DNA of 39,296 nucleotides from a virus. Its lineage: Duplodnaviria; Caudoviricetes. Positions 1 through 39,296 of this stretch are shown here, in pieces. Both the position numbers and the translations under genes were made by a program. Each line of letters opens with the position of its first letter. The stretch's first letter is position 1. Where the stretch lies: positions 1 through 39,296 of the IMG/VR virus record IMGVR_UViG_3300017914_001061; one strand, written 5' to 3'. Under the pieces are notes generated by a model, which was not told the DNA's origin, did no database searches, and saw only the letters and a list, made by a program, of their open reading frames with translations.

Positions 1-374
1 AATCTGACTTTGTTCCAATAGTCTGTTAAATTTTTAACGACCTTCGGGTCTGTCTTCTTCCAGGCGAGAGCGCCCCCGTTCCATATCTGCGCGAGAGTTC
101 GCACGTCTGCGGGTTTGCCCGTCTCTTTGGTGTAGTGATTACCCCAATGCTCCAGGTAGAAAATACAAAGCTCTACACTCGATTCTACGTCCGTTCTGTC
201 TTCGTAGGTGTAGTGGTACCCCTTGAAGTTGTTCACGTCGTCAACGACCGCCTTGCTAATCTGTAAGATTCCTACGCTACGACCTCCGTCGCCTATCGCC
301 TGCGGCGGGTTCGGGTGTCCGCCCGTCTCCACCGCTGCGAGTGCCATTACTAATTGCATAATTTGTATGTTCAT
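1..374 (-). CDS. Lysozyme-like muramidase/transglycosylase, partial (second allele of 38463..38864, truncated by window edge)
   Basis: About 96% identical to 38491..38864, same frame, ATG at 374 preceded by AGAAAGGAATCAAA. Confidence 0.8.
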   Translation of the reverse strand, partial: MNIQIMQLVMALAAVETGGHPNPPQAIGDGGRSVGILQISKAVVDDVNNFKGYHYTYEDRTDVESSVELCIFYLEHWGNHYTKETGKPADVRTLAQIWNGGALAWKKTDPKVVKNLTDYWNKVR

Positions 375-388
375 TTTGATTCCTTTCT

Positions 389-625
389 TTAGTTTGTGTA
401 TTGCTCGATTTTGCCTAGCCATTCGTACAGTTCGCTCGCGTGCTTGTGTGTAATCATTCCCTCAAGCTGCGATGTTTCTATTAGGTTGTCTGCGATGCAG
501 TACACCTCGTCAATTTCGTGTCCGCATAGCTTGTCTGAATCTATCATTTCAAGCGCGGTGCATAGTTTGTTTCTAATAGATTTGAATCTATTGTTTCTGA
601 TTTGAATCATTGGGTCTTTTATCAT
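389..625 (-). CDS. Hypothetical protein (78 aa)
   Basis: ORF with RBS GAAAGGAAATAAAATG shared with neighbouring genes; its 3' part is repeated at 39188..39296. Confidence 0.75.
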   Translation of the reverse strand: MIKDPMIQIRNNRFKSIRNKLCTALEMIDSDKLCGHEIDEVYCIADNLIETSQLEGMITHKHASELYEWLGKIEQYTN

Positions 626-644
626 TTTATTTCCTTTCGTTTAA

Positions 645-1628
645 TTATTGTAGTAAGTAATCTCTACGAGACATCTCGTAGTTGGCTTGAGTTTCCTCGT
701 CTTCAACGAACCAATCGTCTCCGTTCAGTTCGCGCAGTTCTTCCTCGGTTGGCTTCTCCCAATAACGATTTACCTTGGCTCCGAAGTATTCCGCGTGATG
801 ATGTCCGTCCTCGCTTGTGCAGGAAGCATTGCGGGCGAAGTACACCCACGCCTTGGTTTCGCTCCAATCGTCAAGCTCGATGTCAATTTCCTTGCGCTCG
901 TAGAATGCAGGGTGTCCTTCTAGACTGTCGAGCCTAGCTAACACGCGGTGCGACACGTCGTACACCTCGACGCGTACCTTTTGACCTACGCCCTCTTCCT
1001 CGAACAAATAGGGTAGCCCGTCTACAACAAGGGGGTACCTGCTTTTTGTTCTGCCTGCTTCTACAAACTTGCTTGTCTTGAGTAAGTGCGAGTTGCCGAA
1101 GCCTTGCTTGAGCGTACCGTACACGGCGACGCGATACTTGCCGAAGCAATTATCTTTTGAATAGTAAATGCCGCCGCGTTCGTGCCACGTATTGATGCGC
1201 TTGACCTTGCCCGTGAGGGTGTCAACGATAGCGAAGCGGGTGTCCGTTTTCTTTAGAAAGGGTACCCACGTTTTGCGCGGCTTGTTGCCAAGAATGCGCT
1301 CTGCAACGAAGCGAATATCGCTGCAAGTAATGTTGCCGTAACCGTCAATCGTACCGTTCGAGTATATCTCGTAACGCGGCGCGTTTGTAATCGGGAACGG
1401 GTGTACGTTCTGCTCGTTCACGAGTCCGACCGTAGCGTAGCGGAAGTGCGCAACGAGCGGTCTGTCGGTATCGAGAATCTTGTCGACCTCGGTGTAGCTA
1501 AGCGTGCGGCTTGTCTCGCCCGTGTCCAGGTAAGTGTACCCGAAACCGTGCGGATTGATGCGCTTGGCGTTGTTGATGTACTCCTGCGGAATACGTTTGC
1601 CTTGTGGCTTGTGTATGATTAAACACAT
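645..1628 (-). CDS. Class II glutamine amidotransferase (Ntn) fused to gamma-glutamylcyclotransferase (GGCT/AIG2-like) domain
   Basis: N-terminal Met-Cys, NPHGFG, HFRYATVG, NVHPF, SNG (usually HNG); C-terminal VAVYGTLKQG...LDSLEGHPAFYER; RBS GAAAGGA. Confidence 0.88.
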   Translation of the reverse strand: MCLIIHKPQGKRIPQEYINNAKRINPHGFGYTYLDTGETSRTLSYTEVDKILDTDRPLVAHFRYATVGLVNEQNVHPFPITNAPRYEIYSNGTIDGYGNITCSDIRFVAERILGNKPRKTWVPFLKKTDTRFAIVDTLTGKVKRINTWHERGGIYYSKDNCFGKYRVAVYGTLKQGFGNSHLLKTSKFVEAGRTKSRYPLVVDGLPYLFEEEGVGQKVRVEVYDVSHRVLARLDSLEGHPAFYERKEIDIELDDWSETKAWVYFARNASCTSEDGHHHAEYFGAKVNRYWEKPTEEELRELNGDDWFVEDEETQANYEMSRRDYLLQ

Positions 1629-1683
1629 TTTGAATCCTTTCGTTTGATTGTTTTAATGCTGCTCTGCTTTGAGCATTGGACAT

Positions 1684-1712
1684 AATATCGCACAGAGTCT
1701 CGTCCTTGTCAA
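1684..1712 (-). promoter_or_regulatory. Sigma70-type promoter for the GATase-GGCT operon
   Basis: TTGACA-17 nt-GATATT with extended -10 TGn and AT-rich sequence upstream. Confidence 0.7.
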
Positions 1713-1775
1713 CAAAAATTTTAAAAAACTTTTCGAGCGTAGCTCGTCCTGCTTCTCATTGCGAGACAGCAAAAC

Positions 1776-2106
1776 CCAGGCGCTGTTCGTAAAAATGGGG
1801 TACCCCCTGCCTTCAAATCCAGGCGCTGTTTCAAAAAATGGGGTACCCCCCTTTCGTTCACAGCCACAGGATATGCCTCTTGAATTTCTCCAGGTGAAAC
1901 AAAAAAAGGGGTACCCCCCCTCGTTCTGGTTCTGTTTCTAAGCTCTCCTGGTTCGTCCAGACACAAGAAAGAAATCCTCCAGGTGAAATAAAAAAAAGGG
2001 GTACCCCCTTTCTGGCTCCCGTTCTGGGGGTGAAACTGGAACCCCCAGATTTTTCCCAGGAATAAAAAAAGGGGTACCCCCTTTTGACCTCCAGACAAAA
2101 TCCAGG
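1776..2106. repeat. Five-unit degenerate array CCAGG-Nx-A-tract-GGGGTACCCCC
   Basis: Units at about 1776, 1819, 1890, 1979 and 2056; extra CCWGG at 1947 and 2102; lies between a terminator and a promoter. Confidence 0.85.
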
Positions 2107-2107
2107 C

Positions 2108-2134
2108 AAAGAAAAACCCCGCGTTTCCGCGGGG
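2108..2134 (-). terminator. Rho-independent terminator
   Basis: Minus strand CCCCGCG-GAAA-CGCGGGG-TTTTTCTTT. Confidence 0.9.
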
Positions 2135-2140
2135 CTTGTG

Positions 2141-2224
2141 TTAAGCGAGCTTGAGTTTATACGCGATGCGCTTGTACCATCGGGCGCGCCTTCGTTCGCG
2201 CTGCGTGTATCTTACTGAACGCAT
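2141..2224 (-). CDS. 27-aa Arg-rich peptide (MRSVRYTQRERRRARWYKRIAYKLKLA)
   Basis: ATG overlaps the TAA of the upstream ORF; ends just before the terminator. Confidence 0.45.
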   Translation of the reverse strand: MRSVRYTQRERRRARWYKRIAYKLKLA

Positions 2225-2394
2225 TATCCGTTGCCCCCTTCCATCGCTTGGAAGCCGTAAAACCACGTCCTGCCGCTCGTGCTTGGGTCGCTGCATATGC
2301 GCTGCGCTTCCGCGCGTGTAAGGTTTGTTAAGCCCCGCACGCGTTGGCTTGGCTTGTTTTTTCTGAATCTGATAATTCTATATTTTGTTTCCAT
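2224..2394 (-). CDS. Small phage hypothetical protein (56 aa, YRIIRF...LTRAEAQRICSDPSTS..WFYGF)
   Basis: Below ORF-track cutoff; ATG in AAAATCAAAATG context; the pattern resembles small phage proteins with LTxxEAQxxC-DP...WF. Confidence 0.7.
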   Translation of the reverse strand: METKYRIIRFRKNKPSQRVRGLTNLTRAEAQRICSDPSTSGRTWFYGFQAMEGGNG

Positions 2395-2420
2395 TTTGAT
2401 TTTATTTAATTTGATTTGTT

Positions 2421-2456
2421 AAAAAGGGGGTACCCCAATTTTGGTTAGGGGTACCC
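2421..2456 (-). terminator. Terminator-like hairpin formed by two GGGTACCC palindromes
   Basis: Minus strand GGGTACCCC-TAACCAAAATT-GGGGTACCC-CCTTTTT, directly after the amidoligase stop. Confidence 0.55.
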
Positions 2457-2468
2457 ATATTTTGAGAT

Positions 2469-3461
2469 TTACGCGCTGCATAAATCCGCGTCGCGGACAA
2501 CGTCAACCGCGCTCGGCGCGGTCTGTTGTACCTCGTTGCGGTCGTAGATAACGGGCGCGGCTTGTACCCCGAAATGATTCATACGGGCGGACACGTAGAA
2601 GAGAAGCGCTTGGCACGCGTCGTTCTTGGCAAGCAAGCCCCAAGGCGCGTCGTTGCTTGGGCGGTAGCGGGTAGCCCACTTGCCCTGCAATAGGTAGTTA
2701 CACATTGGGTTGTTGTAACCCGCGGTACGCTTTACGCTTGTCAACGAGCTTTCAACGATACCTTGACAGAATACCGTCCAATAGACGACTTTCGCAAAAT
2801 TTAGGGTACCCTGATGCGAGCGAATTTCTATTGTTTTATGCTTAGCATAAGCGTTTAAATTCAAGTGATGATAACGCTCGCTTGCGCATTGCATACGGCG
2901 CAATTCCTCGTCTAAATGCGGCGCAAATGTGCGGCAAAACCCGTTATTGCGGCGGCTTGGGGCAATAATTGACATAAAGTTATTTTCATTTTTAACCCAA
3001 TTATTGACGAGGTATCGCAAGCGCTTGTCGTTGTATTTTTTCGCGTCAAAATGCACGTGCAAACCGCAATTTCTGTCTACGCTGAATATTTCCTCGCGTT
3101 CCGCATTTTCAGCGCGGTACGCTTGCAAGTTTTCCTCGTTTATTTCGCGGATTACCTCGGTTAAAATGTACAACTGAAAAAACAACTTTTCAGCGCACAT
3201 TGGGGTTGATACAATCTCGCGGATTGGGTAGCGCCCGCTTGTACCGTCGCGCTTGATGTGCCAACCGTCGCCCTCGCCCGTAAACCCGCCGTTGTGCGAG
3301 TCAAGGTTGATGCTAACATTTAGCCCGCGCTCGTTCAATTTACGCGCAAGCATATGCGACTTTGAACGGTCGTTGTAATCGTGATATTCTAGCTCTAAAC
3401 CAATGGTTTTAAGCGGATTCATAGCCGTATTGGCTAGTAATTTTGAGTCTGTTTGATTCAT
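2469..3461 (-). CDS. Putative amidoligase (COOH-NH2 ligase, Amidoligase_2-like), likely start MNQTDS
   Basis: Motifs TIGLELEY, WHIKRDGT, EIVS, CGLHVHFD, RYHHLNL, TIEIRSHQGT; start set at ATG 3461 because the upstream extension runs through repeats. Confidence 0.85.
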   Translation of the reverse strand: MNQTDSKLLANTAMNPLKTIGLELEYHDYNDRSKSHMLARKLNERGLNVSINLDSHNGGFTGEGDGWHIKRDGTSGRYPIREIVSTPMCAEKLFFQLYILTEVIREINEENLQAYRAENAEREEIFSVDRNCGLHVHFDAKKYNDKRLRYLVNNWVKNENNFMSIIAPSRRNNGFCRTFAPHLDEELRRMQCASERYHHLNLNAYAKHKTIEIRSHQGTLNFAKVVYWTVFCQGIVESSLTSVKRTAGYNNPMCNYLLQGKWATRYRPSNDAPWGLLAKNDACQALLFYVSARMNHFGVQAAPVIYDRNEVQQTAPSAVDVVRDADLCSA

Positions 3462-3521
3462 TTTATTTTTTGATTTAATGCGCCGCGGAATTGCGACGTT
3501 GAAAGGATAGAAGCAAAAAAC

Positions 3522-3639
3522 GGGTACCCCGTCAACATTTAATTTCATTTTTTTCACGGGTACCCCAAACACGCGGCAAGCGGGGTACCCCAAAAAGCAA
3601 AAAGGGGGTACCCCCCAAACCCAAACCCAAACCCAAACC
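3522..3639. repeat. Four GGGTACCC palindromes followed by (CCCAAA)4
   Basis: Palindromes at 3522, 3558, 3583 and 3606; tandem CCCAAA at 3614-3637. Confidence 0.85.
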
Positions 3640-3835
3640 GCGCCCCAAAATACGTTCAGCGACGCGTAAAAAAATTAATAGTACACGCGTAACGCGCGGG
3701 GCATTATACGCGCACACACGCGCGTAGCGTAACGCCCGTGCGCGCGCGCGAGGGGGGCGGGGGTCGACTTCGTGCAACGCGTTCGGTATATATATACATA
3801 AAACGCCCCCTAAAAATTTAGTTGCCCTATGGGGC

Positions 3836-3865
3836 TTGACAAAGTGCTGCCTATTATACTATTGT
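3836..3865 (+). promoter_or_regulatory. Probable sigma70-type promoter of the late/packaging operon
   Basis: TTGACA at 3836, TATTGT at 18-nt spacing (TACTAT at 15 nt). Confidence 0.45.
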
Positions 3866-3926
3866 TTGTTACCTTGTTTGGTATAGGTGTGCAAAATTTG
3901 CCCCTTCGATGAGGTAAATTTACCCT

Positions 3927-4469
3927 ATGAGTGTAGAAAAGGAGCTAGAAGAAGAGATAAAATTAGCAATAGCGCAAGTTGCTGAGGGTAAAGAGCTTGC
4001 AAAAGTGCGCAGTTTATCCAGGCACGCGCCAGAAAAGGTGGCTAAAATACTGTATTTGCACGCTATTGGAGTGTCTCAGACGGCTATGGTACGCAAATAT
4101 GGCTTTGACCGAGGTACTATAATAAATACATTAGTCGACTATGCGGACTATAAGAGCGCATTCAGAGAACTAGGAGGTCAATTATCAGCTAAAAGTTATG
4201 TAAATCTAGAGAGTTTAGAGGAAGATTTGATAGAAACTGTACGAGAAAAGATACATACTGGAGAATACGAACCTACACCTAGAGACATAAAAGAGATAAG
4301 TATAGCCAAAGCTAACGCTGCGCGCCAAGCACTAACCGCGCGAGGCGAAGCAAGTTCAATAACTGAAAGCAGGAATGTAGTTACGCAGGAAGACTATGAA
4401 GAAACAATAAGAAAAGCCAAGGAAAGACTCAAGATAATAGACGCGGAGGTAATAGATGCCGAAGAATAA
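3927..4469 (+). CDS. Putative terminase small subunit
   Basis: 180 aa with HTH-like N-terminal half, helical, upstream of TerL. Confidence 0.55.
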   Translation: MSVEKELEEEIKLAIAQVAEGKELAKVRSLSRHAPEKVAKILYLHAIGVSQTAMVRKYGFDRGTIINTLVDYADYKSAFRELGGQLSAKSYVNLESLEEDLIETVREKIHTGEYEPTPRDIKEISIAKANAARQALTARGEASSITESRNVVTQEDYEETIRKAKERLKIIDAEVIDAEE

Positions 4470-4470
4470 A

Positions 4471-4701
4471 ATGTCAGAACAAGAAGAAGAAGCATTCGCA
4501 AAAGCGAAAGCTATCTTATCTGAGCATTTTCCTAACTGGGCTATCATCGTCATAGACGACGAAGCTTCATTAGCATATGATTATACAAATTATTACATAG
4601 GTAAGACTCTTTGCAGAGAGACCTTATCTGAAATGAATAAAGATGATATTGAATTAATATGGGAAGAAGCTGAGTTGGAGGACGAAGAAGATGGAACTTA
4701 G
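4471..4701 (+). CDS. Small acidic hypothetical protein
   Basis: ORF packed between the putative TerS and TerL; start may be 4456 or 4471. Confidence 0.65.
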   Translation: MSEQEEEAFAKAKAILSEHFPNWAIIVIDDEASLAYDYTNYYIGKTLCRETLSEMNKDDIELIWEEAELEDEEDGT

Positions 4702-6346
4702 CTTTACGCCGCACCCTATATTGCAGCCGCCTACAGACGAAGAGATTGTAGCGCTCGGCGAGAATGACCCACAGCTTTTAAAAGACCTTTTTAATGCGCA
4801 CGAAGGCAGAATCCGCGCAGCTGAAGAAGACCCTATCAGATATGGGTTTGACCTTGCGGGTTGGGACAGAATGTATGAGGGTCTTGCTGAATATAATGAA
4901 TGCCTTGTTCTTGGCGGAAACCGTAGTGGTAAAACCACAGGTTGCGCGAAGATGGTTATGAAAGCCGTAACAGAGAACCAGGAGGGACACCTTATATGTT
5001 TTTCGCAGAATATAGATACAAGTATTAAGATTCAGCAGAAAGCGGTATGGGATATGATGCCCAAAGAGTTCCGCAGAAAGACAAAGAGTACAGAGGGTTA
5101 TATTAATTACTCTATGCAGAATGGATTTACGGGGCAGTCGTTTATCTTTCCAGATACCAAGACCCGCGTAGACTTTAAGACTTATACACAGTTTAGTAAC
5201 AATCAGACCATCTTAGAAGGTTTTGAGTTCGGCTTCAAGAATCCGCAAGGCACTAATATTGGTGCTTGGCTTGATGAGTACCTGGGCGATGCGACCCTAG
5301 TAAACACCTTGCGCTTTCGTCTTGCGACCAGAAACTCTAAGTTGCTAATAGGTTTCACGCCGATTGACGGGTACACACCATTTATAAATGAGTACCTACG
5401 AGCAGCAGAAACATTAGAAACACGAGAAGCGAAGTTATTAGATAGAGCATTGCCAGTTAAACAGTATAGTACAGAGAGAGATGCGAGTATTATATATCTG
5501 CATTCTGATGAAAATCCTTTCGGCGGATATGAACGTATTGCAAAAGATTTAAAAGGACGACCAGAAGAAGAAATAATGGTTAGAGCATATGGTGTACCAG
5601 TTAAGTCAATGACAAGTCTGTTACCATTGTTTAATACAGAGGTTAATGTACTATCTGAGACAGAAAACAAATATGGACGCACCTTCCCAAATATTAAGGA
5701 TAGAACACGATTTACTTGTTATCAAGTGGTTGACCCCGCAGGAGCAAGAAACTATACTGCAATATGGGCTGCAGTTAATAGAAAAGGACAAGTCTTTATT
5801 CGCAAAGAGTTCCCAGATAGAGATACATATGGGGAATGGGCTGTTTTTGGCGACCCAAAGTGGAGATACGGACCTGCTTCTAAAAAGATTGGATACAATG
5901 TCGAAGGCTATGTCGAATTGTTTAAGGAAATAGAAGATGACCTTGGTATTAGAGTATTTGAAAGAATTGGCGACTCTAGGTATTTTGCGCGAGAAAACGA
6001 AAACAATGATGACTTATTTACTACATTTAGTGATTACGGAATGGATTTTGTTCCTTCTGATGGTCGTACTGAAGATATGGGAATATCTGCATTGGACGAT
6101 TGGTTTAACTACAATCCCAATGTTAAGATAGATAATGCTAACGAACCTATGTGCTATATACACAAGGACTGCGGTAATCTTATAGATAGTATTATTAATT
6201 ACAACAGTAAGGGCAAATCCGACGAAGCGCTAAAAGACTTTTTTGATGTACTGAGATATTTACGAATGGCAAACGGTGGCGAAGGTCCCGACCACGTAAA
6301 CAATCAAGACTTAAACGCAACCCGCAAAGCTAAAGGAGGATACTAA
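4691..6346 (+). CDS. terL: Terminase large subunit
   Basis: Walker A GGNRSGKT, Walker B AWLDE, coupling motif FTP, RNase H-like VVDPAG and C-terminal KDFFDVLRY. Confidence 0.92.
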   Translation: MELSFTPHPILQPPTDEEIVALGENDPQLLKDLFNAHEGRIRAAEEDPIRYGFDLAGWDRMYEGLAEYNECLVLGGNRSGKTTGCAKMVMKAVTENQEGHLICFSQNIDTSIKIQQKAVWDMMPKEFRRKTKSTEGYINYSMQNGFTGQSFIFPDTKTRVDFKTYTQFSNNQTILEGFEFGFKNPQGTNIGAWLDEYLGDATLVNTLRFRLATRNSKLLIGFTPIDGYTPFINEYLRAAETLETREAKLLDRALPVKQYSTERDASIIYLHSDENPFGGYERIAKDLKGRPEEEIMVRAYGVPVKSMTSLLPLFNTEVNVLSETENKYGRTFPNIKDRTRFTCYQVVDPAGARNYTAIWAAVNRKGQVFIRKEFPDRDTYGEWAVFGDPKWRYGPASKKIGYNVEGYVELFKEIEDDLGIRVFERIGDSRYFARENENNDDLFTTFSDYGMDFVPSDGRTEDMGISALDDWFNYNPNVKIDNANEPMCYIHKDCGNLIDSIINYNSKGKSDEALKDFFDVLRYLRMANGGEGPDHVNNQDLNATRKAKGGY

Positions 6347-6723
6347 TGCCTAAACGAAAACTTAAAGATATAGCAGATGATATGGGGATTTCTTTTGATA
6401 AAGCATTAGAAATATCTTCATTGCATCTTGAAGAAGATATGGTCACAGGACGTGGCAAGAACACTTGGATAAACGAAGATGGACAAGATATAATGGATTC
6501 ATATATACCTGTACCACAAAAGTACAGAGCGAAGATATTATCTGTTGCCCCAAATCAAAGATTTTCGTTTGTATACATAAAAGAAATGCTACGAAAAGTG
6601 CCTGTACTTATGCCAAGAAGACTCCAAGGACAGAATGGGGTTGGCAAGTATGTTTATATAGAAGTAGATAACAGCAGCGAAGACCCAAAGTTTAAATGGG
6701 TTGAGCCGCCTAGTCTTGATTAA
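6346..6723 (+). CDS. Hypothetical protein, possible N-terminal HTH
   Basis: LKDIADDMGISFDKAL; translationally coupled to terL. Confidence 0.65.
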   Translation: MPKRKLKDIADDMGISFDKALEISSLHLEEDMVTGRGKNTWINEDGQDIMDSYIPVPQKYRAKILSVAPNQRFSFVYIKEMLRKVPVLMPRRLQGQNGVGKYVYIEVDNSSEDPKFKWVEPPSLD

Positions 6724-6725
6724 CG

Positions 6726-6734
6726 TGTTATAAT
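6726..6734 (+). promoter_or_regulatory. Extended -10 promoter upstream of the portal gene
   Basis: TGTTATAAT 8 nt before ATG 6743; no SD sequence. Confidence 0.5.
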
Positions 6735-6742
6735 TTGCCGAA

Positions 6743-8833
6743 ATGGAGAATACCGAGACCGCAAAAGCTCTTACATACGTAAGGAAAACACCCGATGTAC
6801 AAACTTTACGTTGGGCATACAGTAAAACAATAGCCGACCTAGAATATTATTTTGACTTGTGCAGAACAAGTTATGATGACAGGCGTAATTGGTGGGCAGG
6901 GAAAAGCCGCGACCACCGTAAGCACGGTGCAGATGCTTTTCCTTGGGAAGGAGCATCGGATATTGAGTCCCACGTTATTGATGAACGTATTACTAGACTT
7001 GTATCTATGTTTATGTCAGCAGTTTCAAGAGCAAATGTTAGAGCATTTCCTACGGAAACAAGCGATATACCTAAAGCTACAGTAGTATCTAACTTTTTAA
7101 AATGGACAATTTCTAGTGGTTATATACCTAGGTTCAAAAAAGAAATGGAACTAGGTGCTAATTATTTATTAGAACGTGGTATTCTTATTACTTATATTGG
7201 TTGGCAAAGAGAAGATAGAAAGTTTTTACAAGAGTTAGACTTGAATCAAATAGCAGCTATAGCACCAGAGGTAGCAGAATCTATTGCAGATGAAACTGAC
7301 ACAGAAAATATAGCTAATTTATTGATTGCTGCATTCCCAGGTGTAAACACAGAGCGAGCAAACAAAGCTATTGCTGACCTAAGAAGTACAGGTAAAGCAG
7401 AGTTGCCTACAGTAAGAAGACAAGTAGATGCTCCAGAAGTAAAAACACTTGCGCCCGACGGAGACTTTTTCTTTCCTAGTTATGTAACTGACCCACAAAG
7501 AGCGCCATATTGTTTTTGGCGTACGTACTACACGGCACAAGAACTAGAAAATAAAGTAGTAACTGATGGTTGGGACCAAGACTTTGTAGATGTAATGATT
7601 GAACGCTACCGCGGTGTAAACATTAACTCTATTGAAAACGAACAAGAGGGTCGCAGGTCAAACAATGTAAGCGACAGTATTTATGAATCAGATGATTTAA
7701 TTGAGATTGTTTACGGTTATCAAAGATTGTTCGATGAAGAAGATGGCTCAGAAGGTATTTACTGTACAGTATTTCATAAGGACTACAGCGGAGGAGATGA
7801 AAGCCCTGCGTTTGCTAAGTTTGAATTACTTAATGGGTATGAAGATTATCCTGTAGTAGTAACTAAACTATCAGAAGATTCTAAAAGACTTTATGATACA
7901 ATGACTATACCAGATATTCTTCGCGGTATACAGAATCAAGTAAAAGTAGAACGTGATTCACGCATTGATAGAAACTCTTTGGCTACATTGCCACCAATAT
8001 TACACCCCGTTGGACAAGCACCAACAGATTGGGGTCCAGGTCGTATGATTCCTTACAGAAGAAAGGGAGACTTAGACTTTGCCCCTACGCCACCATCACC
8101 TACTGGCTCTATAGAAATAGAACGAACACTAGAAGAACAAGCCGATGCTTTGGTTGGATTAGATGTAGAAAACCCACTTGCGCCTGTACGTAGACAATTC
8201 TTAATAGACAAGTTCTTGAATCACGCTGCAGAGGTTTTACAAATGACTTGGAAGTGTTTTCAACGCTTTGGACCAGATGAAGTTTTCTTTAAGGTAACAG
8301 GTAGTCCAGACCCAATGAAGTTTTCAAAGGGAGATGCTAACGAAGATTACGATATTGTTGTATCTTATGATGTATTAAATACAGACAGAGAAACACAAGA
8401 AAAGAAACTAAATTCATTAGTGTCATTAGTTCAACTAGACCGCTCTGGAAGAATCAATATGGATTCATTACTAGAAGTTGTAGCAAATTCTATAGACCCT
8501 GTAATGGCAGATAGTATTTTACAAGAAGGTAGTCAAGCAGCACAAAAGATGATGCAAGACATTACCGATGACTTAGCTAAAATATTTGCGGGTATTGAAA
8601 TGCCTGCTAGACCAAATGGTGGTCAAGTTGCAATGCAAGTTATTCAGCAATATACACAGCAACCAGATATTGCACAACGTGTACAAACTGATGAAGCATT
8701 CAAGGCAAGACTAGAAAAATACATTGGTCAATATACTTTTATGGCGCAGCAAGCGCAGAATGCACAAATAGGTAAAGTAGGTACACAGCCTGCATCTATG
8801 GGTGGAATGCAAACACAAGGTATTAATCAATGA
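6743..8833 (+). CDS. Portal protein (podovirus type)
   Basis: 696 aa, between terL and scaffold, Gln-rich C-terminal tail. Confidence 0.8.
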   Translation: MENTETAKALTYVRKTPDVQTLRWAYSKTIADLEYYFDLCRTSYDDRRNWWAGKSRDHRKHGADAFPWEGASDIESHVIDERITRLVSMFMSAVSRANVRAFPTETSDIPKATVVSNFLKWTISSGYIPRFKKEMELGANYLLERGILITYIGWQREDRKFLQELDLNQIAAIAPEVAESIADETDTENIANLLIAAFPGVNTERANKAIADLRSTGKAELPTVRRQVDAPEVKTLAPDGDFFFPSYVTDPQRAPYCFWRTYYTAQELENKVVTDGWDQDFVDVMIERYRGVNINSIENEQEGRRSNNVSDSIYESDDLIEIVYGYQRLFDEEDGSEGIYCTVFHKDYSGGDESPAFAKFELLNGYEDYPVVVTKLSEDSKRLYDTMTIPDILRGIQNQVKVERDSRIDRNSLATLPPILHPVGQAPTDWGPGRMIPYRRKGDLDFAPTPPSPTGSIEIERTLEEQADALVGLDVENPLAPVRRQFLIDKFLNHAAEVLQMTWKCFQRFGPDEVFFKVTGSPDPMKFSKGDANEDYDIVVSYDVLNTDRETQEKKLNSLVSLVQLDRSGRINMDSLLEVVANSIDPVMADSILQEGSQAAQKMMQDITDDLAKIFAGIEMPARPNGGQVAMQVIQQYTQQPDIAQRVQTDEAFKARLEKYIGQYTFMAQQAQNAQIGKVGTQPASMGGMQTQGINQ

Positions 8834-9060
8834 GTTTAGAAGAAGCTTTAAAAGTATTACAGCATAACGAACACTTTGCTGTATTCATATCCGTTGTTCA
8901 CGCACTAAGAGAAGAGTCTATAGCTGAGTTACACAAAGCAGACTATGAATCTATGCAACAGATTTCTGGAAAGATTTTAACATATGACCAACTATTACAA
9001 ATGACCGACTGGGAGAGTATTCGTAAAAAACACGATGGTACTTTTAAGAGGCTTGTATAA
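8830..9060 (+). CDS. Small helical protein between portal and scaffold
   Basis: Overlaps the portal stop; typical position in podoviruses. Confidence 0.65.
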   Translation: MSLEEALKVLQHNEHFAVFISVVHALREESIAELHKADYESMQQISGKILTYDQLLQMTDWESIRKKHDGTFKRLV

Positions 9061-9115
9061 GGTTGTATAATGACTTTTAATCGCAATCGCTTTGGCGCAA
9101 AGAAAGTGGAAAATT

Positions 9116-10165
9116 ATGACAGATGAAATCAAAACTGACAACGTAGAGTCAGAACAAAAAACTACGGATAACAGTCTTACACCCGCAGAGTTTATGGCTC
9201 AGCGTGTTGGTTCGCCAGAAGGCGAATCTGAAGTAGCCGAAGAATCTAAAACGGAGGAAGAAGTTGTTAATAAGAGTGCAACAGAAACCGAAGAAGAAGA
9301 GACCCAGGCAGATGTTCTTTCACAGTTAGATATAGATGACTTATCGGAAGATGAATTAAAAGCATTGTCCACTAAGCTCAACAGTCGTGCAGTAGCTCGC
9401 TATGGCGAACTTACTAAAAAAAGAAAAGCGGCTGAAGAACGTATGGAACAAATGGAACGCCAACTACAGGATTTACAAAATTCTAAAAAAGAAGAGGTTC
9501 CAGTTGTAAAAGACAATCCTTTGAAAGACATTGTAGACCCTCAACAGTTACAAGAAAAAGCAGTTCACGCACAAGAAGTTGTAGACTGGGCTGAAGATTT
9601 ATTGTACGAAAAAGGAGACTACGGACCCGATGATGTTATTGCTACAGTAGATGGACGTGAACTTACTAAAGCTGAAGTACGCAAAACAATGCGGCATTCT
9701 CAAAATGTTCTTCGAAAGTTTGTTCCTGCACAAATGCAGGAGATACAGAAGAAAAGCGCAGCTATACAAGCTAGAGATGCCTTTGCGAAAAAAGCAGAAA
9801 GTGAATTACCCTGGTTAAAAAACAAAAATAGCGAAGCGTACAAGAAGTACGATGCTATGATTAACGATAGAAGGTTAGTTGACCTTCAAGAAATTAATCC
9901 AGAAGTAGCAGCACAAATGCCATACATCGTTGCTCACGCAGCAAATAGTATGTATGGACGAAAAGTGCTACCTCCTACGAGGACTGCTCCACGTGCAATC
10001 AAATCTACTCCACCAAAAGGTGCGAATACTGTAGCAGCTAAATCTGAAAAAACTGTACCAAGAACAGCTAAGAAGCTTCAAGACCAGTCAAAAGCCTTTC
10101 AGTCAACTGGAAGCACAAATGATTTCATAGCTCTTAGAACCTTACAAATGCAAAATAGAAAGTAA
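9116..10165 (+). CDS. Capsid scaffolding protein
   Basis: Acidic N-terminus, coiled coil (RYGELTKKRKAAEER), basic Pro-rich C-terminus, immediately upstream of the MCP. Confidence 0.75.
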   Translation: MTDEIKTDNVESEQKTTDNSLTPAEFMAQRVGSPEGESEVAEESKTEEEVVNKSATETEEEETQADVLSQLDIDDLSEDELKALSTKLNSRAVARYGELTKKRKAAEERMEQMERQLQDLQNSKKEEVPVVKDNPLKDIVDPQQLQEKAVHAQEVVDWAEDLLYEKGDYGPDDVIATVDGRELTKAEVRKTMRHSQNVLRKFVPAQMQEIQKKSAAIQARDAFAKKAESELPWLKNKNSEAYKKYDAMINDRRLVDLQEINPEVAAQMPYIVAHAANSMYGRKVLPPTRTAPRAIKSTPPKGANTVAAKSEKTVPRTAKKLQDQSKAFQSTGSTNDFIALRTLQMQNRK

Positions 10166-10177
10166 AACTTAAATATT

Positions 10178-11191
10178 ATGTCGTTTTCAAATACATTCGA
10201 TACTACTAATCCAGGTTCTGCTGTTTCTAACCGTGAGGATTTGACAGATGTCTTAACAATCCTTGCGCCAGAAGAAACACCAGTCCTGTCATCAGCCTCG
10301 AAGACGAAAGCAAACGCAACATTTTCTGAGTGGACAGTAGACAAATTAGCAGACCCAGGTACAACTGGAGTTGCTGAAGGTGCTGACGTGACCACTTTTA
10401 CAGATAAATTTGCTGAACGCGCTCGTCTTGGTAACTATGTGCAAAAATTCCGTAGAGATTATATGGTTTCTGATTTACAAGAAGTCGTTGACTCTGTTGG
10501 ACCTGCTAAAGTTGCCCAAGCAGAATCAAAAGCAATCCGTGAACTTAAACGTGACGTTGAAGCTACAATCCTTAGTTCTAATGACCGCTCTGTTGAGAAC
10601 GGTGCAGGAACAAGCTATGGCTTACGTGGACTAGGTAAATGGTTAGCTGACGGTACAACAATCGCAGGTACTCCTGCAGATGTTCCTTCAACTTATGCAA
10701 CACCACAATTAAACAACTCTGACGATGGAACTAACTATACTGAGACTATTCTTAATACTCAGTTATCAAGTATCTTCCGTCAAACAGGTCAATCAAGCAA
10801 TATGATGCTTGTAGTTGATACTGCACTACGCCGCAAAATCTCTGACTTTGCTCGTTTAAGTGCAAACGTTGGTGCTAATCCATTACGTCAAGTAAATATG
10901 GACCAAGGTCAAACAACTATTAAGTTGTCAGTTGAACTCTATGAGTCTGACCACGGTGTTGTTTCTGTTGTTAATATGAACCCTGCTACTGCACCTGCAA
11001 CTGTTTCAAGTGGTGCAACAACACACTTAGACGGTTTTATTATTAACCCAGATTATGTTGGTATTCACGAGCTTATCCCTATGGGAAGCACACGCCTACC
11101 TAACTTAGGTGGTGGCGAGCGTGGATTTGTTGATTGTGCCTTGACTCTTGGTGTTTATCACCCTGCAGCTCACGGTCAAATTGTAGCTTAA
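10178..11191 (+). CDS. Major capsid protein (DUF5309/SU10-like HK97 fold)
   Basis: NREDLTDVL...APEETP, EWTVDKL, RLGNYVQKFRR, ELKRDVE, YESDHG motifs. Confidence 0.85.
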   Translation: MSFSNTFDTTNPGSAVSNREDLTDVLTILAPEETPVLSSASKTKANATFSEWTVDKLADPGTTGVAEGADVTTFTDKFAERARLGNYVQKFRRDYMVSDLQEVVDSVGPAKVAQAESKAIRELKRDVEATILSSNDRSVENGAGTSYGLRGLGKWLADGTTIAGTPADVPSTYATPQLNNSDDGTNYTETILNTQLSSIFRQTGQSSNMMLVVDTALRRKISDFARLSANVGANPLRQVNMDQGQTTIKLSVELYESDHGVVSVVNMNPATAPATVSSGATTHLDGFIINPDYVGIHELIPMGSTRLPNLGGGERGFVDCALTLGVYHPAAHGQIVA

Positions 11192-11208
11192 ATAGGAGGT
11201 ATATAACT

Positions 11209-11643
11209 ATGTCAAGATTAACTATAAACGAATCCGCAGACGGATATACAGATAAAATTACACTAACCCCTGGTGATTTCACTACTGCAGCAGGCAACAC
11301 AACTACACAAGTTAATGTTGGTGTTAAAGAAGGTGATGTTATCGATGGAGTCGCGCTTAACATTAGTGAAGCGTTTAGTGTAAGTTCTAACTTATCAGTT
11401 GGACACGATGACAATGTAGGTGCTTCTGAAGTTGACGAAGCATTCATTGCCAACGCTAATGTAAATACTGCTCAAATCAAAGTGAACACAGGTTCTGCTC
11501 TTGATGACGGTGGAGATGCAAACAATACTCGTATTGTTGCAGCTGCTGATGGAAACATTCAAATTAAATCAGCTAGTGCATTAGATGGAAGTACATCTGG
11601 TAAACTAACTATCTTACTAAGCATTAAACGAATCAACGCTTAA
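11209..11643 (+). CDS. Putative capsid decoration/cement protein
   Basis: AGGAGG RBS at 11194, ATG at 11209, beta-rich G/A/T/S/V composition, lies between the MCP and a terminator. Confidence 0.6.
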   Translation: MSRLTINESADGYTDKITLTPGDFTTAAGNTTTQVNVGVKEGDVIDGVALNISEAFSVSSNLSVGHDDNVGASEVDEAFIANANVNTAQIKVNTGSALDDGGDANNTRIVAAADGNIQIKSASALDGSTSGKLTILLSIKRINA

Positions 11644-11652
11644 TCTTATTTT

Positions 11653-11686
11653 GGTACGGGGGCGAAAGCCCCCTACCTTTTATTTT
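11653..11686 (+). terminator. Rho-independent terminator after the capsid genes
   Basis: GGTA-C-GGGGGC-GAAA-GCCCCC-TACC-TTTTATTTT. Confidence 0.85.
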
Positions 11687-11998
11687 ATGGTCGATATAAT
11701 TACAGATTTACCTAAAGATTTTACAACAGGCGAGTTAGACCAAGCTTTTGTAAATGAAATTAAAAGCGGTTTTCAGTTAGAAAAAGAAACTGAACACTTA
11801 CGTGTACAACAAGCACGCAAGGAAGCACAAGAAGAAAAAGGCAAGACGCACCCTGTTCTAGGAAAGTGTGTAGCTACGATGCCTGCTAGAGAGTTCTTCC
11901 GTTTAACAGGAAAGTATGGACACGATGAAATACATTCCAAAAAATTTTTAAAATACTATCAAAGAAATTTTGGCGATTTGTCGCCCAATAAAATATAA
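11687..11998 (+). CDS. Hypothetical protein
   Basis: ATG after the terminator; coupled to the next gene. Confidence 0.65.
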   Translation: MVDIITDLPKDFTTGELDQAFVNEIKSGFQLEKETEHLRVQQARKEAQEEKGKTHPVLGKCVATMPAREFFRLTGKYGHDEIHSKKFLKYYQRNFGDLSPNKI

Positions 11999-12996
11999 TG
12001 CAAACTAGAACTTACGGAAGTTTATTTAAATTGATAAAGTCATTAGCGGGTGTTAGTTCATTTACTGATGATGAACAGGCTGACATTTCAAGATTTATTA
12101 ATCGTAGGTTTTTTCAAGCTTTTAACGAAAGCCCTATATGGGTTCGTTATTTAGTTACAGGCGAAAAAAGACCTGTAAGCAGTTTTAAGGAAAATAATCA
12201 ATATTTTTCAATACTAGGAAAAGACCAAAATGAAAATAATTTTTATCTAAATACATCAGATAAAAACTATGGTTATGTTAGAAGTGAAGGAACTGATGAT
12301 AAGTATTGGGCTTCTATTGTTTTAGATACAAATTTTACGACTAATCCTGTTACTGGTGTAATTACATATAACAGTTCTACTACTGAATTTATACAGGACT
12401 ACGATGGAACAAATTATTTAGATGACGCAGTATACGATTCTCCAGAAAAGGTAAAAGCTTGGAGAGGTACTGGATTAAGTGGAACTGCACCAAAAGCAAA
12501 AACTTTTGAATCAATAAATTTAGTTCAGTTTACAAGTCTTTCTTTGCCTATACTAAATAGTACAGTAACATTATCAAGCTTACCGATAATTGGAGAGTTT
12601 ATAAAAATACATAGAACTGAGCCATATTTAAGTCAAGGAGCAGATGAATATGATTTTATTGTAACTCAAGATGGTGCAGAAATTTTAAACTTTGATGATA
12701 ATTCTAGTACAACTGGTTATGCCTATGTAACTTATAAAAAACCATTTACTGCATTTACTACAAGTTCTAATTATGAAACATCTACAGAAGAAGTCCCAGA
12801 AGAGTTTTTTGCATTTATTGCTCACTCTGCATATGCAGACTTTTTACGTATGGACGGACAGCATCAAAAGGCACTTATAGAAGAACAAACTGCTAAAGGT
12901 GCATTAGATTTGCAACTTGAACGTAATGATATAATCAGCAACAATAACAACGCAAACATACGATTTTCAACCTACGTAAGTAGACAATCACGATAA
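11998..12996 (+). CDS. Putative head-tail adaptor (tail tubular protein A-like) with internal insertion
   Basis: Helical N-terminus (ISRFINRRF) and C-terminal VPEEFFAFIAHSAYADFLR helices; position. Confidence 0.55.
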   Translation: MQTRTYGSLFKLIKSLAGVSSFTDDEQADISRFINRRFFQAFNESPIWVRYLVTGEKRPVSSFKENNQYFSILGKDQNENNFYLNTSDKNYGYVRSEGTDDKYWASIVLDTNFTTNPVTGVITYNSSTTEFIQDYDGTNYLDDAVYDSPEKVKAWRGTGLSGTAPKAKTFESINLVQFTSLSLPILNSTVTLSSLPIIGEFIKIHRTEPYLSQGADEYDFIVTQDGAEILNFDDNSSTTGYAYVTYKKPFTAFTTSSNYETSTEEVPEEFFAFIAHSAYADFLRMDGQHQKALIEEQTAKGALDLQLERNDIISNNNNANIRFSTYVSRQSR

Positions 12997-12998
12997 TT

Positions 12999-13313
12999 AT
13001 GCCAAACTCAAGAGTATCAAACTTATATCCATTTGTAAATACCTCTGTAGCTAATATGGAGATGCTATCTGTTGGTACAGGAGCAGTCGCTACATTTCAA
13101 ACTACATACAACGAAAGAACACGTTACATTGTATTAGACGTACAAGACAACGATGTATATGTAACCTATACAGGAGAGACACCTGCTGATGACCTAGGTC
13201 ATATTCTATATGCAGGACGTAGTTACACTTGGAATGTAGAAACAGCTAAACTTGCCAAGTTTCTTTCCGTTGGAGGTACAGCTATTATAGCCGCTACAGA
13301 ATTTACTGACTAA
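12999..13313 (+). CDS. Small beta-rich virion protein
   Basis: Complete ORF in the structural operon. Confidence 0.55.
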   Translation: MPNSRVSNLYPFVNTSVANMEMLSVGTGAVATFQTTYNERTRYIVLDVQDNDVYVTYTGETPADDLGHILYAGRSYTWNVETAKLAKFLSVGGTAIIAATEFTD

Positions 13314-14332
13314 TGGAACGTTCGCCACTAGGTTCTGCCGTTGATGTACTAGACGGAAGCCTTGCTTCTGCCTGGAGTGCATTAGATGGAAAGTCTTCGG
13401 GTAGTCCCTATTTGCCCGAAAGTATACCTGGTAACGTTTTATTATATCCAACTATGAACGTAGCTGCAACAAAACCAGAAGGAACTGGTTTCGCAGGTGA
13501 AACATATTTTAATAATTGGGGAAGACTTAGTCAATTATTTACTTCTACTGTAGATACAAAAACATTTATTGGAAATAATTTTTTGGCAGACTTTCCTGCA
13601 TTTAAAGATTTTGGAGGTCCTAACTTAAATGATGCGCCTAAAGTATTAAGCTTATATGGTGCAGGTAGTGATTTTAATGTTACCTCTGGGACTAATAGTA
13701 ATAATAATAACTCTCGAAGTTATACTGGAAATGGAGCAACAAATAGAATCCCTTTAGTAGGTATGTCTGAAACAACTACTGTTGGAAGTTTCCCAGATAA
13801 TACTTGTTGGTGTAGAAATGAGTGGACACAATCAGTAGATATACCCAATAGTGCAACTAAAGTAAAGTTTGGGGCATATATAAGAGTGCCAGAAAATGAT
13901 GATTTTAGAGCTAAAAATTGTGGTGGTGTGTATATAGCACAATGGACAAATCTAACTTACCCTACACAATTTACTATTAATGCTATTACAGTTAAAAGAG
14001 ATGCAGATAGCTTTACTTTTCTAACTGGTCAACAAGCACAAGGATTAATATCACAACAAAATTGGTCTGGATTAAGAACTGATTTTATTGATAATTCGGA
14101 TAAAAGAAGATGGAATGATACTACGAATATAGAAAGTGTAGACTACGAAAGCACTAGCAACCATAGGCAGTTTAGGAAAGTAGAAAAAGAAGTTACACTA
14201 GCGGCAGGAACAAGTAGAAAAATGACATTCAATATGTTTTTCGGAGAAAACCAAGGTAATATTGATGATGCAGACCCTCCAATAAATAGTGGCGCTATAC
14301 AATTTTATCAACCTTTTGTAATTTTTGAATAA
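13313..14332 (+). CDS. Putative tail/receptor-binding structural protein
   Basis: 339 aa, N/T/G/W-rich beta-type composition, in the tail region. Confidence 0.45.
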   Translation: MERSPLGSAVDVLDGSLASAWSALDGKSSGSPYLPESIPGNVLLYPTMNVAATKPEGTGFAGETYFNNWGRLSQLFTSTVDTKTFIGNNFLADFPAFKDFGGPNLNDAPKVLSLYGAGSDFNVTSGTNSNNNNSRSYTGNGATNRIPLVGMSETTTVGSFPDNTCWCRNEWTQSVDIPNSATKVKFGAYIRVPENDDFRAKNCGGVYIAQWTNLTYPTQFTINAITVKRDADSFTFLTGQQAQGLISQQNWSGLRTDFIDNSDKRRWNDTTNIESVDYESTSNHRQFRKVEKEVTLAAGTSRKMTFNMFFGENQGNIDDADPPINSGAIQFYQPFVIFE

Positions 14333-14334
14333 TA

Positions 14335-14508
14335 ATGGAAGATTTAGTAAACAGATTAACAGTATCATTTCTAGGGGTATTAGCATCTTGGGGCTTGATG
14401 GATATAAGTTTAATTTTAGCGTGTATTGCATCGGTTGGTACAATAATACACACAGCTTTAGGAATAAAGAAACTTATAGATGAGCAGAAAAAAAGAAAAT
14501 CCGATTAG
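14335..14508 (+). CDS. Small 2-TM membrane protein, holin-like (57 aa)
   Basis: MEDLVNRLTVSFLGVLASWGLMDISLILACIASVGTIIHTALGIKKLIDEQKKRKSD; hydrophobic helices and a charged tail. Confidence 0.6.
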   Translation: MEDLVNRLTVSFLGVLASWGLMDISLILACIASVGTIIHTALGIKKLIDEQKKRKSD

Positions 14509-14773
14509 ACGTACGACTGGCAAGGGTGGTAACTATAGACCAACCAAGCAAGGCGCAGGAATGACCAAGAAGGGCGTAGAAGCTTACAAGCGTAAGAACC
14601 CTGGGTCTAAGCTCAAAACAGCCGTTACAGGTAAAGTAAAGCCTGGTAGTAAAGCGGCAAAGCGTAGAAAGTCATATTGTGCTAGAAGTGCAGGACAGAT
14701 GAAGAAGTTTCCTAAAGCCGCTAAAGACCCTAACTCAAGACTAAGACAAGCCAGAAGGAGATGGAAATGCTAA
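14480..14773 (+). CDS. Basic protein, DUF6321-like
   Basis: GAGMTKKG...NPGSKLK...RRKSYCARS...KDPNSRL...RWKC pattern. Confidence 0.75.
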   Translation: MSRKKENPIRRTTGKGGNYRPTKQGAGMTKKGVEAYKRKNPGSKLKTAVTGKVKPGSKAAKRRKSYCARSAGQMKKFPKAAKDPNSRLRQARRRWKC

Positions 14774-14856
14774 TGCACGGAGCTTGTTGTCCAGAATGCG
14801 CGGCTAAAAAAGTACCGCAAAGAAAAACTGTTTCAAATAAAAGAAGGAGAGTATAA
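14773..14856 (+). CDS. 27-aa basic peptide with CCPEC
   Basis: TAATG coupling at both ends. Confidence 0.45.
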   Translation: MHGACCPECAAKKVPQRKTVSNKRRRV

Positions 14857-14969
14857 TGCCATTTAGTGAATACAGTCCAAAGCAAAAAAAACTAGCTCGA
14901 ATTGCAGAACCTCGTGATAAAATTACACGTGCTGATTTTAGAAAAATAAAAAGGAATAAGATAAAATGA
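14856..14969 (+). CDS. 37-aa basic peptide (SPKQKKLA...DKITRADF)
   Basis: TAATG and ATGA coupling; AAGGAG upstream. Confidence 0.6.
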   Translation: MPFSEYSPKQKKLARIAEPRDKITRADFRKIKRNKIK

Positions 14970-15082
14970 AAAGAAAACTTTTATCAGTAGCAAAAAAATT
15001 AGAAAAAGCTTCTCGCGCGCACGCGGGTCAAGCAAAGACATTGAGAGGATTAGCACGTGGCACAAAAAAGAAAAGGAAATAA
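14966..15082 (+). CDS. 38-aa basic peptide (LEKASRAHAGQAKTL)
   Basis: ATGA overlap with the previous ORF; AAGGA upstream. Confidence 0.6.
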   Translation: MKRKLLSVAKKLEKASRAHAGQAKTLRGLARGTKKKRK

Positions 15083-15224
15083 AATCTGCGCAGCAGGTAA
15101 AGCTTGGGCTAGGCGTACGTTTGATACATACCCTAGTGCTTATGCTAATATGGCTGCATCTAAGTATTGTAAAGACCCTAACTATGCTAAAGGAGCAAAG
15201 GGTAAGAAAAGAAAGAAGAAGTAA
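15057..15224 (+). CDS. 55-aa basic protein (GKAWARRTFDTYPSAYANMAASKYC), DUF5872-like motif
   Basis: GTG start with GAGG RBS; PSAYAN motif; TAATG-coupled to the next gene. Confidence 0.65.
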   Translation: MAQKRKGNKICAAGKAWARRTFDTYPSAYANMAASKYCKDPNYAKGAKGKKRKKK

Positions 15225-15460
15225 TGGGTGAACTCAAAAAGTGGAGAGACCAAAACTGGGTTCGCATCGGAACTGATGGAAAAATTAAAGGACCTTGCGG
15301 TACGTCAAAAAACAAGAAAAACCCCGATAGGTGCCTTCCAATGGCTAAAGCCAAGAGTTTATCGCAGTCTCAGCGTGCAGCAACTGCAAAAAAGAAAAAA
15401 CGAAGTAAAAAAACCGTAGTAAAAAATACACCTGCGGCAAAAGTAAGGAGTAAAAAGTGA
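15224..15460 (+). CDS. Basic hypothetical protein (LKKW...W...GPCG...RCLP)
   Basis: ORF track; motif recurrent in aquatic phages. Confidence 0.7.
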   Translation: MGELKKWRDQNWVRIGTDGKIKGPCGTSKNKKNPDRCLPMAKAKSLSQSQRAATAKKKKRSKKTVVKNTPAAKVRSKK

Positions 15461-15846
15461 GTACAGAATTATTAGCAATGTTAGCAGGAAGTGCCTCTGG
15501 GTTTATGTTTAAACTTATAGGTTCTTTGGTAGAAGCACAAAAGAGTGCAGTACAAGGATTAATAGAAAAACAAGGCGCAGCTGATGCAAGTCACGATGCA
15601 GCCGACAAACGTGGAGGAGCTTGGATACGTAGGTTTATTGTTACTGTAGTATTATTTGCAGTAGTGGTAGCACCATTTTTACTTGCTCATAGTCCAGAAG
15701 GTATTACAGTAGGAAGCGAAAGAAGCTTTTTGTTTTTCAATTATATTAAGTGGGAAACACTTGGCGGTTATGTTATACTACCAGAAATTAGACAAACTTT
15801 ACTTGCCATTGTAGGATTCTACTTTGGTTCATCTCAAATCAAATAA
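15457..15846 (+). CDS. Putative holin (3-TM type)
   Basis: Hydrophobic segments; C-terminal LLAIVGFYFGS; AAGGAG RBS with GTG start. Confidence 0.65.
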   Translation: MSTELLAMLAGSASGFMFKLIGSLVEAQKSAVQGLIEKQGAADASHDAADKRGGAWIRRFIVTVVLFAVVVAPFLLAHSPEGITVGSERSFLFFNYIKWETLGGYVILPEIRQTLLAIVGFYFGSSQIK

Positions 15847-15850
15847 AATT

Positions 15851-15943
15851 ATGCCCTACGGAAAAGGAACATACGGTAACAAAGTCGGACGACCATCTAA
15901 AGCTGCTAAAGCTAAAGGTCGTGCAATGAAAAAACGCAAATAA
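15851..15943 (+). CDS. 30-aa basic peptide (MPYGKGTYGNKVGRPSK...)
   Basis: Fills the intergenic gap exactly; AT-hook-like GRP. Confidence 0.6.
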   Translation: MPYGKGTYGNKVGRPSKAAKAKGRAMKKRK

Positions 15944-15944
15944 T

Positions 15945-16235
15945 ATGCCACCACGTAAAACAAGTAAAAAGAAAACTGCCAAGAAAGCTCCAAAAGCTAC
16001 AGGTTCTTCTAGCAAGATTGCTAAGTTAGAACAACGTATTGCTGCATTGGAAGCTAAAATGGGTGGTAATCGTCCACAAGCGCCACGCCCTCAAGCACCG
16101 CGTCCACAACCACAAATGGCTCAGAGACCACAAGGAGCTGCTAGACCACAAATGCCTGCTAGACCACAAGCGCCTAGACCACAAATGGCACAAGGTGGTA
16201 TGCCTCGTCCTCCGATGCCTGGAATGCGCGGTTAA
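15945..16235 (+). CDS. Lys-rich / coiled-coil / RPQ-repeat low-complexity protein
   Basis: KKKTAKKAPKA, IAKLEQRIAALEAK, repeated RPQ(A/M). Confidence 0.7.
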   Translation: MPPRKTSKKKTAKKAPKATGSSSKIAKLEQRIAALEAKMGGNRPQAPRPQAPRPQPQMAQRPQGAARPQMPARPQAPRPQMAQGGMPRPPMPGMRG

Positions 16236-16240
16236 AATGA

Positions 16241-18448
16241 ATGGCTCGCTACGATACATATGGTGCTGCTGATGACCAAATATTAGAGGATTCAGACACT
16301 AAATTTAGAGGTTTTAACGATAGGTCAAGACCCGATTCGTTAGAGCCTGGTATGTTGCAACAAGCTGAAAACGTTAGATTTGATTTAAGTGGAATAGCTA
16401 CAAAAAGAAAAAGTGTTGAAGTTTTATCTGCTCCCTTTACTACAGTAGGTGTAAGTCAATTAACATTACCATTTAACTTAGACCCATACCCTCCTGGAAC
16501 AAATTTTACACCTAGAGTAGGTAGTATATTAGGGGGTAACAGACTAGAATTAGAAGTTCAAGGCGGTGGAACACACGGAGGGTATGCGTTAGGTACTTAT
16601 GGTTTACAAGTCACAACAGACCCAAATAACTATTGGGACGATTTTGTTGTAGGTAATTATGAAATGACTTTAGGTACTGCAGGTACTGATGTAAATTTTA
16701 CATTTCCTAATAATGATTTTAGCTTTAGAAATTTAGGTGGTACTGTTTGGAAAGTAACTGGTCCAATATTATCTAACGCTCAAAATACTAGAGTAGTAGG
16801 TTCTAATAATTTTATTAATCCACAAACTGCGGAAGAATATATATTGTTAGCAGGAACAGCATTTGCTAAAGCTGTAAAGATTAGTGACGGTACAAGTACC
16901 ACTATTAATTATCCTGCAGGACACGTTCTTAATGAAGAGACTGTAACCGTCTTACAAGCATTTGATAGAGTTTATATATTTGAAGAAGGTCACGTACCTA
17001 TGTCTTGGGATATGGATTTTGCTAATGCTTTTGTTGATGAAGAAAGTGGTACATTTACACAACCTACTTTAAAGTCTGGTACTGCTGATATAACAGATGG
17101 CTTAGTAGAACTTACAGGTATAACTAATACTGGGTTTGGTGCATTGGTAACTGGTGATGAAATTGTAATTATTGACGCGCATAATACTGGATTAACAAAT
17201 AATGATACTTATCAAGTAGCAGAAAGCACAACTACAAGTATATCTTTTTATGCTGAAGTAGAAGATGTTAATAATGATTCATTGGATATTATAGGTAGAG
17301 TATCTGGAGGAGCAGGATTCATACACGCTCCTGCGCCTGGAGATGCGATAGTTCATCGCAATAGATTAGTTGTACCATATAAATATACAATAAACGCTAG
17401 TGATGATAGTTATACTGAAAGAGATGTAATAGATGAATTACTTATTTCTGCTCCATTTAATTCAGAAAAATTTGACACTACATATGGAACATTTGTTACT
17501 GCAGGTGGACAAAGCGATAGTTTTGTTACTGCGTTTTCTTTTGCCGAAGATAAGCTAATTATGTTTAACAGAAAAAGCATTTCTGTAGTAACTGGAGTTG
17601 ATAGCTTTAACTTTCAAGATGCAAAAGTACAAAGCCTTACAAAAGAAATAGGTTGTGTAGCAAAAGATACTATAGTTCAAGTAGGTAATCAAATATTATT
17701 CTTGTCTGATAGTGGTGTATATGGTGTTAGCTTCCAAGATTTATACAATTTAAGAGGTAATGATGTTCCTTTAAGTGCAGCGATAGATGGTACAATACAA
17801 AACATTGATAAGGATAATTGGCATAAATCTAGTGCCGTATACTTTGATAATAGATACTATATAGCAGTTCCTATGCCTGCAGTTAATAACAGTAATAGTA
17901 GAATTATTATTTATAACTTTTTAAATAAAGCTTGGGAAAGTGTTGATAATGTCAGTAATACTGGCTTTCACATAGATAAATTAATAGTTGCAGGAAGTGG
18001 AACTAAACGTGGAGTTTATGCAGTTAATTCTTTAGGTGGAGTGCATAAATTAGAAGCTTCTGACTTTGACAAACAAGATTCAACTATAGTATCAATCGGA
18101 GGTTCTGCAGAGCTTACTAATATAAAGTCAACATTGAGAACAAGACAATATAACTTAGGTACTGTAGATAGAAAAAAATGGAATAATTACGAAGTTGTTT
18201 TAACAAACGAAGGTCACGCAAGCACTCTCGTAAGTGTAACGGTAAATACAGAAAATAAAGATGGGGCTAGCGACACCTCAGAATTTACGCCTCCTAATTA
18301 CGAGGGGGTTTCCTACCGTGCTAGAATAGGAAATATAAGAGCTTATGGCGCAGATGCAACTATCCGAGAGGATACTGGGCGATTCTCTTTACACACTTTT
18401 AAAATTGCGGGAGCTTTAACCTTCCGTTCACAAAACGAAGCAAGATAA
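16241..18448 (+). CDS. Tail nozzle / P22 gp10-like stabilisation protein (beta-propeller)
   Basis: 735 aa; IGCVAKDTIVQVGNQILFLSDSGVY, PLS..ID, YFDNRYYIA, IYNFLNKAW. Confidence 0.75.
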   Translation: MARYDTYGAADDQILEDSDTKFRGFNDRSRPDSLEPGMLQQAENVRFDLSGIATKRKSVEVLSAPFTTVGVSQLTLPFNLDPYPPGTNFTPRVGSILGGNRLELEVQGGGTHGGYALGTYGLQVTTDPNNYWDDFVVGNYEMTLGTAGTDVNFTFPNNDFSFRNLGGTVWKVTGPILSNAQNTRVVGSNNFINPQTAEEYILLAGTAFAKAVKISDGTSTTINYPAGHVLNEETVTVLQAFDRVYIFEEGHVPMSWDMDFANAFVDEESGTFTQPTLKSGTADITDGLVELTGITNTGFGALVTGDEIVIIDAHNTGLTNNDTYQVAESTTTSISFYAEVEDVNNDSLDIIGRVSGGAGFIHAPAPGDAIVHRNRLVVPYKYTINASDDSYTERDVIDELLISAPFNSEKFDTTYGTFVTAGGQSDSFVTAFSFAEDKLIMFNRKSISVVTGVDSFNFQDAKVQSLTKEIGCVAKDTIVQVGNQILFLSDSGVYGVSFQDLYNLRGNDVPLSAAIDGTIQNIDKDNWHKSSAVYFDNRYYIAVPMPAVNNSNSRIIIYNFLNKAWESVDNVSNTGFHIDKLIVAGSGTKRGVYAVNSLGGVHKLEASDFDKQDSTIVSIGGSAELTNIKSTLRTRQYNLGTVDRKKWNNYEVVLTNEGHASTLVSVTVNTENKDGASDTSEFTPPNYEGVSYRARIGNIRAYGADATIREDTGRFSLHTFKIAGALTFRSQNEAR

Positions 18449-18449
18449 T

Positions 18450-19184
18450 ATGGCAAAATTTACAGGTAAAAACAATTTCGCAAATGGTGATGTTATTACG
18501 GCTACTAGCCTTAATGAAATTACTGACAATTTACTTTTAGCAAGTGATTCGTTTAGTAATACATTTACCGTAAATTCTGGAGTAGTTACAATTACTGATG
18601 GTGCTATTACTAATAGTTTAGTAGAAACATCTGTTGATGCAAGTACAGGACTAGCAGGAGATAAAATAAGAGATGATGCTATTGTAACTGCTAAGTTACC
18701 AGATTCTACAGGAACTACAGACGGTGTTACATATGCAAAAATGCAATATGTTACAGATGCAGGTAAATTGCTAGGAAGAACTACATCGGGTTCTGGTGTA
18801 GTGGAAGAGGTAGATATTGATACTAATTTATCTGTTGTAAGTGCCAATGATGATACAATACCAAGTGCAAAAGCAGTTAAGGCTTATGTAGATTCTGCAC
18901 CTAATCACGTTCCATCTACAGTAGATAATACTACAAGATATACGCAATTACCTAATGGACTAATTATGAAATTTGGTTCATTTGCTGCAACAAGTACGCA
19001 AACAACTATAAACTTTGATAGTACAGTAGCTTTTACTACATTAATATCTGTAGTTGTAACTGCAGTAGATAGCGATAGTACACCACCATATCCAGTTTCA
19101 ATAAACTCAGCAAGCACTACACAAGTAATTGTAGACCATAGTGCAGATGTAAATAGTCTTTATTATCAAGCAATAGGAGAATAA
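18450..19184 (+). CDS. Tail fibre protein
   Basis: ITATSLN N-terminus, LLGRTTSGSGVVEE, PSAKAVKAYVD, C-terminal QLPNGLIMKFG...YQAIG. Confidence 0.7.
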   Translation: MAKFTGKNNFANGDVITATSLNEITDNLLLASDSFSNTFTVNSGVVTITDGAITNSLVETSVDASTGLAGDKIRDDAIVTAKLPDSTGTTDGVTYAKMQYVTDAGKLLGRTTSGSGVVEEVDIDTNLSVVSANDDTIPSAKAVKAYVDSAPNHVPSTVDNTTRYTQLPNGLIMKFGSFAATSTQTTINFDSTVAFTTLISVVVTAVDSDSTPPYPVSINSASTTQVIVDHSADVNSLYYQAIGE

Positions 19185-19185
19185 A

Positions 19186-22100
19186 ATGGGGTATTCAGCA
19201 GGACCATTAGACGTTTCTAATTACGATTGGTTTTGGGATACATATAATCCAAGCGTGGATTATACTCCTATCGTAAACGATATTAATAATATGGGGCTTG
19301 GCTCAGATGGGCAAATGATGCCCGAAGAGTCTGGGTTCTTAATGGATTTTGATGAGCTAAACGGAATGTTTGGACTTGTTGACTTAGACCTTATGACTGA
19401 TGGCTTTAGTGCCGCAGATAGAGATTATTTGACCTCTATGGGTCTTGATGGCTATGAAATGGTTAATCGAGCTTTTACTGATATAGATGTAGGAGGTGGA
19501 AACTTGATGGCTGTTAATGAATTGCTAGACCAAGGAGTTGCTCTTACTAATCAAATGATTGAAAATGCAAATGCTTCCTTTGCTAGAAATAAAATAATAG
19601 CAGATATACAAGCATCTGATATTGCAAAATTAGAAGCAGCTGCAGAAGAATTTTATTATCAAACACAAAAAAGAAATTCAGATTCAGCTAGTAATCAAAT
19701 TTCAAAATTTAGAGGATTTTTAACATCTCAATATGAGATAGACCCAGAAACAGGTCAAATGGTAGGTGTTGGAACTTATCACGATAAAGAAGCAGTAGGT
19801 CAAGCTGCGCTAGATAGTGCCGCTTATGATTTACAAAAAGCAGTATATGATTTTATGGCGAGTCCTGGCTATGATAATAGGTTTCACGAAGTAGATACAA
19901 GACAGCAAATATTATCGGACGATGGTGAAACAATGATTGATAATCCCAATTATATGCAATCAGAGCCAAGCCAAGGATTAATAGATGATTATGTTTATGC
20001 TCCTTATATGCCCGATGAAGATGCACAAACCATAGTAGAAAGAGATTTGCTTAATATACCTGGGTTTACTGGAGAAGGCGAAATCCTAGATAGTGGAGAA
20101 AGAAATACAGCAACAGGAAAACTTATTGCAGTTGCCTTAGATTTAGCAGGATTAGGTAGCATTGGAACAAAACTTTATTTAACGCAAAGTACTTGGAATA
20201 TGGCTGTTAATGCAGTCGAAAGAGGAATAAATAAAATTTTAGGTACAGGTATAGATTTGCCTAATATTAATTTGCACGAATTTGCTGCTACTTTATTAAA
20301 TGAAAAGTTTGTAGATAAAGATGGTAAACCTATATTAGAGGGTATAGCTAACAAGGCAGAATGGTTAATACCTTTTTATGACCCTACTTTATCTGTTAAT
20401 TTAGCAGCACTTGGTGGAAACGAGCTAGGAAAGTTTGACCCTACTGGAGAAAACTTTTTTGAAAATATAGCAGATGCTTTACTTGAAGGACCTATACTAG
20501 ATGCCGTACAAGAAGCTTCTGATGCAGGAAAATTTAAAGACATTGAAACTGATAGAGGTCAAGGCATTATGGGATTCCTTGGCAATATAAAAGCTTTTGT
20601 ACAAAGTGGTGGAGTTGCTATTCAAAAAGTTTTAGGTCCAGGTCTTTCTCAAGCAATAGTAGATTTTGCTTTTTTTGATGGATTGCCTGTAGGACAAATA
20701 TTAAACTCAATAGGCGTAGCTTTAGGTCCACAATCATTGGAAGATTGGAAAAGGTACTTAGAGGACAAAGGAATAGACCCTAATAATGTAGAAGAGAAGG
20801 ATATATCTTATTACCGTGCATTGGTGGACGAATATCTTACTGACCCTACTACAAAATCTTCTGGGCTTACATCTTTACAAGAAGTAACGAATGGTATTGA
20901 TGATGGAGGTGTAGCAGCTAGGTATCTAAACACAATGAATAATTGGTTCAGAGATACCTATGGTGTAAACTTAGATACAATAGACCCTGTAGATGCGGCT
21001 GCATTAATGCTTAATACTATAGAAGACCAAAGAAAATATGAGCAAGATGCATATATGAGTCCTGCTCAATTACAAACGGCTTATGATAATGAAAGTATTT
21101 TTAGAAGTATACAAGGTCTTGAACCAATATCATTTGAACAATTTAAATCCGATTATGAAGCTTCTGTTCAAAGTGATGTGTTCAAAGTAGACATAGGTAA
21201 TGGATTTTCTTTTGATGCTGAAACAGTTAAAAACATTACAGATGAAATTGAAATAGGAGATTTTCAAAGTAGCGAAGATAAATCAAATAGATTATTAGAA
21301 CACGCAGATTATATTTTAAGTGATGGTAAACAAGGAGAGTCGCTACAAAATTTTTATGATTCAGATATACAACTTACCTCTGAAGCGGCTATGGCTAGTA
21401 CACGAACAGTTGATGAAGATGTATATATAATACCAGACGTAGAAGCTAGAGGTTATCAATTTCAATATGTTACTGCACCCGATGGAAGCGATGCAGCATA
21501 TGACCCTTTAACAGGCGTAACTTATGCATTGCAAGAAGATAGATTAATAAATAATCCTGGAATTAAAGACGATAGGTATGATTTTCCTTCTTTAACTTAC
21601 TCAGATTTATTAACATCTGATAAAGATTTAAATCCTAAAAGATTAAAAGAAATAGCTAAACAAGGTCGTATAGAGTACGGAGAGTTAAAAAAATACGTAG
21701 AAGAAAATCCTTATGTTTATTTAGGTAAAAGCAAAGAGACGCACAGGCAAGATATAGTGCGCGGTATGATAGGTAGTAATTATGGTTGGAATGGAAGAGT
21801 ATCTGTTTATACATTAGCTGATTTAAGTGCAGAAGGAGTAGAAGATTTTTATAGCAAATATAATATTAACCCAAGCACTCTTTCTTCTGTTACAGGCAGA
21901 GACTCAGAATTGCCTTTTGATTATGATAATATGCCACAGCATACATTTACTGGCGATGAATTAAGAAAACTTGGGGTAGATATATTTAGCGAAGATGCTT
22001 TAAATATTGCGGGCTATATGCATTACAAGGGAAGAAAACCAAATAATGGTCCTCAATATTATGAATTTCAAAGCGCAAGTCCTATTACCTTAGAGGAATA

Positions 22101-25100
22101 TAATAATCCTGTTCCTAAAGCATTAAGAGCTTTTGAATCAGAATTGGGAAATTATTATTTAAGAAAGTACACAGGAGACAATACAGAATTAATCGAGGAA
22201 ATAGAATATAATGCTGCGTATCACGATTTCGTAAATAGTATAGATGATAGTGTTGATTGGAGTGAATACGGTTATTATGACTTAGAGGGACATATGATAA
22301 AAGAAGGTCTTGTAGATGCTGATTTAGGTGTATCTATAGGAAACACAACTTATTTAGAAGATTTTCAAGTAGAAAGCGACTACAAGCCAAGTGATTATTC
22401 ATTATTTACTGCTTCTGTTTCTGTTCCAGGTCAGCGAGACCAAACAATGCTTTTTGTAGAAGATTTAGAAACTGGAATTGTCGAGTTTTATGATAACGAT
22501 AGAATGAATTTAGCTACGGGTAAATATGAATTTGATGCTCCAACTGTTGATGGTTTAGAAAATGTTAGAGTTAGGATTCCTGGAACAAATAATTTTTCTA
22601 TTGGAAATAGAGCAGACATAGGAGAAGTTTTAAAACGCCTATACGCTTCTGGTCAAATTAGTGCTGACGAAGTAACTGCCGTAGATTTGGCATTATTTTC
22701 AAGAGATTATAATAATTCATTTACTCATACAGTAGTAAATACGCAAGGTGGTCAATATAGTTACGGTATGGACAATTATGTAGACCCAAATGAAATTTAT
22801 TATGCGGGTTATCAAGGTGACTTTGAAATTAATCCAGAAACTGGCGATTTTGTTTTTATGGATACCTATGTTTTTGATAATCCTTCTATAGTAGGAGAAG
22901 AAGAAGGATTAGGGCAAACAGGGGCAGGTTCTTTTTATAACTTACCAGATTTTAATGTAATTGGTTTTGATAACTTTGAAGATTTAAGTCAAGGTTATCA
23001 AGATAGATTAGACTTTATTGATGCAACTAGCTTTGATTACAATACAAAAGATTTCTTAAAACAAAATGCTTATGAATTGTATAAGTCAAGAGAAGCTTTT
23101 TTAGAGTTAGATGAGGAATCACAAGCATTAATCCTGCAAGCACAAGCAGAAGCTACAAGTGACTTTATAGACTTAGGTGTATTTACAGTAACTGCTAATA
23201 ATATAACAGATTTAGATGCTGAATTGCAGACTAGATTAAATCAAATTACTGCAGCCGACTTATCTGAAGGACAAGAGCAATACGAAATTGATTTAGCAAA
23301 TGCTATATACAATGCAAAGAAAACAGAGATAAATACTCTATTCTTAAAAAACAATTCTATAAACGCTTTAACGCAAAGAAAAGCCTCATTAGAAGCGAAT
23401 AAAGAAGAGAACGAAGAAAAAATATTAGGGCTAGAAGCTACTATAGAGAAGATTAGGTCTTACGAAATACCAGAGTTCAATGTAACTGCATATATGAATG
23501 CAGAAGACCCAAGTGCCTATATGCAAAACTTTGTTAATGAAGTTAGGAAAGGCACTACAGAAGAGTTTGGAAACGTGTTATCTATAGAGAATGCAGACCA
23601 AATATTATCTAATGTAGCCGCTTTAGCACAATCAGAAACAGATTTGCAAATTGTAACAGCCGAAAAAGATAAATATTACGAGGACTACACAAAAACATTA
23701 GAAGATTACAATAAGGCTATTACTGAAAGAGATAATGCTAGACTACAAAGAAATGCGAATCAATTAAGAATAGACGATTTAAAAACAAAATTATATGTAG
23801 AGCTAGATAACTTTGAGGTTACCGCTACTGACATACAGGGCGCGGAAAGTCAGTTAAATGATTTCAATGCAGAGATAGACAGAATGGTTAGTGACGGAGA
23901 AATTACGTCAGAGCAAGGAGACCTAGAAAAAGCATTAGCAGTTAATACATTTGACGTATACAAAGCTACACAAGATATTTCTGCATTGCAAACATCTACC
24001 GATACAACAATAGCAGGATTGCGAGCAGATTTAAAGACTGCACAAGATTCAGCTGCTTCATTTGAAGCTGAAGCTGATGAATTTGAAAGTAAGTATAATA
24101 CTACCAAAGCAGATTTAGAAGCTAATCAATCTTATACATTACCAGATTTTAATGTATGGCGCGCTATGAGCGATATGGGTTATGTATGGAATGAAGAAAA
24201 TTCTGTATTTGATAACCCCCAAGGGTTGGAATATCAAGTAGTTCAAGATGAGTGGATAGCAAATTACGAGCAACAGTTAATAGATGACGGCATTCTTACA
24301 CAGGAACAAATAACAAATGTATTAGCAGATTTAAGAGGAGCTATAGGGGCAAGACAAAGTAGAGCTTATTGGAAAAACACAACTTTAGATACTCAATCAG
24401 AGCTTAGTGATGCAGAATCTCGTATTGGGGAATTACAAACATTTTCATTACCAGAATTTAGTATTACGGCTACCACTTTAGACGGCTTAAATGATTATCT
24501 AGATGAGTATTTGACTTATGTAAATACTGCCGAAGAAAATGAATCTATAAGTGCAGAACAAGCTATAAACTTTAGAAATATTATTAGTAGTCTTAAACGA
24601 AATGGTGCTGATATTTTTGATTTAGAGGCAGCAAACAAAACTAAACAAGATGAAATAGATAATCTTACAGCAACAAATACAGGACTAAGTGCTACCATTG
24701 GAGAAAAAGATGAAGAAATATTAGACTTAACAGGAACTATATCTGTAATTGGTAGTGGCTTTGACGTTACTTTATATGATGATATTAGTGACCTAGATGC
24801 AGGTCTTGCATCATACATACAAGGCATTAATGATTCTGACTTAGATGAAGAGATGAAAGAATCTCAAATAGCATTTGCCGAAAGTATGGCAGCTATGCGT
24901 AGAGAGAATCTATTTGTTCCTACTTACGAAGCACCAGACTTTAATGTAGTAGCCGAAGGAGACCTTACTGGATTGAATCAATCCTACGCTGAAGCTATAT
25001 TTACATTAGATAGCTTCTTAGACAACGAGTACATTACTCAAGAAGAATACGATGCAAATGTTGCCGACTTAAATACTGCATACAATACAAGGAAAGATGA

Positions 25101-27240
25101 AATTGTACCTACTTATACATTGCCAGAGTTTACTGTATCTGAGCTAGATGCAGAAGGTGGATTTACTAATCTTGATGCAGAGAAAGAAGGATTTTTAGAT
25201 GACCTACAAAGTTTCTTAGATAATGATTATATTACTAGAGAAGAGTACGATGCTTTTGAAGCGCAAATAGAATCTGCGTACGATACTAAGAAACGAGATA
25301 TTACCCCTGTATATGAAGCACCCGACTTTACAGTATATGAGCAGTTACAGCCTGGAGAAACTTTCGAGGATATAGATACGGCATACAATACTGCTTACGA
25401 TGAATTAACATTAAATGCTCAACTAGGATATATAAGTGCATCAGACTATATTACTCAATTAAACGACCTACAAACATCTTATGAAGATGCGAGAAAAGGT
25501 ATAGCTCCTGCGTATGAGTTACCAGACTTTAGCGTATATGGACAGATTGCAGAAGGTGATGATACTACAGAGATAGATACTGCGTACCAAAACGAGCTAA
25601 CAAGGTTAGAGGAATACAAAGATAGTGGTTACATTAGCCTAAGTGAGTACTACGATTTCTTAGGACAACTAGAAACTGAGTACACTACAAGAAGAAAAGG
25701 TGTATTACCTACTTATACAATGCCAGACTTTAGTGTTACACCTGCTTCATCACTAGCAGAGTTAGCAGAAATGGAGAAAGCTGCACTAGATAGGTTTGAA
25801 ATGTTTAGTGAATCTGGATATTTCCCAGAGGATTTTAATATTCTTACAGAGCAAGAAAATTTACAAGCTTTGATAGATGCAGAAAGAGCTAGGATACAAG
25901 GCACTTATACATTACCAGAATTTAAGGTTGAAGATACTAAAGGTCTATTAAGGCAAAGTGATATAGAAGACTTATTTAGCGAATACGAAGCAAGATTACA
26001 AGAAGATGTAATGTCTGAAATGCTTGGTATAAACGATTTCTTTAGCGCAATGCAAGATGCTAAAACTACATTTGATGTAGAGTTCGCAAAAAGAAAGCCA
26101 ATACAACCTAGAGAAGGAGACTATGCAATTATTCCAGACCCTATCAATGAAGATGATGCAGACCAACCCTCAACAGGAGACTTTTTAGATTATGTTGACG
26201 ATGGAAATTTCCCCGACCAATATGGTACTATAGGGGGTATTGATACAAGTGGTATACTAACAGGAAACTATATGGCAAAACTAGACCCAGCTTATCAGTT
26301 AGCCGAGATATTACTCGGACAAGACGCAGCTAAACAAATGTATCCTACGGGTAAAAGCCGTGGATTAGCAGATGAAGAGTTCCAAGATATTGTAAATCAA
26401 TTTATGCTCGGACAAGCCGAGGACGCGTTTGATATGCAGTCTGGACTTTCTGGCAAGATGCAAGATTTAGCTACTGAACAACGTAGGTTGCAAAGGAAAG
26501 CAGACTTAGATTTAATGGCTGAGTTTGGCGACCCTTACAGAAAGCAACTCGAAGAACTGTATCCAGAGCAAGCTGCTGCATTGAAACAACAACGTGAAAT
26601 AGCCGATATAGCGGCAGAGCGTGCAAAGGGAGACTTATCTCCTAGAGAGCAATCACAGGTAGAGCAACAGGCTTACTTATTTGGTGCAGGTAGAGGCAGA
26701 GAATTTGACCCTATGACGTTGTATAAACAACTAGGAGAAGAAGTTGGAGTCAGAGAAGGTAGAGAAACACAAGCTACTAATCAACTTACTGCATTGATGA
26801 ATATGGAGCGTGGATTGTATGGAGACCTACCTAGCGTAATCGGCGCACAAAGCCCATTCATTGAAGGCGTAGGAGATATTACTACTCCATTCAACATTGG
26901 TGGTATTATGGACTTAGGTTCTGTAGACTATGCTAACCAACAAAAACTAAAAGAAGTTAATATGGCTATTGCTCAACTCGATAGAGAGTATCAAACTGCA
27001 GTAGCATTGCAACAACCTAGCAAAGCTCAATCAACATTAGTTAAGTTAAATGAATACAAGGCTATGGCAGATGCTATTAGTTCTGGCATTAGTACAGCTA
27101 AACAAGCGTTTGGAACTTTAGGAAGCATTATTGGTGGAATAGGTAGCATTTTTGGTGGTGGTCAAATACAACCAGATATTGATGTATCCACAGATAAAGA
27201 TAAAGGATATTATCGGATAAATAGATATTTAGGATTTTAA
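19186..27240 (+). CDS. Giant acidic virion/ejection protein (2684 aa) with internal repeats
   Basis: Position after the tail genes; D/E-rich; about 13 YxLP(D/E)FxV repeats; Gly-rich amphipathic C-terminus. Confidence 0.7.
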   Translation: MGYSAGPLDVSNYDWFWDTYNPSVDYTPIVNDINNMGLGSDGQMMPEESGFLMDFDELNGMFGLVDLDLMTDGFSAADRDYLTSMGLDGYEMVNRAFTDIDVGGGNLMAVNELLDQGVALTNQMIENANASFARNKIIADIQASDIAKLEAAAEEFYYQTQKRNSDSASNQISKFRGFLTSQYEIDPETGQMVGVGTYHDKEAVGQAALDSAAYDLQKAVYDFMASPGYDNRFHEVDTRQQILSDDGETMIDNPNYMQSEPSQGLIDDYVYAPYMPDEDAQTIVERDLLNIPGFTGEGEILDSGERNTATGKLIAVALDLAGLGSIGTKLYLTQSTWNMAVNAVERGINKILGTGIDLPNINLHEFAATLLNEKFVDKDGKPILEGIANKAEWLIPFYDPTLSVNLAALGGNELGKFDPTGENFFENIADALLEGPILDAVQEASDAGKFKDIETDRGQGIMGFLGNIKAFVQSGGVAIQKVLGPGLSQAIVDFAFFDGLPVGQILNSIGVALGPQSLEDWKRYLEDKGIDPNNVEEKDISYYRALVDEYLTDPTTKSSGLTSLQEVTNGIDDGGVAARYLNTMNNWFRDTYGVNLDTIDPVDAAALMLNTIEDQRKYEQDAYMSPAQLQTAYDNESIFRSIQGLEPISFEQFKSDYEASVQSDVFKVDIGNGFSFDAETVKNITDEIEIGDFQSSEDKSNRLLEHADYILSDGKQGESLQNFYDSDIQLTSEAAMASTRTVDEDVYIIPDVEARGYQFQYVTAPDGSDAAYDPLTGVTYALQEDRLINNPGIKDDRYDFPSLTYSDLLTSDKDLNPKRLKEIAKQGRIEYGELKKYVEENPYVYLGKSKETHRQDIVRGMIGSNYGWNGRVSVYTLADLSAEGVEDFYSKYNINPSTLSSVTGRDSELPFDYDNMPQHTFTGDELRKLGVDIFSEDALNIAGYMHYKGRKPNNGPQYYEFQSASPITLEEYNNPVPKALRAFESELGNYYLRKYTGDNTELIEEIEYNAAYHDFVNSIDDSVDWSEYGYYDLEGHMIKEGLVDADLGVSIGNTTYLEDFQVESDYKPSDYSLFTASVSVPGQRDQTMLFVEDLETGIVEFYDNDRMNLATGKYEFDAPTVDGLENVRVRIPGTNNFSIGNRADIGEVLKRLYASGQISADEVTAVDLALFSRDYNNSFTHTVVNTQGGQYSYGMDNYVDPNEIYYAGYQGDFEINPETGDFVFMDTYVFDNPSIVGEEEGLGQTGAGSFYNLPDFNVIGFDNFEDLSQGYQDRLDFIDATSFDYNTKDFLKQNAYELYKSREAFLELDEESQALILQAQAEATSDFIDLGVFTVTANNITDLDAELQTRLNQITAADLSEGQEQYEIDLANAIYNAKKTEINTLFLKNNSINALTQRKASLEANKEENEEKILGLEATIEKIRSYEIPEFNVTAYMNAEDPSAYMQNFVNEVRKGTTEEFGNVLSIENADQILSNVAALAQSETDLQIVTAEKDKYYEDYTKTLEDYNKAITERDNARLQRNANQLRIDDLKTKLYVELDNFEVTATDIQGAESQLNDFNAEIDRMVSDGEITSEQGDLEKALAVNTFDVYKATQDISALQTSTDTTIAGLRADLKTAQDSAASFEAEADEFESKYNTTKADLEANQSYTLPDFNVWRAMSDMGYVWNEENSVFDNPQGLEYQVVQDEWIANYEQQLIDDGILTQEQITNVLADLRGAIGARQSRAYWKNTTLDTQSELSDAESRIGELQTFSLPEFSITATTLDGLNDYLDEYLTYVNTAEENESISAEQAINFRNIISSLKRNGADIFDLEAANKTKQDEIDNLTATNTGLSATIGEKDEEILDLTGTISVIGSGFDVTLYDDISDLDAGLASYIQGINDSDLDEEMKESQIAFAESMAAMRRENLFVPTYEAPDFNVVAEGDLTGLNQSYAEAIFTLDSFLDNEYITQEEYDANVADLNTAYNTRKDEIVPTYTLPEFTVSELDAEGGFTNLDAEKEGFLDDLQSFLDNDYITREEYDAFEAQIESAYDTKKRDITPVYEAPDFTVYEQLQPGETFEDIDTAYNTAYDELTLNAQLGYISASDYITQLNDLQTSYEDARKGIAPAYELPDFSVYGQIAEGDDTTEIDTAYQNELTRLEEYKDSGYISLSEYYDFLGQLETEYTTRRKGVLPTYTMPDFSVTPASSLAELAEMEKAALDRFEMFSESGYFPEDFNILTEQENLQALIDAERARIQGTYTLPEFKVEDTKGLLRQSDIEDLFSEYEARLQEDVMSEMLGINDFFSAMQDAKTTFDVEFAKRKPIQPREGDYAIIPDPINEDDADQPSTGDFLDYVDDGNFPDQYGTIGGIDTSGILTGNYMAKLDPAYQLAEILLGQDAAKQMYPTGKSRGLADEEFQDIVNQFMLGQAEDAFDMQSGLSGKMQDLATEQRRLQRKADLDLMAEFGDPYRKQLEELYPEQAAALKQQREIADIAAERAKGDLSPREQSQVEQQAYLFGAGRGREFDPMTLYKQLGEEVGVREGRETQATNQLTALMNMERGLYGDLPSVIGAQSPFIEGVGDITTPFNIGGIMDLGSVDYANQQKLKEVNMAIAQLDREYQTAVALQQPSKAQSTLVKLNEYKAMADAISSGISTAKQAFGTLGSIIGGIGSIFGGGQIQPDIDVSTDKDKGYYRINRYLGF

Positions 27241-27243
27241 ACT

Positions 27244-28470
27244 ATGATTAGCGTAACACAAGGACCTAGTATCAATGCAAGCCTAGCCTCTTTAGACTAC
27301 GATAAGAAGTTTGAAGCAGGCAGAGAAGGTATACGTAAAGTAGCAGAAGCGCAGGAAGCAAAGAATCAAGAGATTAAAGACGCTTTTAAGGATATGACTG
27401 ACAACTTTCAGAAGGCTCAGATTACTGGGTCTAAGGTTGCGGCAGCTATAGAGAATAACCCAGAGTTATTTGCGGGTCTTGAAGATAGTAATAGCTTAAC
27501 AGCTAAATCATATAAGAAATTTTTGAATGGGGACTATAGTCCGCAGGTTGTAAACAACCTAAATGCGTATATTGATTCTGCTCAGACGCAGATAACAAAC
27601 GCTAATGCTATACAGGAACAAAAAGATATGCAAACTGCAGCATCAGCACTTACTGATATTATTAAGTTGCAGTTTCCAGAAGGTATGTCAGATGATGATA
27701 TTGATTCTGTAACGCAATCAGATTTAACCAGAACAATGTTAAATTATATAAGCACTAAGGATTTAACTACAGGTGCGCAGTCATTGATTTTAGCAGGCAT
27801 ACAGAAGTACGGACAGAATTTATCGACTACTGATGAATTTGCCTACGATGCAAAAATAGAAAGTAATATGAAAGCGTTTGACGCTTTCTCAGATGCTTAT
27901 TCGAAGGGCGATACAGCAGCAGCAATGCGAGCTATATCAACAAGTCCTTTATATAGTGAATATATAAATGTAAAAGACGTTACAGGAGAAATTATACGTC
28001 AACGTAGTGCAGATGAAATCGCAGCTATACTTGGAATAAGTCAACCTAAGCCAGATGCACCCGAAGATGATGACGAAGATTATAGCGATGATTCTGGAAT
28101 AGATGCAGCAGTAGAAGCTTTAGGCGAAGATGATTTAAACTCTGAATCATTAACGCGATATACTAATTTTAAAAGCAAGGATTTAAATGATTCCATAGAA
28201 ACTGCAGCAGAGGTAGATGTAGCTATGGATATGAAGAAGAGCCTCAAGATATTATTAAAAGAGTTAAAGCAGGCTGAAGATAAATTAGCAGACAAAGGCT
28301 TTAGAAATGTACAAGGTGTTAGTTTAGATAAATCATACTATCAAAACCAAATTACAAAAAAGAAAAGTGCTATATTAGATATTATAGAACAACTAGATAA
28401 GATGCTCAAAGTAGAATCAAATGTAGCAAACAAAAGCACCGCACAATTAGAGAGCGAAGTATTTAAATAA
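27244..28470 (+). CDS. Putative internal virion/ejection protein
   Basis: 408 aa, helical, between two large virion genes. Confidence 0.55.
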   Translation: MISVTQGPSINASLASLDYDKKFEAGREGIRKVAEAQEAKNQEIKDAFKDMTDNFQKAQITGSKVAAAIENNPELFAGLEDSNSLTAKSYKKFLNGDYSPQVVNNLNAYIDSAQTQITNANAIQEQKDMQTAASALTDIIKLQFPEGMSDDDIDSVTQSDLTRTMLNYISTKDLTTGAQSLILAGIQKYGQNLSTTDEFAYDAKIESNMKAFDAFSDAYSKGDTAAAMRAISTSPLYSEYINVKDVTGEIIRQRSADEIAAILGISQPKPDAPEDDDEDYSDDSGIDAAVEALGEDDLNSESLTRYTNFKSKDLNDSIETAAEVDVAMDMKKSLKILLKELKQAEDKLADKGFRNVQGVSLDKSYYQNQITKKKSAILDIIEQLDKMLKVESNVANKSTAQLESEVFK

Positions 28471-28476
28471 TATTCT

Positions 28477-31400
28477 ATGAGTAAAACAGCCAGAGAAGTT
28501 CTTGAATGGCTCGCTACAAATAAAGAGTTAGAACAATCTGACCCACAAAGATACGAAGCTGCTAAAGAACTATACCGAAGAAAGAAAGCGGAGGAAGGTG
28601 GAGGTACTGCACTTACCAATAAACCTATTGAAAAAAGGGGTACCCCTATTTCTGAACCTACAGGACCTGGAGCAGGTAAAATAGTACAAGGTCTTGGTAC
28701 CGAAGTAGCAGTTAGTACAGCAGGTAAATATGCAGGTGCTGCTGCAGGTGGAGTTTTTGGACCCATTGGTATTTTACTTGGATATACCGCAGGAGCTATT
28801 GGTTCTGGTATAGCAGGTAGTCTTGCTGCGCAAAAGATAGAAGGTAGAGACGAGATTAGTTGGGGTCGTGCAATATCTGCAGGTTTAATTAATCTAATAC
28901 CTACACCAGGTGCGCAGTCTATTAAAGTTCTTGGTAAGAGCGCAGGTAAGGGATTGTCTAAAATGGCAGAGCAAGGCATCAAGTATGGTGCATTAGAAGG
29001 TGCGGCTACAGGTGTAGTAGAAGCTCAAGCTACATCTATCATAGACAAGGGCGAGCTTGCAGGTGCAAAAGAAACTGCATTGTATGCAGGTATAGGAGCA
29101 GGCTTTGGTGGTACACTAGGTGCAGTAGGTAAAGGACTAGCTAAAAAGCTAAAAGGTAAAACTCCTGCTGAAATAGAAAACACTATATACACAGATTCCA
29201 AAGGAAGACTGGGTACATTTGAATTGATGACTAACTCTGGAGCGGACAACAATAGATTGAAGCCATCTCCTACATTTGACTACGAGTTTGAAAAAAGTAG
29301 ACAAGCTAACATCAGAGAAGAATCTACAAGCGCCATTGGTGTATCAAGTACAGGAATATCAGAGTCTAGTTATGACCCAAATAAAATAGGTCTTGTCGCT
29401 AAGATATACCAAAAGCTTCCTGCAACTGCGCGAAGATGGATTGCGCAAGTTACCCCGTCTATCGTTAGTAGACAAATAGCTGACATAGGTATAGACTACA
29501 GAAACTTAATCAAGACTGGAGAAGCTATTGGAGGTAGAGTAGCTCAAGCAGTAGCTAGAGAAACAGAGCTAGACCCAAGGACTGCGCCTGCTTTTGAAAA
29601 GTTTTTTGATGGAGGAGAGATAGACCCTATCTTAGTAGAGAAAGGATTGCTTGGCGTATTGTCAGAATGGAGAGATTTTGTTGATAGTCAGCAACGTGTA
29701 CTTTCAAGATTGCTTGGAGATGATGCTATCAAAGGGCTAGATGAAGAAAGCCAAATGCTTCTTATGGGTAAGATAAATGCTTCTATTCGGGACAAGGATT
29801 ATCTAGCTCAAGAGTTTGAAATCTATACTAATGAAAATTTTATAGTAGACCCTAAGTTAAAACAAAAAGCTATTGACGAAATAGAAAGACAGTTAGACGC
29901 AGGAGATGATATAGCAATAGGCGTAGAAGTATTTGACCCAGTTTCTGGAGAGTTTACTTATCAGAAAACAACAAGTTTATTTAGTGACCTTGACGAAGCT
30001 AAGATTGATTTAGGGGTACCCCTAAGAAACAGAATAGATTACATTGATAAAGGAAAGCCATTAGTAAAAGGTAGTCCTAAATCTATGGACGACCAAGGTG
30101 TAAGATTTTCTAACAGGGAAAAAGCCGCAGCCTTGGTACAAGAAATCATTGATAATTCTGCAGCGACTAGAAAAGCCAAAGCAGCAGGAAGTGGTAAACA
30201 ACCCGTCAATGCGCCTATACGTGCAAGAGAATTAGATGAAAGCACTAATGCAGCGCTTATGAGAATGATGGGTGTAGTCAGAGACCCAGGAGAGCGCGCA
30301 CGTGGTACAGTATCAAGACTAACTAGATTAGTTGCACGTGCATCTGCTGATAAGAGAATGACTGAAATGCTAGAGGGTATGAATCTAGCCACTAGAAATC
30401 CAGACAAGCCTGGAGTCATTGCGCTAGACTTGCGCGGTGGTAAGAGTGGATTGTATACAAGTCCAGAAGTAAACATTGCAGTCAATCAGTTGTACGCTAG
30501 TAACTATATAGAAAACTCTGTTAATGGATTCATTGATGGTTTGCAAACTACACTAGATTCTGGAGTAGGTTTATCTAAAGCAGTAAAAGTTCTAGGTAAC
30601 TTACCTTCATATATGGTTCAGTTCTATGGCAATATGGCTACGATTGCTCAACTTGCTATGGCAAATCCTATGGAAGTTCCTGCGTTATGGAATGGTTTCC
30701 GTGTAGCTATGTCAGACATTGATATGTTTGCAAGTAATCAAAAGTTATCTAAAGAAATACTTTCAGAAATTAAAGATGCAGAAAGATATGGCATCAAGGG
30801 TGGTAATATATTTGCTTCTGATATTAGAAGTAACTTAGAGAATGCAGTTGGTCCTGCGCAAAAAATAATACAGCCGTTTGCTGAAGTATACCAAGTTCCA
30901 GATACAGCATTTAGATATTACGGTTGGAAGCTTATGCAGCTACAACTAAAAAAGGTGTACCCAGATTTAGCAGACCCTAAACGCGCAGAAGATTTAAAGA
31001 ACGTTGCTGCTAAGTTATTGAATGACGTATACCAAAACTACGACAAGGTAAATGCAGCCGCTCGTTTAACAACTAAGTACGGTCTTACTCCGCAGTTTGC
31101 TACGTTTACTATGGAGCTATTGAGAAATCAATACAACCAAGGTAGACAGATTAGAGATTTATTAACTGGCAAGCTTGGTCAAAATCTAGGAATTAACTTA
31201 GGGCAAGTAGACAGAGCGGCATCTATGAGAATAGGTGCGCATAGAGCAGCTTGGACTGCTGCTACGCTCGGCGGTGCAACTGCATATTTTTCTGGATACG
31301 AAAAAGCTAATAATGTAACTGAAGAAAAAAGAGCTAAGTTATTAGAATCATACGTAGAAGACTACGCTACGAACTCTCCATTGATTATGACAATGGACGA

Positions 31401-32424
31401 AGATAACACTAAATTTAATTATCTTAATTCATCTTACTTAGTTCCGCAGCGTATGATTGCTCAAGCATTCCAGGCAGGTATGGACGGTACAGATGAAACA
31501 TCATTGATGAGACTTGTAAGACAAGAGTTCGTTGGTGAAGGTGCATTTTTCTATGTAGGTGTAGGACAAGCTTTGCTCAATAAAGATATAGAATCTGGAG
31601 AAAAGATTAGTACAAATCCAAATGACTTTCAAAAGTTCCAAGAGATTATGGAGTTTGCTATCGAGGATATGTTTAAGCCTGGACAAGCAAGAGAGCTAGA
31701 CAAATTTATCAAGGCAGGTAAGCCAGGTTCAAGATTTACATTAGACCAAGTGTACGCTCGTCAGTTAGGTTGGCGTGTAAATCCTAGAGATATGGTAGAG
31801 ACTGGAGAAAGAAAAGCACGTAAAGGATACCAAGATGTAAGAGCGGTCAAATCTGATTGGGGCGCAATGATAAATCATAGACTAGAAGAGTTACGTTCAT
31901 TACCAGACCAAGGCGAATCACAATACCAAGAAGCTAATAGGCAGTACACAGACTTGATGCAGGTTCAGAGAATGCACCTAAATAACTTTACTTACTTTCA
32001 CGGTGCGGATAAAGCTATAGAAATGCTGAAGAACGCAGGTGTAAGCTCAGAAGAATTAGCATACCTACAAGCAGGTAAGATTCCTAGCTTGCCAAGAACA
32101 CCAAGGATTACTGCTGAATCTATATTTGATGGTTTAGATTTAGACTTAACTCTGAATACAGAAGCCAACAATGAAAAGATAATGCAAGCAATTCGTTCTG
32201 TTGATAATCCTTTCTTGAAAAAGAAAATGTTGAATTACTACAAGAAGAGTAGAATGAAGGCACGTAAGGGATTAACAAACTTTGAGGCAACAATAGATGC
32301 GCTTTCATCTGATACTCAGATAAGAATACTAAGAGATTTATACGAAGGTAACACGGCTTACTTTAAAGAGTTATACGGTAAGAAGGTTATAACTAAAGAA
32401 GCATACTATATGCTCACTAGATAA
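28477..32424 (+). CDS. Large DNA-transfer/ejection protein (1315 aa)
   Basis: Gly/Ala-zipper hydrophobic N-terminal region, helical body, last gene of the late operon. Confidence 0.65.
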   Translation: MSKTAREVLEWLATNKELEQSDPQRYEAAKELYRRKKAEEGGGTALTNKPIEKRGTPISEPTGPGAGKIVQGLGTEVAVSTAGKYAGAAAGGVFGPIGILLGYTAGAIGSGIAGSLAAQKIEGRDEISWGRAISAGLINLIPTPGAQSIKVLGKSAGKGLSKMAEQGIKYGALEGAATGVVEAQATSIIDKGELAGAKETALYAGIGAGFGGTLGAVGKGLAKKLKGKTPAEIENTIYTDSKGRLGTFELMTNSGADNNRLKPSPTFDYEFEKSRQANIREESTSAIGVSSTGISESSYDPNKIGLVAKIYQKLPATARRWIAQVTPSIVSRQIADIGIDYRNLIKTGEAIGGRVAQAVARETELDPRTAPAFEKFFDGGEIDPILVEKGLLGVLSEWRDFVDSQQRVLSRLLGDDAIKGLDEESQMLLMGKINASIRDKDYLAQEFEIYTNENFIVDPKLKQKAIDEIERQLDAGDDIAIGVEVFDPVSGEFTYQKTTSLFSDLDEAKIDLGVPLRNRIDYIDKGKPLVKGSPKSMDDQGVRFSNREKAAALVQEIIDNSAATRKAKAAGSGKQPVNAPIRARELDESTNAALMRMMGVVRDPGERARGTVSRLTRLVARASADKRMTEMLEGMNLATRNPDKPGVIALDLRGGKSGLYTSPEVNIAVNQLYASNYIENSVNGFIDGLQTTLDSGVGLSKAVKVLGNLPSYMVQFYGNMATIAQLAMANPMEVPALWNGFRVAMSDIDMFASNQKLSKEILSEIKDAERYGIKGGNIFASDIRSNLENAVGPAQKIIQPFAEVYQVPDTAFRYYGWKLMQLQLKKVYPDLADPKRAEDLKNVAAKLLNDVYQNYDKVNAAARLTTKYGLTPQFATFTMELLRNQYNQGRQIRDLLTGKLGQNLGINLGQVDRAASMRIGAHRAAWTAATLGGATAYFSGYEKANNVTEEKRAKLLESYVEDYATNSPLIMTMDEDNTKFNYLNSSYLVPQRMIAQAFQAGMDGTDETSLMRLVRQEFVGEGAFFYVGVGQALLNKDIESGEKISTNPNDFQKFQEIMEFAIEDMFKPGQARELDKFIKAGKPGSRFTLDQVYARQLGWRVNPRDMVETGERKARKGYQDVRAVKSDWGAMINHRLEELRSLPDQGESQYQEANRQYTDLMQVQRMHLNNFTYFHGADKAIEMLKNAGVSSEELAYLQAGKIPSLPRTPRITAESIFDGLDLDLTLNTEANNEKIMQAIRSVDNPFLKKKMLNYYKKSRMKARKGLTNFEATIDALSSDTQIRILRDLYEGNTAYFKELYGKKVITKEAYYMLTR

Positions 32425-32456
32425 AAAAAAGCGCCCCCTTACGAGGACGCTTTCTT
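32423..32456 (-). terminator. Rho-independent terminator at the convergence of the two arms (possibly bidirectional)
   Basis: Minus strand GCGTCCTC-GTAA-GGGGGCGC-TTTTTTTT. Confidence 0.85.
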
Positions 32457-32565
32457 AGGATTCAATTAGGAGAGGAAATGATTAAAACTCTCCCGCCGCA
32501 GATTACTCATACGGCTTACCTAAATATATACATATGAGAAGGTTTCCCTACACACAAGCCAGTCT

Positions 32566-32754
32566 TTAAGAAAAGTCTATGTTATTAATTAATAGTTTCT
32601 CTTTGGCTGATGTCAACTTGTTTTTGAGATTTTCTACATCTTTATTTAGAATCTCATTTTGCTTAGTAAGAGACTCGCACGCTATAGTCATTTGGTGCAG
32701 CCCTTGTGTTAATATATCTTCGGTTGGTGTTCTGTAAGTTGTTGTATTAGACAT
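32566..32754 (-). CDS. Small coiled-coil protein
   Basis: Coupled to the dnaB stop; heptad pattern. Confidence 0.6.
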   Translation of the reverse strand: MSNTTTYRTPTEDILTQGLHQMTIACESLTKQNEILNKDVENLKNKLTSAKEKLLINNIDFS

Positions 32755-34079
32755 TATTGAAATCTTCCTATTTGGTTTATGAATTTAAATTTACCCATAA
32801 CATCGCGCTCCCCCTCTCGGTTCTTCGCAATCTTATAGCTTAGTTCGAGGTAATTGGTTTTACCGTCAAAGACTCTGCAGTTCTGCAAGTCTCCACCCCT
32901 AGCCCACATAAGTAATATGACATCTGCATCATTTTCAATGTCGCCGCTATCTTTGAGGTCGTGCATTGAAAGACCAGAGTCTCTCTTTGCTCCCTCTCTG
33001 TTGACTTGCGCCAATAAGATAACAGGTATATTAAGTTCCATAGCTAATTGTTTTATCCTATGGGATACCAATGCTATGCCATCATTTTTACTCATACGTG
33101 TATCGTAGGGAACAAGTTGTAGGTAGTCAATTACTAATGCTTCTATTTTATTTTTGCGCTTCATTGACCTAGCCTTTGAACGTAGTTCATCTACATTACG
33201 AGCGAAATGTTCTACGACTATTGGCGCTTCTTTTACTTTATTGAGAGCGTCGAACACACGATTCTTTTCTTCGTCCGTTGCTACGTTCTCTCTTATTCTT
33301 CTTAGATTGACTGCGCTTGCCGTTTGTACCATTCGTTTCATAAGTTGCTCTGCGGGCATCTCAAAACTGAATATACCGATAGGTATTCTGTCTTGTACTG
33401 CTGCTCGCAAAACTATGTTTAGAGCCAGTTGACTCTTACCGCACGAGGTGGGAGCGGATATAACAAATACCTCACCCTTACCAATACCACCCTCGTCAAG
33501 TTTTGCGTCCAGGTGGTCGATTCCCGTGCTAAGTGCAGTAAATTCGTAGCGGTTTTCAGCCATAGCAGTCAGCTTATCTTGCAATAAATCGCCTGCATCT
33601 ATGAAAGATTCTTCTGTATTGGTACGGTCTGCTATCTGCGCTAACTGACCCTCCATTCTAGAAGCCTCAGAATGGGCTTCAGAACCCCCTACGATTGCCT
33701 CTATTGTTTCTCTAGACATACGTATCAGACTGCGCGCTATCGACTTATCACGGACGATATTGGCGTAGTATTTTGCTGATGCAGTAGTCTCGACTCTATC
33801 TGATATGTACTGCACCCCAAGGAATCCATCAACTTGTTCCTCTTTTCCTTTGGCTTTTACTCTCTCCAGGATAGTAATTTCGTCTATTGGATAACTTTTT
33901 TTGTGCAGTTCATCTATGATAGAGAACAATATTCTTGGTCTCTCTACGTAGAAATCGTCTACGTTTATTATCTGTGTAACGCTATCGTATACACTCTCGT
34001 CGTCTGACTTGATTAAACAAGCGACAACGGCTTCCTCCGCATCTAATGAATACGGTTCTTGGATTGGTTTATCTTTCAT
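32754..34079 (-). CDS. dnaB: Replicative DNA helicase DnaB
   Basis: AEEAVV N-domain, APTSCGKS, FSFEM, VIDYLQL, LAQVNR, DLKDSGDIENDAD, IAKNREG. Confidence 0.95.
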   Translation of the reverse strand: MKDKPIQEPYSLDAEEAVVACLIKSDDESVYDSVTQIINVDDFYVERPRILFSIIDELHKKSYPIDEITILERVKAKGKEEQVDGFLGVQYISDRVETTASAKYYANIVRDKSIARSLIRMSRETIEAIVGGSEAHSEASRMEGQLAQIADRTNTEESFIDAGDLLQDKLTAMAENRYEFTALSTGIDHLDAKLDEGGIGKGEVFVISAPTSCGKSQLALNIVLRAAVQDRIPIGIFSFEMPAEQLMKRMVQTASAVNLRRIRENVATDEEKNRVFDALNKVKEAPIVVEHFARNVDELRSKARSMKRKNKIEALVIDYLQLVPYDTRMSKNDGIALVSHRIKQLAMELNIPVILLAQVNREGAKRDSGLSMHDLKDSGDIENDADVILLMWARGGDLQNCRVFDGKTNYLELSYKIAKNREGERDVMGKFKFINQIGRFQ

Positions 34080-34080
34080 T

Positions 34081-34248
34081 TTACCTCCCTAGGTTATCGT
34101 CTATATATCGTTGCTTCATTCCCCAATATATATCAGACCTAGCTTGTTTGTAAAAATTGTCGATAACTTCTTTTTTGGTTTTGCCTGGTACGGCTATACC
34201 TCTACGAGCTTTCTTATACTCGTCGATGTAATCATTTACTTTACTCAT
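34081..34248 (-). CDS. Hypothetical protein (55 aa)
   Basis: MSKVNDYIDEYKK...; fills the gap, ATGA overlap, ends in the GGAGG RBS of dnaB. Confidence 0.6.
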   Translation of the reverse strand: MSKVNDYIDEYKKARRGIAVPGKTKKEVIDNFYKQARSDIYWGMKQRYIDDNLGR

Positions 34249-34589
34249 AAGTCATTTAATTCTGCGGGTAATTTTTTAGTAGAGATTAAACGTTTGGTTT
34301 CTAACCAACACGCCATATTCCAAAGGACTGCTCCAAAGTGGTCTTCATCTGTTTCGCCATCTTTGCACGCCATCAAATGTCTGAACGCTGCATCGCAGTA
34401 CCTCGATGTAGGGATACCTTTCTTCCAATTATCTTTACCATACTTGCTTGCGCCGTCCTCGAATCGTCGAGCCATTGCTTTGATTGCGCAAGTAGGAATC
34501 ATTGAGGGTACCCCTTTTCCTTTCATAGAGTCACGGACTGCACCCGTATCGAATGCAGTCCTTGCTCCACTATCGGGAAGCTCCGCCAT
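34245..34589 (-). CDS. dATP/dGTP diphosphohydrolase domain protein (DUF5664-like)
   Basis: FDTGAVRD, GASKYGKDNWKKG, AAFRHL, EDHFGAVLWN. Confidence 0.85.
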   Translation of the reverse strand: MAELPDSGARTAFDTGAVRDSMKGKGVPSMIPTCAIKAMARRFEDGASKYGKDNWKKGIPTSRYCDAAFRHLMACKDGETDEDHFGAVLWNMACWLETKRLISTKKLPAELNDL

Positions 34590-34813
34590 TAGAACGGTGC
34601 CTCCTCTTTGGCAGGTTCAGTAGTCTTAGCTTTATACTCTGACCACGTTCCTCGTACGTAGCGTCTTCCGTTTTTGGATTCGCCACTCCACCCTGCTAGG
34701 CGCATCTCCTTACCGTCGATGTTGATTTTGCCCGTGCAGTTTGGTTTCTTTGACCCCTCTTCTACCTCTTCCGAGAATAGTACAAAGGTATTTGTATCAT
34801 CATAATCTGACAT
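34589..34813 (-). CDS. Small SSB-like protein (DUF736-like)
   Basis: KPNCTGKINIDG...LAGW...G.RY and acidic C-terminal EEAPF. Confidence 0.6.
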   Translation of the reverse strand: MSDYDDTNTFVLFSEEVEEGSKKPNCTGKINIDGKEMRLAGWSGESKNGRRYVRGTWSEYKAKTTEPAKEEAPF

Positions 34814-35250
34814 TATATTATATCCTTTCTTGGTTTAGTGTTAGAAATTGTTTTGCCGTGTGTATTAGTAGCATCGTCGTCCTGGCTTTCGTCAAGATTT
34901 AGAAGACCACCCAACGCGTATTTTTTTGAATACGAATCGCTGCTGCCCGTCATTTGCGCAGGCGACATTCCTTTAGATTCTGTTGCTTCGCGAGCGTATG
35001 CAGTAACTGAAATACTTTCGTCGCTCTCGCAGTCGGCTAATGTTACGGTGGCTTTCACATAGTTCTTGCCGCCTATCTCTTCAATCTCAGTCTTCATCAA
35101 GAGAATACATTTCATCTCTTCAAGTGGGGCTTTGATTGCTAGTGTTATATCTTCGAGGGAACGATATTTGTAGTTCCCGAATTTATTGAATTGTCCTTTA
35201 GGGACGTGCAGTTTTGTCTGCATTATGTTTAATTTTTCTTTAATGTTCAT
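34813..35250 (-). CDS. erf: ERF-family single-strand annealing protein
   Basis: KGQFNKFGNYKYRSLEDI, QMTGSSDSYSKKYALGGLL...DDD. Confidence 0.9.
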   Translation of the reverse strand: MNIKEKLNIMQTKLHVPKGQFNKFGNYKYRSLEDITLAIKAPLEEMKCILLMKTEIEEIGGKNYVKATVTLADCESDESISVTAYAREATESKGMSPAQMTGSSDSYSKKYALGGLLNLDESQDDDATNTHGKTISNTKPRKDII

Positions 35251-35687
35251 AAATTCTTTAATACATTTTTATAGAGTTTTACTCTATCGTCTGTGTTTCT
35301 GCAAGCATTAATTTCATCTTTTTTTATTCCAAACTTTTTTAATGCAAACACTTGCTCCTCCTTCTTCAACCTGGCAAAACGTTTTCCTAGCTGCACCAAT
35401 CCAGTAGGGTGCAAATATTGGGTACCCCCTTTTCTTAAATACTTAGCCATATTCTCCAGGGATTCAATAAACCCCAGGTCACTATTGTTTTTCGCGTATC
35501 TCTTCCAGGCGTTGTAAGTCTTTCCCTCCCAAGCGTTTGCTTGTCTGTGTAGTACACCGCGTATCATTCCAGTATCGTGGTCGTGGTCTACGACTGCATC
35601 ATTTAGGGGTACCTCTAAAATGGGGCAGGTGCTTGGCGTATTTTTTTCACGCCATTCTTTAAGTTTCGTTTGGGGTACGTATTTCAT
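35247..35687 (-). CDS. Endonuclease VII-like Holliday junction resolvase
   Basis: CPIL...VVDHDHDTGMIRGVLHRQANAWEG. Confidence 0.85.
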   Translation of the reverse strand: MKYVPQTKLKEWREKNTPSTCPILEVPLNDAVVDHDHDTGMIRGVLHRQANAWEGKTYNAWKRYAKNNSDLGFIESLENMAKYLRKGGTQYLHPTGLVQLGKRFARLKKEEQVFALKKFGIKKDEINACRNTDDRVKLYKNVLKNL

Positions 35688-35829
35688 TTACTGCAGTTAC
35701 TCTTATGTAGGGTTTGTTTTTTGTGACATACTTCTTGGCTTGCTTTTCATCGTTCGCCCACCGCGTGGTGTAACCCGTGTAGTCGGGATTCATATCTGTA
35801 TGCTTATAAAATATTTCGTATTTCTTCAC
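35659..35829 (-). CDS. Hypothetical protein (56 aa)
   Basis: GTG start overlapping the upstream TGA; fills the gap. Confidence 0.5.
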   Translation of the reverse strand: MKKYEIFYKHTDMNPDYTGYTTRWANDEKQAKKYVTKNKPYIRVTAVNEIRTPNET

Positions 35830-36173
35830 GGTATTAATTTTTTAAGTGGTAGTAATATTCCTCTGCTTTGGTCGTTGTCTCCTCCGCATATATCCGCATC
35901 GGTTCCAAGCATTGGTCTAATTAAATCCTTCAACTTCTGAGTCTCGTAAAAAATAATTAAGTCTCCAACTACAAAGCAATAAAAGTTAGCCTGGGTTTTT
36001 GATATACCGCTTGGTCTACCTTTGTAACTGTACTCAATAAATATTCTACCCGTTGTCTTGGCGATGATGTCTCGCTTAACTTCTACCGTAGAGTTCTCTA
36101 GCATATCTGCTATTTCTTTTTCGGCGACAAGTCCTACCTCCAGGTCGTGTTTAAAGTCTTCACAAAAATTCAT
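35826..36173 (-). CDS. Small PD-(D/E)XK-fold phage protein
   Basis: VEVKRD...TGRIFIEY...PSGI; ATGA overlap start at 36173. Confidence 0.6.
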   Translation of the reverse strand: MNFCEDFKHDLEVGLVAEKEIADMLENSTVEVKRDIIAKTTGRIFIEYSYKGRPSGISKTQANFYCFVVGDLIIFYETQKLKDLIRPMLGTDADICGGDNDQSRGILLPLKKLIP

Positions 36174-36931
36174 TTCGCTTTTATCCAATCCATTCTGTAC
36201 AATCGGTTCAAGTATCTGAAGCGCGTTACCCCTTTGCGCATCTGAGTCTTAGTCCAATTCTTGTGATAATGTTTCTTGCTCTCTGTGCATATACAGACGC
36301 TCGTAATCATTGGCTCGTAGCTCAAGTCCATAGATTGCTGCAGCCATTTAGATTCAATCGCCAACTGTGTACAGTCTTTCTCTTCGTAAAACTTTCCTCC
36401 AGTTCCTTTTGTATCTCTGCATTTGTAGTCGAACAAGTGTACCTTGCCGTCTACGTCTGCAATTAAATCAACTGACCCTGCGCTTTTCATTTTGTGGCAG
36501 AAGACAATCTTTTCAGTAGCGAGTGGCTTGATATTATTTTCGTCTATGAAATCTATGAATGGTTCTACCCAATCGTCAAAGGGGGTACCCTCGTTTTCTA
36601 ATCCTTCACCAAATATCCGATGGTTTAATACCTCTTCAAGTCTAGCGTGTACTGATGTACCAAATGATGAAGAACTGATTTTCTTACCAGTAGCAGGGCA
36701 GACACGTTGTCCGTACTTGAGTTCTTGTATCTCTTGTACGGGCATTGTTGGGTTGTCTCTTGCTAGTTCAACTATCTTTCTTGGTGTCCAAATGTTATGC
36801 AGGAAATCATTCATTTGTATACTGAGTACAGTAGTTACTGATGGGTAAGCTTTTAGCTTACGAGCTTGAACGGGTGTTCTTGCTTCGGTTAAATAAGGGG
36901 TACCCTTGCAATCGTAGAAATGTCCTCCCAT
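36170..36931 (-). CDS. PD-(D/E)XK exonuclease
   Basis: YPSVTTVL, GTSVH..LE, AGSVDL, FDYK, QLA. Confidence 0.85.
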   Translation of the reverse strand: MGGHFYDCKGTPYLTEARTPVQARKLKAYPSVTTVLSIQMNDFLHNIWTPRKIVELARDNPTMPVQEIQELKYGQRVCPATGKKISSSSFGTSVHARLEEVLNHRIFGEGLENEGTPFDDWVEPFIDFIDENNIKPLATEKIVFCHKMKSAGSVDLIADVDGKVHLFDYKCRDTKGTGGKFYEEKDCTQLAIESKWLQQSMDLSYEPMITSVCICTESKKHYHKNWTKTQMRKGVTRFRYLNRLYRMDWIKAK

Positions 36932-36991
36932 ATTATTTTTTCTTTTTAGGTTTTACCCTGGTTCTCTTAGTTAGTAATTTTATAGTTCTCA

Positions 36992-37441
36992 TTAGTACGG
37001 TTCTATTTCTATATACTTGTTTGGTATTGGTGAGGTAAATTTGTCGGTGGGTGCGGCAGATTTGTCGGTGGCATTAGTAGCTTTTGACTTTGCTTTTTTA
37101 ATACGAGTTCGCCAATACTCCGATGCTTCTGCTTCTTGTAGCAATCGAGGTGCAAGCGTATACCAATAGGTTTTGTCGTATCCCATTTTGTTAAAGTTCC
37201 CCGTAAGGATTGCTCCCTTTTCCCGTAGTGAACGGAGTGCAGTTCTAATTTGATGCTCGGAGAAAAAAGGCATAGCTTCGCGCCACCCCTTGTAAGAATT
37301 GAATGTCCAGTATTTTCCATTTTTTTTGTTTCTGTTTTCATTTTTATTTTTGAGTACAAAGTAAGTGATTGTATGTAAAGCAATGGCTTGGGGTACCCCA
37401 AATTCTACCGCGTACCTGGTTTGAATTGTTATGTATTCCAT
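36992..37441 (-). CDS. Replication-initiator-like winged-helix protein
   Basis: NGKYWTFNS...PFFS...L...G...N.MGYDKTYWY pattern of phage initiator N-domains. Confidence 0.6.
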   Translation of the reverse strand: MEYITIQTRYAVEFGVPQAIALHTITYFVLKNKNENRNKKNGKYWTFNSYKGWREAMPFFSEHQIRTALRSLREKGAILTGNFNKMGYDKTYWYTLAPRLLQEAEASEYWRTRIKKAKSKATNATDKSAAPTDKFTSPIPNKYIEIEPY

Positions 37442-37443
37442 TG

Positions 37444-37725
37444 CTATTTTTCATACTGCGCTCTTTCCATTTCGTCAAGTGTAATAAAAGCTGCATCGCT
37501 ACCTTGAAACTCAAGGGGTAATCCCGTTGATAAATATTTTTTACCAAAGTATTCGCCTTGTTGTAGTATACAAAGCAAAGCATTGTTTGGTCTCATAAGT
37601 TCAAGGTACTCTTCGTAGTAGCTCTCTGCCTCTGTCGGGCAGGAAAAAAAGTGCGGCATATATTTGCCACGGTGTTGTGTTAGTACAACGTACACGACGG
37701 GGTGTTGCATTAGTTCATCTTCCAT
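37444..37725 (-). CDS. Hypothetical protein
   Basis: Tightly packed ORF in the early operon. Confidence 0.6.
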   Translation of the reverse strand: MEDELMQHPVVYVVLTQHRGKYMPHFFSCPTEAESYYEEYLELMRPNNALLCILQQGEYFGKKYLSTGLPLEFQGSDAAFITLDEMERAQYEK

Positions 37726-37884
37726 TTAATAGTTGGGTTCAATTTTTACTTGGTGTCTTTGGATTCCATATTTGAAATCATTATCTGCTACCATTTGGTA
37801 GGCTTCTTCGCGAGTCCTGGCTTTGATTACGTAGGTCTCGGTAACTTCAAACTCTGTGAGTGTTCCGATTATTTCATCGTCCAT
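37726..37884 (-). CDS. Hypothetical protein (likely start MDDEII)
   Basis: GGGG upstream of ATG 37884; YVIKARTREEA motif. Confidence 0.55.
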   Translation of the reverse strand: MDDEIIGTLTEFEVTETYVIKARTREEAYQMVADNDFKYGIQRHQVKIEPNY

Positions 37885-38080
37885 CGCAACCCCCGTTCTG
37901 TTCTCGTATGACTTTGTTCTTTTCAACTGCCCAGGAATCTATTCCAGTTCCCTCGCAACTGGAGCAAACGGCATAGTCTCGAATACCGTATCCAGTATCC
38001 CAATCGCCGCGTCCTCCGCAGTCTTCGCATTCCTCATTGTATAACAATTCGGGTAGCTTATCGCTTCTCATATCGCTCAT
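37874..38080 (-). CDS. Small DnaJ-type zinc-finger protein
   Basis: CEDCGGRG...CSSCEGTG. Confidence 0.7.
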   Translation of the reverse strand: MSDMRSDKLPELLYNEECEDCGGRGDWDTGYGIRDYAVCSSCEGTGIDSWAVEKNKVIREQNGGCDGR

Positions 38081-38315
38081 TTTCTTTAATCCTTTCTTGA
38101 TGTTCTAATTGTTCTTTTGATATGTAAGTATCAGTAAGGTACTCAAGCACCGCGTCAAGCCTATTGTTGCGCGGGGTTCGGTACTTATTGATTTCTTTCT
38201 CGCTAGGAAACTTTATGTGCTTAGCAAATGCTTTCACTATTTCCCTTGCGCGCTTGAATCCGTCTTTGGATTCCCTTTCTTTTTGTTTGATTAATTTAAT
38301 ATATGGGTCGTTCAT
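38058..38315 (-). CDS. Hypothetical protein, probably leaderless
   Basis: ATG begins at the 7th nt after the -10 box. Confidence 0.65.
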   Translation of the reverse strand: MNDPYIKLIKQKERESKDGFKRAREIVKAFAKHIKFPSEKEINKYRTPRNNRLDAVLEYLTDTYISKEQLEHQERIKENERYEKR

Positions 38316-38321
38316 AGTTGG

Positions 38322-38350
38322 AGTATCACTTTATCTTGTGCCTCTGTCAA
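38322..38350 (-). promoter_or_regulatory. Strong sigma70-type promoter of the replication operon
   Basis: TTGACA-17 nt-GATACT with upstream T-tract. Confidence 0.8.
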
Positions 38351-38404
38351 CAAAAAAACACAATATGTTGTGGTAGTGTAGGGGAAACACCCTCACTCCC
38401 CCAC

Positions 38405-38438
38405 AAAAAAGGGGTACCCCCTTTCGGTAGGTACCCCT
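38405..38438 (-). terminator. Rho-independent terminator built from two GGTACC palindromes
   Basis: Minus strand AGGGGTACCTACC-GAAA-GGGGGTACCCC-TTTTTT after the lysozyme gene. Confidence 0.75.
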
Positions 38439-38462
38439 GGAATCAAACGAATCAATGTAAAT

Positions 38463-38864
38463 TTATAGTACCCCTTTCTTTATTAATTCAAATCTGACCT
38501 TGTTCCAATAGTCTGTTAAATTTTTAACAACCTTCGGGTCTGTCTTCTTCCAGGCGAGTGCGCCTCCGTTCCATATCTGCGCGAGAGTGCGCACGTCTGC
38601 GGGTTTGCCCGTCTCCTTGGTGTAGTGCTTACCCCAATGCTCCAGGTAGAAAATACAAAGCTCTACGCTAGACTCAACGTCCGTTCTGTCTTCGTAGGTG
38701 TAGTGGTACCCCTTGAAGTTGTTCACGTCGTCTACGACCGCCTTGCTAATCTGTAAGATTCCTACGCTACGACCTCCGTCGCCTATCGCCTGCGGCGGGT
38801 TCGGGTGTCCGCCCGTTTCCACCGCTGCGAGAGCCATTACTAATTGCATAATTGGTATGTTCAT
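38463..38864 (-). CDS. Lysozyme-fold muramidase/transglycosylase (i-type/destabilase-like)
   Basis: AAVETGG (catalytic Glu), GDGGRSVGILQI, AQIWNGG, YWNKV. Confidence 0.8.
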   Translation of the reverse strand: MNIPIMQLVMALAAVETGGHPNPPQAIGDGGRSVGILQISKAVVDDVNNFKGYHYTYEDRTDVESSVELCIFYLEHWGKHYTKETGKPADVRTLAQIWNGGALAWKKTDPKVVKNLTDYWNKVRFELIKKGVL

Positions 38865-39296
38865 TTTGATTCCTTTCTATTGTAAGTGACTGCATTCGGG
38901 TCTAATTGGTTTGTGTGCGAACAGTCCTACACGTCTGCAAACGTCCGCGTCTGTCATTGCGCTTGATGTCCACGCCTCTTGTATCCACCGCCAGGCTACA
39001 AGGCGCGCTTCCTTGGACGTAGGGCAAGACTCGTCCTTGTGTTCAAACGTGCAGTCTATCGCGTTGCCCTTGTACACGATTGTAGGTTTGTAATGGTACC
39101 CTAATCTACGGTACCCCGCTTTTAGTTCACGGTGTGAATCCCACCCGAATTTTTTTGTAATCATTTTTTTCATTTTAATTCCTTTCTTTAGTTTGTGTAT
39201 TGCTCGATTTTGCCTAGCCATTCGTACAGTTCGCTCGCGTGCTTGTGTGTAATCATTCCCTCAAGCTGCGATGTTTCTATTAGGTTGTCTGCGATG
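38491..39296. repeat. Terminal redundancy with 1..497, interrupted by a 309-bp insertion
   Basis: 38491..38878 matches 1..388 (15 mismatches); 39170..39296 matches 371..497 (1 mismatch). Confidence 0.9.
38877..39173 (-). CDS. Hypothetical protein (98 aa), accessory cassette gene
   Basis: RBS AGAAAGGAATTAAAATG; absent from the allele at the window start. Confidence 0.7.
   Translation of the reverse strand: MKKMITKKFGWDSHRELKAGYRRLGYHYKPTIVYKGNAIDCTFEHKDESCPTSKEARLVAWRWIQEAWTSSAMTDADVCRRVGLFAHKPIRPECSHLQ

What the first reader, a model, noticed from the sequence alone, without database searches (positions are those of the whole stretch)
22930..25930. Giant virion protein with ~13 periodic TonB-box-like motifs: possible TonB-powered ejection ratchet
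Seen: the 2684-aa acidic protein repeats a short strand: YNLPDFNV (22936), IDLGVFTVTA (23167), YEIPEFNVTA (23461), VELDNFEVTA (23797), YTLPDFNV (24133), FSLPEFSITA (24442), GSGFDVT (~24751), YEAPDFNVVA (24925), YTLPEFTVS (25114), YEAPDFTV (25312), YELPDFSV (25513), YTMPDFSVT (25714) and YTLPEFKV (25906). Spacing is about 77-112 aa in the first half and 60-67 aa in the second, with helical segments between. Known: TonB boxes are short beta-strands ending in (V/T)VTA (BtuB DTLVVTA, FhuA DTITVTA) that TonB binds by strand augmentation and pulls, and group B colicins use a TonB box for import. From memory, L-(S/P)-(P/E/D)-F-x-V forms occur in TonB-dependent receptors of Verrucomicrobia/Opitutae. 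Inference: the protein may offer a series of TonB handles so the host TonB-ExbBD motor draws it, and the genome conduit, stepwise across the periplasm. I know of no described phage ejection protein with tandem TonB boxes.
Basis: partly seen in the sequence, partly recalled or inferred. Interest (0 to 1): 0.9.

Follow-up and report, generated by a model that had tools for sequence, protein, structure and literature searches.

The report
Phage protein with twelve TonB-like handles
A giant protein that this uncultured short-tailed phage likely injects into its host carries twelve spaced copies of a short peptide resembling the handle that bacterial outer-membrane transporters offer to the TonB motor, so the motor would be able to pull the protein in step by step, though binding is untested.

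Summary
The gene is first of a three-gene, T7 gp14-16-like cassette. Its C-terminal ~250 aa match ~300-aa motif-free proteins of related phages, so the array is an add-on. A profile built from phage motifs alone scores best at the TonB-box position in 16 of 34 transporters (chance 0.9; 0 of 2000 column permutations). The reverse profile ranks five phage motifs top of 2675 windows. Eleven full-length relatives carry 12-20 copies, and a distant relative has three in likely unstructured linkers. Best reading: TonB handles for stepwise import of the protein itself (0.45); pulling of DNA is unsupported. The scan noted 3-5-copy TonB-box-like arrays in eight earlier findings on other phage genomes; this one is larger. 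I found no published precedent.

The parts
19186..27240 (+). 2684-aa acidic protein, first gene of the likely three-gene ejection cassette
   Evidence: (no family above cut-off)
19186..22935 (+). N-terminal ~1250 aa, no known family; weak motif remnants at about 21424 and 22348 that are full motifs in some kin
   Evidence: 29% identity over 278 aa to the first cassette gene of L220
22936..24924 (+). Loose array: six motifs (22936, 23167, 23461, 23797, 24133, 24442) 77-112 aa apart, plus a degenerate site at about 24745; whole modules are gained and lost in kin
   Evidence: four of these are the four best matches to the transporter-derived profile
24925..25935 (+). Tight array: six motifs (24925, 25114, 25312, 25513, 25714, 25906) 63-67 aa apart; five are followed by a homologous helical hairpin
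   Evidence: (pLDDT 87)
26266..27033 (+). C-terminal long-helix core, homologous to ~300-aa motif-free first cassette proteins of related phages
   Evidence: E 3e-11 among 8 sequences, null2 off; pLDDT 64
27244..28470 (+). Second cassette gene (408 aa), gp15-like by position only
28477..32424 (+). Third cassette gene (1315 aa); its homologue in L222 matches an internal virion protein family
   Evidence: E 7e-9; phrog_342, E 2e-8
16241..19184 (+). Head-closure/nozzle-like gene and tail-fibre-like gene directly upstream
   Evidence: phrog_578; PF21882
15457..15846 (+). 129-aa hydrophobic protein, 52% identical to a protein of Verrucomicrobia phage P8625 (host hint)

Best explanation
The protein is likely the first-ejected internal virion protein, and its twelve motifs likely mimic TonB boxes, so the host TonB-ExbBD motor would grip them one after another and pull this 299-kDa chain into the periplasm during entry. 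Shown: the array, its conservation, its place in the cassette, and its in-register likeness to TonB boxes. Predicted: in the tight array each motif is ordered next to a helical hairpin. Inferred: partial unfolding on exit frees a box; TonB pairs with it and extracts about one module (63-67 aa, near the 50-60 aa that TonB dislodges from a plug); the next box appears; refolded hairpins hinder back-sliding; the C-terminal core comes last and serves as the conduit piece. The pull would act on the protein, not on DNA, and would be an add-on of this lineage, because kin with a ~300-aa version have no motif.
For: (1) A profile from 52 phage motifs alone ranks the TonB-box position first of about 650 windows in 16 of 34 Plug-bearing transporters; 14 of the 16 lie at offset -15/-16. 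Chance is 0.9, and 0 of 2000 column permutations reach 16. With the last three columns fixed, 6 of 1000 do, so the first seven columns add signal. (2) A profile from 28 transporter boxes ranks five phage motifs 1-5 of 2675 windows and 11 of 12 in the top 100. (3) YNLPEFMVTA lies directly before a Plug domain in L186. (4) The motif is the common element across different settings: the tight-array hairpin profile finds only those five units in the protein; distant relative L236 has three motifs in acidic or Pro-rich linkers with no hairpin. (5) Motif positions are 61% identical in three distant kin against 33% elsewhere. (6) 11 full-length kin carry 12-20 sites with whole-module indels. (7) Cassette position and core homology; T7 gp14, first in such operons, is ejected first (PMC8954989, passages). 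(8) Bacteriocins carry their own TonB box, and TonB dislodges 50-60 aa of plug (PMC12927319, passages).
Against: Most of the positional signal comes from the V-T-A end: the first seven columns alone pick the box in 3 of 34, the last three alone in 21 of 34, ties counted. The reverse profile was selected by a V/I-T/S-A-like rule, which favours such ends. The best-conserved residues are P (94%) and F (97%), not T-A (44%, 43%), and F is absent at that column among the 28 transporter boxes. Five of the six tight-array motifs rank only 13-169 with the transporter profile. AlphaFold orders motifs 2-5 of the tight array at pLDDT 81-95, while the last, with its downstream part cut off, is at 55-60, which suggests packing on the hairpin. 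In an exact-motif scan 1 of 119 metagenome loci was a transporter; about 31 were alpha-2-macroglobulins and about 33 one unrelated protein (mostly by eye). A single copy occurs in an Enterococcus phage tape-measure protein (14 of 27 loci), whose Gram-positive host has no TonB system (own knowledge). One box suffices for bacteriocins ten times longer than a plug segment. The host rests on one gene.
Confidence: 0.45

Rival explanations
1. The motifs bind TonB, but as a multivalent tether or decoy. They would anchor the ejection conduit at TonB-ExbBD sites, or soak up TonB to shut transporters and block later phages or bacteriocins, with no stepwise pull.
For: The same likeness tests; irregular spacing of 57-500 aa across kin; motifs scattered in linkers of L236; TonB-box peptides have been designed to target TonB (PMC9841981, abstract start in listing).
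Against: The regular 62-67 aa array next to the core is kept in 10 of 11 full-length kin, and 59-72 aa in the other; a decoy could be a small early protein and would not need fusing to a virion core.
Confidence: 0.2
2. The motif is a structural clasp. Its Y, L, P, F and V pack on the following helices or link neighbouring subunits in an extensible helical conduit, and the TonB-box likeness is convergence of an amphipathic extended segment.
For: Ordered motif in the model, low confidence when the downstream part is cut; P and F best conserved; the same letters open the MG3 domain of alpha-2-macroglobulins; degenerate F-D-P versions precede some modules.
Against: The motif occurs without the tight-array hairpin in the loose array, in N-terminal regions of P0035 and in acidic or Pro-rich linkers of L236; the exact -15 register in transporters; loose-array copies keep V-T-A.
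Confidence: 0.2
3. The motif is a linear docking signal for another envelope protein that binds extended strands, such as TolA, a TonB paralogue, BAM POTRA domains or a periplasmic chaperone.
For: Departure from the sampled boxes (aromatic at columns 1 and 6); filamentous phage pIII engages the TolQ-TolR motor (PMC10424213, title and abstract start).
Against: No such partner was tested; the only positional match found is the TonB-box site.
Confidence: 0.15

Closest known systems
TonB box of TonB-dependent outer-membrane transporters (segment before Plug, PF07715)
   Same: In-register likeness x-x-L-(P/D/G)-(E/D)-hydrophobic-x-V-T-A; one transporter has the exact phage form (L186).
   Different: 12 internal copies in a phage protein with no Plug or barrel; F at column 6 and Y at column 1, unlike the 28 boxes sampled from the phylum of a Rickettsiales-labelled MAG.
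TonB-dependent bacteriocins (pyocin S2, KlebC, colicins B, 5, 10)
   Same: A foreign protein with its own box pulled in by TonB-ExbBD. The PyoS2 box sits in a hairpin that detaches; colicins 5 and 10 use channels without a box; ColB can drag short ssDNA (PMC8546555).
   Different: They carry one N-terminal box; here 12-20 are spaced along a virion protein, and no toxin domain was detected.
Podovirus ejection proteins (T7 gp14/gp15/gp16, P22 gp7/gp20/gp16)
   Same: Three adjacent genes after the tail genes, helical, poorly conserved; third gene linked to an internal virion protein family.
   Different: The first gene is about 300 kDa, not about 20 kDa. No sequence or fold match to solved ejection proteins was obtained. 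The review does not mention TonB.
TonB-dependent phages T1 and phi80; filamentous phage pIII with Tol
   Same: Phage entry coupled to a PMF-driven envelope motor.
   Different: In the passages read, T1 needs TonB acting on the receptor FhuA, not on a phage-borne box; pIII uses Tol, and no array is described in what I saw.

Membership tests
TonB box | Sequence matches boxes in register | tested here: met
   16 of 34 transporters, 0 of 2000 permutations; reverse ranks 1-5 of 2675; tight-array copies weaker
TonB box | Matches the box form of the host lineage | not testable with these tools
   No Verrucomicrobia genome reachable; the one Opitutaceae plasmid read had no annotated transporter
TonB box | Single copy near the N-terminus, before a Plug domain or leading a bacteriocin | tested here: not met
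   12 internal copies from residue 1251; no Plug. This lowers 'is a canonical box', not 'works like one'
TonB box | Accessible, unpaired extended segment | tested here: inconclusive
   Coil, not sheet, but ordered at pLDDT 77-95 beside hairpins; in acidic or Pro-rich linkers in L236
TonB box | Binds the TonB C-terminal domain by strand pairing | not tested
Podovirus ejection protein (gp14-like) | First of three adjacent genes after the tail genes, third an internal virion protein | tested here: met
   defining layout from PMC8954989
Podovirus ejection protein (gp14-like) | Homology or fold shared with characterised gp14/gp7 | tested here: inconclusive
   Long helices, pLDDT 64; searches did not settle it
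Podovirus ejection protein (gp14-like) | Packaged in the capsid and ejected into the envelope | not testable with these tools
   Needs virion proteomics or tomography

The most novel reading that the evidence does not exclude
A tailed phage builds a TonB-driven ratchet into its first ejection protein: a chain of masked TonB boxes spaced at about one motor stroke, with box number growing with protein length (none at ~300 aa, 3 at 1341 aa, 12-20 at 2500-3400 aa). The host's nutrient-uptake motor would haul the protein across the envelope and so set up the genome conduit.
Probability: 0.35. Interest if true: 0.92.

Novelty: new variant of a known kind. Interest (0 to 1): 0.74.

Why it matters
How TonB moves polypeptides far longer than the 50-60 residues it pulls from a plug is named as an open puzzle in a 2026 review (PMC12927319). 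A natural chain of boxes at 63-67 aa spacing gives a ready substrate to measure stroke length and repeated pulls. It would also add a route by which short-tailed phages power entry with host PMF through a phage-borne handle and not through the receptor. Box form might help assign hosts to uncultured phages.

Tried and rejected
Family and fold searches: no PHROG and no Pfam hit above cut-off (SHOCT sub-threshold); Atlas blank; Foldseek no match for repeat or core; VIA only generic helical matches, Z up to 7.4; PDB sequence search 0. Motif-profile searches of the protein libraries returned only family members, or one family member and one unrelated repeat protein, because the profile kept 42 columns; uninformative. 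Host: L006 lies in a Rickettsiales-labelled MAG but has 44% GC against 29-32% for four other loci of that MAG, so I treat it as misbinned. The helicase gave no close cellular relative (37, 41, 56; 26-33% for near-full-length matches in 61 genomes of that MAG's phylum, 75). Phage C75C1 has no host on record and no paper found. A scan for a recalled Opitutae-type box form in viral contigs found 0. No transporter is annotated on the Opitutaceae TAV5 plasmid. Single-copy hits (L235, L240) are not counted as support, because single copies occur in unrelated proteins. 'Pulls the genome' was set aside: pI 4.1, no DNA-binding feature found, and motif-free kin exist.

Full report
Setting. The window is a virus record rated 100% complete. 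It has terminase, major head protein, a head-closure/nozzle-like gene and a fibre-like gene, then three genes of 2684, 408 and 1315 aa. No tail tube, sheath or tape-measure family was hit among 30 proteins scanned, so a short tail is inferred. Its closest named record is Phage C75C1 (89% head protein, no host given).

Observation. The listed peptides are at the given coordinates. A degenerate pattern hits 11 sites against 0.03 per shuffle (max 2 in 2000). A profile of 52 family motifs (alignment; consensus Y-x-L-P-D-F-x-V-T-A) finds 12 sites at 19-30 bits, next best 4.2, and none above 8 bits in 6583 windows of 14 other proteins (self-scores circular). GSGFDVT is degenerate. Six sites form a loose array (77-112 aa apart) and six a tight one (63-67 aa).

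What the protein is. Its C-terminal ~250 aa match the ~300-aa first cassette protein of related phages: E 3e-11 for L221 among 8 sequences with null2 off, and an alignment with L225 and L236. The short versions show no motif (for L221; by eye for L225). Freshwater relatives have Gln/Ala-rich repeats there and only weak core similarity. The third gene is homologous to an L222 protein (E 7e-9) that matches an internal virion protein family (E 2e-8). This fits the gp14-gp15-gp16 operon, in which gp14 is ejected first to the outer membrane (PMC8954989, passages). The assignment rests on position and indirect homology; the core model is long helices at pLDDT 64. A 299-kDa first protein is unusual, and capsid room would limit its copy number (inference).

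Family. Eleven full-length relatives of 2518-3385 aa carry 12-20 sites with whole modules gained or lost (the profile was built partly from such kin). In three distant kin, motif positions are 61% identical against 33% elsewhere: P 94%, F 97%, V 70%, T 44%, A 43%. A scan of viral contigs for the exact motif gave 8 loci. One, L236, is a distant relative with the same gene order and core and three motifs in acidic or Pro-rich linkers; two are one protein at the same cassette position with one motif at residue 26 of its frame.

Structure. AlphaFold of residues 1899-2265 (8 sequences, pLDDT 87, pTM 0.59) shows each unit as an extended coil motif plus a helical hairpin, with no strands. Motifs 2-5 are confidently placed and the last, with its downstream part cut, is not, so docking on the hairpin is likely; I could not inspect contacts. 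A profile of 19 tight-array hairpins finds the five units in this protein, none in the loose array and none at the L236 motifs. The motif therefore outlives any one structural setting.

TonB-box test. I took 34 Plug-bearing proteins: 4 from a Rickettsiales-labelled MAG and the 30 loci returned, one per genome, of 273 matches in 41 genomes of its phylum. The phage-only profile ranked a window 8-24 residues before Plug first in 16 of 34, 14 of them at -15/-16; chance is 0.9. Controls: 0 of 2000 permutations reach 16 (mean 2.2); with the last three columns fixed, 6 of 1000 (mean 4.3); first seven columns alone 3; last three alone 21 with ties. So the V-T-A end carries most of the signal and the rest adds to it. 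In reverse, a profile from 28 distinct boxes (picked from the 34 by position and a V/I-T/S-A-like end, a bias in my favour) ranks sites 1328, 1753, 1538, 1426 and 2177 as 1-5 of 2675, and 11 of 12 in the top 100; the other tight-array sites rank 13-169. These boxes have I/V/L where the phage has F. One metagenome transporter has the exact form, YNLPEFMVTA, directly before Plug.

Results against. That transporter was 1 of 119 loci in the exact-motif scan; about 31 were alpha-2-macroglobulins, where the letters open MG3, and about 33 were one unrelated protein (Pfam run on 11, the rest by eye). A second viral scan gave 27 loci, none with more than one site, 14 of them an Enterococcus phage tape-measure protein. 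One copy means little; the case rests on number, conservation and register.

Host. The 129-aa protein at 15457 hits 3 of 50,697 phage records: C75C1 and two records of Verrucomicrobia phage P8625 (host Puniceicoccales, 52%). It is the only ORF shared with P8625. This is a hint only. That Opitutales boxes have the L-x-x-F-x-V form is recalled, not tested, and it is the largest gap. A prediction of the complex with TonB was not available.

Mechanism. I favour TonB handles for import of the protein (0.45). Precedent: bacteriocins carry their own box; that of pyocin S2 sits in a hairpin that detaches; TonB dislodges about 50-60 aa of plug; a single box suffices for chains ten times longer, which the author calls perplexing (PMC12927319, passages). 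The 63-67 aa period is close to that stroke, which is suggestive only, and the same passage shows an array is not required. Rivals are a TonB tether or decoy (0.2), a structural clasp (0.2) and another strand-binding partner (0.15). Pulling of DNA is unsupported, although colicin B can drag a 15-base ssDNA tag (PMC8546555, passages).

Prior knowledge. Phage T1 needs TonB and energy at the FhuA receptor step (PMC11658791, passages). fd pIII contacts TolQ-TolR (PMC10424213, listing only). Searches (0 papers; 1 paper, on colicin B) showed no phage protein with its own or tandem TonB boxes. I saw listings only, and the library lacks most subscription papers. Supplements of PMC8319329 held no box sequences for my terms (one file cut). 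The scan itself noted such arrays, mostly 3-5 copies and several in floppy linkers, in eight findings on other genomes; these are unchecked notes, not support. No look-alike of this sequence was indexed.

Verdict. The feature is real and conserved, and it is likely a TonB-box mimic array on an ejection protein. The ratchet is an untested but testable model. New variant of a known kind; interest 0.74.

Noticed in passing
L216:1309-4248, L223:894-3737, L224:1277-4510: In several freshwater relatives the first cassette protein ends in a domain that looks Hint/intein-like by eye and that close kin (L217, L222) lack; it follows long QAGQFGA-type repeats.
   Followed up: no
window 27244-32424 against L004 and L011: Cassette mosaicism: the giant protein is 94% identical to C75C1 but the third gene only 34-46%, while the third gene is 92% identical to L004.
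   Followed up: partly
L235:3-7142 (-), L239: A TAG-recoded, crAss-like by appearance, giant protein (over 2380 aa) has one FNLPDFRVTA; the two upstream genes have none. A single copy, so possibly chance.
   Followed up: partly
L154:3-1220 (-): A bacterial protein without Pfam hit has YELPEFTVTA just before a Pro/Ser/Gly linker and a C-terminal domain; it may be an exported protein with an internal box.
   Followed up: no
L098 and about 30 other metagenome loci: Bacterial alpha-2-macroglobulins carry YELPEFSVTA at the start of MG3, letter for letter the phage consensus.
   Followed up: partly
L006: A phage contig of this family (67% head protein) sits inside a Rickettsiales-labelled MAG, probably misbinned (44% against 29-32% GC).
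   Followed up: partly
window 645-1628 and 2469-3593 (-): A glutamine-amidotransferase-like and gamma-glutamyl cyclotransferase fusion next to an amidoligase.
   Followed up: no
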